A DNA stretch of 63,053 bases, counting the filler, from Aduncisulcus paluster (lineage: Eukaryota), in the NCBI GenBank assembly GCA_024181965.1. It is 31 parts of 31 records of this genome, joined end to end, with 100 filler letters (N's around TTAATTAATTAA, not from the genome) between each part and the next. Parts side by side here need not be neighbours in the genome. Positions count along the whole stretch, not along the records: positions 52,033 to 53,463 come from BQXS01010314.1; 30 more parts are not named here. One strand, 5' to 3'. A program made the translations under genes and the position numbers. This document shows, piece by piece, positions 1 to 63,053 of the stretch; position 1 is the stretch's first letter; every line of letters starts with the position of its first letter. The notes below the pieces were generated by a model, which saw only the letters and a list, made by a program, of their open reading frames with translations, searched no databases and was not told the DNA's origin.

Positions 1-37
1 TGTCCTTTCCCTGTGTTGGCTTGATGATTTAACTATT

Positions 38-1194
38 ATGACGGGTGGCAGTGGCCAGATCATGAGACTTTGGGAAATACCAATAACAGCCATTGCAAAA
101 GCACGCAAGGAACTGATAGAACGAGTTGAGGAAAGAGAAACTACTTTTGAAACGCCATATTATTCTTATTCTTCTTCTGCTCCACGAAGTTACTCTGCTA
201 ATCCTGAATATTATGGAAAAGAAGAAGAAGAAGAAGAGGGAAGAGAAAGAGAGATGGAAGAAGAAAGAGAGATGGAAGAAGGAAGAACAAGAGAAATTGA
301 TACTGTTTCTACTATCAGAGATGTTATTGTTGAACACGATGATATCCATGAACAGTTGGATATAGTCAATAGATCAAGATATAAACTAAAAAGGGGAAAA
401 CGATATATTAGTTCAGCTGATGACCAACTTGACCAAGAAACTGAAGATTCTGAAGCATCATCACACGAAGCGTCAGAACACGAAGCGTCGGAACAACCAA
501 GAGAAAGAGATATAGAAATAGAAAGAGAAAGAGCAAAAAGAGGAGATATTGTTTTTTCTAGAGACATAAGCCACCCACACTCATACTCCCATCATATTGC
601 TGATATTCGTAAGATCAATGATGCTCATATATCCACTCATGCACCCTCTTCTTCCTCTTCTTCTTCTTCTTCCTCCTCTTATTTCTCATGTTCTAAAAAT
701 AGCCACACTCCACGTATATTTATTAAACGAAAAAACATGATGCTAAAACCACTTGATATCAGTGTCCGTAATCGTTTAGTAAGAGAACTCTCTAAAACAT
801 CTCATAGTACAGTATATCACCATGCATCACATTGTATTAGTACTGAAACGGTAACAAAACAAACTCCAATCCCAAGCATTCATTCCTCTAAACTGTACAC
901 TCAACCTAACCCATATGTTCCGTTTATATCTCATATATCTCTTCTACCTTTGCCAATATCTTTCCACTCTAATCCTCACACGACAAGAGATGGCATTGGA
1001 ATGATGAAACCAATAGGAATAGAGGAGAAAGAAGAAGAGGATAATCAACATCATGTCATTGTTCATGATCAAACCGATCATGTTGTTCATGATCAAACCG
1101 ATGCTCATACTGGCACTCTTATAAGAGATGGTGGCACTCGTACAAGAGATGGTGGCACTGGAATAGGAGACGGAAGTAGGACTATAAGTAATAA
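38..1194 (+). CDS. Low-complexity Glu/Ser/His-rich hypothetical protein, partial
   Basis: Open frame across the whole contig; no recognisable domain. Confidence 0.5.
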
Positions 1195-1294
1195 NNNNNN
1201 NNNNNNNNNNNNNNNNNNNNNNNNNNNNNNNNNNNNNNTTAATTAATTAANNNNNNNNNNNNNNNNNNNNNNNNNNNNNNNNNNNNNNNNNNNN
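1195..1294. other. Artificial contig-joining spacer (N-run, TTAATTAATTAA, N-run); first of about 30 identical spacers
   Basis: The same 100-bp cassette recurs throughout the window; TTAATTAATTAA puts stop codons in all six frames. Confidence 0.99.
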
Positions 1295-1862
1295 ATGCCA
1301 ATCTACGGAGCGTAATCCATCCTCATGTCCATCTCCAGCAATAGAATCAGAAATAACAGTCAAGGGGAAGGTAAGAACATTGATGGCAACTTTTTGAAGA
1401 GCAAACATCCTTCCAGCATGAGCTTTAAACTTAAGTTGTGAGATATCCCAGACTCTAACAGACAAATCCATTGATGTTGTGGCAACAAGTTCTAGACGAG
1501 TATGAAAACGAGCACACGTAACAAAATTCGTATGGCCGACAAGGTCTGCCATTCTTGTTCTTGATTGCCAATTACGAGCTGTATGATCATCAGATGCAGA
1601 AACGATCCAGGGGAAAATCTTATGAAATGACACACTTCTCACATAATCCGTATGTCCCTCAAAAGTATGTACACAAGGATTATGCGACCTCTCATTATAA
1701 TTCCATAAGCGGACTTTTCTATCGTCACCACCAGAAACAAAGATTGGTTGAGTACGGTGGAAATCAACACCCCTAACAGGACCTTTATGGCCCTCTGAGC
1801 CATCTCCAGAACTATACGTATCAATTAAGATTGAGAAAACATAATCCCAGAGCTGAATTTCT
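1295..1862 (-). pseudogene. COPA: Coatomer alpha subunit N-terminal WD40 region, fragment or degenerate copy
   Basis: The frame extends upstream of the listed ORF: EIQLWDY...GHKGPVRGVDFHRTQPIFVSGGDD...GHTDYVRSVSFH..PWIVSASDD..NWQSR...SMDLSVRVWDIS matches alpha-COP. There is an in-frame TGA just upstream of EIQLWDY, and the IW of IRIWNWQ is missing. Confidence 0.8.
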
Positions 1863-2005
1863 CAGTGTTTACAAATTGACACCAATAGTTATTGCAACAT
1901 TTACCTAATGATTACCAAAAATAGCTAATTCAATAAACTATAAAAAATAGATCTACCTTCAAGAGTTTCATTGAAGTTTGAAAATAGTGCAAGGAAAAAT
2001 TATAT

Positions 2006-2451
2006 ATGACTAAGACATCTTTATATTACTTTGGAAAGAAATATATACCCAGCGATCTAAGTGTAATCTTAGTTTCTTTGTGCCCCAAAGAATCATTCTG
2101 TATTATCCCCGCAGTGGAATCCTATAAGAGTCTTAAAATACCATTTCCATATTTTATATATTCCACCTTAAAACATAATCCCAACTTTTTTGATGATATG
2201 CCAAGTATTTTCAAGTATCCAAAATCTTCAATGTCAAAGTGTATTTCTGCTCGGTTTCACTTGTTTGAATCATTTATTAGCGAAACAGAAACACTTCATA
2301 TCAAATATGATCTTAAATTATATGAGAAAGATAAATATAGAGAGGTAATATCAGATCATCCAAATTTCGAGTTGTTCTTAAAGATCATTGATTCGTGTTA
2401 TTTTGATTTTGATACAGGCAAAAACATGAGCATTCAGGAATCTTTGAAGGA
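2006..2451 (+). CDS. Hypothetical protein, 3' truncated
   Basis: Open frame of about 149 codons in AT-rich DNA. Confidence 0.4.
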
Positions 2452-2551
2452 NNNNNNNNNNNNNNNNNNNNNNNNNNNNNNNNNNNNNNNNNNNNTTAAT
2501 TAATTAANNNNNNNNNNNNNNNNNNNNNNNNNNNNNNNNNNNNNNNNNNNN

Positions 2552-4023
2552 GAAGCTGCTATCAATGAACAGAAAATGAAAGCCCGGAAAGAGAAAGAGA
2601 AGCTCAAGGATGTAAAATCGTCTCTAGAAAGAGTGAAAAGTCTTGAGAACCTCAATTGGCAATTGGAGCTTGTGAGACGAGAGAAGGAGGAAGAGATTAG
2701 AAAAGAAGAGCGTAAGAAGGAATCCCCTCGACCAGGCATGTCTCCACGCACGAGTGCTATCCTATCATCTCGTTCAAGTACTGGCAGTCTTCGCAGTTCC
2801 GCGAGTCCCCTTAGAGATAGCCGATCAAGCTCTCCCCTCGTTCTTGGAGGTGTTGCCAAGCACGGTCGAAGCATAGCTCCCTCGAAGAAACGCACAGGCA
2901 CAGGCAAATCCCCATACTTAATTCCCGTTGTACCAGGTGTTAAATCCTCTCAAAGTCCACTTCGATCCGGCCGAAAGCCAGATCTGACACCCTCTCACTC
3001 CACGTCTGCTCTCCCTCAACACCAGCTCCATGGCTCCTCTTCCTCCTCTTTCTCCTCTCCAAGTATAGTACAGTATCCGTCTAGCAGCTCTATGATCCCT
3101 CTGACCACAAGTTCCATGCCAGATGATGGAAATGAGGAGGCATCTCTCTCTGGGGACAAACACGGAGAGGGAAGGTCAGGGTCAGCCTTGACTAGGGATA
3201 AATTGTACAGGGATGAAGCAAAGAGGAGGAAAGAGGAAGAATTGGAGGCAAATAGGAAGAAAGTTGAGGCCATTCGTCAGCGGAGAGAGCTTGAAAGACA
3301 GCGCGTTGAAGCCGAGCAAGAGAAGAAACGGCTCGCTTTGATAGAAAAAGAAAGAGCAGACAAACAACGCCTTCTGAACATTAAGAAAGAGAAGAAAGCT
3401 GCCGAGAAGAGAAGAAAGCAACGTGAAGATGAACTACGCGAGCAACGAAGAAAGCGATTTCTTGAAGATGAAGCAAAACAAAAAGAAGAGGCAGATCGCC
3501 GGAAGAAAGAGCAAATCGAGAAGGCCAAGCGTGAAGAACAAGCGAGAAGGCGCATCGATGAGCATAAACGTCAATTGGCCGAAGATGAACGTCTCGAGCT
3601 TGAATTGCTTCGTCGGGAAGAGCAAGAAAAGGAGAGAAGGAGAGCCTCTGAAATACGAAGACAAACGTTTGAAGCTGACGTGCAAAGGAGAAAACAGGAG
3701 CTTAATGATAAGCTTGAGAAAGAGCGGCAACGAAGGAAAGAAGAGGAGAGAGAAAAAGAGATCAAAATTCGTACAGAGAGGGCTCTCAAGGAAAAAGAAG
3801 CTAAGAAGAGAAAAGCTGAACTGTTAGCAAAGAAAAGACTTTTGTACGAAAAAGAAAGAGCTGCGTCCGCTGAGAGAATGAGAATAATGCAAGAGAAACG
3901 TGACATGGAAGAACGTCTACGTGAGAATCTTATGAGGAGAATCGAAGAAAGGGAGTCCAAATGGCTTGAGAAGAAAGAGAAAGAGAAGAAGAGGCACGGA
4001 TTGGGTGGATCTCCACATTCTTC
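2552..4023 (+). CDS. Charged coiled-coil / single-alpha-helix (E/R/K-rich) protein, partial
   Basis: Frame open across the contig; Ser-rich linker followed by a long ER/K tract. Confidence 0.8.
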
Positions 4024-4123
4024 NNNNNNNNNNNNNNNNNNNNNNNNNNNNNNNNNNNNNNNNNNNNTTAATTAATTAANNNNNNNNNNNNNNNNNNNNN
4101 NNNNNNNNNNNNNNNNNNNNNNN

Positions 4124-5107
4124 TCCATCTCCTAGTGACACGGATGACACCATCGAATCTCCACCCGAGGTCAACCGATCCCATTCATGCAGTTCTAACC
4201 GCTTTGCAGACGTGTTGTGGATGAGAAAATGATTGGGAATATGAGAAAGGGCATGAAATCCTACACCAGATTGACTCCATACAATTGTCTTTGAAACAAA
4301 GTCATACAATACAAGGGAAGAATCACATAATATTGACATGACATTGGGGTGCGAGTGGATAGCGGGGTGTCTGGGGAAAAGAGCGCGAGAGTATCCGCTT
4401 ATGCCCCATAATTTCTCCATCTTCCCATTCAAGACATGAACACAATCCTCGCCATCCTGTGCAGTGGAACACAAACATATCATGTCATCGTGAATGATTA
4501 CATCATCAAACCGATTCGGCAAGGAGAGATTGAAGGTGGCAACACTTTCACCACTCATGTTGACAATCGCTGCCGAACACTGGTTATAGCTGATACACAC
4601 GGGACCACAATCACACAACGTTTCACTGTAGGCAAGTGGACATTGATAAAATCCGCCGGTCAGTGTTGTATATGAATTCGACTCAATATGATAAACACGT
4701 GCGCAACAAGCAAATGACGATGGGAAACAGAGAGTAAAATGTTTTGAATCAGATGTCCACCGGAACGAGATATCCCCAAGCCCGTAGGTAGCAACGTCAA
4801 AGTCGTACATTCCAAAGTCAAGAATACTATTGTCCTCCATGTCGACAGCAACTGCCCGATGCATGGGATAGGAGCGTTCCCACATCTCATCCCCTGTTGA
4901 AGGGCTCTGAGGCTTATGATCCTTCTCCAGAAAGACGGCATATCGGCCATTTGGAGAGATCACTTCAACATACGTATCAACTCCGAGGGCGACATATTTT
5001 GTTGCTGTAATCTGAATTTCAGAAGGGATTAACGTGACGGAAGACATGTATAAGAGTGTGGTGTGTATCCAAATCCAGAAGATACAACGATTTTTTCGAC
5101 ACTCCAT
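4124..5107 (-). CDS. Hypothetical protein, probable beta-propeller, 3' truncated
   Basis: About 328 open codons with SPNG and WTSDS-type blade motifs. Confidence 0.6.
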
Positions 5108-6633
5108 CCTTTCGACACTTTCCTGGAATATAATTCAGACCCATTTTTACAAATTTACAATTTGAATGATAATAATGAAAGAAATAATGCGAGTTCTTTT
5201 TGAACTAAGAACTAATCAGACATATCAAACTCAACCTTCCTTTTGCTTTGCAGCCAAGAAATAAGGATCCCCAATTATCATTACCAATAGTTATTGAATC
5301 GTCCTCTTTATTCCATCTGCCGATAGATTGTTGATATGTGAAGAAATGGAATCAATTGTAAACACCGATACTACATTCTTCGTCTCATTCTTTCGATGTC
5401 CTCCCCCCCGATTTTCACCATTCACCGTTGCATTGATAAAACATATTCCCCGTTCCTGCGTCCATTTATTGCATTATTTGAGGGAAGAAGTGACTAATCT
5501 TGCGTTACCCCCCCAATATTTCTTGTATGGCGATATTTAACCCTTTTTGCCCCCCCAATGCATGTTTCATGTGTCCTTGATTATTCTAATAATAATCCTT
5601 CTCTGCTCGTCAATCGAAATCCATTATTATTATTATTCTGGCTGGAATGTGCCCATTCTCTCTTTGTTTCTCAGTATCTCAGCTGATCAAGCCATTTCAT
5701 GTTCCAGGTATATATATATATGTAAACATATGCATGTAAACCTTATATTCGTCACCTTATCAATGTTTATATTCCTGTTACTTTGCACACATTCGCCCTG
5801 TTATAGATTCACCCCCTTTAGCGTCACGATATCCTTCCTCGTTAGACATTTTGGGCTCAATATTCACACCGTACTCCCTCTCTATGGATATACAACATGT
5901 CTCCATGAGCATGTTCATTTGCAATTCTTTTTGTAGCCGACTACCACGTGACTCATGCCTTATCCCTTGTCATGTTTCCTTTGAGTTTACTCGACGACAT
6001 CCGTGCACTATACGTTTCGTTTGTGACCCTCAGAAATTAGCATCGTTTCTCATCTTCTCTTTCTTCCTTCCCCTTATTTCGTTCACTGTTCCAAGGTTTA
6101 CCAACCGCACCCTTGCTAACAACGCTTTCTACCCCACCCTTAGTACCTAACCCCAATGCGTATCATACCTATCTGTATCCCTTTTACTTTATTTCTTACA
6201 CCTTTTTTACATCTACCCCCGCCCTAGTAGCCCCTAGCATCCGATTGTCACCTTCTGATTGCTAACTCCCTAAATGTCCCTTCTCACATTGATAACTATA
6301 GATGGATACACGATTCATGTATACATCATACTCCTTCGAATTGCCTCGTCCTTTCGTACATTTTAAATTTTTCTTGCATATTTCTATCCTGTGAGACAAT
6401 TTCACTCATTATATCCCAATACTCCTTTGGCTTTGGCACCATCAAGATCGAAAACAATTTGTTGTCCGAATTCCTCTCCATTCTTTCTATTGCTTTGATG
6501 GCCACATCTGCCTTTTCTCCCTCCAATTGTGCANNNNNNNNNNNNNNNNNNNNNNNNNNNNNNNNNNNNNNNNNNNNTTAATTAATTAANNNNNNNNNNN
6601 NNNNNNNNNNNNNNNNNNNNNNNNNNNNNNNNN

Positions 6634-6807
6634 AACTCGGAATACGATGATATACATATGTCTGTATACTGCTACGAATCTAATCCCCTGATGCTTCATG
6701 GAACATGACATTTCCCCGCAGTCAAATCCAACTCCAACTCCAACTCCAACTCCAACTCCAATGCTCCAATGCCCGATCATGATCATACGATACATTTAAT
6801 ACTGAGC
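6634..6807 (+). repeat. Dispersed repeat containing a (CCAACT)n tract; inverted copy at about 42519-42683
   Basis: Shared near-identical stretch atacatatgtctgtatactgctacgaatctaatcccctgatgcttcatggaa...gatacatttaatactgag. Confidence 0.9.
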
Positions 6808-6864
6808 TTTGTACTATTTCACCCCAGATTGACAATGTGACAATCATGGAAAGTGATATCGTAG

Positions 6865-7064
6865 GTTTTTGAATTTGCAGTTGGAATGGGTATGGTTATC
6901 AGTGTTTGGGATGAAGCCTTTCTTACATTAAGTGTTGGTGAAAGAGCCATGATTGTAATCAAATCGATCCTGATTATGGTTATGGTACCCGTGGAGCTGG
7001 CGATTCTATTCCACCTGATTCTACTCTCATATTTGATGTTGAATTATTAAGAATCAAGAAATAA
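6865..7064 (+). pseudogene. FKBP-type peptidyl-prolyl isomerase, C-terminal exon with a frameshift
   Basis: VFEFAVGMGMVISVWDEAFLTLSVGERAMIVI, then after a 5-bp duplication at about 6957-6965, DPDYGYGTRGAGDSIPPDSTLIFDVELLRIKK*; preceded by a TAG acceptor. Confidence 0.85.
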
Positions 7065-7329
7065 CGCTTGAAAAGAACAAACGAATTGATTTTATTGGGT
7101 TTTAGATATATTTTCTCTTGCTCAGAAATCAAAGTTCTCAAACCCCGTTTGTGAATCTCTTTCCGGGACAATACATTGAATGCATTGCATTCGACTTCCG
7201 TTTCCAACTCATAGGCCCTATGACATAGGGATTTTGTCCAACAATCTAGAATAAAGACCCCGGAAATAAAAACAGGTACTTTTTTTTTTATTCTTCACAG
7301 AATATTAGCATTTTATACCATTTCTTGAA

Positions 7330-7596
7330 TTATTTCCATGGAAGTAGAGATAATCGTTCAGCTGCAATGGTTTCCTCGGGCATAGTAAACATAAGGGAGA
7401 GGATGTAGAAATGTCGACTTTTCTCATCATTCCACCTTCCTTTCCCTTCAATCTCACACAATACAACGTTATCCAAGTCAATAGGAAGGAAATACCATTC
7501 AAATCCATCTTTAGGTTCTGTGAATTCATACTTCTTGGATATCTTCTTGCCATCACAATCAGTGAAAGTGAAGAGAAGAGAGGGTGAACTATTCAT
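7330..7596 (-). CDS. Last exon or fragment of a lineage-expanded family (FTFTDCDGKK..KKYEF..EW.FLPIDL..VVLCEI module)
   Basis: Highly similar to the module in 30120-31004; preceded by a TTTAG acceptor-like site. Confidence 0.7.
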   Translation of the reverse strand: MNSSPSLLFTFTDCDGKKISKKYEFTEPKDGFEWYFLPIDLDNVVLCEIEGKGRWNDEKSRHFYILSLMFTMPEETIAAERLSLLPWK

Positions 7597-7760
7597 TCTA
7601 AATATAGATTATTCATTCATTCAAGATTATGTTGTTGAAAAAACGAAAAGTAACTATAAATTAAAATTAAACAACGTGGAAAGAAGAATTGAATCATCAT
7701 ATACTGCCCTAAAATGTACTATTCTTGCCGGTTTGCAAGTGGCTAGCAAGGCTACATTCC

Positions 7761-7830
7761 GGTAATGCCGGTTGATGCCGGTTGATGCCGGTTGATGCCG
7801 GTTGATGCCGGTTGATGCCGGTTGATGCCG
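7761..7830 (+). repeat. Tandem 10-mer (GTTGATGCCG)x6 plus one degenerate unit
   Basis: Directly visible; lies just 3' of the 7846-9660 stop codon. Confidence 0.95.
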
Positions 7831-7845
7831 GTGGCCATCATTCAC

Positions 7846-9660
7846 TCATCTCCTGTTCATGCACAATGTATGGTCAATGATAGCCCCCAGATCATAAATT
7901 AGTTCAGTAATCGACCTGTCAACTTCTTTGTGAGAAATATCATCCATCCAACGTGACAATATATCCCCATAATCTACCCAGAATTGTTCTCTATCGTGAC
8001 ACGAACAACATACATGTAAGAAACGTATCAAGGCTTTCAAAGCTACTGCATCACACATAAATAGGCTCCCGATCGCTGATGATAAGTCAAGCCAGCACTC
8101 TATATGTGGTCTTAATTTCACAAATAAAATACCAGGGAGAGGAGTTTGAGCTTGTGCAATATCTTGAAGAAGAGAGAAGAATGAATCTACACAGAATCCA
8201 GATAAAAGGGGAGGCAAAGGTGTGTTGGCATCTGCAAATGATTCTGAAATCTCTCTCGCTTGCATAAACTTGCTCTTTGAGGAGGAGGAGGAACCTTTTC
8301 CAAACCTCAATTTGGGCAAAGCTGAACCTGGACCTGATGACTGGTGATACTGTGATAGAATCTTTGCAGTTGCCAAAGAATAATGGTCTTCTTCCGAAGT
8401 ACTTGACTCTTTCTCGTCAAAAGGATCTTTGCTAATGTAAATCTCATCGTACTTCTGGTTATAATACTTATTCCACGTATCCTGGACATTCGTATATGAT
8501 TTTTGAAGCTCATTGAGCAACGTGGGAAGCTCGGTTGATGCTATTTGAGCTATAATACGTTTATCTGCTGACAGATTCGCACAGAGCGTTACTATAACCT
8601 CCAAAAGAGGAATGTATGTCGGAAATCGTTGTAGTTCTATAGTTAAAAAAGATGAACTAGCACTTCCACCATCGATTAAACTGAAATCGCTATCCATTAA
8701 TTTATCAGATATCTGGCCATAATATAACATATCCTCTTCCATTATCCTATAGCTTTCTCTGTCAGTTCCAATATTAGAGAACTCCAAGCCACCTCCACGT
8801 GAAGCAAGCTCAATGGATGGATCGTATGCCATGATATCGTGGCTAGTTCCTCCATCATAACCAGTACCATATCCTCCCTCTCCATATCCTCCACTTCCAA
8901 ACCCTCCATATGAATCGCTGGAAGTGTCATCTTCGGTGCATCCACGGCTTGTTTCTATCAATGGAGATATGGTGTCCTTTGTGCTCACTACAGGGCAGAC
9001 TTCGTGCAATAGAGAATAACATAATTCAGATAAGGCCATCGATTGAATATCATGGGCAGACACGCTGTTACAAAGGAATCCAACGGCTGCAGTGTGAATT
9101 TCAGGAAATGGAGTTGATAGAGCTACAGTTAAAAGGTTATGGAGAGATTCAGTATCAAGAACTCGACCACAACAAGCCGCATCAAGTGCACATGTATTGG
9201 CAATAGCACATAACAGTTCACGGATACATTTATATCGATCTGGGAAGCCTGAAGGGAAATATTCTTTGATTTCTTCGGTTGTAACTCGCTTACTGGCCAC
9301 TCTAATTGAGAAACTTGCCCATGTTTGGATGATGAGGTCAGGCGACGAAGGAGGGGATAAAATATCACATATTATGGCCGGATTTACACAACATGGAACA
9401 GCTAATTTGGCTAAAACACGACAGGCTTGAGCAAAATGTTCAGGATGATTTAAGTGACACATGGCTGTCATTGAATCAATAAATGATTTCATAACCCTCA
9501 AAGTCACATTTGATCCGATTCGTTCAACCGGATCAAATCCAGAAATTGTTGCATCTATATAAGTTTCAAGCTCAAGGAGCGTGTATAGTGTATCCGGTGA
9601 TTGGGGAATTAATCCACTCAAATTTTCAAGAAATTCATCAATTTCATGATGAATATCCAT
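7846..9660 (-). CDS. 604-aa hypothetical protein, probably ARM/HEAT-like alpha-solenoid
   Basis: Complete ORF between AT-rich intergenic regions; repeating amphipathic helices with L.N.S/C motifs. Confidence 0.75.
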   Translation of the reverse strand: MDIHHEIDEFLENLSGLIPQSPDTLYTLLELETYIDATISGFDPVERIGSNVTLRVMKSFIDSMTAMCHLNHPEHFAQACRVLAKLAVPCCVNPAIICDILSPPSSPDLIIQTWASFSIRVASKRVTTEEIKEYFPSGFPDRYKCIRELLCAIANTCALDAACCGRVLDTESLHNLLTVALSTPFPEIHTAAVGFLCNSVSAHDIQSMALSELCYSLLHEVCPVVSTKDTISPLIETSRGCTEDDTSSDSYGGFGSGGYGEGGYGTGYDGGTSHDIMAYDPSIELASRGGGLEFSNIGTDRESYRIMEEDMLYYGQISDKLMDSDFSLIDGGSASSSFLTIELQRFPTYIPLLEVIVTLCANLSADKRIIAQIASTELPTLLNELQKSYTNVQDTWNKYYNQKYDEIYISKDPFDEKESSTSEEDHYSLATAKILSQYHQSSGPGSALPKLRFGKGSSSSSKSKFMQAREISESFADANTPLPPLLSGFCVDSFFSLLQDIAQAQTPLPGILFVKLRPHIECWLDLSSAIGSLFMCDAVALKALIRFLHVCCSCHDREQFWVDYGDILSRWMDDISHKEVDRSITELIYDLGAIIDHTLCMNRR

Positions 9661-9937
9661 ATTATTTGTATATGTTAAATAAATAAAATGAAGACAATCA
9701 CAAGAAAAATCGACATTGAAAAAAAGAAATGAATCTGATCCTTTATTTGGATATTAAGTATGTATTATATCATTTATATTGATAAAAATCCGGTTTTCTT
9801 TAAAAATATCCTAAAAACAGTTAAAAATAGAGGAGGAAAAAAACGTTTAGAAAAAAAATTAATGCATGACAAAAAACATTGAATATTAACCCTACAATTG
9901 ATTAAAATATTGATATCAATGGGCCAACTAATCACAA

Positions 9938-10774
9938 TTACAATTCAAATCCATCAAAATCCCTTTCTCTCTCTTCCCCTTCATCAGCTTCTCTTTCAGC
10001 GTCTGCCAAAAGCTGATTGACAATAGAAGAGTGGACACTCCTTCCAAGACTGAGACCAGATAGCGATGCATCCGATACACTTCCCCTATGTCTTTGCTTT
10101 TTATGTGAGCATCTACTTCCGACGGCAATGGCACTTCGTTCATGGATGGAAGATACGTGAGTGTGAACAGGGAGAGATTGGGGGAGGAAATCAGGACTGG
10201 TTGGAATAACAGATGTGAATCCACGGTCCTCACTCTCCCTGCGCTCTCTAAAAGCCTCTTCCCGCTTCTCATCTGCCGTCCGTAAATGGAACACAGAGAG
10301 AGAAGCTGGACGAAAAGTATCAAGGGAAGAAGGGGAATAACTGGAACGAATTATATCATTTACGGAGCATTCCATTTGAACTTCCCTCGCTTGCATCTCA
10401 TCCACACGCTGAGCTTGTAGATGTTTCAGTTTTTTTTGGAGATTCCGATTCTTTTGTTGTAAAAGCTTAACTTCACTCCTTAGTTTAAATAATTTCCGAT
10501 GAAGAATGGCATTCTTGGCACTTAGGTCTTTTTTCTTTGGTTTTTCGGGATTTTTCTCTTTGGTTGGGGATGTTTTTGCAAGTAATAAACCTTCTAATCC
10601 ATCCATCAAGCTACGTTCACTATCGAGAGAATATTGATCAGCTAACTGTTCTTCAAGCTCCGATATACGCAATTTATGCTCTCTATTTTCTCTTTCTAAC
10701 CTTTCAACCCTCTCTGCCACTGATTCTTCTGTTGAAGTAAATTCAACAAACGGTTCGTCTAATGGAAATTGCAT
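9938..10774 (-). CDS. Coiled-coil hypothetical protein
   Basis: Complete 278-aa ORF with heptad-rich segments. Confidence 0.75.
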   Translation of the reverse strand: MQFPLDEPFVEFTSTEESVAERVERLERENREHKLRISELEEQLADQYSLDSERSLMDGLEGLLLAKTSPTKEKNPEKPKKKDLSAKNAILHRKLFKLRSEVKLLQQKNRNLQKKLKHLQAQRVDEMQAREVQMECSVNDIIRSSYSPSSLDTFRPASLSVFHLRTADEKREEAFRERRESEDRGFTSVIPTSPDFLPQSLPVHTHVSSIHERSAIAVGSRCSHKKQRHRGSVSDASLSGLSLGRSVHSSIVNQLLADAEREADEGEERERDFDGFEL

Positions 10775-11113
10775 TATGTTTTTATAATGAATATTTAAAT
10801 TAAAATATTCAATTTTACAACAATATTATTCTTCTGTGTTGTCAAATCGAAAAAAAACTCGAAACGGCCGTTTTTATCTTTTCTGCTGGATGAATTATTT
10901 TGTAAGTGGAACAAACAAAAATATAAAACATTATTCATTCAATTATTATTATCATTTGTGAAATATAAACGGTATTTCGACGTATAATAATATATTAATG
11001 AATTCCCATCTTAGGAATTTCTAAAAGAGTTTATTTATATTATGAGATAATATTAGATGTTTGAATTTGGTTATTTACATGACGACAGACATATAGAAAG
11101 AAGAAGATGATTC

Positions 11114-12716
11114 TTACTTTTCTTTCTCCAAAAGTCCAACCTTTTCATTGAACTCCTTAATAGCCTTATCAGTACGCTCAGCAAGACCAAATACTTCCCT
11201 TTCCCAGTATTTCTTGTCGTACCACTGAGCTCTGAGCTCCTCAACGTCGAATCCCATACCCTCAATCCATGTGAAGTACTTGAGGTTGTGAACACGACGA
11301 CGCATGGCGAAAGTAAGCTCCTGAGTGTGACTGGTGGTTAACTCGAGCAACATAGCGTGGTCGATCATAGCCTGGACCTCAGTATAGGCTCCACGTTCCT
11401 CAGTGAGCTCTTTCAAACGAGACTGGTACATGGCAGCACTGTCAGTGGCAACAGTGGCAAGAATATCGGTTTCGTTCATTTCGTAATATTTGGCCATCTT
11501 GAGACAACCCAACATGTTAGCAACACCAGAGATACCCATAAGTTCGAGTTGCTTGATGCTTTCAATGGGCTCACCAGTAACCTTGGCAAGATATTCTTGA
11601 CCAATCTTCTCGTTGAAGAGACGGAAAACCCTCATGACAACCTCATCGTCAAGAGCGCAGACAACATTAGCAGTCTTGGCATTGTATACCCAAGGGATGT
11701 GCTTGTCACCAATACCTTCGATTCTGTGACCACCAAAACCGTTCTCAAGGATGGTGGGACACTGAAGAGCTTCACCGACACCACATTGGATGTGAGGGTG
11801 GCTCTTTCTCAAGAAATCAGAGGCAGCAATGGTACCAGCGGATCCAGTAGTGAAGAAAGTTCCAGAGAGTTCCTCCTCACCGGTTCTGGCGTCCTCAACA
11901 CACTCAGCAAGAGCGGGACCAGTGACAGCAGCATGCCAGGCGGGGTTACCCATGACAGAGAATTGGTCAAAGACACGCATGTGGACGGGATCACTCTTGT
12001 GAAGTTCGGCAGTCTTGTCAAAGACCTCCTTCACGTTAGACTCACAACCAGGGGTGGCGTGAACTTCAGCACCGTGGTCCTTGAGCCAATGGAAACGCTC
12101 CTTGGACATTTCTTCGGGGAGAACAGCAACGGCTTGGCATCCCAACAAGAGAGAGTTGAAAGCTCCACCACGACCTAAAAAAATGATGAAATAGTCAGAA
12201 AAAAAGGTTTAAGAAAACAAAAATAACATAGATAATAAATAAGATATTTTTTTCTTCTATTGAAAATAAATATAAATTAATGATAATATAAAAATACATA
12301 CAGTAGTTACCAGTGGAAGGCCAGATGGCTTTCTGGGTCTTGGGATCAAAAGTACCAGTAGCTAAACCGTCGACGAGAACACAGTAGGTAGCACCGACCT
12401 TGTGAGCTCCAGTGGGGAAGTATTTACCACACATAACAACAATCTTAGAAGAAATACCAAGGATCTTCTTTGGCATGGAGATGTAAGTGGGAACTTTCTT
12501 GAAGACACCACCGTGCTCAGAGCACTCATTATGCCAGTTGATACGGAATAAATTAAGAGGGTTACGATCATGAAGACCAACGGTTTTAAGTTTCTCGATG
12601 ATTGAGGCAGGAATCTTGGAAGGATCTCTCATCATCTCCAAAGTAGGTAACATAACACCGCGTTCTCTACAAAGGTCAATATTTTGAGCAATAATTTCAG
12701 CTGGAGTTTTTTCCAT
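11114..12716 (-). CDS. Fold-type II PLP-dependent enzyme (cysteine synthase/TrpB-like superfamily), two exons: 12716-12302 and 12174-11114
   Basis: PTGAHK (PLP lysine), PSTGNY|CRGGA restored by splicing, GSAGT, HRIEGIG; strong codon bias. Confidence 0.92.
12175..12301 (-). other. 127-nt spliceosomal intron
   Basis: GTATGT donor, CTGAC branch site, T-rich tract and TAG acceptor; removing it joins STGNYC-RGGAFNS in frame. Confidence 0.92.
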
Positions 12717-13284
12717 TTTTCAATTCTTCCTTGTCGGCAAAAGAGCTCGAAGAGGTGAAAATATCAGACCAATCGATGAACCACGCATCAACACAAAATT
12801 TGTCGAAAAAGGTTGACTCAGAAGTTATCACAAATCGTTTGAACGATTTATTTTTCCAAATGAAAAAAAAAATTCCGCGATCGTATTGGAATGATTCCAT
12901 GCGGAATGATTTTAATTCATCACTGATGTTATTGGCAATAACCCAATCTCATAAAATATTCATGTTTTTAAAGCTACTACTATTCTATATAGCACCTTAT
13001 CAATATCAAATTACACCTAAAACGTTCAAAAAAAAAATATAGATCTACTAGATCAAGTTAGTAACTTTGTCCGGTTTCCTTGCGCATAAAAATTTTCCAT
13101 TATATTTGAATAATGTTTATGGAATCAATTTGATGTTTGAAATAAGTATCATGTGGAGACCGTTTGTATTTCAGTGAGAGAATCTTGAGAATATAGATAG
13201 CGATATATTGTGAAAGATCATTGTTATTTTGTTGATGAAATACTTGGTAACGCATTATAATTTTATTTAAACTGTTTTATGTTT

Positions 13285-13800
13285 TTGATATGATAGAGTC
13301 TAACAGTTTGAAGCTTTACAGTTTACAGCCTGTAAACTGAGTTTGTCATATCAACTATTTTTGTCATCTCAATCTCATCGAGATCTTTTTCCTTTTTTTT
13401 TGCTCTCCGTGTGATCTTCTTCTTCTTTGTGGAGAGTCGGGTGGGACACAGGTTACATCGATTTCTAAATTAATGTCGTATGAATTTCCAAATTCATATC
13501 GCATTAATTTGGGTTCACATGTAACCTGTGGAGTTCAACTCCTGAAATAACTTGACTATACTGTCACTCACTTAGTCACTAGCAGTGAGTGTGAGCCTTC
13601 TGTTTTCCTCGCTCTATTTCTGCTCTTCATGTGTTCTTCTTTGTGAAGAGTCAGGTAGGAGTTCTTTTTCACCGTGAAAACATGTGACATGTAAAAACAT
13701 CTATTTAATGGATTCCATTCTGATTATTGTCTTCGATTTATAATATGGAGAAATTCAGTTCTCATCAATTTGATCCAAAAATCTCCCAAACCTGACGTTT
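13285..13800 (+). ncRNA. Candidate structured non-coding RNA region
   Basis: Dense nested hairpins with G-U pairs favouring the + strand; one duplicated hairpin shows compensatory changes. Confidence 0.45.
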
Positions 13801-14266
13801 CGGAATATATGAACCGGTAAAAAACGCATTTTTTCAGGCGGGAGGTTCTATTGGGAGGCTCTTCTAAGCGCCCTGTTCTTGACCTTGATCAATGAGCATT
13901 TATTTTTCACCCCCTGTGTTATTTTGCCTTTCGAGGCGGTAATATATGGTGGAGCCACTTTGTGGTTCAAGATGATATTTACAAAAGTCCAGCCATGTAT
14001 CAGCCAACATATCGATAAACTGACCAATGGTCCCGATAATAATAATAATAATATGATTATGCATATGTTTTTTGCGATCTTATTATTTTTTTTTGTTCCC
14101 ATTGATTTATTTCCAATCAAATGTGTTGCTTTAATTTTGTAGTCCTCCGTTTCTAAACGCCGTGGGAAACCCGTTTGGAAAAAAAAAAAAAAAAAAAATT
14201 TAAAAACATGAAATAAGTGGTGGTTATCCGGACCCGTACGGTCTAAAAATAGGATCCATCCATGCT

Positions 14267-15091
14267 TTATACCATGTCTTTCATTTCTGTACTAGTCGTA
14301 GTGGTCTCATTTCCCCTCCCAAACCTTAAGGTTTGAAAGCATTCCCTCCAGTTGTCATGGAGGAAAATGTAAATTACGCGAAATAAAAAAACCATCAGCG
14401 TTATGATATCAACGAAAAACCTGGAGACAGCGATTATGCAGTCGTCTTCGAATCGTGCTATGATTATAGTGTAAAACAGGATGTAAAAGTACACCATAAT
14501 GCTACATGAACAAGAGTAATAGATCTCTTCGGCAGAGAAATCCCACCAAAACCACATCATAGCAATAACGGCAACATATAAGATGAGAACTTCGGGAAAC
14601 TTACTCTCAGGTGGAGGTCCATGGGTGTTGGGAGACGATAAGAGGGCCATAACGGCCATACCAACTGTTAGAGAGAGAGTAATCGCTATGGAAGCAACAA
14701 TCTCAATACTCTCGTAATAGGCAGTCAAACATCCCAATAAAATTGAACCACAGCCAACGAATAAAAACAGAAACAGTAGATTCATAGGATAACTCTTGTG
14801 GACAAAATATAAAGTAATGAAAAAACCAAGAGTACCAACAGCGGCAGTAATTATAAGCCAAATATTATTTTGAACAAAAACAGTGGCTCCTCTGAACAAG
14901 ACACAGACCAAAAGAGGGATACCACAACAAATAGACAATAGACCATATACTTTTCTGAAAAAGACCAGTGTATTCATGGCTTTGGCTGCCTTCACAATCT
15001 CGGCCTCCGTATCCGGTAATGAGGAGGACCCACATATAGTCTCGGATTGAGGAGTAAACGAATGAGACCAACTTGCTCCACCAGAGGACAT
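14267..15091 (-). CDS. Bax inhibitor-1 / TMBIM family membrane protein
   Basis: FFRKVYGLL, YPMNLLFLFLF, about 7 TM segments, C-terminal F.DII.L. Confidence 0.85.
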   Translation of the reverse strand: MSSGGASWSHSFTPQSETICGSSSLPDTEAEIVKAAKAMNTLVFFRKVYGLLSICCGIPLLVCVLFRGATVFVQNNIWLIITAAVGTLGFFITLYFVHKSYPMNLLFLFLFVGCGSILLGCLTAYYESIEIVASIAITLSLTVGMAVMALLSSPNTHGPPPESKFPEVLILYVAVIAMMWFWWDFSAEEIYYSCSCSIMVYFYILFYTIIIARFEDDCIIAVSRFFVDIITLMVFLFRVIYIFLHDNWRECFQTLRFGRGNETTTTSTEMKDMV

Positions 15092-15584
15092 TTAATATTT
15101 GTCGGTCTTGTTTTGATAATGTAACAAAATCGTCGGTCTCCGAATTTGAAACTGTCTCAAATTTACAGGCTTGAGAAATGCTAAAATAAAGAATAAAAAT
15201 AAAGAAAAATATTTAAAACAACTTACAATTACAAAAGATTATTTCTAAATTTGTAAGGTTACTTCTATTGAGAGGTTTAATCATTAAAGTTGTTAGTTTT
15301 GCCGCCGGCGGAGGTTGCAAAGGGTCTTGGTTGGGAACACATTTCAAATGTTCTCTTTAATGGCGGCCATTAAATAAAAAAACATTCCGAAAATTACAAA
15401 ATTAATAACCAATAAAAGACAGTATAGTATATTTCTACCTAAGGTAAACTACCCGGTAGTTATCGAAAAATTCGATTTTGCGCCACTTGTAATTTTGTAT
15501 TATTTCTCTAAATATTAAAAAGGTATCTAAATTTAACTATTTCCGACATATATTAATTCATTTTTTTCGTAATATCTCTCAATC

Positions 15585-16490
15585 ATGGAAACAACAAAAT
15601 CTATGGATTTAGAAGAGCTGTGTGCTGATTCAATAACGTCCAAATATGAACTTGGTTCTTTCGTTTCAAAGATGCGTGATGATCCGGAGTCCATTGGATC
15701 TATTCGAATATCCAAGTTGGATGTTCCTAATGTGTCAATTCTTGCAGATGCCTTCAAACGAGTTCATAATATTCTAAAATTAAGTGTATCTGGTCCTCGA
15801 CTAAACGGACATCAAGTTTCTGTCCTTTTAGAGCCTCTTTTCTTGAACAACCCTTCAGTTCGTTCTGTTGAGATTAGTGCCAAGTTTTCTGGGACTCGGA
15901 CAGCCCAAGCTCATGTATGGAGAACTTTCCTATTTGCTAAGAGTCTTGTTCGCCTTAAGATTCGTAATTGTGGTGTAACAAATGATTTTGCTTTTGTCTT
16001 GAAAGGACGAGTCACAAAAAAGGGACACACTCTCAAAAACCTTCAATTAATCGATTTATCAATGAACCCACGTATTTCTAAACCTGTTATTGATATAATC
16101 TCTGAAATGGCATCGATAAAATACTTATCCCTTGCTCATTGTGATTTGGTCGATTCTGATCTCGAATACATTGGTAAAATGTCCCCACTATCTGTTCTTG
16201 ACCTTTCGTATAACTCTGTTGGTCCAATTGGTGCCAGTGCCATTCAATGCCATTCAGAGTCTCTTTCTGCTCTATCTCTGTCTCATTGTGGCATAAATGA
16301 TAGTATTCTTGAGGTTTTATTCACCCATTCTCTCACATCCATGGAAAGAAAAGATCCCTTGGCACGGAAAAGGAAGAAAGTCATTCAAATTCTTGGAGAC
16401 ATGATAGAAGACCTCGACATATCTCATAAAATAACTTCACAATCGGCTATTGTTGCCATTAAACCGATATCTCCACTCCCCACCTCTTCC

Positions 16491-16521
<31 letters not shown>

Positions 16522-17642
16522 TGCAATATCTTACCTCTTATGTTCATTTCACTTCTCTTGTAGATTGTGATTTTTCTTACAATAACATCCATTCTGGTAT
16601 TCTTTTCATTGGATCTTGTTGCAAAAACATAATTAAACTCGCTATTGATCATAACCCCATTGGTAATATTTGTATTAAACAATTATGCCGATATCGATTG
16701 CATTGTCTTGAATATCTTCAATTGGAAGAGGTTGGAATATCAGACGAGACCACACTGTTGATATTATTCGAATCGACTATCGAAAAGGCAGCAGTTAAAC
16801 CTAAGCGTTCATTTGAAGAGTATACAAAAGATATCGTGCCTGTTATTGCCTCATTATCCACTGTACAAGAAACACTGCCGATAACAGGTGATTCAAAGAA
16901 GAAACATGGTTCATCAAAGCAAAAACCAAAGAAAAAAGTTGTCGATAAGAAGGCCAAAATACAACCATGTTCTTTCCCTGTATTACAAGAGTTAAATATC
17001 AGTCATAATTTGGCTCCAACTCCCTCTTCCTCTGCTACATTGTTCTCCTATGTGTCCCATTCATCCTTACATACGCTAAATATGTCTTACACACCGACTT
17101 TTTTGACTGAGTCGTGCGAACTCAGTGCTGTCAGTGAGATTCGTGATCTTTCTGCCCAAATTGAATACAGTGGACTCGGAAACGTTGAGGAAGCTGGAGA
17201 TCTCATTGATTCACTGAATGCTTTAACTGATAAAACGATTGGATGTGTCACATTGGCTCGGCATGCTCATGCGGTTATGACATTAAGTAAGAGAGTAGTT
17301 CGAGTTATTGATATTCGAATTGAGGATATTAAGAAGGATGCCAAGAAGGGTTTGAAAAGGACAGCATTTACTAGAGACCCTGGTAGAAGAGTTGAGATTG
17401 TTGCTGAATATAAGGAAAAAATGACCAAAGTTTTATTGCTACAAAGATTATCAGCTGCTTGCTTAGCGAGTGAAAAGATTGCAAAGCCTGTATTCGAGCG
17501 AACAAAAGAGGTTGCAGCTGCTGTCGAATGTGCTTCTACAGCTATCGGACTAAGATATCTAAATGTTAAAGATTGTGGGTTGAATAAGGAAGGGAGACAA
17601 ATGGCACAAGAGATGCTCTCACACTTGGAGTTAGTCTTGTAG
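15585..17642 (+). CDS. Leucine-rich repeat protein (RNI-like)
   Basis: Repeated LxxLxLxxN/C motifs (LQLIDLSMN, LSVLDLSYN, LQELNISHN). Confidence 0.88.
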
Positions 17643-17761
17643 TGATTATAGTGATTGAAATCGTAATGATTCTTATGTAGAAATCAGCTCAGACTTTGAT
17701 CTATCAGATATGTTCTTTATTATCTAAACTATCCTTGTGGACACACTCCTTTCGAACTCTC

Positions 17762-19168
17762 ACCCATGGTTGAAGAGGTATAAGTACCGCAAGACGATTG
17801 GTGGGTCTGAGGTAGGATTCAATTGGAACTGATTTAGGATATCTGGGTACATATCCAACAATGCCGCACTCAACCAACACATCCGACGGTACCTGCTCGG
17901 CTCCCTGAGGAAAATCCGAACCCAACTCCCGATCCACATTGCCTCTCTCTCTCGTTGGCTGTGCATGGATGCCATTCTCGGGTGCACTGATTTCACTCGG
18001 AAAGGTCTATTAATAGTATCACGCCATACTGGTTCGACATCCCGAGACGACCAAGAGTTGCTGTTGCGTGCCAAGAAATCGATCAGACATTTCTTCACTC
18101 TCCATCCCATCCTTTCCCATGTTCCTTCTCCATGCTGTCCATGTTCACTCCCTGCTGTCCCTGTGTCACATCAACATTCCCACCACCTTCAGAAACATCC
18201 AAGTTCAGGATCCTCCCCAATCTATCCGAGGGTATCAGCATCGTCATTGCATTCTTATCATCCTTCTACCACTGGTGATAGATCACATTTCCCTGTCTCC
18301 AGCACATCCCCTCCTCCTCATTCACATGCACATGGACATCCACATGCACATGCACATGCATATGGACATAGGCATACACATGGGACATCAGGCTCCTCCT
18401 CCTCCTCATCCATATCACATGATGTATCAGCCTCCTCCTCAGGGGTACTACCATATGCCTCCTCCCCCCACTCATGACATGTCAGGGCCACCTCAAGTTC
18501 AAGGGGCATCACATGGGCAATCGTACATGTCTGCTGCCGCCAGCATGCAACCTCATCCACACTTCTCTCCATCAGGGTCTGAGTTCTCTCCATCGGCTGC
18601 AGACATACAGCCTTTTAGAGCAGTAGGGGGATATCCACAATATCCACAATATCCACANNNNNNNNNNNNNNNNNNNNAACATACTGCAACCAGACCTTCT
18701 CATACCCATCAAGGAACTCACATGCAACAAGAGGAGGAGAAGAAGAGGAAGAAGAAGAAGGATCTAAATATAGACAATGAGAAAGAAGAACCAAGTGATG
18801 AAGAACCAAGTGATGAAGAATCAGGAGAATCAGGAGAATCAGAAGAATCCAGTGGAGGAGATGGTGATCCCATGCCATCGTTTATTCTGTCCCCCATGGT
18901 TGAAGTATACATGTACCGCAAGACGATTGGTGGGTCTGGGTCGGATTCAATTGGAACTGATTCTGGGTACATTATCTGGAGTCTTTGTATTATTCCAAAA
19001 TCAGTGTGGAAAGTTCGAGGAGGAACAACAAAGAAATGTCTTCTTCAACGAGAGTCAACTGGCATTCCCTTTTCTTCTTCCACCTCCACGTGTCATGATA
19101 ATGTTCGACAGCACAACACTGTTGGACATGGCCCATGCATCGGTAAACGTCGAGTCTCATCTTCCTCT

Positions 19169-19212
<44 letters not shown>

Positions 19213-20636
19213 TTCGCTTTCTACATTTTGCCCTGATCATCTAAATCATCTTTCCTCACGAACAGCTCTGTTCCTCACCCAAATTGAGTGCTGCACTTCT
19301 GACGCATTTCCCCCAGATATTCCTCAACCATTCCCATTGGTGTGGATAAAGCTCAGTGAGGGAACCGATCCTCAAAAGTCCAAGGAACTGTCCTGGCTGC
19401 GGCATAATTTCAAAAGTCTTCTGCAGTTTCTCTCCATGTATGAGAGCATATCCATCTTTCACGACGGGAATGTACTCGTGAGACACATCATCAACGATGA
19501 GATTCTGGAGCTTCGAGGGAAACAAGAAGTGCTCGACCGAAGACGTGGCTGCATGAGTGTGAATCCGAGTGGTAGCAGTGGCAGTAGTGGTAGCAGTAGT
19601 AGCAGTGGCAGTGGCAGTAGCAGTGGCAGTAGCAGTGGCAATAGCAGCAATAGTAACAGTGGCAGTAGTGGGGTAGGATGTGATAAATTGTATGTATCAT
19701 CATCGGTGTCATTACCATCATCCAATGGTGACCCCCAGTTCTCCTCCTCCTCATCTCCATGCTCCCCTTTCCCACGTCTTTCCCACTCTATCCATCCTTG
19801 CTTGTTCCTGTTCCGAATGTTTGGAAGGGAGCTATCCAACAATGCCGCACTCAACCAACACATCCGACGGTACCTGCTCGGGTCCCTGAGGAAAATCCGA
19901 ACCCAACTCCCGATCCACATTGCCTCTCTCTCTCGTTGGCTGTGCATGGATGCCATTCTCGGGTGCACTGATTTCACTCGGAAAGGTCTATTAATAGTAT
20001 CACGCCACACTGGTTCGACATCCCGAGACGACCAAGAGTTGCTGTTGCGTGCCAAGAAATCGATCAGACATTTCTTCACTCTCCATCCCATCCTTTCCCA
20101 TGTTCCTTCTCCATGCTGTCCATGTTCACTCCCTGCTGTCCCTGTGTCACATCAACATTCCCACCACCTTCAGAAACATCCAAGTTCAGGATCCTCCCCA
20201 ATCTATCCGAGGGTATCAGCATCGTCATTGCATTCTTATCATCCTTCTACCACTGGTGATAGATCACATTTCCCTGTCTCCAGCACATCACCTCCTCCTC
20301 ATTCACATGCACATGGACATCCACATGCACATGCACATGCATATGGACATAGGCATACACATGGGACATCAGGCTCCTCCTCCTCATCCATATCACATGA
20401 TGTATCAGCCTCCTCCTCAGGGGTACTACCATATGCCTCCTCCCCCCACTCATGACATGTCAGGGCCACCTCAAGTTCAAGGGGCATCACATGGGCAATC
20501 GTACATGTCTGCTGCCGCCAGCATGCAACCTCATCCACACTTCTCTCCATCAGGGTCTGAGTTCTCTCCATCGGCTGCAGACATACAGCCTTTTAGAGCA
20601 GTAGGGGGATATCCACAATATCCACAATATCCACAA
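17762..20636 (+). repeat. Tandem segmental duplication: about 17852-18657 is near-identical to about 19834-20636
   Basis: Near-identical DNA and translations; the first copy lacks the middle of the second. Confidence 0.9.
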
Positions 20637-20705
20637 TATCGTATGCAACAAGGACAACCTCCTCATATTCCTTCTCAAAAGAGAGGGAGTAGTGAGAAGA
20701 AATGA
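18678..20705 (+). CDS. Low-complexity hypothetical protein; C-terminal reading frame uncertain
   Basis: Long open frame to 20455 with an overlapping Pro/Gln/Tyr-rich frame to 20705. Confidence 0.5.
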
Positions 20706-20898
20706 GCTCTATTTTTAGAAAATCATTATTAGAAAATGAAGGACTGTCCGACAGCTCTAACGGGGTCTGTTTGTTTATTTTCATTGAGAAGTAACTTCNN
20801 NNNNNNNNNNNNNNNNNNNNNNNNNNNNNNNNNNNNNNNNNNTTAATTAATTAANNNNNNNNNNNNNNNNNNNNNNNNNNNNNNNNNNNNNNNNNNNN

Positions 20899-22209
20899 AG
20901 GGGTGTTGAAGCTGTCAAGGCTGTTAACATGTATATTCAATATCTCTATGCTGGGGCTGTTAAATTTAGAAAAATCAAAGAGATCGGGTTTGTAGCTGAT
21001 ACCATTACCAGGCTTCACAATTGGGGTGTCAGTCCACTTCAGATCCTTTCTGAACCCTGTCCAGAACGTTGTGTGAAGACTCGACAGCCTATTCTGGATA
21101 TCTCCAATCCTTTGAACCGTGTTGTCACGACTCCTGTGAAATGTGTTGACTTACAATCATGTTTAAGTACATTTGGTGTAGAATCTTCTGCAGAAGGTCT
21201 TCAAATATTCCATCTGCCCGATTCACAGGGCATTACCAAAGAACAAGTCAGTCTCGTAGAACAAGAACTTTATAGTGTTTTTGACATGGGTAACAAGGAA
21301 GTATCGGCATGTCCTTCGTATATACCAAAGCTTAGGAAAGACAAGAATCGTGGTAAAACTCAGATAATTGTGTGTTCTTGTCGGTCGATTTGTGTTACTC
21401 CCCACATTGTTCTGACAATCAGCAAAGATTCATGTCTCAGAGTGTTCTTCTGTGATCATACCAATGTTCATGTATGTCCAACTTTGTTATTGACCTTTTT
21501 CCTGACTCTCCCATCGTCTCCGTCCAGAGTTTTCCCTTTCTTGCATCCAATGGGGTACTCTTTCCTTGTATGTGGGACTGAAGGTGATGTTACAGCCTTT
21601 GCTTTTACACAGCCATTCACAACACGTGGAAATATCGATTCAAAACAGATTGTTGCATGCGGGGAGGGAACGTTGTGTCAATCATTGCGGGAATTGTTCT
21701 CTTTCTTTGTTCCTGGGAAAGTTATCAACGTTAAAGAGTGCGCTCCATTTGGGTTTTTAGCCCTTTCCACGAATCAAGGTCGTGTGTATGGTATTGATCT
21801 GATCTCTGGGTTCCTTCTGTGGTGTGTTGACTTGTCAAGCATCATCGAATGTACCGTTGGCAGTATGTTGTGCATGTCCGTTCATGAAGAGACCGGTGAT
21901 ATCTACACTGGTGTTTCCATCCATGTCGGTGGGGAGACCGCCGTGTCGAAGAACGCTGCTCTATGTTGTATCTCTCCCACTGGGCATGTGAAGGCCATTA
22001 AATACATGCGAGGCGATGTGAGTGCTATGTGTGTGACTGGAGGGTGGGATGAGACGATTCTCTTTGTCCTTTGCTCCGATGGCATGTTGTTCACTCTTTC
22101 CAATGTTCTTGTGCCACTTACAACAGATCGCATTGAAACATCCGTGGGAGGATCAATGGTGGCTTTAGAGGTTACATTTGACACGATTCGTGTTGTTGAG
22201 AGTGGTTCC
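20899..22209 (+). CDS. BEACH-domain C-terminus plus WD40 propeller (neurobeachin/LYST family), partial
   Basis: RGVEAVKAVNMY...YAGAV...HNWGVSPLQILSEPCPER matches the end of a BEACH domain (FGQTPxQL..PHP.R); WD-like blades follow. Confidence 0.85.
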
Positions 22210-22309
22210 NNNNNNNNNNNNNNNNNNNNNNNNNNNNNNNNNNNNNNNNNNNNTTAATTAATTAANNNNNNNNNNNNNNNNNNNNNNNNNNNNNNNNNNN
22301 NNNNNNNNN

Positions 22310-23179
22310 ATCTGACAATTCCTCGATGAATTGTTGGCTTTCTCTTTCTCCATTTAGACCGTCTTGGGTTGTGGTTTCTTCCAAACTATGGACTATGGAT
22401 ACACTATCGTGGGGGTTCAAATCACCTCTCGGAACTCCGCTTTGATATGCAGGAGAGTCGGATGAATCTTCGAGGCTTGGACTTTGATCAGCTGATGCCA
22501 TTGAAGCTCGTGTTTCTTGTCTGTCTGTAACCAATGAACTTCCGGTACGTCTAAGAGAGTTCGTGTCTGGACGGACACTGTGTTCAGTCCTGGAGTGTTG
22601 GGTTTGGCTATGATCTCTGCTTGATGCACTTGTACTGGATGAAGAACTATGGGGTGCTTCCGCATGCTCTCGGTGTCTTAGATACTCTTCGATAGTGTTT
22701 GAAGAGGTTATTCGAGTCGAGTGAGACGTGACAAATCGTTTCATGGTGGACGGGAGTCGTGGTGTGTCGGCGAGAGATACATATCCAGTTGGCTGGATAT
22801 CATGGGAAGCGTTCGAGCTTTCATGAGCAGCGGCAGTTTGAAAACCATACATGATTTTTCGACATGTGTTGCATTTGAATTTCACAATGGCAAAAGATTG
22901 TATCCTGCAACTTGCTTTCCTCTGATGCGTTGAAAAACTCTGGAAACTCTTCCAGCATTGATGACAAGAACACTTGAAAACGTCTTCTGGTAGGTCAGTT
23001 GCTCTTTGAGGTCTGGGCATTGTTGACACTGTAGCAAAAATATAAGATCAATTTGATTAATTTGGTAGTGATAAATATTATTTAATTTACATAATAGTAT
23101 AGCTTAAAACTGAAACAATATTCTTGAATCATGGTTTAATATTTAAACTTTCCAGTAATAAGAGAGATTTTGTTCTTTG
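22310..23179 (-). mobile_element. Multi-copy element: about 160-nt leader plus ORF (ATG 23020) with two N-terminal C2H2-like zinc fingers; possibly the 5' end of a non-LTR retrotransposon
   Basis: CxxC..F....H and CxxC..........H motifs; 22904-23179 is nearly identical to the reverse complement of 57422-57698. Confidence 0.55.
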
Positions 23180-23359
23180 CTGGGGTTCGGGTAAATTTTT
23201 GTCATGTTTAAAACAAAAATAAAATATTATATTTTTATTGAATTAGTAATAAAGAATCATAAAATGCACTTTATTTCATAATTCATTCAAAAATGAGTGG
23301 AGTGAAGATGAATCTTTTTTGACAAATTTTGTCAAATCATCTTTTGTTCATAACCCAGG

Positions 23360-23918
23360 ATGTTCAAATATATTTCTTCAAAAACGAATTCCAAACACGA
23401 TGATAATATTGTTTGGATGCGATATAAGCAGTTGAAGAAATTTGATAAAAGAATGAAAAAGGCAGTTGTCATAAATCACCTCTCAAAAGATGTACGACAG
23501 AATTTCATCCAAGAACCACCATCTTCTGAGAACTGTGGTAGATGTATATTATGTGGAGTGCCGTTAAAAACGAATTGTTCAGCATTGTCTCATTTGCTAA
23601 CAGTGAAACATTGCAATGGAGAATTGTTATCAAAACCAACGCATCAAGAAGAATCTATTCAAGGGAAAAGAAGACATTTAAGAGAACAGGTGGTGGATAG
23701 TGCATTATCATGTGGAATATCAGCTTTTACGATTGCAAAATTTTTTAATTTGAAAATTCAAAAGGCGATACTTGATTTGGGTGAGCCAATGGAATTCAAA
23801 AAAGATGCATTATATGATTGCATGCATATGGTAGCATCAAGATCACTCGAAAGCACTAGAGACAAGGTGTTAAAGGGGTGTTATAGTCTAATTCTAGACA
23901 AAACCACCTCGAGGGGGA
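23360..23918 (+). mobile_element. hAT-like transposase N-terminal fragment
   Basis: BED-like CILC...HLLTVKH and YSLILDKTT (first catalytic Asp context). Confidence 0.6.
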
Positions 23919-24018
23919 NNNNNNNNNNNNNNNNNNNNNNNNNNNNNNNNNNNNNNNNNNNNTTAATTAATTAANNNNNNNNNNNNNNNNNNNNNNNNNN
24001 NNNNNNNNNNNNNNNNNN

Positions 24019-25225
24019 TGAGAAAGTTCCCCAGCAACGTGTATTTTGTTGTATTGCTCCCGTGGACCCCAATGAAGAAGAGAAGAAGAACGAAGGAAAT
24101 CCGAGAGGAGGACAACGTAGTGGTGGGAGCGGAGGAAGTAGTGGAAAGCCCAAGAAGGGAGAAGAGGAAGAGGAGAAGAAACTCCCTGGTCCCTTGTACA
24201 CTGAGGCCCACGAGTTCCTTGCATACCCTCCCTCGAGTATTTCTCCATCTTCCGCTGATCTTTTGAACCGTGGGGATTCTATTCTATGTTGTATGAGCAG
24301 TGAGGTCATCAAGAAGAAAGAGGAAGATAGAAAGAAGAGGGAATATGAAGAGAAAATGCTCGAAGAAGAGAAAAAATTCAGACAGAAGAGAGAAGAGGAG
24401 GAAAGAAGGCAACGACAGGAAGAAGAAGGAGGTGAAGAGAAGGGAGAGGATATTAATATGGATGAACAAGTTGATGGAAACGATGATGCGGATAAAGTTG
24501 ATAATATTAAACCCTCTACTTCTCAACATGGTGCTGTCCGTGTCCTCTCTTGTGAATTGGCCGATTATGGTGTCTCTGAGGAAGAAATCGCTGCCTTTGA
24601 GCGTGAGATTGTTTCAGCTCCCAAGAAGAAAGACGATCTCTTTGGGGTTGAAAAGAACACTGGCCCCTTCCAACCCTCGAGACCATCCTCTCTCCCCCTC
24701 TTCTCTGTTGACATTGGTTCTTCCCGCAAGGAGATGATTCCCGTGTGGCCCCCATCCATCGGTGAGATTATTGAGCCCATTGTTGACACTGCGGTGTGTG
24801 TGATGCCCATCTCTGACGAATTCCAGCACGTGAATGAGGGAGTGCGTGCCAAGCTGTGCAGTGAAGAGCATGATGTGCATGGAGATAATGCGATGAGTGG
24901 AGGCGACGAAGCGAAGGACAAAGTTGAAGGGGATGATGTGATTGAGGAGGAAGACCACAATGCCCAGACCACATCGCCCACTCAGACCCAAGACAACAAA
25001 GATGACGAGGAAGAGGGCCATGTTCTCAAGAGTCGTCACAAACCGTCCGAAGTGCTTGAGCCTTTCAACTTCAGCTCCATCTCTCAGATGAATGCTTCCT
25101 ACTTGCACATGCTGAGTGAGATCAGGGGGGTGTCTGTGGATGAATTGATTGAGAGCATCGATCCTTCCGTGTTCTCCCTTGTGTACGAGCTGTTCAACGT
25201 TCTTTCAATGGGAACAATGGGATAA
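24019..25225 (+). CDS. Acidic hypothetical protein, 5' truncated
   Basis: Long open frame with a coiled-coil segment. Confidence 0.65.
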
Positions 25226-25642
25226 TCTTTACTATCTCGTCGGATGTTACCCCACTTTTTTTCTTGAGGAGTTGTAAAAGAGAGAGATATGTTGTCTCGT
25301 GCACACATGACTCTCTCATGGGTTAGTCTTTCAAAAGTAAACAGATCTTAGATGAACTGTCACTGACGATACCAAGAGCTTTCGATTCTAAAGTGTCATT
25401 AGAAACGTTACGTATCATACGTTCCACTGTGGAACGGTTCCTTACTCGAATTATATTCATTTCATGAATAATGATGAAATTCATGCAAATATCATGTTCT
25501 CAGAATGTTTCCGGGTCAGACCCAAGTATATCTCTTCTGAGTNNNNNNNNNNNNNNNNNNNNNNNNNNNNNNNNNNNNNNNNNNNNTTAATTAATTAANN
25601 NNNNNNNNNNNNNNNNNNNNNNNNNNNNNNNNNNNNNNNNNN

Positions 25643-26193
25643 CTCATGAAGACAAGGCCGCAGGCGATGCCAGACTTAAGAATTTGCAAGCTGACCGCGT
25701 AGAGTTCAATTTTAACAAAGAACGCGGAAAATACGTTTCCATGACCGTGATGTTCGGTGAGCTGGCCGCACGGGCGCGGGTGTTCCGGCTTTCGCTGGAA
25801 AAGTGGGGCATGGATAGGGCCGATTCAATTGCAGACATGTTCGGCGGCGGGGCTGATGAATCCCGCGAACTCTGTGAAATGCTCGGTGTTGATCCTGTTC
25901 GTTTTTCTCCGGTTGTGGTGGAGTTCGCGCAGTCCAAATCACGTGAACTGGTCAAGATGTGGTTAGCGGATGTCTCCCTGCTGCTCGATGCCTATTCTTA
26001 TGGGCGGTTCCTGACCCCGGAAGCTCAAGAAGAATTTGTTGCTTCCGAAGCCGGGGCCGAGAATCTGCTTGAGTATGTGGATGGGGAAGTCGGGGCGTTG
26101 ATTGAAGGCTGTAACGAAATTATCGGTAATCAGTTTCGGGATTTCATGGCATACAATGCGATTATTTCCAGCCTGATGGAGCGTGCTTCATGA
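25643..26193 (+). CDS. Probable phage terminase small subunit, 5' truncated
   Basis: Overlaps the large-subunit start (ATGA); helical protein with an ERGKYVS motif typical of Nu1-like proteins. Confidence 0.55.
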
Positions 26194-27117
26194 GTTGCAG
26201 ACCTCCTGAAATAAAACTTTGTGAGGGTGAGGTTTCCGTTTTTCGCGCTCCGGTCAAAATTTCTACTTATGACTGGTGCCGTAAAAATCTGCGGTTGGTA
26301 GCCGGCCCGTTCAAGGATCAGCTTTGGCGTTCGGATATGACTCCCCATGCAAAAGGAATCATGGATGCCTTTGACCTGCCCAAAGTCGAGGAAGTTTTTA
26401 TCCTTGGCCCTTCCCAGACTACCAATAAAACCACCATCGCGCAGGGCTGTGTGCTTTCCAGTCTTGCGGAAAAGATCAAGCCTGTGGGTGTTGGCGTCAC
26501 CACCGAGAAGCAGCTTAAGCGCATTATGGATGATCGGCTGCGCAGGTACATTGAAGCAATCCCGGCTTTAAAAAGACGGCTTCGGGCTGACCGTTTTGCA
26601 GTTCAGAAGGATGAAATCACTTTTGATGATGATTCCAAAGTCTACGGAATGTGGTCCGGCTCTGATGCCTCCTATTCCTCGGCTTCCATGGAAATCGTGC
26701 ATTTGTCCGAGGTTGATGCCTATCAGGATTGGGCCTCTGTTTTCAAAATGCTGGAACGGCTGGACGCATATCGCATGTTGGGCACGGCCAAGGCTATTCT
26801 TGAATCAAAGGTTCGCGGCTGCATCGGCAAGCCCTCCATTTATACCCTCGCCCGTGACCGGGCGCAGATGTGGTGCAACATTGAGGCCCGTTGCCCGGCC
26901 TGCGGAACCTATCAGGTCATGACTCTTAAGCGGATCAGCGCACTTGATGAAGACGGCAAGCTGGTGACCGATCCGAAACGGATCATGAAAGAAAAGCTGG
27001 GACGTTATCAGTGCAAGTGCTGCGATTATCGCTGGAGTGATGCAGTGAAAAATGCCGCTCTGCGCGCTGGCCGTTGGCTGGGCGATCTGACCGGGGTTAG
27101 TTCTGTGGCTTTCCATA
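26190..27117 (+). CDS. Phage terminase large subunit, lambda GpA family, 3' truncated (bacterial prophage contig)
   Basis: W....TP motif, Walker A-like GPSQTTNKTT, Walker B-like IVHLSEVDAY, CPAC and CKCC zinc ribbon, GRW; about 52% GC. Confidence 0.88.
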
Positions 27118-27217
27118 NNNNNNNNNNNNNNNNNNNNNNNNNNNNNNNNNNNNNNNNNNNNTTAATTAATTAANNNNNNNNNNNNNNNNNNNNNNNNNNN
27201 NNNNNNNNNNNNNNNNN

Positions 27218-27587
27218 GTACCTTCGCCTTGAACGATTTTACGTACTCAATAAAGGATACCACCGACAAATCTTTCTTCATACACACCCCAGCAAGTTCA
27301 GTGTGCAAATCAAATGAAGAAGTAGGACCGTCAAGTTCATACAAAGCCTTTTTGAACTTTTTTAATTCTTCAGTACTATCAATGACTCCAAAACCCAAAA
27401 TATCTTTCAACGATGAAAGCAGGGCCGGATCGATCAACCTTATCCAAGAAGAAGGACTCGAAACTCTCGGATTCGATTTATATGCATCATATCTCAAGAA
27501 AAATTCATTGAGATCTTCCAAAGTGTATTTGCGCAAACACGGTACGTCTACCGTTGCACCACTTGTAGTTTGAACTGTAGCTGGCAT
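27218..27587 (-). mobile_element. Ty3/gypsy gag-like N-terminus
   Basis: Helical capsid-like pattern (F...YDAYK...LKKFKKALY...EYVKSF); resembles 31614-31930. Confidence 0.55.
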
Positions 27588-27861
27588 TTGTTCAATAATA
27601 TTATTGTTAGCTGTTCTACAGAATTTATGCTTGGAGCAAATTTACTATTTTGAAATAAAATATAAATTCCCAGTTTTTGGATTTGAAACCAAACCGGAAC
27701 CAAAAAAATAAAACATTCTTAATCCTTTAATATAATAAGATGATAACTTCAAAATAATAAATAATAATAATAGTTTCTGTCAATAATAAATAAACAACAT
27801 TGTAATACCATCATACTAACAGTGTGTTGTGGCTGGGTTTCCACGATTTTCGAGCCGATGA

Positions 27862-27941
27862 TGTGAGTTTCTCATGGTTTCTAATTATAGAACCATGCCC
27901 CGTCATCATTTCTAATAAATTGTACCACTGTTATTTCTACA
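27862..27941 (+). repeat. Candidate 80-bp LTR followed by a PBS-like TGGTGG
   Basis: TGT...ACA ends, TCTAATTATAGA at positions 19-30 and AATAAATTGTA at about position 53, the same register as the 90-bp LTRs. Confidence 0.6.
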
Positions 27942-27946
27942 TGGTG

Positions 27947-28573
27947 GCGAGTTATGGTCTGAAAATGGTCCACCTTGACCATTTTCCATTTTTTTTAGTC
28001 AATAAACATGGACCCAAAATTGGTCAATATTTGTTGACCATTTTTTGGTCTCAATATCTAGACCATAAATATGGTCAAGGTTTATTGACCAACCAGATTG
28101 TGACCGTTTTTTGGTCAATAAATCATGACCATATTTGGTATGAAAATGGTCAAAATGAGAAATCGAAAAAAAAGAAAAACTATTTTTAGATATATGAATA
28201 TCGGCTGGCCGTAAATCTGATTTTGGGGAGGGAAAATTGCCCGGCTAGCCGGCGATTCTAATCTCGAAATTGGCCGATGACGAGACTTGAACCAGGGCTT
28301 TACGTATAAGAGAACACCCATCTACCACTACACTATGGAGATCAACAAAAATATTGTTTTGAAAAAAAATGTATAGAAAAAAAATATCTATAAATAGCTT
28401 CTATTTTTAATGAAAAAATTTTGGTCATGACCATTTTCTGACCGTTGACCAAAACTTGACCAACTTTGATCAAAAAAGGTTGACCATTTTTGAATATGAC
28501 CAATTCTTGACCAAATAATGGTCACAGTTTTTGGTCATAAATTGGTCATGACCATTTTCTGACCATACCTCTG
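27947..28573. mobile_element. Non-autonomous DNA transposon (MITE-like) with imperfect TIRs and TGACCA subterminal repeats
   Basis: Left GAGTTATGGTCTGAAAATGGTC versus reverse complement of the right end CAGAGGTATGGTCAGAAAATGGTC; many TGACCA/TGGTCA motifs at both ends. Confidence 0.7.
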
Positions 28574-28652
28574 TACTAGCTGAGCAAATTTACTTGAAAA
28601 AGGATGAACTGTGTAATCTAAAAATAGACTTCGAGAATTACAAAGAACAAGG

Positions 28653-28742
28653 TGTGGCAATGTATTCCGAAGATTACGTACAATTTACTATAATAAAGGA
28701 TCGGATCGGCGATCTATATTTAGACCATTGAGAGATACCACA
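28653..28742 (-). repeat. 90-bp 3' LTR preceded by a polypurine tract (GGAGGAGGA)
   Basis: TGTGG...CCACA termini, TAAATATA box, AGTAAA signal. Confidence 0.75.
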
Positions 28743-28852
28743 TCCTCCTCCNNNNNNNNNNNNNNNNNNNNNNNNNNNNNNNNNNNNNNNNNNNNTTAAT
28801 TAATTAANNNNNNNNNNNNNNNNNNNNNNNNNNNNNNNNNNNNNNNNNNNNC

Positions 28853-29185
28853 GTCCCTCGTCTCCACGCAATTGTCTCCGAGGCCTCCCTCGACAAGTGG
28901 AAGGATGATGTTGAAGCCAAATGCGCCGGCAACATCGACCTTCTTCGCTCTTGGTGCTGGGTCCTTAGTGGTTTTGCCGAGGACCCGAGTGAACGGTTCC
29001 GCTTCTTCCTGAAGAAGGTTGCTGGGCTTCTTACCCCTGGCGCCCCTAACCACCTTAAGTGGCTGGCTGAACATGGCGGGGACCTCCAAGAGGTTGAAAT
29101 TGTCTGGAAGGCACTCGGAATTGAAGAAGAAATGCCAACTGGCCCAGCGGAAGAACCAGTCCACCCTACCCCTGAAATACTGTAA
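28853..29185 (+). CDS. C-terminal 110 aa of a hypothetical protein (not in the ORF track)
   Basis: Open from the contig edge: VPRLHAIVSEASLDKWKDD...HPTPEIL*, biased codon use, followed by AATAAA. Confidence 0.6.
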   Translation, partial: VPRLHAIVSEASLDKWKDDVEAKCAGNIDLLRSWCWVLSGFAEDPSERFRFFLKKVAGLLTPGAPNHLKWLAEHGGDLQEVEIVWKALGIEEEMPTGPAEEPVHPTPEIL

Positions 29186-29299
29186 TTGGCCAATGGAAGT
29201 TGGGAGTTTAATGCAGGGTTATAAACCAATGCTTCTCACTATTAATACTAATAAATAATTTGTTTGAACATATAGTAAATAATGTTGTCTTGATAGAGT

Positions 29300-30016
29300 T
29301 TATTCAGATTCAGAAGAAGATATGGTACAGTGTTCTGGTGAATACAGGGAACATGCTGGCTTGTGATCCAGATCAGCTTTTGCCAAATACCACTTGCGAG
29401 ATTCCTTGTTATGTTTCACAGTCGCCAAGGTTGCCTTGCACTCACGACAACGTAAATATGCAATTAAAGGCTTCCTAGAGGGAGTCTTTCGGACATCATA
29501 CATACAAACTAGTCCAGTTCTGTCTGTTACCAGCTTGTACACTTCTTTCGGCGTGGAGCCAATTGCTCCAACGAATTCCCCAGGACAACGCCATGTCTGT
29601 ACCATATCAACCTCCCAGCCCTTCGCAGCCATTTGTCCCACAGGCAACGCTCGTTTAAAAAAGACTGGTCGCACATGTTTCTCGTGCCAACCCATATAGA
29701 CCCGCCTAGCCAAGCCATCCGCCGGCGAATTGTAGATGGCCAGATGCTTGTCTTCCAGCGAAAGAAACCAGATACACACACCCATATCGCATGCAGCCTG
29801 CATGTAATGGGCATTATGTGCAAGCGAAGACGGAAGTAACTCCGTCTTTAATTCTTCTGTGCTCAGGCGGTGGGTCAGAAACATGTTTAAGACAGTTCTT
29901 GCCTTTAAGGCAGGGGCGAGATGAGGTAGAAGAGCCTGGTCGAACCCCATGGCAACAAGAAGTGCTTGGTAGAAGCAGTCAGCATTCTCCGGTGTCGAAT
30001 CAATCGCAATACTACG
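29300..30016 (-). CDS. OTU-like cysteine protease domain plus WRKY/GCM1-like zinc finger, 5' truncated
   Basis: In-frame upstream NADCFYQAL, later MGWHEKHVRPV; C-terminal LRCREC...W......H...C. Confidence 0.6.
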   Translation of the reverse strand, partial: RSIAIDSTPENADCFYQALLVAMGFDQALLPHLAPALKARTVLNMFLTHRLSTEELKTELLPSSLAHNAHYMQAACDMGVCIWFLSLEDKHLAIYNSPADGLARRVYMGWHEKHVRPVFFKRALPVGQMAAKGWEVDMVQTWRCPGEFVGAIGSTPKEVYKLVTDRTGLVCMYDVRKTPSRKPLIAYLRCRECKATLATVKHNKESRKWYLAKADLDHKPACSLYSPEHCTISSSESE

Positions 30017-30119
30017 TGNNNNNNNNNNNNNNNNNNNNNNNNNNNNNNNNNNNNNNNNNNNNTTAATTAATTAANNNNNNNNNNNNNNNNNNNNNNNNNN
30101 NNNNNNNNNNNNNNNNNNT

Positions 30120-31004
30120 TTCCTTCCTGTTGATCTCCCTGATGTTGTTCTGTGTGAGATTACAGGGAAAGGAAGAGAGGAAGAGTATTTTGGAATCCTC
30201 TCCCTTCTTTTCATTAGAAAAGAAACCCCTGAAGAAATCGCATCTCGTGAAGCTAAAGAGAAACTATGGTCTGAAGCTCCAGTTGTGAAACCAGAGTTTG
30301 TTAAGGAAGGATGGAGTTCTATTCCCATTCCACGTGATGACCCACATCTTGTGGTCCCTTCATTCTCAATGGTTAAATGCCAGAATGATTCGAAGAGTAA
30401 GGAATCTGAGGGATATGATCAGAGTTCAGATGCACAAGAAATGTTAAAAGGGAAAGGTGATGATGTTCGCTTATCCCATCTTTCCATTCCTTTCTCATCA
30501 CCTAATCCAATGAAAGGTGCTTATATCTGTGTGGAGAAGTATGGTAGTTCACCCACTCTTCTCTTCACCTTCACTGATTGTGATGGTAAGAAGATATTCA
30601 AGAAGTATGAATTCACACAACCTAAACATAGATTCGAATGGCATTTCCTTGCTATTGGTTTGGATAATGTTGTATTGTGTGAGATTGAAGGGAAAGGAAG
30701 GTGGGATGTGAAGAATTGTCGATATTTCTGCATCTACTCCCTTGTTTTCCTTCGAGGCGATGAAGACTACGGAGTCCAGTCCTCTCTCGAAGGACTCGTT
30801 TCACCATATCTCGGAGAGTTGAATTCTCTTCTTACACCAGAAGCAAAAGATGGAACTGAGGAAAAAGGAGATGAAAAGTACGATCAGACTTCTGAAGCAC
30901 AAGATATGATGAAAGCACTCCTTTCCACTTTCGCAGAGTTGACTTCTCGTATTGAAGCTGAGTCTGTTCAGGAAGAAGGCGATGAACTTTGTCCAGTTGT
31001 GTGA
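30120..31004 (+). CDS. Lineage-expanded repeat-module protein, 5' truncated (about 1.5 modules)
   Basis: FLPVDLPDVVLCEI is repeated as FLAIGLDNVVLCEI; paralog of 7330-7596. Confidence 0.8.
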   Translation, partial: FLPVDLPDVVLCEITGKGREEEYFGILSLLFIRKETPEEIASREAKEKLWSEAPVVKPEFVKEGWSSIPIPRDDPHLVVPSFSMVKCQNDSKSKESEGYDQSSDAQEMLKGKGDDVRLSHLSIPFSSPNPMKGAYICVEKYGSSPTLLFTFTDCDGKKIFKKYEFTQPKHRFEWHFLAIGLDNVVLCEIEGKGRWDVKNCRYFCIYSLVFLRGDEDYGVQSSLEGLVSPYLGELNSLLTPEAKDGTEEKGDEKYDQTSEAQDMMKALLSTFAELTSRIEAESVQEEGDELCPVV

Positions 31005-31037
31005 GATTCACAACGACACAAATAAAAAATTTTCAGT

Positions 31038-31166
31038 TGAATTACAAGTGGAACCTGTATTACAACTGAAAATATAATTCGTTACAACTGAATTACAAGT
31101 GGAACCTATATTACAACTGAAAATATAATTTGTTACAACTGAAAATATAGTGAATTACAACTGAAT
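31038..31166 (+). repeat. 51-bp tandem duplication with TTACAAC(TG) motifs
   Basis: Units start at 31038 and 31089; similar motifs occur at about 55130-55250. Confidence 0.8.
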
Positions 31167-31613
31167 TCCATTCCACGATAGGTATGGAATACTACCATGA
31201 AGTCATTTCAATTTGCAGATTTATTATCTATTTTCTCAATGGGGAAACCAAAAAATCACCTTGAATTCCAATGTATCCAAGATCAGCAGCTTTAGCACAT
31301 TGAATTCTTCTTTTTACACGATCAATCGGAACATTTCGGACATCAACAGGTTTATATAAGTAGAATAAGGCTTTGGAGCCTATTGAAGCAAATGTATGAT
31401 AACCATATACACGTCCAGAAACAGTGGTATCATCAACTACCTTATCAAACTTAAGAATCGAATCATCTTCATCAAAATGACGATAAAGATAGTATAATCC
31501 ATTATGGAATCTANNNNNNNNNNNNNNNNNNNNNNNNNNNNNNNNNNNNNNNNNNNNTTAATTAATTAANNNNNNNNNNNNNNNNNNNNNNNNNNNNNNN
31601 NNNNNNNNNNNNN

Positions 31614-31930
31614 ACGGCAAAGAGTTTTATCGTATCCAAATGATACAACGTATCGAGAGCTGTCTTTCGACCGAAGTGAGATCTCACTTTCGTTAAGAAC
31701 TCAACTTCATTGGCCTTGAGACGTTCCTGATCGGTTGCTTCCTCTGGATTAACAAGCTTACACTGACAGACGCTTTCATAAATTGATCTTACGTCTTGTT
31801 GAATCAAAACGAATAGGGGTGCATCCCCCTTCATCGCACGATAGCTTTCCAGCTCTTGAGTAAATTTCCGAAACTGGAAAGAGCCATAGCGAGCCAAATA
31901 AGGTGGCTTCTTACAAACTTCATGCAACAT
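31614..31930 (-). mobile_element. Ty3/gypsy gag-like N-terminus
   Basis: PP.L.......FRKF..ELESY pattern; a possible short LTR (32098-31998) and TGG PBS lie upstream. Confidence 0.55.
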
Positions 31931-32141
31931 TTTCAGTGATTATTGATCAATAATGTTTTGAACTCGTTACAATTTATTAAAAATATAGGTGGGCCAATGA
32001 AGGTCCTAAAAATAGAATGTGAGAATATGTGAAATCATATAAAAATAATAAATAAAATATTAAATAATATTATATACTGCGTATATAACAGTTGTTCATA
32101 GTAATATTCGAAAGATTTGTGGGGAACACTCTTTAGAGGAG

Positions 32142-32399
32142 ATGAAATTAATTCGAGGAATGGATTGTCGGTCTTGGCCTGTTGAAAAGGTGATAGATCA
32201 CAAAAGGGAAAGAAATACTCCCTATTTTTTGGCAGTCTTCTTGGATGGAACTGAGAAATGGCTATCGATTGATCAGGTTATAGGATCTATTCCTTTGGAA
32301 CATTATTTGATTGAACATAATGAGGCTTTGAACGATGTTATTCAGTTTGAGGTGAAACATCCTCGTAAAAAGAAGCCTGGTCGTAAGAAGAAGGTGTAA
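32142..32399 (+). mobile_element. Chromodomain, probably the C-terminus of a chromovirus integrase
   Basis: WPVEKVIDHK.....YFLAVF....EKW; followed by purine tract GAGAAGGAAGG and a possible 83-bp LTR (32497-32579). Confidence 0.65.
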
Positions 32400-32740
32400 A
32401 ATTTATTTTTTTGTTATTGACGGTAGTATTTTTATTTATATTCCATCATATATGTTGTCTATAAGGAACAAGCTTTTGCTTCGAGAAGGAAGGTAATGTC
32501 ATGGGTCCATGGATGACAGAATATAAATCTTTATTATCTATTTTATTTTATAAATTATAATCTGATATTATAATTAACATTTATACTTCGTTATAATGTC
32601 TTAACTCGATGTTCGGAAGGTCAAGCTTTTTGTGTTTTGAAAACTAGAGTTTTTGTATCTCTATTTAGCGCGAACATGGAACAAAGAATAAATTTGCTTA
32701 CAGCCATATTATTAATTTACTTCGGATCAACAATAATAAT

Positions 32741-33129
32741 TTATAGATAATCAAAGTCAAATTTCAGCTGATATTGTCGAATTCGACGGAGGAAAGCCTC
32801 AGCATCTTTCAAAACTTTATCCGTCCCTGCCAATGGAGAATCTTGTTCTTCTTGGAAAGATTCAGTCTCTTGTTGCAGAACTTTGTCTCTTTTCTTTACC
32901 AATGGAGAAGTACGAGAACGTCCCTGAATTTCCCTTCGTTTCTTATAAACAGGCTTAGGATCATCCATCGACACAGAATCATCATCACCAACTTCCTCTT
33001 CTTCCTCTCCTGTACAGGTCGCATATTTGGGACGCAGGCTTGGGGTATGAATCGAATAAATGTTTGTAACGTTATCTTCTTCCATGATCTTCACATGAGG
33101 AGACCCACCATGTCCATGCACAGTAACAG
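32741..33129 (-). CDS. Hypothetical protein C-terminus
   Basis: Open from the contig edge to a stop codon. Confidence 0.45.
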
Positions 33130-33231
33130 NNNNNNNNNNNNNNNNNNNNNNNNNNNNNNNNNNNNNNNNNNNNTTAATTAATTAANNNNNNNNNNNNNNN
33201 NNNNNNNNNNNNNNNNNNNNNNNNNNNNNAT

Positions 33232-34767
33232 TTGAAGAAATCTTCATCGTCTCCTTCTGGTACAGTATCTGGAGAAGATCTTTCTGGGGGTGAGAAAGAG
33301 AAAGATGAAGAAGATATTCAGGTTTCATGTCCATCTTCTGCCTCAGGATTCTCTCGAATGTCAGAGAATGTTCTTGCTGCCTTAGATCTGAAGAAAGAGA
33401 GGCTGAAAAAACAGAAACGAGCATTGGTCGCATCTATATCTGCCATTGACAAGGAGAGACATTCATTCGCCCTTGAAGCTCGCAGAGTTGAATTGGAGAA
33501 ATCATGTCGTTTCAGTGAATTCCCTGCTATTCCCATTGCCCCAGCTCCCGAAGAAGCCACTTCTGGACCCTCTTCTTCTTCTTCTTCCTCCTCCTCTTCG
33601 TATTTGTCTGATGTGGTATGTTACACGCCTTCCATGTGTGGGTTCGGTCAAGATGCAGGTCTGTTCACATCTGTCCTTGGGCTGACTCCAAGAATATGCC
33701 TCCAAACAGGTGTTATGGTCGGGATAAGCGGACTATGTGATGGAACGACTTTGCATCATGGTGGAAGTACAATTGGGGAAGCAAGTGGAGACTCTGAAGT
33801 GGGATCTAGTGCTACAAAATCCTTTGAAACCCCTGAGAAAAGAGCCTTGTTACACTCTTCTCTTATTCCTCTTTCTTCATCATCTGTTCAAACTCCACCT
33901 TCATTTGACCCTGACATCCAGAGGTTCCGTCTCGTAAAGCTGCTTGGTAAAGGTGGCTTTGGAGAGGTTTACCTTGCGTTTGATTTGTGTGAGATGAGGT
34001 TTTGTGCAGTTAAACTCAGTGAAATATCCTCAACGTGGAGTCAGAATCACCGTGCATTCTTTGTGCGGCATGCTGTCCGTGAGAGTGATGTTCTCAAGAC
34101 TTTGACATCGATGACCCATCACAACCACGTGGTAAGGTTGTACGACGGTTTCACTCTCGGAGATGATTGCCTCGTCCTTGTCCTTGAGTATTGTGGTGGA
34201 GGTGATCTATTCAACTATATGCGGAGCTGTGGTGGGAAGTTGAGTGAAAGTGAAGTGAAAGGGATCGTTCGCCAGGTCTGCTCTGCCCTTTTCCATCTCC
34301 ATTCAAATAATATTATCCATTATGATCTCAAACCAGCCAATGTATTGTTTGACTGCAATGGTATTGTTAAGCTGACTGACTTTGGACTATGTAAAGTGAT
34401 TCCCAATGGTGCCTCGGGCATTGAGGCCACCAGTCGTGATGCAGGGACCTTCTTCTATCTCCCGCCAGAGGTGCACACATCGTCAACACTCACACCCACA
34501 GTGGATACTTGGAGTCTTGGAGTGATGACATATGAAATGCTAATGGGGACCCGACCATTTGGTCTTGGATCTGTCACACAGGATCACCTCAGAATGTCTG
34601 GAATGGGTGCATTCGTGAGTGACGCACTCGAGTTTAGTTCAAACATTGGTCCAGATGCTCGGCAATTCATTGAGGGTTGCTTGAAATTCAATCCATCTGA
34701 GCGGTTGAGTTCAGAGAAATGTTTGGCTCATACTTGGCTCTGTGAAACGGGGAAAAAGAAGAAATGA
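33232..34767 (+). CDS. TLK: Tousled-like Ser/Thr kinase, 5' truncated
   Basis: LLGKGGFGEVYLAFDL, W.......RHAVRE, IIHYDLKPAN, DFG, AGTFFYLPPE; upstream coiled coil. Confidence 0.85.
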   Translation: MKKSSSSPSGTVSGEDLSGGEKEKDEEDIQVSCPSSASGFSRMSENVLAALDLKKERLKKQKRALVASISAIDKERHSFALEARRVELEKSCRFSEFPAIPIAPAPEEATSGPSSSSSSSSSSYLSDVVCYTPSMCGFGQDAGLFTSVLGLTPRICLQTGVMVGISGLCDGTTLHHGGSTIGEASGDSEVGSSATKSFETPEKRALLHSSLIPLSSSSVQTPPSFDPDIQRFRLVKLLGKGGFGEVYLAFDLCEMRFCAVKLSEISSTWSQNHRAFFVRHAVRESDVLKTLTSMTHHNHVVRLYDGFTLGDDCLVLVLEYCGGGDLFNYMRSCGGKLSESEVKGIVRQVCSALFHLHSNNIIHYDLKPANVLFDCNGIVKLTDFGLCKVIPNGASGIEATSRDAGTFFYLPPEVHTSSTLTPTVDTWSLGVMTYEMLMGTRPFGLGSVTQDHLRMSGMGAFVSDALEFSSNIGPDARQFIEGCLKFNPSERLSSEKCLAHTWLCETGKKKK

Positions 34768-35646
34768 AAGCTATAAATTATTCGATTTTAAAACAATGTT
34801 TAATGGTTCGTTCAAAAATTACTCCTTCAATATCTCAGTATTGTATTGTATGGGGAGGTTTATGAATCCAAAATTAGACAAGGCAAATTGAAATGATACC
34901 AAACGTTTGGAATGTTCGATGCTTACAAAAAAAGCTTAATAAGGCACATTTTTACAGAAGGTTTCGAGCACTGATATGTTTCAAGTAATCCACGACAGAA
35001 TTAATCATGTTCTTCCTTCATTTTGCTATGATTCCATTTTATTTTGTGTTTTAAATGATATTTTGTCTTGTATCTTTGAGTCAAAATGGTATGCGGTTTC
35101 GTAACAAAACTTTTGTTGAAGATTTTGATTTGACTCTTTGGCTCTTTCTTTAAACTTTAAAGTTTCTTCATGTACGAACCTGTCAGTTACACATGAATAT
35201 CGTATCTTTAAGATACTATCTTGAATGATTCTGTAGGGAAAACTGTAAAAAGGTACAAAAAGTTGATGTATCGTAAATAGCTGTTAAGCTTAAAATTTAT
35301 TCGATACATTCATTGCCTCCATAAATTCCAAAAGTAAATATGCATAAATTAATGTAATTAAGTGAGAAAAAGCTGTTTTTAAAAACAAAAGAAAACAAAA
35401 CAAATTGAAAAAAAATAGAAAGAAATTAAAGCCAGAGAGAGATTAATAATGGATTTTATATTATATTCTAATATTATTAGAGATCATTCAATATAGAAAA
35501 AAATGGATAAAATTGGACAAGAAAGTATCGGTCAATGAAGGAATTGTGTAGAAATAATAAGAAAAGAAAATGATAGAATGAATTGTGATGATATAACGAA
35601 AAATGTATAAAAAATGGGGATCTTCAATTCAATATTCAAATAATAT

Positions 35647-37449
35647 TCAAATAAAATCCTCTTCTTCTTTTCTCACTCCAACATCTTGCGCAAAATCGAC
35701 CATTTCACCAACTCTCCGATTTGCCTGTAGTTGAGAAGAGCCTTCAGGAGCAGTTGAGATGACAACTTTCATCTCTGATACTCCTTTTCCAACACCGATT
35801 CGACCACGTATTTGCTTGTCTCCAAGACCCATGCCAGGAACACCATCTTTCGCACTCTTCTCGATGGCTGCAAGCTTCATTGCAGATTCAGAAAACCCAG
35901 TCTGGCCCCTTTCCTTTGGAATAACTCCAATTTGCCACAGGAGAAGTGTGGCAATAAGGGGAACAAAAGACCCAAAGACAAATGTGATTCCTGCACTTTT
36001 CATGTAAACAGTTATGAGATCCTCTTCAAGAACAACATTAGCAGCCATCTTATCGTAAAATATACCATGAATAAGCACAGCAAGAGCAGATCCAATGGCC
36101 TGGCCGAGCGGGAGAGCTATTTTAGTTAGAGAGGAAACGACTCCAACATATCTGGCTGGAGTACACGATAAAATGAAAGCTTGGGAGCACACCTGATACA
36201 TTCCAATGGAAAAATATGCAGAAAGAGTTCCAATCAACAAAAAGACTATATTTACAAAATAGACCCCAACACTCATCACAATGACAGATACAAAGCTCAT
36301 TATGAGTGAAATCGTGCATATTAGACGTGTAACAACCTTTTTGTTGATGACTCCTCCCATGATCCCTCCAATAAGCATTGGGATGGGTGAAACCATCATG
36401 AAATTACCCAATTGATTGGCATCATAATTAAATCCCTTTCGAAGGACAAAGGTAATGAGATATCCGGGGATATAAATGCTTGAAAATGAAGCAATTGTGC
36501 ATGCAACAGGGAAAATGATAAATCTTGATGAAATGATACCGATTGGGATGATCGGAGCTGGGACCTTGAGCTCATAACGAACAAGAAATACACCACAAAC
36601 AAGGCCTACAATGATGAAAATAATAGAGAGCCATGTGGGGACATCCATTCCCAGAAGTGCAAGACCTCCAATAACACTTGCGATCGAGGCTATCATCAAT
36701 AAGGTTCCAAAGTAATCAAAATCGTTCTCTTTCACTTTGTTGTGATCTCTAAAGAATGTTCGGCACAAAACATAGCTCACACATGCAAAACATGGGCCAA
36801 CGATATACACTGTAGCCCAACTAAAAGAGGAGATGAGACTACTACCAATTTGGGGTGCAATTGAGGCCGAGGCTGATGCAACAATTGTAAAAAGTGTAAG
36901 AATGGTCGTTAAAGCCCCCTTTTTAACTTTCTGCCCAGCAACAGCATATGGGGAACTTGAAGACATGGATATTCCTACAGCTTGAATCATTCGTCCAAAA
37001 ATTAGCATAATGAAATTTTGGTTCATGAAACACAAAGCGGCACCCAAAATATATACCTTTAATCCAAATTTAAGAATGGTAACGGGTCCAAACTTATCTT
37101 GTAACTTTCCAGCTAAAAGAAGAAGAGAAGCATTTAGGATAGAGTACGATTGAATTACCCATTGTGCAGTACTTTGTGAAAGATTGTAATAATCAGAAAT
37201 ATATGAAATGGAAAGGTTTCCAAGAGCAATTTCACTTTGAAGAGCAGCAAGAACGAATCCCATACAAATAGCGATGGGTAAAGGTGATAAATTACGATCA
37301 GCGATGAAAGATTTCCCTCCTATAATCTTAACTTTCAATTCTTTTGGGGGTCTAGTACCATATTGTTTTGTTGATGAGCCATTCTGGGAAACACCACGTT
37401 TGGATGTCATTTCTCTAGATTTTGAAGTATCTACAATAGGAATTGGCAT
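35647..37449 (-). CDS. MFS transporter, DHA2/EmrB-like (about 14 TM)
   Basis: QWVIQSY, GKLQDKFG (motif A), GRMIQAVG, FDYFG. Confidence 0.88.
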   Translation of the reverse strand: MPIPIVDTSKSREMTSKRGVSQNGSSTKQYGTRPPKELKVKIIGGKSFIADRNLSPLPIAICMGFVLAALQSEIALGNLSISYISDYYNLSQSTAQWVIQSYSILNASLLLLAGKLQDKFGPVTILKFGLKVYILGAALCFMNQNFIMLIFGRMIQAVGISMSSSSPYAVAGQKVKKGALTTILTLFTIVASASASIAPQIGSSLISSFSWATVYIVGPCFACVSYVLCRTFFRDHNKVKENDFDYFGTLLMIASIASVIGGLALLGMDVPTWLSIIFIIVGLVCGVFLVRYELKVPAPIIPIGIISSRFIIFPVACTIASFSSIYIPGYLITFVLRKGFNYDANQLGNFMMVSPIPMLIGGIMGGVINKKVVTRLICTISLIMSFVSVIVMSVGVYFVNIVFLLIGTLSAYFSIGMYQVCSQAFILSCTPARYVGVVSSLTKIALPLGQAIGSALAVLIHGIFYDKMAANVVLEEDLITVYMKSAGITFVFGSFVPLIATLLLWQIGVIPKERGQTGFSESAMKLAAIEKSAKDGVPGMGLGDKQIRGRIGVGKGVSEMKVVISTAPEGSSQLQANRRVGEMVDFAQDVGVRKEEEDFI

Positions 37450-37778
37450 TATCTTATTTTGTACTCTTCCAAAACTGCGTTTTTTATTTTTCGTCTCTAT
37501 CTTCTAAATTGTTAAAATATGAGATATTTTAGATCATTATCTGCAATTTAAGCAATAGATAAAGTCAATTTCTTACATAATTTATGTAAATTTCCTTTAT
37601 TTTCCCACAGAAAATTTATATTTCTTGCCATCGTTGTAATAATCCTATATAAAATAAGAAATAATAAATGACGTTACCTTTCAATTAAATTCTATTGATG
37701 AAGTCTTGTTTCACGTTTTTTCTTGGGGATGGAAAATAGTCACCCACATTTTGCTTGGAATCTCATATAATACATCAG

Positions 37779-38966
37779 ATGGAGTTTAATTATAGGTTGA
37801 AAACAGCCCAACGTAAGTTGAAACCTATATATCTTGAACTACAGGCAAGTACAAAAGTGGAATTACCTTCTTCAGAAGTTTCTTTGCCCCATGAGGGAGA
37901 AAAGGTAAAAGTTCAAGTTTCAGCACCGGATTTTTTGTCCAAATACCTCGAGAAATCGTCTAGTATTTCTGAGCCTTCTTCTCTCAATGATATTTTATTG
38001 GCAGATACTTTGGCTCAGTTAACCTCTTCCACTGGACTTGGACAACCTTTGGACATTTCCCTTCCTCCTGATATTGAAACTATTGAAAGAACAGAAAGAA
38101 TGAAACCGAAAATTAAGAAGCCTGTTGAAAAATCTTCCTTTGGAAATCCTGAGATGTTTGATGAACGCCTATTCAATGCCGTTGCACATGTTGTCGACGA
38201 AAAAATTGCAGCAGAAACAAAACCCGAGAAACCTACTAAAAAACCTTCGTTATTACAGAGTCAGCGTGTCTCCATGCAAGTTATTGAAAGACCTCTTTCC
38301 TGGACACGGAAACTCATCGAAGAGGCATTTGACCTACGTTTAGAATGTTTATCCAAAGAGATTACCCATGTAAAGCCCACAATTGAGCCCTTTGATCAAT
38401 TTGTATTCCGTTTTCTCACTAAAAAGTTTGGACTTCCGTCTCTTGTTGAGAAAACTGCATCAGAACTCGTAAAAGCCATTTCCATTTATCAAGATGTGTG
38501 TCCTCTTGTGGAACTCTTCAAGTCTTTCCTCAAGGGTGATACTTACGGTCACGAAGACCTTGTTTTTCTTCTTTATCTTCGAAAGGAGCTTGCCAAGTGC
38601 ACTCTCTCCATGCGAGTTGCTCTCTCCGATGATGATGCTCACCTGAAGAAACCCTCATCTTTCCGCCGTTACAAGACTATTAAATATATTGAATTACCAC
38701 GCCATTTCCCAATCTTAAGTCGTGTATTCCATCAATACAGTGTAAAAGATGTGCTTCATAATCTGTTAGAAGCTCCCATCTGGACTAAAGCCAAGCGTAT
38801 GGGGTTGTCTGGGACCAAGGTCCGTTCAAGTGGCTCAATGTCCTCTCCAGGCACCATGGCTTCCTTCTTCTTCGCCCCTTTCTCCCGCACATCCTCTTCA
38901 GCCCAGTGCAGTATATCCACAACTGCTTCGACTTCTGGCTCTGTGCCCGGTGTCCTCCCTCCATCT
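37779..38966 (+). CDS. Hypothetical helical protein, 3' truncated
   Basis: Long ORF; FV..FL.KKFGL..L.E....L...I..Y......VELF..FL motif of the kind seen in flagellate proteins. Confidence 0.65.
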
Positions 38967-39066
38967 NNNNNNNNNNNNNNNNNNNNNNNNNNNNNNNNNN
39001 NNNNNNNNNNTTAATTAATTAANNNNNNNNNNNNNNNNNNNNNNNNNNNNNNNNNNNNNNNNNNNN

Positions 39067-40370
39067 AACCCAGCAACTCCATGATTCTTGAACTTCTCAG
39101 CAAGATCTTCAGTGGACTCGGAGGAACCCACACAGATCTTATTGCCAACAACAGAAATGGTCAGCAGGTTCGGCAAGGAATACAATGGGGAAAGGTCTGA
39201 AATGGAACAGTTGGTACAAATAAACGTTTCGAGATAGGTGAGTTCACTTGAAATGATTGGATAGACAGATGAGATACCACCATTGTTCGAGAGGTCTATG
39301 AAGGTCAGATAAGCTGAGGAGGCGGAGAAGTCAGGAATGGAAGACAAACCAATATTGTCAAACTTGACACTATGCAACGAAGACATGGAATCAAGAGTGA
39401 GCTGAAGGTCAGAAATTGAAGTCGTGTCAGCAATGTACAGTGTCTCCAGTGATGTACTAAGAGAATAAATCGAAGTGATGGATGTTGTGTTCCCAATACT
39501 AATCATCTTCAAACCACTAAGGTGACTCGATCCTACCTGAGTGTCAAACCCTGCTTGGACAGTAGGGGTGTCGTACATATGCAATTCGACCAAAGAGTCA
39601 GGGATTAGCTGAGTAGAGTCGGATGTATCGGATAATGCAATAGATGTCTCGTTAATCCCAAGGGCAACAAGAGAAACACTGGAAAGATCTGGAAGAGTTG
39701 ACAACAACAGATTTGATGACAAATTCAATTCCACAAGATTGTTCAAGGTTGATAGATATGATAAATGCGACTCATCTGTCAAAATATTATTAGCCAAGTT
39801 GAATGTCAAAATAGCACCAAGATGTTCAATTCCAGATAAATCAGAGATGCTAGAATATGGACACCAGAGTTTTGGAAGATATTCCTCAGATATTATCTGG
39901 TATGAAGGTATAATGGTTTTCAATGAAGCCACACTAAAGTATGATGGAGTCGTATCTGTTGCAGGTATTACATGTGTATCATCACTTTCAAATAAACTAT
40001 CAACAACACAGGCATGTAAGTTCTCATCAACTATCACTTGCTGACACGACGTTGAATTAAAAGCTGAATCATATCTGCACTCTTGCCCATACTCACACCC
40101 TCCAGAACATCCAAATGTACCATCGTTATTAACTGGAGAAATGCATGCAAATGTTGATGCGTCAGTGTATGACGTGTATGAATTGCTAGCACACACAACA
40201 TACCATGTATTGGATACCCCAGGTTTGGTTTCACTACAGACCTTGTTGTGAGTGATAGGTGTTGTTCCGAGATCTTCAGAATTGCATTTACATGAATTAC
40301 CACCAATTTGTATTGAGGGGGCTAAAATAAACTTATCCTGAAGGTCTGATAATGTTTCATCCTCTCCCAA
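39067..40370 (-). CDS. Cys-rich plus internalin-like LRR surface protein, internal fragment
   Basis: ISDLSGIEHL, LVELNLSSN, ISDLSPL; Cys-rich spacers. Confidence 0.85.
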
Positions 40371-40575
40371 NNNNNNNNNNNNNNNNNNNNNNNNNNNNNN
40401 NNNNNNNNNNNNNNTTAATTAATTAANNNNNNNNNNNNNNNNNNNNNNNNNNNNNNNNNNNNNNNNNNNNGTTTAAAATGATGTTTTATGATAATTCATA
40501 TGATTCTCGTATCTTCGAAGCGATCAAAGAGAAGATTCCTACGATGGAAAGCCAGACTATGTTGAACTAGTTCTC

Positions 40576-41499
40576 ATGACCACGATTGATCGCTATGGGT
40601 TTTGTGTATCAGACCTCAGAATGTTTGACGCAGAAATAGAGAAGCAATATGAAGCATGGGGAGTAACAAAAAACTCAATAAGAGAAGTGCCTTCTTCTTC
40701 AAAGCGTTTGTCCTCTTCTTCACCTCATGGATTTCCTGCATTATGGATGACCCCTGTTGGGAATCAGCCAATTATTGTTCAAGTGATTGGAGGCGAGTTT
40801 ACTTGCACATGTGGGATTTCAGTGATGTCCGGCTACCCGTGCTGCCATATGATTCATGCTGCTAAAGTACGTGGTATGAAGATTGGAATCTCAAATTTTC
40901 ATCCCACCCTTCGAAAATCTTCTGCCAGACATACCCTTGAATCCATTGGGATCATTTCTGATCATACATATGGTATATCCCACAATCCGTTTCATTTTCA
41001 TGATGATAGATCGTCATCTCTGACATTATCCCTGACACCAGATCTTCCTTCTTCACAACAACCGAACTCTCCCTCAAGTCCAAGTTCTGGTATTGTTCAG
41101 CTTCAAAGATCAGGTGTGGACACATTAGCTTCTTTCACGAAGGAGGTGGCAATGAGAAAGATAGCTGATCTTTATGAAAGTCATAAAATTAAAGAGCTTT
41201 CTGAAATCATTAGGTTGCTGATAGGGAAGACTAAATATCTATTCAGTCCAACTGAATTAATCAGTATATATCAGTTTCTGGATGCAACTGCAAGTTATAA
41301 GTCTCAGGTTCATTCATTTGAAACAGATCCTATCAATCCTCCAAGTTTGATGAGTCATCATCAACCTAGTTCTGATTCAGGTTTAGCTGAACATGGCATT
41401 TCCATCATGGAAGGCTCACAGTCTCCTCGTTTATCCTATTGTCATAGCCCTCCAAAGCTCTTAGCGTTCTCTGGAAAGAAAAGGGGGAGAAAAAAGTAA
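40576..41499 (+). mobile_element. MULE transposase C-terminal region with a SWIM zinc finger
   Basis: FTCTCG....GYPCCHMI (CxCx~CxH) and terminal KKRGRKK. Confidence 0.7.
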
Positions 41500-42518
41500 A
41501 TGAATCTAATAAACAATGATTATGAAACTTTTTTCTCTTTCATAACCTTCGACATAGATGAAATTTTATGAAAAAAGTTCAAATTACATCACCTTATTTC
41601 AGAAAATGACTAAATTTAATGAGTGCACGAAGTAAATGTATCTTCAAATAAGCTTTTCCAATATTGGTGATTTCAAAACAGCCATATTGCAATTTGTTTA
41701 CTTTGGAGCTATTGCTCATAACAACACAAAGGGAGTCTTTTCTTGTATATCNNNNNNNNNNNNNNNNNNNNNNNNNNNNNNNNNNNNNNNNNNNNTTAAT
41801 TAATTAANNNNNNNNNNNNNNNNNNNNNNNNNNNNNNNNNNNNNNNNNNNNCATTCGATTTGTTGTCGATAAAGAGAAAGAGGCTGAGCACTTGACAATC
41901 GAACATCTTCTCACCGAACCCTGGAAATAGTCCACTTTTATTGTTTTTTTAGCTTTTTTATTTCATTTTTTATTTATTTTATTATTATTAGTATCCCAAT
42001 ATCCTGATTATTTTTGTTAGTTGTTATTTTTATCGTTTCCTGATCAAATTTGTCTTTATTATTGTTATTTTTTTTATTATTTCTATATTTTTATTTTCAT
42101 TATAATCATTGTTTCCACTCAAAAAATGTTCGATAACGATTTAAACAATCTTCATATCCATGTGTTTCTTTTCTTTTATTATCCGTTCTATACTGACCAT
42201 CTTTGACCATTGTTGACCATTGTTGGCCATTGTTGGCCATCTTTGACCCCTTAAATCGTTATTATTGTCCAATTCCAAGACCATTTCATTGAAAAGGCCA
42301 CCATTTGAGAGACCAACCTATTCCATAAAAAAAAAATACAAGAAAAAATGTATAAATAAACGCCATTCCATTGTAAGTTTATTGTTATCTGGTGAACTGC
42401 CTTGAATACTGATTGTATTGTGATCAAATCGACAGAGTTAGTTCTCAGCAGATCCAACACGCCTCGTGCTGAACTTGTATAACAAATGGCCCCGATTGCA
42501 AAGACAAGGAACATAGAT

Positions 42519-42683
42519 CTCAGTATTAAATGTATCGGATGATCAGGATCTGGCATTGGAGTTGGAGTTGGAGTTGGAGTTGGAGTTGGAGTTGACTGCG
42601 GGGAAATGTCATATTCCATGAAGCATCAGGGGATTAGATTCGTAGCAGTATACAGACATATGTATACCATCATATTCCGAGTT
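42519..42683 (-). repeat. Second copy of the (CCAACT)n-containing dispersed repeat
   Basis: Reverse complement matches 6634-6807. Confidence 0.9.
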
Positions 42684-43192
42684 CTTGATATTTTTGATTG
42701 TAAACAAAAGCAAGTGAAAATGAAACAGAAAGGCAAGGATAAGGATAGAAATGAAATGGAAATATATCCATGTTATTGAATAGCATTGAAATCGTTCATA
42801 AATGTTCTTAACACGTGAAATGGAACTATATCCAGTCCTGAGGGTTCTCCAAAAGCCTGAGATATCGAGAATAAACACCATGGCATGGAAATGAAAATAA
42901 AACATGTTTTTATCATTTACCAGCATNNNNNNNNNNNNNNNNNNNNNNNNNNNNNNNNNNNNNNNNNNNNTTAATTAATTAANNNNNNNNNNNNNNNNNN
43001 NNNNNNNNNNNNNNNNNNNNNNNNNNCCGTATAAAAGATTTTTAGGTTTATTTGTTTAGTACTACCACACAAGCTGCTCCCGTCCTAAATTTGCTTGGAC
43101 TTTTTAATATTATTTCTTAATGTTAGTTCGTGAATTAAAACAAACAGGAATAAGAAAGTTTTTCGAAAGAATCATTATTGACTGATCATCAG

Positions 43193-43253
43193 TGTGGCGA
43201 TCTCTATGGAGAAGATGCAGACAAATTTACTCAATAAAATCTAGGCTACCACA
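43193..43253 (-). repeat. Candidate 61-bp 3' LTR after polypurine tract AAAGAGGAGGA
   Basis: TGTGG...CCACA ends; AGTAAATT and ATCTTC blocks shared with 28653-28742. Confidence 0.6.
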
Positions 43254-43437
43254 TCCTCCTCTTTCTGAAGGCGATGGGCAGAGACTTTTTCAAGCGTGAA
43301 AAATAATTACTTGTGGGATCTGGTTAGCGCAATAAGATGGCTCTAGTGGAAAACCCATAGGAAAGAATAGAATAGAAAACCTACAAACCACTAGTGCACT
43401 GGCTCAATGATATGTATAAAATAACTGTATAGTTAGC

Positions 43438-44220
43438 TCAACGCCAGGATAACCTGGTGCTTGGTCGAGATTCCGTAGCTTGGGTCGATGCTGGCTCAGA
43501 GTGATTGTGATTGGCTTGATTAGCACTCACTCTAGAAGCTGTGGAGCGTACCGGTATAATTGGTTCATCTGTTAGAGCCAATGTGGAGCTGGCAGAGGTT
43601 AGCTGACTGCCGGTTTGGCCGGACAGACGGCTGGAGCTTTGACTGGTTCGAGCTGGGATTGGCACTGATTGTAAAGATGGCACTGATTGTGAGGATTGGT
43701 CCTGAGCTCGAAGTCGTTGGCTTCTTCGTCTGTTGGTTGGAGCTTCGTTTTGAAGAGGGGTGTCTCTTGCTGTTGGCACATAGACATCTTCTTCTTCGTC
43801 CCTCCTCTTTCTTGAGGCTCTGGACCTTCCCGTTCTTGAACCCCGCGTAGCTATGGTGCGAGTAGCTCTCGTTGAGCTTGGCTCTTCAAACCGTTCAAGC
43901 GTACTGTTTGGCTCACGCCGTAACGCACTGACGAACTTAGTGGTCTTCATTAGTTCCTTGTAGAGCTCCCTTAGTATTGGTCTATTCCTGACATACTCAC
44001 GAAATTGAGGTGTACGGACAATGTACGTATGAGGTTCTCTAGTTATCTCTTTGAACCCCAACCATTTGACATCAAATTGGTACTTGTCAACTGGTTCAAT
44101 GGCGTCAACTTCGTAATGGTCGAGAATTTCTTCAACAGGGTAGTTCTGCTGGTCCAGTAAATTTAGTCCAATTAGTTCTTCCAGTGTCAGTCGGGAGTCA
44201 TCAAACGGTATTGCTTTGGC
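43438..44220 (-). mobile_element. Chromovirus pol C-terminus (chromodomain plus disordered tail)
   Basis: The frame extends to the contig edge: YPVEEILDH...YQFDVKWLGF...TREP. Confidence 0.75.
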
Positions 44221-44460
44221 TNNNNNNNNNNNNNNNNNNNNNNNNNNNNNNNNNNNNNNNNNNNNTTAATTAATTAANNNNNNNNNNNNNNNNNNNNNNN
44301 NNNNNNNNNNNNNNNNNNNNNTAAACATGAAGGTGACAATATACACATGGTATCCATCATATCTCAAGACATGACAGGAGGTGATGGTTCATACAATATG
44401 ATTGTTATCAGGAAAGAAGTTGTATTCAATCCTTGTGGAAACGATGATATGAAGGATCAG

Positions 44461-45036
44461 CTATAACCAGGGAAGCATCGATAATCGTTCAATGGTGGCA
44501 AGTTCAGCTCTGACAAGCTCTTTGGCGGCTTTCATTTTCTCTTGTTCTTTGTCAATCACGAATCGAATGGCTTGCATAAAAATGTTTCTTTGTTTTCCAT
44601 TCCATGACGATATAACATGAATATCACAAGAAATAACATTATCAATATCTATAGGGAACTCTTGCCAGAAATAATGATTTGGAGGAATCTCTCCCATTTG
44701 ATATTCTTTTGTAATCTTCTTGCCATCTGATGTTGTGAATGTGGCATCGAAATCTTTGATTCCATATGGGCGACTATGATGACTTACAACAAACTTACTG
44801 AGATAATGAGATGTAATAAATGGGAGATGTAAATTGGGATAGAAACAGATGAGTATTTCACCTCTTAAGAATTTCAATAAAGTAGAATGATTATCACCAT
44901 CATGATAATCCCCATATGCTTTGGATCCATCAATTTCAGATAGATCTGGATGACCAACAGGGTAGGGGCCTTGGTACAGTTTGTCACAGTCCCAATAAGA
45001 TTCAAGATCTCCAATACATTTGCCAATAATTCTCAT
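44461..45036 (-). CDS. Divergent member of the expanded module family
   Basis: TFTTSDGKKITKEY, WQEFPIDIDNVISCDI and a C-terminal ERLSMLPW shared with 7330-7596; ATG 45036 is the likely start. Confidence 0.7.
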   Translation of the reverse strand: MRIIGKCIGDLESYWDCDKLYQGPYPVGHPDLSEIDGSKAYGDYHDGDNHSTLLKFLRGEILICFYPNLHLPFITSHYLSKFVVSHHSRPYGIKDFDATFTTSDGKKITKEYQMGEIPPNHYFWQEFPIDIDNVISCDIHVISSWNGKQRNIFMQAIRFVIDKEQEKMKAAKELVRAELATIERLSMLPWL

Positions 45037-45510
45037 CACAAACAATAATAACACGCAAATATCGAAATTTAATTGAAATAAAAAAAGACAATAAACACCA
45101 GTAACTACCCCAATTGCAAGGAAAAACACGTTTTTATAATTGTCTTGGAATATAACAATAATATCCAAAATCGATGTTTCTTATCATTACTAATATATAG
45201 ACGTAATAATAAATCATTTATTTTGTTAACACATTCAATGTGAACAAAGTCACTTGAAACGTACTAATACTTCGTTTATAGTATCATACAACCTCCGTCA
45301 GCCTCATCAGCACGGGAAGTGCTTCTCTGGAAATCAGCTTCACTCGGGCATGAAGGGATTCCCGGGAAAGAATCAACAGCACTAAGATCACACACGAAAA
45401 TAATCCCGTTNNNNNNNNNNNNNNNNNNNNNNNNNNNNNNNNNNNNNNNNNNNNTTAATTAATTAANNNNNNNNNNNNNNNNNNNNNNNNNNNNNNNNNN
45501 NNNNNNNNNN

Positions 45511-45748
45511 TACTGAACTTTAGTGCCTTGGCTAGTGATGCAATGTTATCATCTTCGTATTTTCGTATCCCATAGAGTACTGCCTGATAAAAGCAGTCGG
45601 CATCGTCATCAGATTGGATATTCCTGGTTGAAGGAAAATACGCCGCCAATACCTTAAAGGTGGCCCGTCCGAATTCGTAACAATACTCCATGCAAGGAAG
45701 AATATATATCATCATATTTGTGAATATTGACAATGAGTTAGGCTTCAT
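45511..45748 (-). CDS. OTU-like protease N-terminal fragment
   Basis: DDADCFYQAV, the same motif as in 29300-30016. Confidence 0.5.
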
Positions 45749-45949
45749 ATTAGACGATTCAGTAGCTAATCACTATTTTCATATATGATAGAGTAAATAT
45801 TTCTGGGGAATTCCAAGTTAGGGGGTAGCATTATCTAATGTACACATATCGATTGTTTACCACCACATTATCATAATTAGATAAATTAAATAGCTGAATT
45901 GAGCACTTGCTTTATTATATATATGTGGTAATGATCTGATAAGCTCGGC

Positions 45950-46758
45950 TTGACCCCCTTCAAGGGAGTGCAAGTTGCACTCTTTATGCTTTGCTTTTTG
46001 TTACAAAAGATGGAAGTCACCTGGAGAGAAATGGTAGACGGCGGTATACGTGAAACTGAGCTCTGCCATTTATTGTATAAATCTAGCAAAAATAATTTGG
46101 AGTCATATGGCTATGTTATGAGGTGCACCAACTGCGAACTCAGTCTGGGTTATAGACAGAGCTTCTCTCATAGACACCTGTGGAAGATAACCCAATACAA
46201 ATGCCCAATGTGCCCGAGCGAGGTAATATACCCTCTGAAGCTTATAAAACGTGGGGTGGGAGTTGTATCTTATGTTTATATGTATCCACTGAGAATCTTA
46301 TGATCATATCATCGTCAAAATGTGATCGAGACCGCCTGTTATCGATATATGAAGGGGAGAACCTCCTATCCGGTGACGAAGACTTTGATGACTTTGATGA
46401 CTTCGGTGGATTTGACGGGTTTGAAGAGGAGATTCATGATGAGTGTGAATCCCATCCAAGCAAAGGCTGTGAGCATAGTTCACGTGCTGTTGACGTTCCA
46501 ATTGATTCTAGTGCGTATAGGCCCATCGGTGAGGTTGTAAAGTCTGCCTCCCTACGTTCACCCTTAGTTATACTTGATAATATTCTTTCTGGGCTAACCT
46601 GTCTTAGTCGCACTATGTTGTCGGGGGTTTTATTGAAAAAAATGACCCATGCGACCTACCAAGAGTTTAGACTTGCTGCACAGGAGGACATAAGGCGTGG
46701 CTGTCCTATCAGAAATGAGTTTTTATCTCTTAAGAGAATCCGTGAACTTCGATCTATG
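45950..46758 (+). CDS. Hypothetical (possibly spliced) protein with a Cys zinc-finger motif, probably TE-related
   Basis: MRCTNC...LWKI...CPMC resembles the finger in 29300-30016; two overlapping frames. Confidence 0.35.
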
Positions 46759-47180
46759 NNNNNNNNNNNNNNNNNNNNNNNNNNNNNNNNNNNNNNNNNN
46801 NNTTAATTAATTAANNNNNNNNNNNNNNNNNNNNNNNNNNNNNNNNNNNNNNNNNNNNGCATAATAGGAGGGTTGGCCAATTGATACTATCAATTTATTA
46901 GTAATAAAATTTGCATTTGCCATTTAAAATTGATAAAACGTACTTAATTGATATTTCATATACCACTTTCAAATTTGGTCGGCGAATTGCCAATTCGCTT
47001 CGATTTATGATTTTGGTATTGGTAATTCCAGTTTTGATCGTAAACAATATGAATTCAATCAAAAAATGATAATAATGTAATGTTTATAAAAATTTTTTTT
47101 AATGAATATTATTATAAATAATAAGGATTGAGTGTCAGAAGTTCTGACTCAGAACTTAAAATTTACTAGAATTTCTGTAT

Positions 47181-48027
47181 TCAATGCTGTCCAGTCGTTG
47201 ACAGAGACAATTGATGAAATGATTCTTCAACAATTTCTTGAGCTCTTACAATTTGACTTCTAATCTGATGGCCTTCCAGATCATACCAATATTTCTTCAT
47301 AAGAACTCGATAAACAAGAAATTCTTCCTCTCCTAACGATGATCGAGTAATTAAAATATTTAAGGTGCAGCAAAGGGTAAATATGTCCGCATAGCTATCT
47401 CCACGAAGATGATAATGCGATCTTAAAATTTTCCACGTACCCTTTAATCTTCCGAAGAATTGTTCAACAACGAGCCGATCCTGTGCTCTATGATGCTGAT
47501 CAATTAGTTCTTCCACTGAAGAACCATCATGATCGCTTATTAGCGGGGTTATAGGATTTGGTCTATGTCAATCCATGATGTGTTGAATCACACAGAATAC
47601 GATATTCTCCAATATGTGATACTATTTCGCGGGTCATGTCAAATAGTGCTTTATCATGTAAACTTGCTGGATATCTGGAATTGACAAAAATTGCGTGTCC
47701 CGTGACACTCGTGATTACCTGGGAGTTTATCCCGTAAGCGTGATGCTTGTGGGAATAGAAGGCCTTACGGTCCTGAAATGCCAGTGTGGCACCACACTGA
47801 ATTGTTGTATGGTACCATCCACCACAAGTCTTACATAGTTCAGCATGGCAAATGATGTCACTTCAGTTTCGGATGACAGGGATAACAGTTGAATTTCGTA
47901 AACGCAATCCAACTTTGATCCAACTGTAAATAACTTCCTTAATGAATTTTTCCTGGTCCGGTAACGGACACGTGACCTGCTGAGCATGGAAATAATTGAA
48001 GGCTCCATGCTGAGCTGAGTTTGATAT
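47181..48027 (-). pseudogene. Decayed PIF/Harbinger (DDE_Tnp_4) transposase
   Basis: RLVVDGT, HDKALF and VVEQFFGRLKGTWKIL in broken frames. Confidence 0.8.
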
Positions 48028-48127
48028 NNNNNNNNNNNNNNNNNNNNNNNNNNNNNNNNNNNNNNNNNNNNTTAATTAATTAANNNNNNNNNNNNNNNNN
48101 NNNNNNNNNNNNNNNNNNNNNNNNNNN

Positions 48128-48874
48128 GATGATGCAATCCCGCAGCTTGCCAACAAGCTTTACAATCTCATGGCTGATAACGATCGCGACGTGACTCAGG
48201 ATAACAGCCTTGGATTCCTAGCTTTAGGCACTTTCTACGGTCAGACCAAGTCCGTGCCGCATCCCTCCGGTAAAATCATGAGTGGCGACAAGGAACTCGC
48301 TGCTTTTGAAACCAACGGCACCGCTCAGGTCACTGTCAAAGGCGATGAACCGCTTTCCATCGTGCTTGATGCAGCTCCAGAAGAAGGCACATTTGTATGG
48401 GCCATCAACAGCCGCGCAGTTCCGACCATTGAAAGCTGGAAGCCATATTCCAACGGTCTGGATATCAAACGTGAATTCCTGACCCGTGAAGGTGAACTGC
48501 TCGACTTGGGTGACATTAAGCAAGGCCAGCTCGTTGCCATGCGCACCGTGGTAACCTCCTCAGCCAAGCCTGTATCCAATGCAGTCATCAGCTGCCTGTT
48601 GCCGTCCGGTCTTGAGCCGGAGAACACCAAGCTTGCAACCCGCGAGGATCTGCCGTGGATTGCCAAGGGCAATGTTCAGCCTGATCACGTGGATATCCGC
48701 GATGACCGGGTACTGGTCTTTTCCAACATACCCGTCAAAGGCAAGGTCGAAAACGTGACTCTGCTCCGCGCCGTGACCCGTGGGGAATTCAAAGTGCCCC
48801 CGGTGCAGGTGGAAGGTATGTATGATCCTGAAAAATCAGCTGCTACCGCATTAGGTAAGATGATTATTAAATAA
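48128..48874 (+). CDS. yfhM: Bacterial alpha-2-macroglobulin C-terminus
   Basis: LLPSGLEPEN, DIRDDR, RAVTRGEF.VPP..VE.MY.P. Confidence 0.92.
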   Translation, partial: DDAIPQLANKLYNLMADNDRDVTQDNSLGFLALGTFYGQTKSVPHPSGKIMSGDKELAAFETNGTAQVTVKGDEPLSIVLDAAPEEGTFVWAINSRAVPTIESWKPYSNGLDIKREFLTREGELLDLGDIKQGQLVAMRTVVTSSAKPVSNAVISCLLPSGLEPENTKLATREDLPWIAKGNVQPDHVDIRDDRVLVFSNIPVKGKVENVTLLRAVTRGEFKVPPVQVEGMYDPEKSAATALGKMIIK

Positions 48875-48875
48875 G

Positions 48876-48960
48876 AATACCTCCGGCGGTTGGGGAAGGG
48901 AAACTTTTTGTAAAAAGTTTCCCTTCCCCAGACCCCATCCCTTCCAAAACTTTTAATAGT
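48876..48960. repeat. Intergenic REP-like palindrome (19-bp perfect inverted repeat, 48891-48930)
   Basis: TGGGGAAGGGAAACTTTTT-gt-AAAAAGTTTCCCTTCCCCA, preceded by CCTCCGGCGG. Confidence 0.8.
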
Positions 48961-48984
48961 ACAGTCGGTTAATAAAATTTCGTA

Positions 48985-49349
48985 ATGAGGAAGAAAATTC
49001 TTTTTATATTTGGTGGAGTGTTATTCTTCCTGATCGCGTCTTTTTTTGCGCTTGATTTTCTATTACCTTTCCCTGAACACAAGCTGCATCAGCCTGTTGC
49101 CTCGGTTGTAAAAGACCGTGACGGCAAAGTATTGCGTATTTTCCTGCCCCCGGACGGGGCGCGGCGCATGCATGCGGATTTTAATAATATTTCTCCGATC
49201 TTGAAGAAGACTTTGCTTGCTTCAGAAGACCAATGGTTCGAATATCATCCGGGAATTAATCCCATTTCCGTTGTCCGTGCTGCAATAATGAATATTGCCG
49301 CAGGGCGTGTTGTCTCCGGGGCCTCGACTATTCCCATGCAGATTGCGCG
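48985..49349 (+). CDS. pbpC: Penicillin-binding protein 1C, N-terminal fragment
   Basis: TM anchor, EDQWF..HPGINP, SGASTIPMQ; the usual position downstream of alpha-2-macroglobulin. Confidence 0.92.
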
Positions 49350-50006
49350 NNNNNNNNNNNNNNNNNNNNNNNNNNNNNNNNNNNNNNNNNNNNTTAATTA
49401 ATTAANNNNNNNNNNNNNNNNNNNNNNNNNNNNNNNNNNNNNNNNNNNNAGCATCTTGATGCCTTGTCTTGCTAGATCTTCTCAATATATGTTTGCTGTT
49501 GCCTTTTTCAGAAATTTCTATTGATTACCGTACACCTATTCCTCCCTACTCCTCGGTTCTTTAGTTACACACTATGTGCAACTTTTGTTCACTAGTTTTT
49601 TCACTACATTGTTTACTTGGTAGAGTTTGCCTTTCGGTGTCTTCGTCTCTATGCTGAATACACTACAATCAGTATCCTTCTTGTCTGAAACTTTATCGTA
49701 CTGCAGTCAGTCTGTTACCACCTAATATACCCTTTAATATCCTTCAATGCCTTTCTTTTCTCTTTTTATTTCTGTCTTTTTAGTATCTCCCCTTCCCTAA
49801 TAAATGCATCCGCCTGGCAGAATTGAATTCTATCTCCGGTAAAATGAGAACAAAACTAAAAATAGTTTCGGATTAATAATATTTATTAATAGTAATCTCT
49901 TAATTTATATTTAGAATTCCTAAAAATAGAGCAGATCGCTGGATGGTAATCAGCTCACAGAAGTGACACAGTCCCTGAATCATCCCTTTTTCTCGAATGT
50001 AATGAG

Positions 50007-50760
50007 ATGGAAAGAAAAATATATTGTCTAATTGGTTTATTATGTCTAATTATTGCATCTTCGTGCTATAATATTGCCTCTCCGGAGAGTATAGCTTCAG
50101 TTGTGCATTTTTCTCCTTCTGATGCCCAAGGAAAGAATGTATTGAATTCTATGAAAAATACTTTTTAGCTCCATGTAAAGAAGATATTGTTATTACTATT
50201 GATCTTGGAAATAAGCATGCTGTTGAAGGGATTAACATCCTCTCTAAAGAGATGTATAGCGGAACTGTAAAAGATTTTGAGATTTTAGTATCTCCTTGTC
50301 AAGTATATAGTCATGAATGCGAGTGGATTTCTAAGAAAAGGTTCACAGCTAAACCCACACACAAGAAACAGCATTTTTCTTTATTAACAAATGAAGGAAG
50401 ATTTTTAGAGACGAATCTCATTCGATTCAAGTGGTTATCACATCATGGAAGCGAAAGATTATGTACATTGACGCAAATCGAAGTCCAAGGTTGGAGCGGT
50501 GCTGATACTATCGAAAAGGCCATAAAAGATGCCGATAAATGGGTAAATGACATGAAAATGTTGATTATTGAGAATGACAAGCAGCATGATCACAACAATC
50601 TCCCCTCTTTATCCACTATTCCTGACTCTGCTGAGAAAGAGAAGAGAAACGGCTCCTTTTGGTATCGAGGCTTTACAAACAGCCTTGTTTCGTTCCCTTC
50701 AAGCTCCCATGATGCCAACAATAACCTTCCCAATGTTGATACCAAAGATAATAATGCATC
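50007..50760 (+). pseudogene. Mid-SUN domain protein (Slp1/SUCO-like) with a frameshift near 50150
   Basis: Signal peptide and YNIAS in one frame; YFLAPC..ITIDL..EMYSGTVKDF..SHHGSERLCTLTQIEVQG in the -1 frame. Confidence 0.75.
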
Positions 50761-50860
50761 NNNNNNNNNNNNNNNNNNNNNNNNNNNNNNNNNNNNNNNN
50801 NNNNTTAATTAATTAANNNNNNNNNNNNNNNNNNNNNNNNNNNNNNNNNNNNNNNNNNNN

Positions 50861-51553
50861 GGTTGACACGAGATGGAGGAGGGAAGGGACAATGCGAGCG
50901 AGCTCGAGGAGGAGAGTATCTCTGTGGTCAACTCCCCATGGATGAGCAAAACAATTGGAGAAGAACTGAATCCCATCCACGAGAATGGCAAAGGATTCAG
51001 TTCTCGCCAACTGCCCGCTCATCCATGGGGCACAGAGCAGGGACAGCTTACTGATAACCTCGTCTTCCGAAGCGACAGAAGTTATAACCACAAGAAAGGC
51101 AGCCAGAGTGTGGGCCCTGGAGAAGAGAGATGGGGAGAGGTCAGCTGAGATTTCTATCATCTCACCGGCGAGAGAGATGAAAAGGTCAGCGGAGGGGAGC
51201 TCAAAATCCTCGGCATGGGCATCAGCCACAATACCGAGGTTTCGCCAGAAAGTTGGCATGTCACGGGGCCTACGTTGGAGGGCGGCCACTGCGGCTGTCG
51301 CGGCGTCCGTGGCTGAGAGAGCAAGTGGTGCTGAGAGAATCCTTCTCTTTCCCTTTCCTTTTCCCCCATAAGAGGTACTAGAGGAGGATCGGGAAGAACT
51401 GGAAGAGGATCGGGAGGAACTGGAGGAGGATCGGGAGGAAGCGCCGCGGCGGGGAACGGCTATCTGCTTCTTCTTCTGGCCCTTAGCATCCGCCACGGTC
51501 TTTTTAGCAGTTTTTTCGGTAATCTTTTTACCAGTTTGTTTGGTGCGTGCCAT
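50861..51553 (-). CDS. Non-histone protein with a histone H3-like N-terminus, 3' truncated
   Basis: Starts MARTKQT; no histone fold in the 231 visible codons. Confidence 0.75.
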
Positions 51554-52797
51554 TTTGTAACAAAATTTAAGAATTTTTAAATTCTTTCTCCATTCGTTTG
51601 TTCGTACTATAAATTTAGGTAAATTATATCGTATATATATCCACTGTCTTATGAATTTATTTTATTGCCCAGTTCTTATATGGAAATTCTGATGTTGTGG
51701 GGGATATTGTAAAATTTGATTGAATTTCTCAGAACACCAGAGTTTTTATAAGCAAAAATATCGAAATGGCAAAAACCAGATACATTTTGCTTTATTTAAT
51801 GTTTTTTTATTCGTGGTGACTATTTTTTGTTTGTAAGTGAGCCACGGAAGGTACACATGTACCCACAAATAATTTAGCATTCTTTGGGGCCACATGAAAC
51901 ATAGGTCACACTCAAATCCCCATCAATGTAAANNNNNNNNNNNNNNNNNNNNNNNNNNNNNNNNNNNNNNNNNNNNTTAATTAATTAANNNNNNNNNNNN
52001 NNNNNNNNNNNNNNNNNNNNNNNNNNNNNNNNTATGTAAAATGATTGCCTTGGGTGTGTTTTCCAAGAAGAGATTTCTCGATATTAGTATATAACCTTCC
52101 AGAACTTCCGATAGTCGCTACAACTTCCATTACTCCCGAGGTTGTCAACATGATGTCCATATATCCATTTATTATGATTTGTATAAACGTAAAATAATTA
52201 ATAATGCTAATCCTCAGAACGCTATCTTGGATCAATGAGATTGACTGAGATGAGAACTCCATGGATAAATTTTCAAAAATTATCGTATTGAATCTATGCC
52301 TTGACAATGTTAATATTAATTAGTAATTAATAATTACCAATTGAAACAACTCATCAATTTAACTGAAATCTATGATATCAGCAAACGACTACTCCAACCA
52401 GATTCAGGATATCCAGCTATAAGGACCATTTTCCCTTCCATCGTTGTACAAATTATGTATATTATTTTCTTTCCATATCTTGCCGAAATATGCGAGATTG
52501 TCATGGGATTTATAGATATATCACTGCACTCACGACCCCAAACAATCTCAATCTTCCATTTCCCCCATCTTCCTTTACGCCACACACAAACAAGGTTTCC
52601 ACACGCGGAGAGATAGAAAGAGAAAATGGACGATCTTCCGGACAAAGATAGTGTGGGCTCAGTCAACGGAGAGAAGAGAGAATTTGGAGGTTGCTCAGAA
52701 CTTAAACGATGAGGAGAAGCCAAGAGAGCACTTCCCGAAGGTTCCATACTGCAATCTTTTTCAATAACAACACATTCTCCATCCAAAATCTCTCCGG

Positions 52798-52887
52798 TGT
52801 GGTAGTACGTATAATAAACGATTTACAATTTATTGATATGACAGTTCACCGAACGTGTCTATTTATAGATCCTGAGACATTACCACA
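52798..52887 (-). repeat. 90-bp 3' LTR after polypurine tract AAGAGGAGGA
   Basis: 7-bp terminal inverted repeats TGTGGTA/TACCACA, TATAAATA, AATAAA. Confidence 0.8.
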
Positions 52888-53089
52888 TCCTCCTCTTACT
52901 TTACGGGAGTATCTTCGATATCTCACGGTTCTACAAGGGTATCTTGATCAAAAGGGTTACAAGCGTAGCGTATAACACTGCGTTTGTGGTGTGTATAGCA
53001 CGTATCTCTGTCCTGTCGTTCTCTCTGAGGGGCTCTGCGTCCCTTTCTGGCACTGTTGTTCTCGGTTGCACGGCGTCCACCGGTCTTAT

Positions 53090-53437
53090 ACCTGTCACTG
53101 TACCTCTATCACTGTATCTGTCACTGCCACTGTCTCTGACCCTGTCACTGTCGCTGCTACGGACACTGTCTCTCACTCTGACTCTGGCTCTGTCACTGTG
53201 TCTGTCGCTGTCACTGTCACTGTCACTGTCTCTGCTACGGACACTGTCTCTGACACTGTCACTGTCTCTGACCCTGTTACTGTCACTGTCACTGTCACTG
53301 TCTCTGCTACGGACACTGTCTCTGACACTGTCACTGTCTCTGACCCTGTTACTGTCACTGTCACTGTCACTGTCTCTGCTACGGACACTGTCTCTGACAC
53401 TGTCACTGTCTCTGACTCTGTTACTGTCACTGTCACT
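53090..53437. repeat. Hexamer-based (CTGTCA) minisatellite with a 72-bp higher-order period
   Basis: GCTACGGACAC anchors at 53156, 53234, 53306 and 53378. Confidence 0.9.
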
Positions 53438-54337
53438 ATACCAGCACTCGGCTTGGTTGCGCTNNNNNNNNNNNNNNNNNNNNNNNNNNNNNNNNNNNNN
53501 NNNNNNNTTAATTAATTAANNNNNNNNNNNNNNNNNNNNNNNNNNNNNNNNNNNNNNNNNNNNAATGAAATGTAAAAAATTGTGCAAAAACATAAACACA
53601 ATAAAACATCATTTGCAACTTGATCCCACCTGGCAGAGTGGGATCAAAATGCATAAATCCAATGAAAGGCTGCCAGACACTTCCATTGGATTTAGTGATG
53701 TTGAGCAAAATTATTTAAAAAAATTCACGAAAATTTCTGGGTATGTATGTGCATAGAATGGGACTATCCGGAGCAAAAATTTATCTACATTAAAACCATA
53801 AATTATTTTACAATCAATAATAAGTATTATATGCTCATAACATCAGATAACTGCTCCCAAGTTATCTTCAAACTTTATAATGGTTTTAAAATCATAATTA
53901 AATGAATATAACATGGATTAATATTTTTTGGCCTTAATGTCTATCTTCAACCCTATATTCATCTGATAACAGAATTACTACGATTCAACCTTCAGTTATG
54001 CGGAATTACTTGTATTGGGATTTGCTTGGGATTTTGCAGATGAGAGCCGTATTTTCAAGTTCGGACAATTGCAATTTGCTACTCATTTTACAACGAGATA
54101 CAGAAAAATGCAGTTGCAAAATGTCCATAATTATTAATATTCTATTTTTAGAAATTTTTGTATTTTACAATTGAGTCTTGCGTTTCACATTTTATTTGCA
54201 AAATTCCACCTCCAAAAACATTTATTGTTCACCTCCCGGGGAGTTGTGGCACGTTCGCGAGATCGAAAATAGGCACACATCGATTTTTCGGGGTTTTTTA
54301 ACAAAGGAAGGTTTTCAACTACCGTAATCCGTCAATT

Positions 54338-54989
54338 ATGACGTTAACTGTTGGTTCGGAACGAGGCGTTTCCCTCGACCCCTACAAAGGTTTAGAACTC
54401 GAAAATATCAACAATATTATTTTATTTAACTTTTTGCTTAAAATTCTAGGTATAAATTCTGACGATGCAAAGCGAATTTATAACCTAGACGAAGAAACAT
54501 TTCGTAACTTTTATATACATGACTCAACAAGTACAAAAACAACTCTCTCAACTGTGGATTGGACTAGAAGTACCGATGAAGAAGTTTATTCCGACACTAC
54601 TATGCTCCCTACACTCCCAGCACCCAAATGGCAACTTTTGTTGAAAAAGATGGAGGAAAATCCAAAGGTAAGTTACTTTTGGCACAACCTGAGACAACAA
54701 TTTGGATGGAAGACGTCTATAGCGGATGCTCGTGAAAAACTATCCGTCCTGATGACTCAATGTCGAATGGAAGCGGAAAGGAAGGTCACAGAGGTGCAGG
54801 AGGCTTTGGAGGCGGAGAAAAAGAAGGAACTCCTCGACAAATCAGGGAAAATGTGTTACAAGGGCATTACACCCCCTAACAACAGATTAAATGGAGAGAA
54901 TATAAGAGCGACCCAACTTGTTGGAATCATGAAAGAAATATATCAAGAATCATCAAAATTACCAAAAAATCAGACCTTAACATACCAGG
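54338..54989 (+). CDS. Hypothetical protein, 3' truncated
   Basis: About 217 open codons; no recognisable domain. Confidence 0.55.
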
Positions 54990-55942
54990 NNNNNNNNNNN
55001 NNNNNNNNNNNNNNNNNNNNNNNNNNNNNNNNNTTAATTAATTAANNNNNNNNNNNNNNNNNNNNNNNNNNNNNNNNNNNNNNNNNNNNCCTTCAACACA
55101 ACGAATCGATTTATAGGGAATTCAGTTGAAATTCAATATAAATTAAGTTGTAAAATATATTGAATTACAGGAAAATAAAGGAGTGGTTACAAGTTTATTT
55201 CAGTTGTAAAAAATAGTATTTTAAGTTGTTAAAAACTATATTTTACAACTTAAAATTAAAAATACGTTTTAATGGGTATCTAATAAATTTTATTGTCTTA
55301 TTTTCTTAAATTTAATGTTGAAATGCTATTTAATGCATTCTACGAGCAGGAAAAAGAAAAATAAAATGACTGAAACAGATTTGCCTTTATTTTACTATAA
55401 AAATTTCTTAAATTATGAAAATTAAATAAAAAAACCAAAAAAAAAGAAAAATCGTTGGGGACCCCCCCTTTTTTACGAAATGAAACAGGAATACAGGGGG
55501 GGGTCACCGGGGGAAGCAAGGAGGGTCAAGGGGAGTAAAATAAATAATAAATATTAAGGCTTACGCCTCCCTTGGGTTGATCAGACCCAATGTCCATCTA
55601 AATTTGGAAAACGCCCGATACAAAAACCTTTCGAGATATGATGTTAAGAGTGTTATATCACAAAATTAAAAAAAAATTAATCAAAATAAATGAAAATTAA
55701 AAATAAAAAAATCATTTATTATGATGAAAAAAGTGGTCAATATCTATTATCGAAAATGATGTGGTAGCCTCACTGGTGTGCCATTATCATCGACTAAGTA
55801 AATAGTACGATTTAAACGAATTTTTTACATAATAATTACAATGTACATATTATAATATACATCCAATATAAATCATATATCAATTATACTACGAAATATT
55901 TTATTTATTTATTACATTTTATAATTATTTTATATTATCGTT

Positions 55943-56193
55943 ACCCTCCGTAGTCTAACTGGAAGACCGGCATCCTCTTATTCCGTAAACCCCGGGTTCG
56001 AATCTCGCTATCGGCCAATTTCGAGAGTAGAACAACCGGCAAGTACCGGGCAAACGATGCTACCCCAAAGGTTAAACTCGGTGTTCTTACCGTGAGATGT
56101 CGTCTATAGCCGATATTCGGAATTCTCACTGGCCTTGAATGCCCGATGTTAGATTGCAGCGTTAAGGGGGTTTGAAAGTTGTTTCAATTTTTT
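55943..56193 (+). ncRNA. Candidate Pol III transcript with a tRNA-like head (ncRNA or tRNA-derived SINE)
   Basis: A box TAGTCTAACTGG (55951), B box GGTTCGAATC (55995), T6 run (56188-56193), GC island in very AT-rich flanks, 5'/3' end pairing. Confidence 0.6.
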
Positions 56194-56415
56194 GTATATT
56201 TATTAATTAAGACTTAATATTTATCATTTTCTTGATCTAACAGGGATGATAAGTTTTGTTGAATCTATCCCCTCATACTTAAGTTGACCAGCTGTCGCCG
56301 CTTTTGTTTTCTCACNNNNNNNNNNNNNNNNNNNNNNNNNNNNNNNNNNNNNNNNNNNNTTAATTAATTAANNNNNNNNNNNNNNNNNNNNNNNNNNNNN
56401 NNNNNNNNNNNNNNN

Positions 56416-57189
56416 ACTATACTGTACTATACTGTACTATACTGTACTATACTGTACTATACTATACTGTACTATACTGTACTATACTGTACTATACTAT
56501 ACTATACTATACTATACTGTACTATACTGTACTATACTATACTGTACTATACTGTACTATACTGTACTATACTATACTGTACTATACTGTACTATACTAT
56601 ACTGTACTATACTGTACTATACTGTACTATACTTTACTATACTATACTATACTGTACTATACTGTACTATACTGTACTATNNNNNNNNNNNNNNNNNNNN
56701 TATACTGTACTATACTATACTATACTGTACTATACTATACTGTACTATACTGTACTATACTGTACTATACTGTACTATACTGTACTATACTGTACTATAC
56801 TATACTATACTGTACTATACTATACTGTACTATACTGTACTATACTGTACTATACTGTACTATACTATACTATACTGTACTATACTGTACTATACTGTAC
56901 TATACTGTACTATACTGTACTATACTGTACTATACTGTACTATACTGTACTATACTATACTGTACTATACTGTACTATACTATACTGTACTATACTATAC
57001 TGTACTATATATATATATATATACTGTACTATACTATACTGTACTATACTATACTATACTGTACTATACTGTACTATACTGTACTATACTGTACTATACT
57101 GTACTATACTATACTGTACTGTACTATACTGTACTATACTGTACTATACTGTACTATACTATACTATACTATACTGTACTATACTGTAC
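56416..57189. repeat. Pentamer satellite of mixed ACTAT/ACTGT units
   Basis: Directly visible. Confidence 0.98.
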
Positions 57190-57421
57190 ATTTTAATTTT
57201 AGGAGATTATAGCTCATCATCTCAAGGCAAGCTTTTTGCCCGTTAAATCTACATATTCACTGCATTTTAGCAGTTTTGAATATGTTTCACAATCACTATC
57301 ATAACGATAGAAAATTCCAATCTTAAATAATAATTATTTAAAATCAATTATATATTTGAGTGAAATCAGTAATATTTCTTCTTGAACCGCTCGAATCAGA
57401 TCTAATATTTCAAAAAATATT

Positions 57422-57698
57422 CAAAGAACAAAATCTCTCTTATTACTGGAAAGTTTAAATATTAAACCATGATTCAAGAATATTGTTTCAGTTTTTAAGC
57501 TATACTATTATGTAAATTAAATAATATTTATCACTACCAAATTAATCAAATTGATCTTATATTTTTGCTACAGTGTCAACAATGCCCAGACCTCAAAGAG
57601 CAACTGACCTACCAGAAGACGTTTTCAAGTGTTCTTGTCATCAATGCTGGAAGAGTTTCCAGAGTTTTTCAACGCATCAGAGGAAAGCAAGTTGCAGG
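57422..57698 (+). mobile_element. Second copy of the zinc-finger element 5' end (ATG 57582)
   Basis: Matches the reverse complement of 22904-23179 apart from one T indel. Confidence 0.8.
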
Positions 57699-57798
57699 NN
57701 NNNNNNNNNNNNNNNNNNNNNNNNNNNNNNNNNNNNNNNNNNTTAATTAATTAANNNNNNNNNNNNNNNNNNNNNNNNNNNNNNNNNNNNNNNNNNNN

Positions 57799-57953
57799 AT
57801 CTCATCAAGATCATATTTATTTAATATACTCTCAAATAATGAAGGTAAAATATCACTCGTTTTACCATCTTTAGAGAAAGTTTCTATATGTTCATTATCT
57901 TTATAAACACCTATTTGCAATGGACTAGAAATAGATATTACGAGTACTTTCAA
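57799..57953 (-). CDS. TsaB-like glycoprotease-family protein, N-terminal fragment
   Basis: ISISSPLQIGVY...GKTSDILP; follows lpxC as in Campylobacterota. Confidence 0.65.
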
Positions 57954-57954
57954 T

Positions 57955-58851
57955 TTAGACTGTTGCATATGCTTTCTCTAATGATTCCACTTCATCTTTA
58001 ATCTCTTCAAGATCAACTACTTCATAGTTAGAAGGATCTTCTAGTAACTTTTTTGTTAAAAGATGATTTAGATGATGACTCCCTGCATGTGCATTATATT
58101 CACCAATCATTGTATATCCTAAAAGAGACATATCACCAATTGCGTCCAAAATCTTATGTCTTACAAATTCATCATGATATCTTAATCCATCAGGGTTTAA
58201 TATCTTTTGATCATCTAAAACAATTGCATTGTCAAGACTTCCACCTTGTGCTAAACCTATACTTCTAAGATATTGCACTTCATGTAAAAAACCAAATGTT
58301 CTTGCTCGACTAATATTTTCTTTATACTCTTCAATTGAATAATCAAATCGAAATGATTGTTCTCCAATTGCAGGGTGTTCAAAATCGATTGAGAAATCAT
58401 AAATAATATGATTTGATGGTAAAAGTTTGGCAAATTTACCATCACTTTTCACTTCTACTTCTTTTTTCACACGAATCGCTTTTTTACTTTTTGTTTGTTC
58501 TTTAATACCAACTTCATCTAATAACATACAAAATCCGCTACTGCTACCATCTAAAATAGGAATCTCATCATTGTCTAAAACTACTCTTAAATTATCAATC
58601 CCATAGGCATAAATTGCAGACAGTAAATGTTCAATTGTAGATACAACTACATCATTTTTCCCTATTACAGTTGCCATTTGAGTGTCTATAACATACTCAG
58701 GTGATAATGGAATAGATATCGCTTCATCATTTCTGTAAAACACTATACCCATATTATCTTCTAAAGGCTCTAGTCTCATTTTTACAGGAACGCCTTTATG
58801 TAACCCTATTCCAACAATTTCTACACTTTTATTAATTGTTCTTTGTTTCAT
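57955..58851 (-). CDS. lpxC: UDP-3-O-acyl-N-acetylglucosamine deacetylase
   Basis: MKQRTI, GIGLH, TIEHLLSA, ARTFGF, HKILDAIGD. Confidence 0.98.
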   Translation of the reverse strand: MKQRTINKSVEIVGIGLHKGVPVKMRLEPLEDNMGIVFYRNDEAISIPLSPEYVIDTQMATVIGKNDVVVSTIEHLLSAIYAYGIDNLRVVLDNDEIPILDGSSSGFCMLLDEVGIKEQTKSKKAIRVKKEVEVKSDGKFAKLLPSNHIIYDFSIDFEHPAIGEQSFRFDYSIEEYKENISRARTFGFLHEVQYLRSIGLAQGGSLDNAIVLDDQKILNPDGLRYHDEFVRHKILDAIGDMSLLGYTMIGEYNAHAGSHHLNHLLTKKLLEDPSNYEVVDLEEIKDEVESLEKAYATV

Positions 58852-60230
58852 TATTTACCATCTATATCTTTTTTTGCTTGCTTAAGAATATCTGTTATTC
58901 GAACCTTTATCCAGTTTCTATCCATCCATTCTATTGGGTTAACTTCTACTCCTTGAATTAAAACTCCAAAATGTAAATGATCTCCAAAAACAGCACCTGT
59001 TGCACCTGTATGTGCAATCTTTTGATTTGAGGAAACTGTTTCGCCCACATCAACTTGTTGAGAACTTGTATGTGCATAAAGTGTTGCCAGTCCCATCCCA
59101 TGATCTATGATAATTGAATTTCCGTATAACCCTAAATAGTTTTTAAATACAACAATACCATCGTTTGATACTCGAACTGGTGCTTTTTTTACACTTGCCC
59201 AATCTACCCCTAAATGCCACGCTTCATTTATTTTTTCGCCATTTAAATAATAATGTCGTCTATCTCCATATCCGGCTACAGTTTTAGAACCTCGCAATCT
59301 TTTAAAAGCTTTAATATTAAAACTTTCAACCATTCTATTGTTAGTGTTTTTTTCAATAGTTTGCTCAATAGTTTTAACATTTTTTTCTCGTAATTCTCTA
59401 TTCGAATAGATAAATATATCTTCTAAATTATCTGGTATTTTTTCAAAACTTTGCTCTAAAACACTTGCACTTACATTTTTAATAAATTTTTCGCTTACAG
59501 TAATATTATCATTTTTAACTGTCTTCCTTTGGATATAAAAAGGGACTTTAGTTATTGTCTTATTATCAGCTTTATCTGTAACAATCAAATTTACTCTGTT
59601 AAATGATGTTATATCCATAGGCCAAGCCACAAGCGCAACATAATAGTTTTCTTTATGATATGGTGTCAATTTAAAGTTTTTTATATCATTGAAAGAGATA
59701 TATGCATCTTTTAAATTTTCATCTTGAACTTTTACAACAACAACTGCACTACCACCTCTTTGTATATATCGAGAATTTCCAAGAACATTCGCAATCGGTT
59801 TTTTTGTATCAATACTTACATCAATATTTTGAATAACTTTATTACCCTCAAGAAAGTTCCATTTGCTATTATCAACTACTTCTACTTCTAGAGTTGTATT
59901 TTGCCCTTTGTAAAACATATCTAATTTTGGTGGTTTAATACTAAGAGTAATCTCTTTTTCTGTTTTCTTCATCACTTCTTGAGCTAATACTATATCTTTT
60001 GCTCCATCTTTAAAAGTAACTTTATAATATTTAATCCCACTATCATCTTTTAACTTTATCTCTACAGGAGATTTCAAATTCCAATAAATGTTATCTTTTG
60101 ATTCTACAGTTGGCTTATTTTGCTCAAAAGCAGGTGAGAGATATAAGTAAGCTACTCCTATAATAATTGCAATAATTACTACACTTATAATGATACCCAA
60201 TGGGCTATTTCTATTTTTTTTAAATGTCAA
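58851..60230 (-). CDS. M23 family metallopeptidase, Campylobacterota type
   Basis: N-terminal TM segment, HLGVD, YAH, HLHF; 1-bp overlap with lpxC. Confidence 0.95.
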   Translation of the reverse strand: MTFKKNRNSPLGIIISVVIIAIIIGVAYLYLSPAFEQNKPTVESKDNIYWNLKSPVEIKLKDDSGIKYYKVTFKDGAKDIVLAQEVMKKTEKEITLSIKPPKLDMFYKGQNTTLEVEVVDNSKWNFLEGNKVIQNIDVSIDTKKPIANVLGNSRYIQRGGSAVVVVKVQDENLKDAYISFNDIKNFKLTPYHKENYYVALVAWPMDITSFNRVNLIVTDKADNKTITKVPFYIQRKTVKNDNITVSEKFIKNVSASVLEQSFEKIPDNLEDIFIYSNRELREKNVKTIEQTIEKNTNNRMVESFNIKAFKRLRGSKTVAGYGDRRHYYLNGEKINEAWHLGVDWASVKKAPVRVSNDGIVVFKNYLGLYGNSIIIDHGMGLATLYAHTSSQQVDVGETVSSNQKIAHTGATGAVFGDHLHFGVLIQGVEVNPIEWMDRNWIKVRITDILKQAKKDIDGK

Positions 60231-60341
60231 GATATTTCCTCNNNNNNNNNNNNNNNNNNNNNNNNNNNNNNNNNNNNNNNNNNNNTTAATTAATTAANNN
60301 NNNNNNNNNNNNNNNNNNNNNNNNNNNNNNNNNNNNNNNNN

Positions 60342-61721
60342 CTGCACAGCTCACGGCCCAAGAAGGTGGCCGCCCAAGCAAAGGGACTGTCGAAAGAAGA
60401 ACTGGGACAGCAAATTGAGGCTGCTTTGAATAGTAAACATAATTATTGTTATCCGTTGATCTTAAAGATACACTGCAGATATGCACATGTGTTCGATCTG
60501 AGTGAACTGCCACCGGCTAGATACAAGCCGTTCAAGGTCATCTTACAGGATGGCGCAGAGGTGAAGAAGAGTTCACTGAGACAGATACCCTGGACGAAAG
60601 GTCCCTTGTTAGAGGAAGAACTCAGCAAGTTGAAGAAAATGGGAACGATCATTGAGATCAAACATGAAACACGGTACGTTAGTGCCATTGTCCTGGCCCC
60701 AAAGGGAGATGGAATTCGTTTGTGTGTGGACTATAGACCACTGAATGCAGCAACGGTAACCTTGCACCGAGCAGTGGCTCGTGTTGACGAGGTGGTAAGA
60801 ATGCTGCATGGCAAGAAGTTGTTCATCATATTGGACTTGAAGTCAGGATACCACCAGGTACTTGTTGAAGAGGAGAGTCGAGAATTGACTACTTTTATAA
60901 CCAAGTTTGGCACCTTTCAATATGTGAGAATGCCATTCGGTTTGAAGAATGCACCAGCGTATTTCACGATGATGCTAGAGGATATTCTAGTAGGACTGGT
61001 GAGAGTCAGTTGTCTAATATATATCGATGATATAATTGTCTTCGGAGAGAATCTCCCAGAACTGATCTCCAACTATGTGAAGGTGTTGGACCGCTTGTCA
61101 AAGGCAAACATGAAAGTCAACGTGTTGAAAATGCAACTCGTTTGTGAAGAGGTCAAGTACCTTGGATATATGATCAGTGGGAAGGGAATTGCCGCTTCAG
61201 AAGAGAAGATAGAGCAATTAGATAAACTGCATGTGATCACTAACAAAAGTGAATTGAAGTCTCTGTTGGGACTTGCAGCTTATCTCAGCCCCTTTATCCC
61301 ATGTTATGCCGCGAGGACAAAATGCCTGTCATGCTTGTTGAAAGACAAGGTCCCGTTCGAGTGGGGAACGGAACAGCAAGAAGCTGTCGATGGAATCATT
61401 GAGACACTCAAGATCAGAACGAGGCTGGCACAGCCAGACCCAGAAGCTGAATTCCACCTGTATACAGATGCTTCCTGTGTGGGAGTCGGTGGAGTGCTCT
61501 TTCAAAAGAAAGGTGATAAAGAAGAGATTCTAGAGATCGTGTCAAAGACATTGTCAGAAGTAGAGACACGCTGGCCCATCATGGAGCTGGAAGCGTTTGC
61601 TATCTTCTACTGTATAAAGAGGTTGAGATATTTCCTCTTGGGAAAACCTTTCGTGGTCCATACTGACCACCTGAATCTGACGTTCATAAAGTCAGCGACG
61701 AAAGCTAAAGTGCAGAGATGG
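60342..61721 (+). mobile_element. Ty3/gypsy pol fragment: reverse transcriptase plus RNase H
   Basis: RLCVDYRPLN, LDLKSGYHQ, MPFGLKNAP, YIDD, TDAS, ELEAFAI, TDH; uninterrupted. Confidence 0.97.
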
Positions 61722-62398
61722 NNNNNNNNNNNNNNNNNNNNNNNNNNNNNNNNNNNNNNNNNNNNTTAATTAATTAANNNNNNNNNNNNNNNNNNNNNNN
61801 NNNNNNNNNNNNNNNNNNNNNAATCAACTCGGGGATGTTCCTCTCCGAAAATAATCCCTTTCTCGTATTCTTTATTATTGGTGTTGAATCGAATCACAAT
61901 AATTATATTTTAGTGCAAAAGACCATAATTTTGTTTTTGCTTGGCTTGTTGATTCTGAATTTCCTTTTCATGCTTATCGAATCTTCATAAATAATATCCG
62001 GCATTCTCTGAAACATCGAATTACGACTAAGCAAAGATTAGGCAAAGAAAATACTTTATTAGACACATGTTTATGATTCTTATTGACGTCAACTCTGGGT
62101 CTGAGTTGAAGAACTCCAATATAATATTTATCTATTCAAGACGACAAAAGAGAAAGAGATATAATGATCTATGTGTCTACCACAGCACATGATATACAGA
62201 CACTAACTGTGCCAACAACCAATACTCAGTCACTCTATGATTGAGTCGATCGAAAAGGGTAGGGGAAACATATGAGTTGAAAGAGATGAAAAAAACTATA
62301 GAAATGATGAGGAGATTCTCCTAAAGAATGAACAATCCAAAGTGTTTAACAATGTTAACAATGCTGATAATAAAAGATATCGAACGAATAACAACACC

Positions 62399-63053
62399 TT
62401 AAAACTCGTCAGGAAGCAGACTGATGGGACTCTGTTGATCAATTGATTCGTGCTCAGTTCCAGAGATGTCTGCCTTCAGCATTCCATCATAAGGGTTCTC
62501 CAAAGAATCGGGGTGGATATCATGAGTCAAAGAAGATGGTGCTCCGAAGGAAAGACGCTCTTCAAGCAAAATATCTCCGAGCTCAACAGTCTCCTTAATT
62601 TCTTCCTCCTCACCACGCTTACGTTTCTCGATCACATGTGAAACGTAATCAATGACAACTCGCACGGCCACTGTATTATGGGTGTGGAAAGGAATGATCA
62701 AGTTTGCATGCATTTTGGAGGGTTCGATGAATTGGTCATGGGAAGGTTTCACAGTGGAAAAATACTGTGTTAACACAGAGTGCAGATCTCTGCCACGGCT
62801 TGCGATGTCTCGTTTGATTCTCCTTGCAAGACGAATGTCAGCATCAGTTTGGACATACACACGGATATCCAACAAGGGGCGCAAAGCATCATGGGAAAGC
62901 ACAAGAATACCCTCAAGAATGATGACGGATGCATCGGAAATTTTTGTGGCCTTATCAACACGAGCTCTTGTGACAAAATCATAGTGTGGGATCCAAACAT
63001 CATCACCGCGTCTGGCACGGGCGAGGGTTGACATAAGAAGTGTCCAATCAAAT
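62399..63053 (-). CDS. Uridine/cytidine kinase, 5' truncated
   Basis: P.YDFVT..R, VIILEGILV, DADIRLARRIKRD...RGR, VKP....FIEPSK..A..IIP. Confidence 0.93.
   Translation of the reverse strand, partial: FDWTLLMSTLARARRGDDVWIPHYDFVTRARVDKATKISDASVIILEGILVLSHDALRPLLDIRVYVQTDADIRLARRIKRDIASRGRDLHSVLTQYFSTVKPSHDQFIEPSKMHANLIIPFHTHNTVAVRVVIDYVSHVIEKRKRGEEEEIKETVELGDILLEERLSFGAPSSLTHDIHPDSLENPYDGMLKADISGTEHESIDQQSPISLLPDEF

What the first reader, a model, noticed from the sequence alone, without database searches (positions are those of the whole stretch)
52798..52897. Very short (90-bp) LTR with complete signals: type copy of a micro-LTR family
On the minus strand a polypurine tract (AAGAGGAGGA) directly precedes TGTGGTA...TACCACA, which is only 90 bp long. 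It has a TATA block at positions 19-30 and AATAAATTGTA at 54-64. A second copy on another contig (28742-28653) is also exactly 90 bp, follows the same type of tract, and aligns without gaps at 46/90 identity by hand count. The conserved bases cluster in the termini, the TATA block and the poly(A) block. LTRs are usually hundreds of bp, so conserved spacing despite sequence turnover suggests a minimal, functional LTR architecture (inference). Default LTR finders would probably miss LTRs this short.
Basis: partly seen in the sequence, partly recalled or inferred. Interest (0 to 1): 0.8.

Follow-up and report, generated by a model that had tools for sequence, protein, structure and literature searches.

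The report
Tiny-LTR retrotransposons with palindromic primer site
This 90-base stretch is the true end repeat of a recently spread jumping gene in a free-living relative of Giardia; its whole group has unusually short end repeats and carries a short self-complementary sequence where such elements normally bind a tRNA to start copying themselves, which hints at an unproven way of starting that copying.

Summary
Confirmed. Window 52887-52798 is an exactly 90-bp LTR. Copies elsewhere in the genome fix both ends: 12 right LTRs, 7 left LTRs and 3 solo LTRs with 4-bp target duplications. Overlapping contigs tie it to a gag-like ORF and a chromodomain integrase. The host is probably Aduncisulcus paluster. 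The 'second copy' is another family; a third, 61-bp family is also in the window. Six single-contig Ty3/gypsy elements have paired 78-96-bp LTRs around gag-pol. Length alone is not new: 76-90-bp LTRs are in print, and the TATA-like block is missing from 6 of 14 LTR types. The stranger feature is the primer site. All 23 left-LTR junctions examined (11 found without a palindrome-biased search) lack the tRNA-type TGG site. Each has a perfect 12- or 14-nt palindrome starting at the LTR's last A, in 11 different sequences. Best reading: priming on a partner RNA through this duplex (about 0.5, untested). The closest precedent is fungal GalEa Copia. The scan noted the palindrome and short LTRs earlier on other contigs of this genome; complete paired-LTR copies were not in the notes I saw.

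The parts
52798..52887 (-). Right (3') LTR of family A, 90 bp, TG...CA ends with a 7-bp terminal inverted repeat
   Evidence: both ends fixed by 26 copies; 3 solo copies with 4-bp duplication
52888..52897 (-). Polypurine tract abutting the LTR
52859..52868 (-). Near-symmetric TATA-like block (LTR positions 20-29); promoter role inferred only
   Evidence: in 8 of 14 LTR types, 33-39 nt before the poly(A)-like block, either orientation
52827..52834 (-). AATAAA-like block (LTR positions 54-61); poly(A) role inferred
   Evidence: in 14 of 14 LTR types; 36-40 nt from the LTR end in families A, B, C, D, E, F, M and L172
52942..52953 (-). Imperfect echo of the family's 5' palindrome in the 3' untranslated region, 54 nt before the LTR
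   Evidence: read by eye; not tested against shuffles
53092..53437 (.). Tandem array (periods 6, 18 and 72 bp) inside the element's 3' untranslated region, variable in length between copies
52033..52797 (.). Flanking DNA of this insertion (not part of the element)
   Evidence: this flank occurs in 1 of 26 copies
28653..28751 (-). Family B right LTR (90 bp) with purine tract at the contig start; a different family, 46/90 identical to A
43193..43263 (-). Family C right LTR (61 bp, no TATA-like block) with purine tract
43441..44220 (-). End of the family C polyprotein frame; resembles the chromodomain region of family A by eye
   Evidence: no Pfam match at E 0.1
60342..61721 (+). Reverse transcriptase-RNase H piece of a member of the same genome-wide clade; family not assigned

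Best explanation
The 90 bp are the right LTR of a recently spread, protein-coding Ty3/gypsy retrotransposon with a chromodomain integrase, from a clade in this genome whose LTRs are mostly 61-102 bp (identity about 0.95 sure). SHOWN: LTR ends, purine tract, 4-bp duplication, gag-like frame starting 55 nt after the left LTR, integrase (zinc finger, core, GPY, weak chromodomain), no TGG primer site, and a perfect palindrome beginning at the LTR's last A whose letters change in matched pairs between families. INFERRED: the two packaged RNAs pair through the palindrome (12-14 bp). One strand is cut near the end of the duplex, probably by the element's RNase H as in Tf1 (recalled). The new 3' end primes minus-strand DNA on the partner exactly at the LTR end. 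Copying that primer back during plus-strand synthesis would rewrite the site as its own complement, which would explain why symmetry survives while sequence changes. Among the A-like families the LTR shrinks by losing U3, while the distance from the poly(A)-like block to the end stays at 36-40 nt. The confidence given is for the priming mechanism.
For: (ends, duplications). Searches (overlaps at 97-100% link the LTR to the gag-like frame and to the integrase; domains; protease-RT-RNase H-integrase order in sister elements); 23 of 23 junctions have a 12- or 14-nt palindrome at position -1, in 11 different sequences; 0 of 23 have TGG in the first 8 nt; at most 141 of 119,017 CA sites in the loci held do the same, true junctions included. 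11 of 11 junctions found without a palindrome-biased pattern have it; 13 of 14 hits are perfect although the arms were not forced to pair (3 families; control 0); predicted two-molecule duplex -6.8 to -15.4 kcal/mol (family A -12.6) against -1.8 to +2.9 for the lone hairpin (A +2.0); 0 of 5 outside elements with readable LTR ends have the palindrome, and 4 of 5 have TGG.
Against: No RNA, cDNA or primer data bear on it (one search gave contigs only). The all-A/T palindromes give weak duplexes (-6.8 to -8.0 kcal/mol). One cut leaves a primer that still carries R-U5, so a second cut or a stop signal is needed and none was identified. The core is not free: 13 of the 23 junctions share one six-base core, which could also mean a bound protein or host RNA. 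Family A was not linked to its own reverse transcriptase: the overlap chain ends at the integrase zinc finger. For families I, K, L and O the LTR end rests on palindrome-followed copies only.
Confidence: 0.5

Rival explanations
1. The palindrome is a dimer-initiation or packaging signal, like retroviral dimer sites. Priming is done by something else: a host small RNA, a tRNA fragment, or RNA from the element's 3' untranslated region, where an imperfect echo of the palindrome lies.
For: The duplex energies fit dimerisation equally well. An echo is visible 45-95 nt before the right LTR in families A, B, C, D, E and M; in A, C and M some changes would keep G-U pairing (read by eye). PMC5445492 raises the dimer-site comparison (passage).
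Against: Retroviral dimer sites come in addition to a primer site and lie in a loop (same passage). Here the palindrome starts at the LTR's last base in 23 of 23 junctions and no other primer site was seen. One fixed host primer cannot match 11 different sequences. In B, D and E the echo does not match the bases next to the LTR, where a primer's 3' end must pair. The echo was not tested statistically, and I did not see one in the 260 nt before the right LTR of the six short-LTR full-length elements (by eye).
Confidence: 0.25
2. Fold-back priming in one molecule: the RNA is cut just after the palindrome and snaps back on itself, or a GalEa-like hairpin with a downstream arm presents the primer.
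For: The geometry would also start synthesis at the LTR's last base. The minimum-energy fold closes the palindrome on itself in 5 of 12 junction regions (C, F, M, L175, L181) and pairs it with a short downstream arm in most others.
Against: The lone hairpin is predicted unstable in 21 of 23 cases. The four central bases stay self-complementary in 23 of 23, which a loop would not need. None of 12 junction folds beats its shuffles (z -1.43 to +1.20; best 18 of 200).
Confidence: 0.15
3. The palindrome acts as DNA (a symmetric site for a protein dimer at the promoter or at the cDNA end), and the elements prime by an ordinary but unrecognised route such as an internal tRNA region.
For: The LTR's TATA-like block is also near-symmetric and occurs in both orientations, so the host may have factors that bind symmetric sites.
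Against: A DNA-binding protein should conserve sequence rather than symmetry; the site changes in length (12 or 14) and at most pairs. The host tRNA set was not compared.
Confidence: 0.1

Closest known systems
Conserved Hairpin Site of fungal GalEa Ty1/copia elements (PMC5445492; passages and section 10 read, supplements not read)
   Same: No tRNA primer site; a palindrome that includes the last A of the left LTR; the same two alternative six-base cores occur in both groups; mechanism unknown.
   Different: GalEa is Copia with 138-311-bp LTRs, a 10-nt palindrome and a conserved second arm 12-41 nt downstream. Here the domain order is Ty3/gypsy, LTRs are mostly 61-102 bp, the palindrome is 12 or 14 nt in 11 versions, and no conserved hairpin was found.
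Tf1-type self-priming chromoviruses (Tf1, Tf2, Maggy, Skippy, Cft-1; passages in PMC5445492, PMC6934838, PMC5006619)
   Same: Ty3/gypsy order, chromodomain integrase, no tRNA site, probable use of the element's own RNA.
   Different: Tf1 needs a site complementary to the first bases of its transcript in the LTR and is not palindromic. Here the longest such complement is 4-6 nt in 22 of 23 junctions and 8 nt in one.
Skipper chromoviruses of dictyostelids (PMC5006619; passages and section 12 read)
   Same: Protist Ty3/gypsy with chromodomain, no TGG site, no LTR complement, unknown priming.
   Different: Skipper has a polypyrimidine stretch, not a palindrome, and LTRs of about 200-390 bp in the table rows seen.
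SMART/FRetro129 and its partner FRetro64 of grasses (PMC3281118; passages read)
   Same: LTRs of 85 bp (solo 79-87 bp) and 76/90 bp, so 90 bp is not a record.
   Different: FRetro129 is non-coding and FRetro64 is Copia; both are described with a primer site. Here short LTRs are the rule across a diverse coding Ty3/gypsy clade and go down to 61 and 63 bp.

Membership tests
LTR of an LTR retrotransposon | Same unit at both element ends, TG...CA termini, sharp boundaries | tested here: met
   family A, across contigs; 7 sister elements on one contig each; families D, E and L172 end in TA
LTR of an LTR retrotransposon | Purine tract before the right LTR and a 4-6-bp target duplication | tested here: met
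   3 solo A LTRs with 4 bp; 4 bp in 2, 5 bp in 4, only 3 bp in 1 of 7 full-length elements
LTR of an LTR retrotransposon | U3-R-U5 with mapped start and poly(A) sites | not testable with these tools
   only contigs were available; host-motif test inconclusive
Ty3/gypsy (Metaviridae) | Domain order protease-RT-RNase H-integrase | tested here: met
   RT-RNase H-integrase order in all 7 full-length sister elements, with a Pfam protease match before RT in 3 of them (L168, L170, L181)
Ty3/gypsy (Metaviridae) | For family A itself: integrase last, with GPY motif; own RT linked | tested here: inconclusive
   integrase with GPY is the last domain before the 3' region; the RT was not reached by overlaps
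Chromovirus | Chromodomain at the integrase end | tested here: inconclusive
   above the Pfam cut-off in L170, L171, L175, L181; below it for family A (E 4.6e-4) and L169; no match in L168, L172, L111
Chromovirus | RT groups with named chromovirus lineages | not testable with these tools
   the tree has no named reference lineages
tRNA-primed LTR elements | TGG-type site within a few bases of the left LTR | tested here: not met
   0 of 23
Tf1-type self-priming group | Primer site perfectly complementary to the transcript 5' end in the LTR | tested here: not met
   4-8 nt at best
Fungal GalEa with Conserved Hairpin Site | Palindrome including the last A of the left LTR | tested here: met
   23 of 23
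Fungal GalEa with Conserved Hairpin Site | Conserved second arm 12-41 nt downstream forming a hairpin | tested here: not met
   no shared fold; 0 of 12 better than shuffles
Fungal GalEa with Conserved Hairpin Site | Copia domain order (integrase before RT) | tested here: not met
Skipper | Polypyrimidine stretch after the left LTR | tested here: not met
   junction sequences
TRIM/SMART (non-autonomous miniature elements) | Short non-coding interior under 1 kb | tested here: not met
   gag-like and integrase frames linked to family A; sister elements 4.5-9.4 kb

The most novel reading that the evidence does not exclude
These elements use a way of starting reverse transcription that is neither tRNA priming nor Tf1-type self-priming: two genome RNAs pair through a palindrome at the LTR edge and one becomes the primer for the other, which keeps the site symmetric by itself. 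The same solution arose separately in fungal Copia elements. It may also let the LTR shrink to about 60 bp.
Probability: 0.4. Interest if true: 0.82.

Novelty: new variant of a known kind. Interest (0 to 1): 0.6.

Why it matters
The GalEa paper left open what a palindrome at the primer site does and said no model fitted. Here 11 natural versions show that symmetry, not sequence, is kept, and they supply matched pairs for a direct biochemical test. If RNA-RNA priming holds, it adds a priming route to the retroelement cycle, seen in both Copia and Ty3/gypsy. In practice, searches with a 100-bp LTR floor (as used in PMC13148404) or a tRNA-site filter would miss most of this clade, so LTR elements of metamonads may be under-counted. 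The 90-bp length by itself is modest news.

Tried and rejected
Host promoter and poly(A) motifs: the AATAAA-like hexamer followed 12 of 36 stop codons (shuffle mean 7.5, maximum 14), and the TATA-like block preceded 1 of 24 starts (shuffle mean 0.19); inconclusive on a small, noisy set. Expression: no RNA holder listed. Laying contigs of X1 and X2 on a tandem junction gave no piece spanning it and no joints, so tandem copies, one-LTR circles and assembly collapse could not be told apart. Outside relatives: none of the best 20 of 80 metagenome loci scored above 39% RT identity. The 18 repeats in 80 viral-collection loci were contig-end overlaps with no readable LTR. A pattern scan of the viral collection gave 50 stretches; they were not examined and had no control, so they count neither way. 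The two unnamed proteins inside the clade have no genomic context. tRNA genes in elements: 0 in 23 loci; Rfam gave only a weak T-arm-like match in L170 (E 0.071). Rejected: an LTR longer than 90 bp; TRIM/SMART; a tRNA or Tf1-type primer site; a conserved hairpin. Literature searches found no paper on these elements or on a palindromic site in Ty3/gypsy; most subscription journals and Repbase are not covered. A recalled 77-bp LTR of silkworm Mag was not confirmed.

Full report
Setting. The window is 31 short contigs joined by linkers. The finding lies on a 1431-bp contig (52033-53463). The genome is 29.6 Mb in 23,235 contigs. The four best matches of an RT piece in the window are proteins of Aduncisulcus paluster, up to 94% identical, so the host is probably this free-living fornicate. 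The window also holds contigs that look bacterial.

The tract-plus-start 15-mer occurs 45 times against 0 for its control. The LTR has 33 matches at 99-100%. One search found 26 full-length copies with 0-2 mismatches in the 50 loci then held. Twelve are right LTRs with 12 different flanks, 7 are left LTRs with 7 different flanks and one constant downstream sequence, 3 are solo LTRs with a 4-bp duplication, 3 are tract-LTR-downstream junctions, and 1 fits none of these. Both ends are therefore exact, and the near-identity of the copies points to recent spread (inference).

What element it belongs to. A gag-like frame starts 55 nt after the left LTR and continues through overlapping contigs at 97-99% identity, with no Pfam match. 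Upstream of the right LTR lie a variable tandem array and then the end of a long frame with a weak chromodomain match (E 4.6e-4, below the cut-off). Overlaps at 99-100% lead on to an integrase with GPY motif, core and zinc finger (two of these contigs are integrase hits). The chain was not taken as far as the RT, and no single contig holds a whole family A element.

The group. The unit at 28742 is family B and the one at 43253 is family C, 61 bp. Families D and E (about 98-102 bp), F (97-98 bp) and M (63 bp) share the design. I fetched 20 stretches around integrase hits, chosen mostly for long open frames. Among the 50 loci of 3 kb or more then held, 7 had paired repeats around an RT-integrase frame: six with LTRs of 78, 78, 87, 87, 95 and 96 bp, and one of 238 bp. 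The pairs are identical except for one mismatch in L170. Target duplications are 5 bp in four, 4 bp in two and only 3 bp in one. The order is RT-RNase H-integrase in all seven, with a Pfam protease match before RT in three, which makes them Ty3/gypsy. In a quick tree of 87 RT pieces, all 24 Aduncisulcus rows and two unnamed proteins form one branch (SH-aLRT 99, no bootstrap, careful search unfinished). Family A's own RT is not known to be in that tree, and the tree has no named lineages.

LTR anatomy. Of 14 LTR types, 14 carry the AATAAA-like block and 8 the TATA-like block, 33-39 nt before it and in either orientation. In A, B, C, D, E, F and M the poly(A)-like block lies 36-40 nt from the LTR end while total length runs from 61 to 102 bp, so length varies at the U3 side, and the 61- and 63-bp types have lost the TATA-like block. 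A 90-bp unit with both signals is one state, not the minimum. Function of either block is inferred; the test on host genes was inconclusive. LTRs of 85 bp and of 76 and 90 bp are in print (PMC3281118, passages). Average lengths for six animal and fungal Ty3/gypsy groups are 174-695 bp (PMC3601003, passages and section 6). I found nothing as short as 61 bp, but the library is incomplete.

The primer site. After every left LTR examined there is no TGG site. There is instead a perfect palindrome starting at the LTR's last A: 14 nt in 17 junctions and 12 nt in 6, in 11 different sequences (23 of 23). Twelve of the 23 were found with patterns that favour the palindrome or its core. The other 11 (A, B, C, D, M and the six short-LTR full-length elements) were found through the LTR, the purine tract or the integrase, and all 11 have it. 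At most 141 of 119,017 distinct CA sites in the loci held show a palindrome of 12 nt or more, true junctions included. A pattern that left the arms free gave 14 hits, 13 of them perfect, from three families, with control 0. A second pattern gave 137 hits against 4 (these include 3' echoes). Among 80 outside loci, 5 had readable LTR ends: none has the palindrome and 4 have TGG. Complementarity to the LTR of the Tf1 type reaches only 4-8 nt. None of 12 junction regions folds better than its shuffles.

How it probably works. Symmetry is kept while letters and length change, the centre stays self-complementary, and the predicted duplex of two molecules is far more stable than the hairpin (family A -12.6 against +2.0 kcal/mol). 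That favours pairing between two RNAs. The site starts at the LTR's last base, where a primer must end, so I read it as a primer site: one RNA is cut near the duplex end, probably by RNase H as in Tf1 (recalled), and primes on the other. Copying the primer back would restore the site as its own complement. Everything after the sequence pattern is inference. The trimming of the primer's 5' side is unexplained, and the all-A/T versions pair weakly. I put this at 0.5, a dimer signal with another primer at 0.25, fold-back at 0.15 and a DNA site at 0.10. An imperfect echo of the palindrome lies 45-95 nt before the right LTR in A, B, C, D, E and M, in the window at 52953-52942 (by eye). It was not tested against shuffles and was not seen in the six short-LTR full-length elements, so it stays a lead.

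Comparison with what is known. Fungal GalEa Copia elements have a 10-nt palindrome that includes the LTR's last A, with the same two alternative cores, plus a second arm; the authors say no model fits (PMC5445492, passages and section 10; supplements not read, and they may list more variants). Bivalve TRIMs also lack a clear site (PMC6934838, passages). Skipper has a polypyrimidine stretch (PMC5006619, passages and section 12). These elements resemble GalEa at the primer site but are not GalEa, Tf1-type, Skipper or TRIM. Hexamita has annotated LTR elements without such detail in the passages seen (PMC11787283). Passages of PMC11117352, PMC4978885, PMC13148404 and bioRxiv 10.64898/2026.05.21.726589 added nothing on the primer site. 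No searched paper describes these elements (searches listed under Tried and rejected).

Earlier scan notes. After forming this reading I found that the scan had noted the palindrome, the short LTRs and the 3' echo on other contigs of this genome, and a similar palindrome in microsporidia, which I did not check. They are not independent support. One note said no complete copy had been seen; supply seven.

Verdict. A real 90-bp LTR, ordinary as an LTR and not a record in length, in a coding Ty3/gypsy clade with very short LTRs and a palindrome in place of the tRNA site. New variant of a known kind; interest 0.6.

Noticed in passing
L170 about 5640-5710, L175 and L181, 100-230 nt before the right LTR: Antisense tRNA-like stretch (T-arm-like in all three, A-box-like in L175) in the 3' untranslated region of three chromodomain elements. 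ARAGORN calls no tRNA; Rfam gives only E 0.071 in L170.
   Followed up: partly
L006, L012, L057, L060 (families B, D, E), 110-140 nt before the right LTR: A second TATA-like block in the 3' untranslated region, followed about 30 nt later by a degenerate copy of the LTR end and palindrome; it could be an internal promoter for a short RNA or the relic of a duplicated LTR.
   Followed up: no
L013, L016, L020 (family A); L017, L025 (family D): Purine tract, one LTR and the palindrome in a row: head-to-tail tandems, one-LTR circles or assembly collapse.
   Followed up: partly
families D, E and L172: LTRs end in TA instead of CA.
   Followed up: partly
L171 2563-7080: Only a 3-bp target match around a complete element with identical LTRs, whereas the others give 4 or 5 bp.
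   Followed up: no
L041, L045, L055, L058, L088, L108: These elements are often nested in one another; L055 has left LTRs of families C and A about 440 bp apart.
   Followed up: no
window 43027-43075 (+): End of a further LTR, resembling family A's last bases, facing the family C LTR on the same contig.
   Followed up: no
window 53092-53437: The array is open in several frames (Thr/Val-rich or Asp/Ser/Arg-rich) and varies in length between copies; it lies after the polyprotein stop, so coding is doubtful.
   Followed up: partly
window 25643-27117, 48128-49349, 57799-60241: Contigs that look bacterial or phage-derived by eye: a terminase-like frame, alpha-2-macroglobulin and transglycosylase-like frames, LpxC-like and M23-peptidase-like frames (labels from recall, not searched).
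   Followed up: no
window 47184-47567 (-), 40507-41496 (+): A DDE transposase piece (Pfam DDE_Tnp_4, E 1.2e-7) and a frame with a weak SWIM finger.
   Followed up: no
window 56416-57212 and 17760-20705: A long five-base simple-repeat array, and a duplicated stretch on either side of a scaffold gap, probably an assembly artefact.
   Followed up: no
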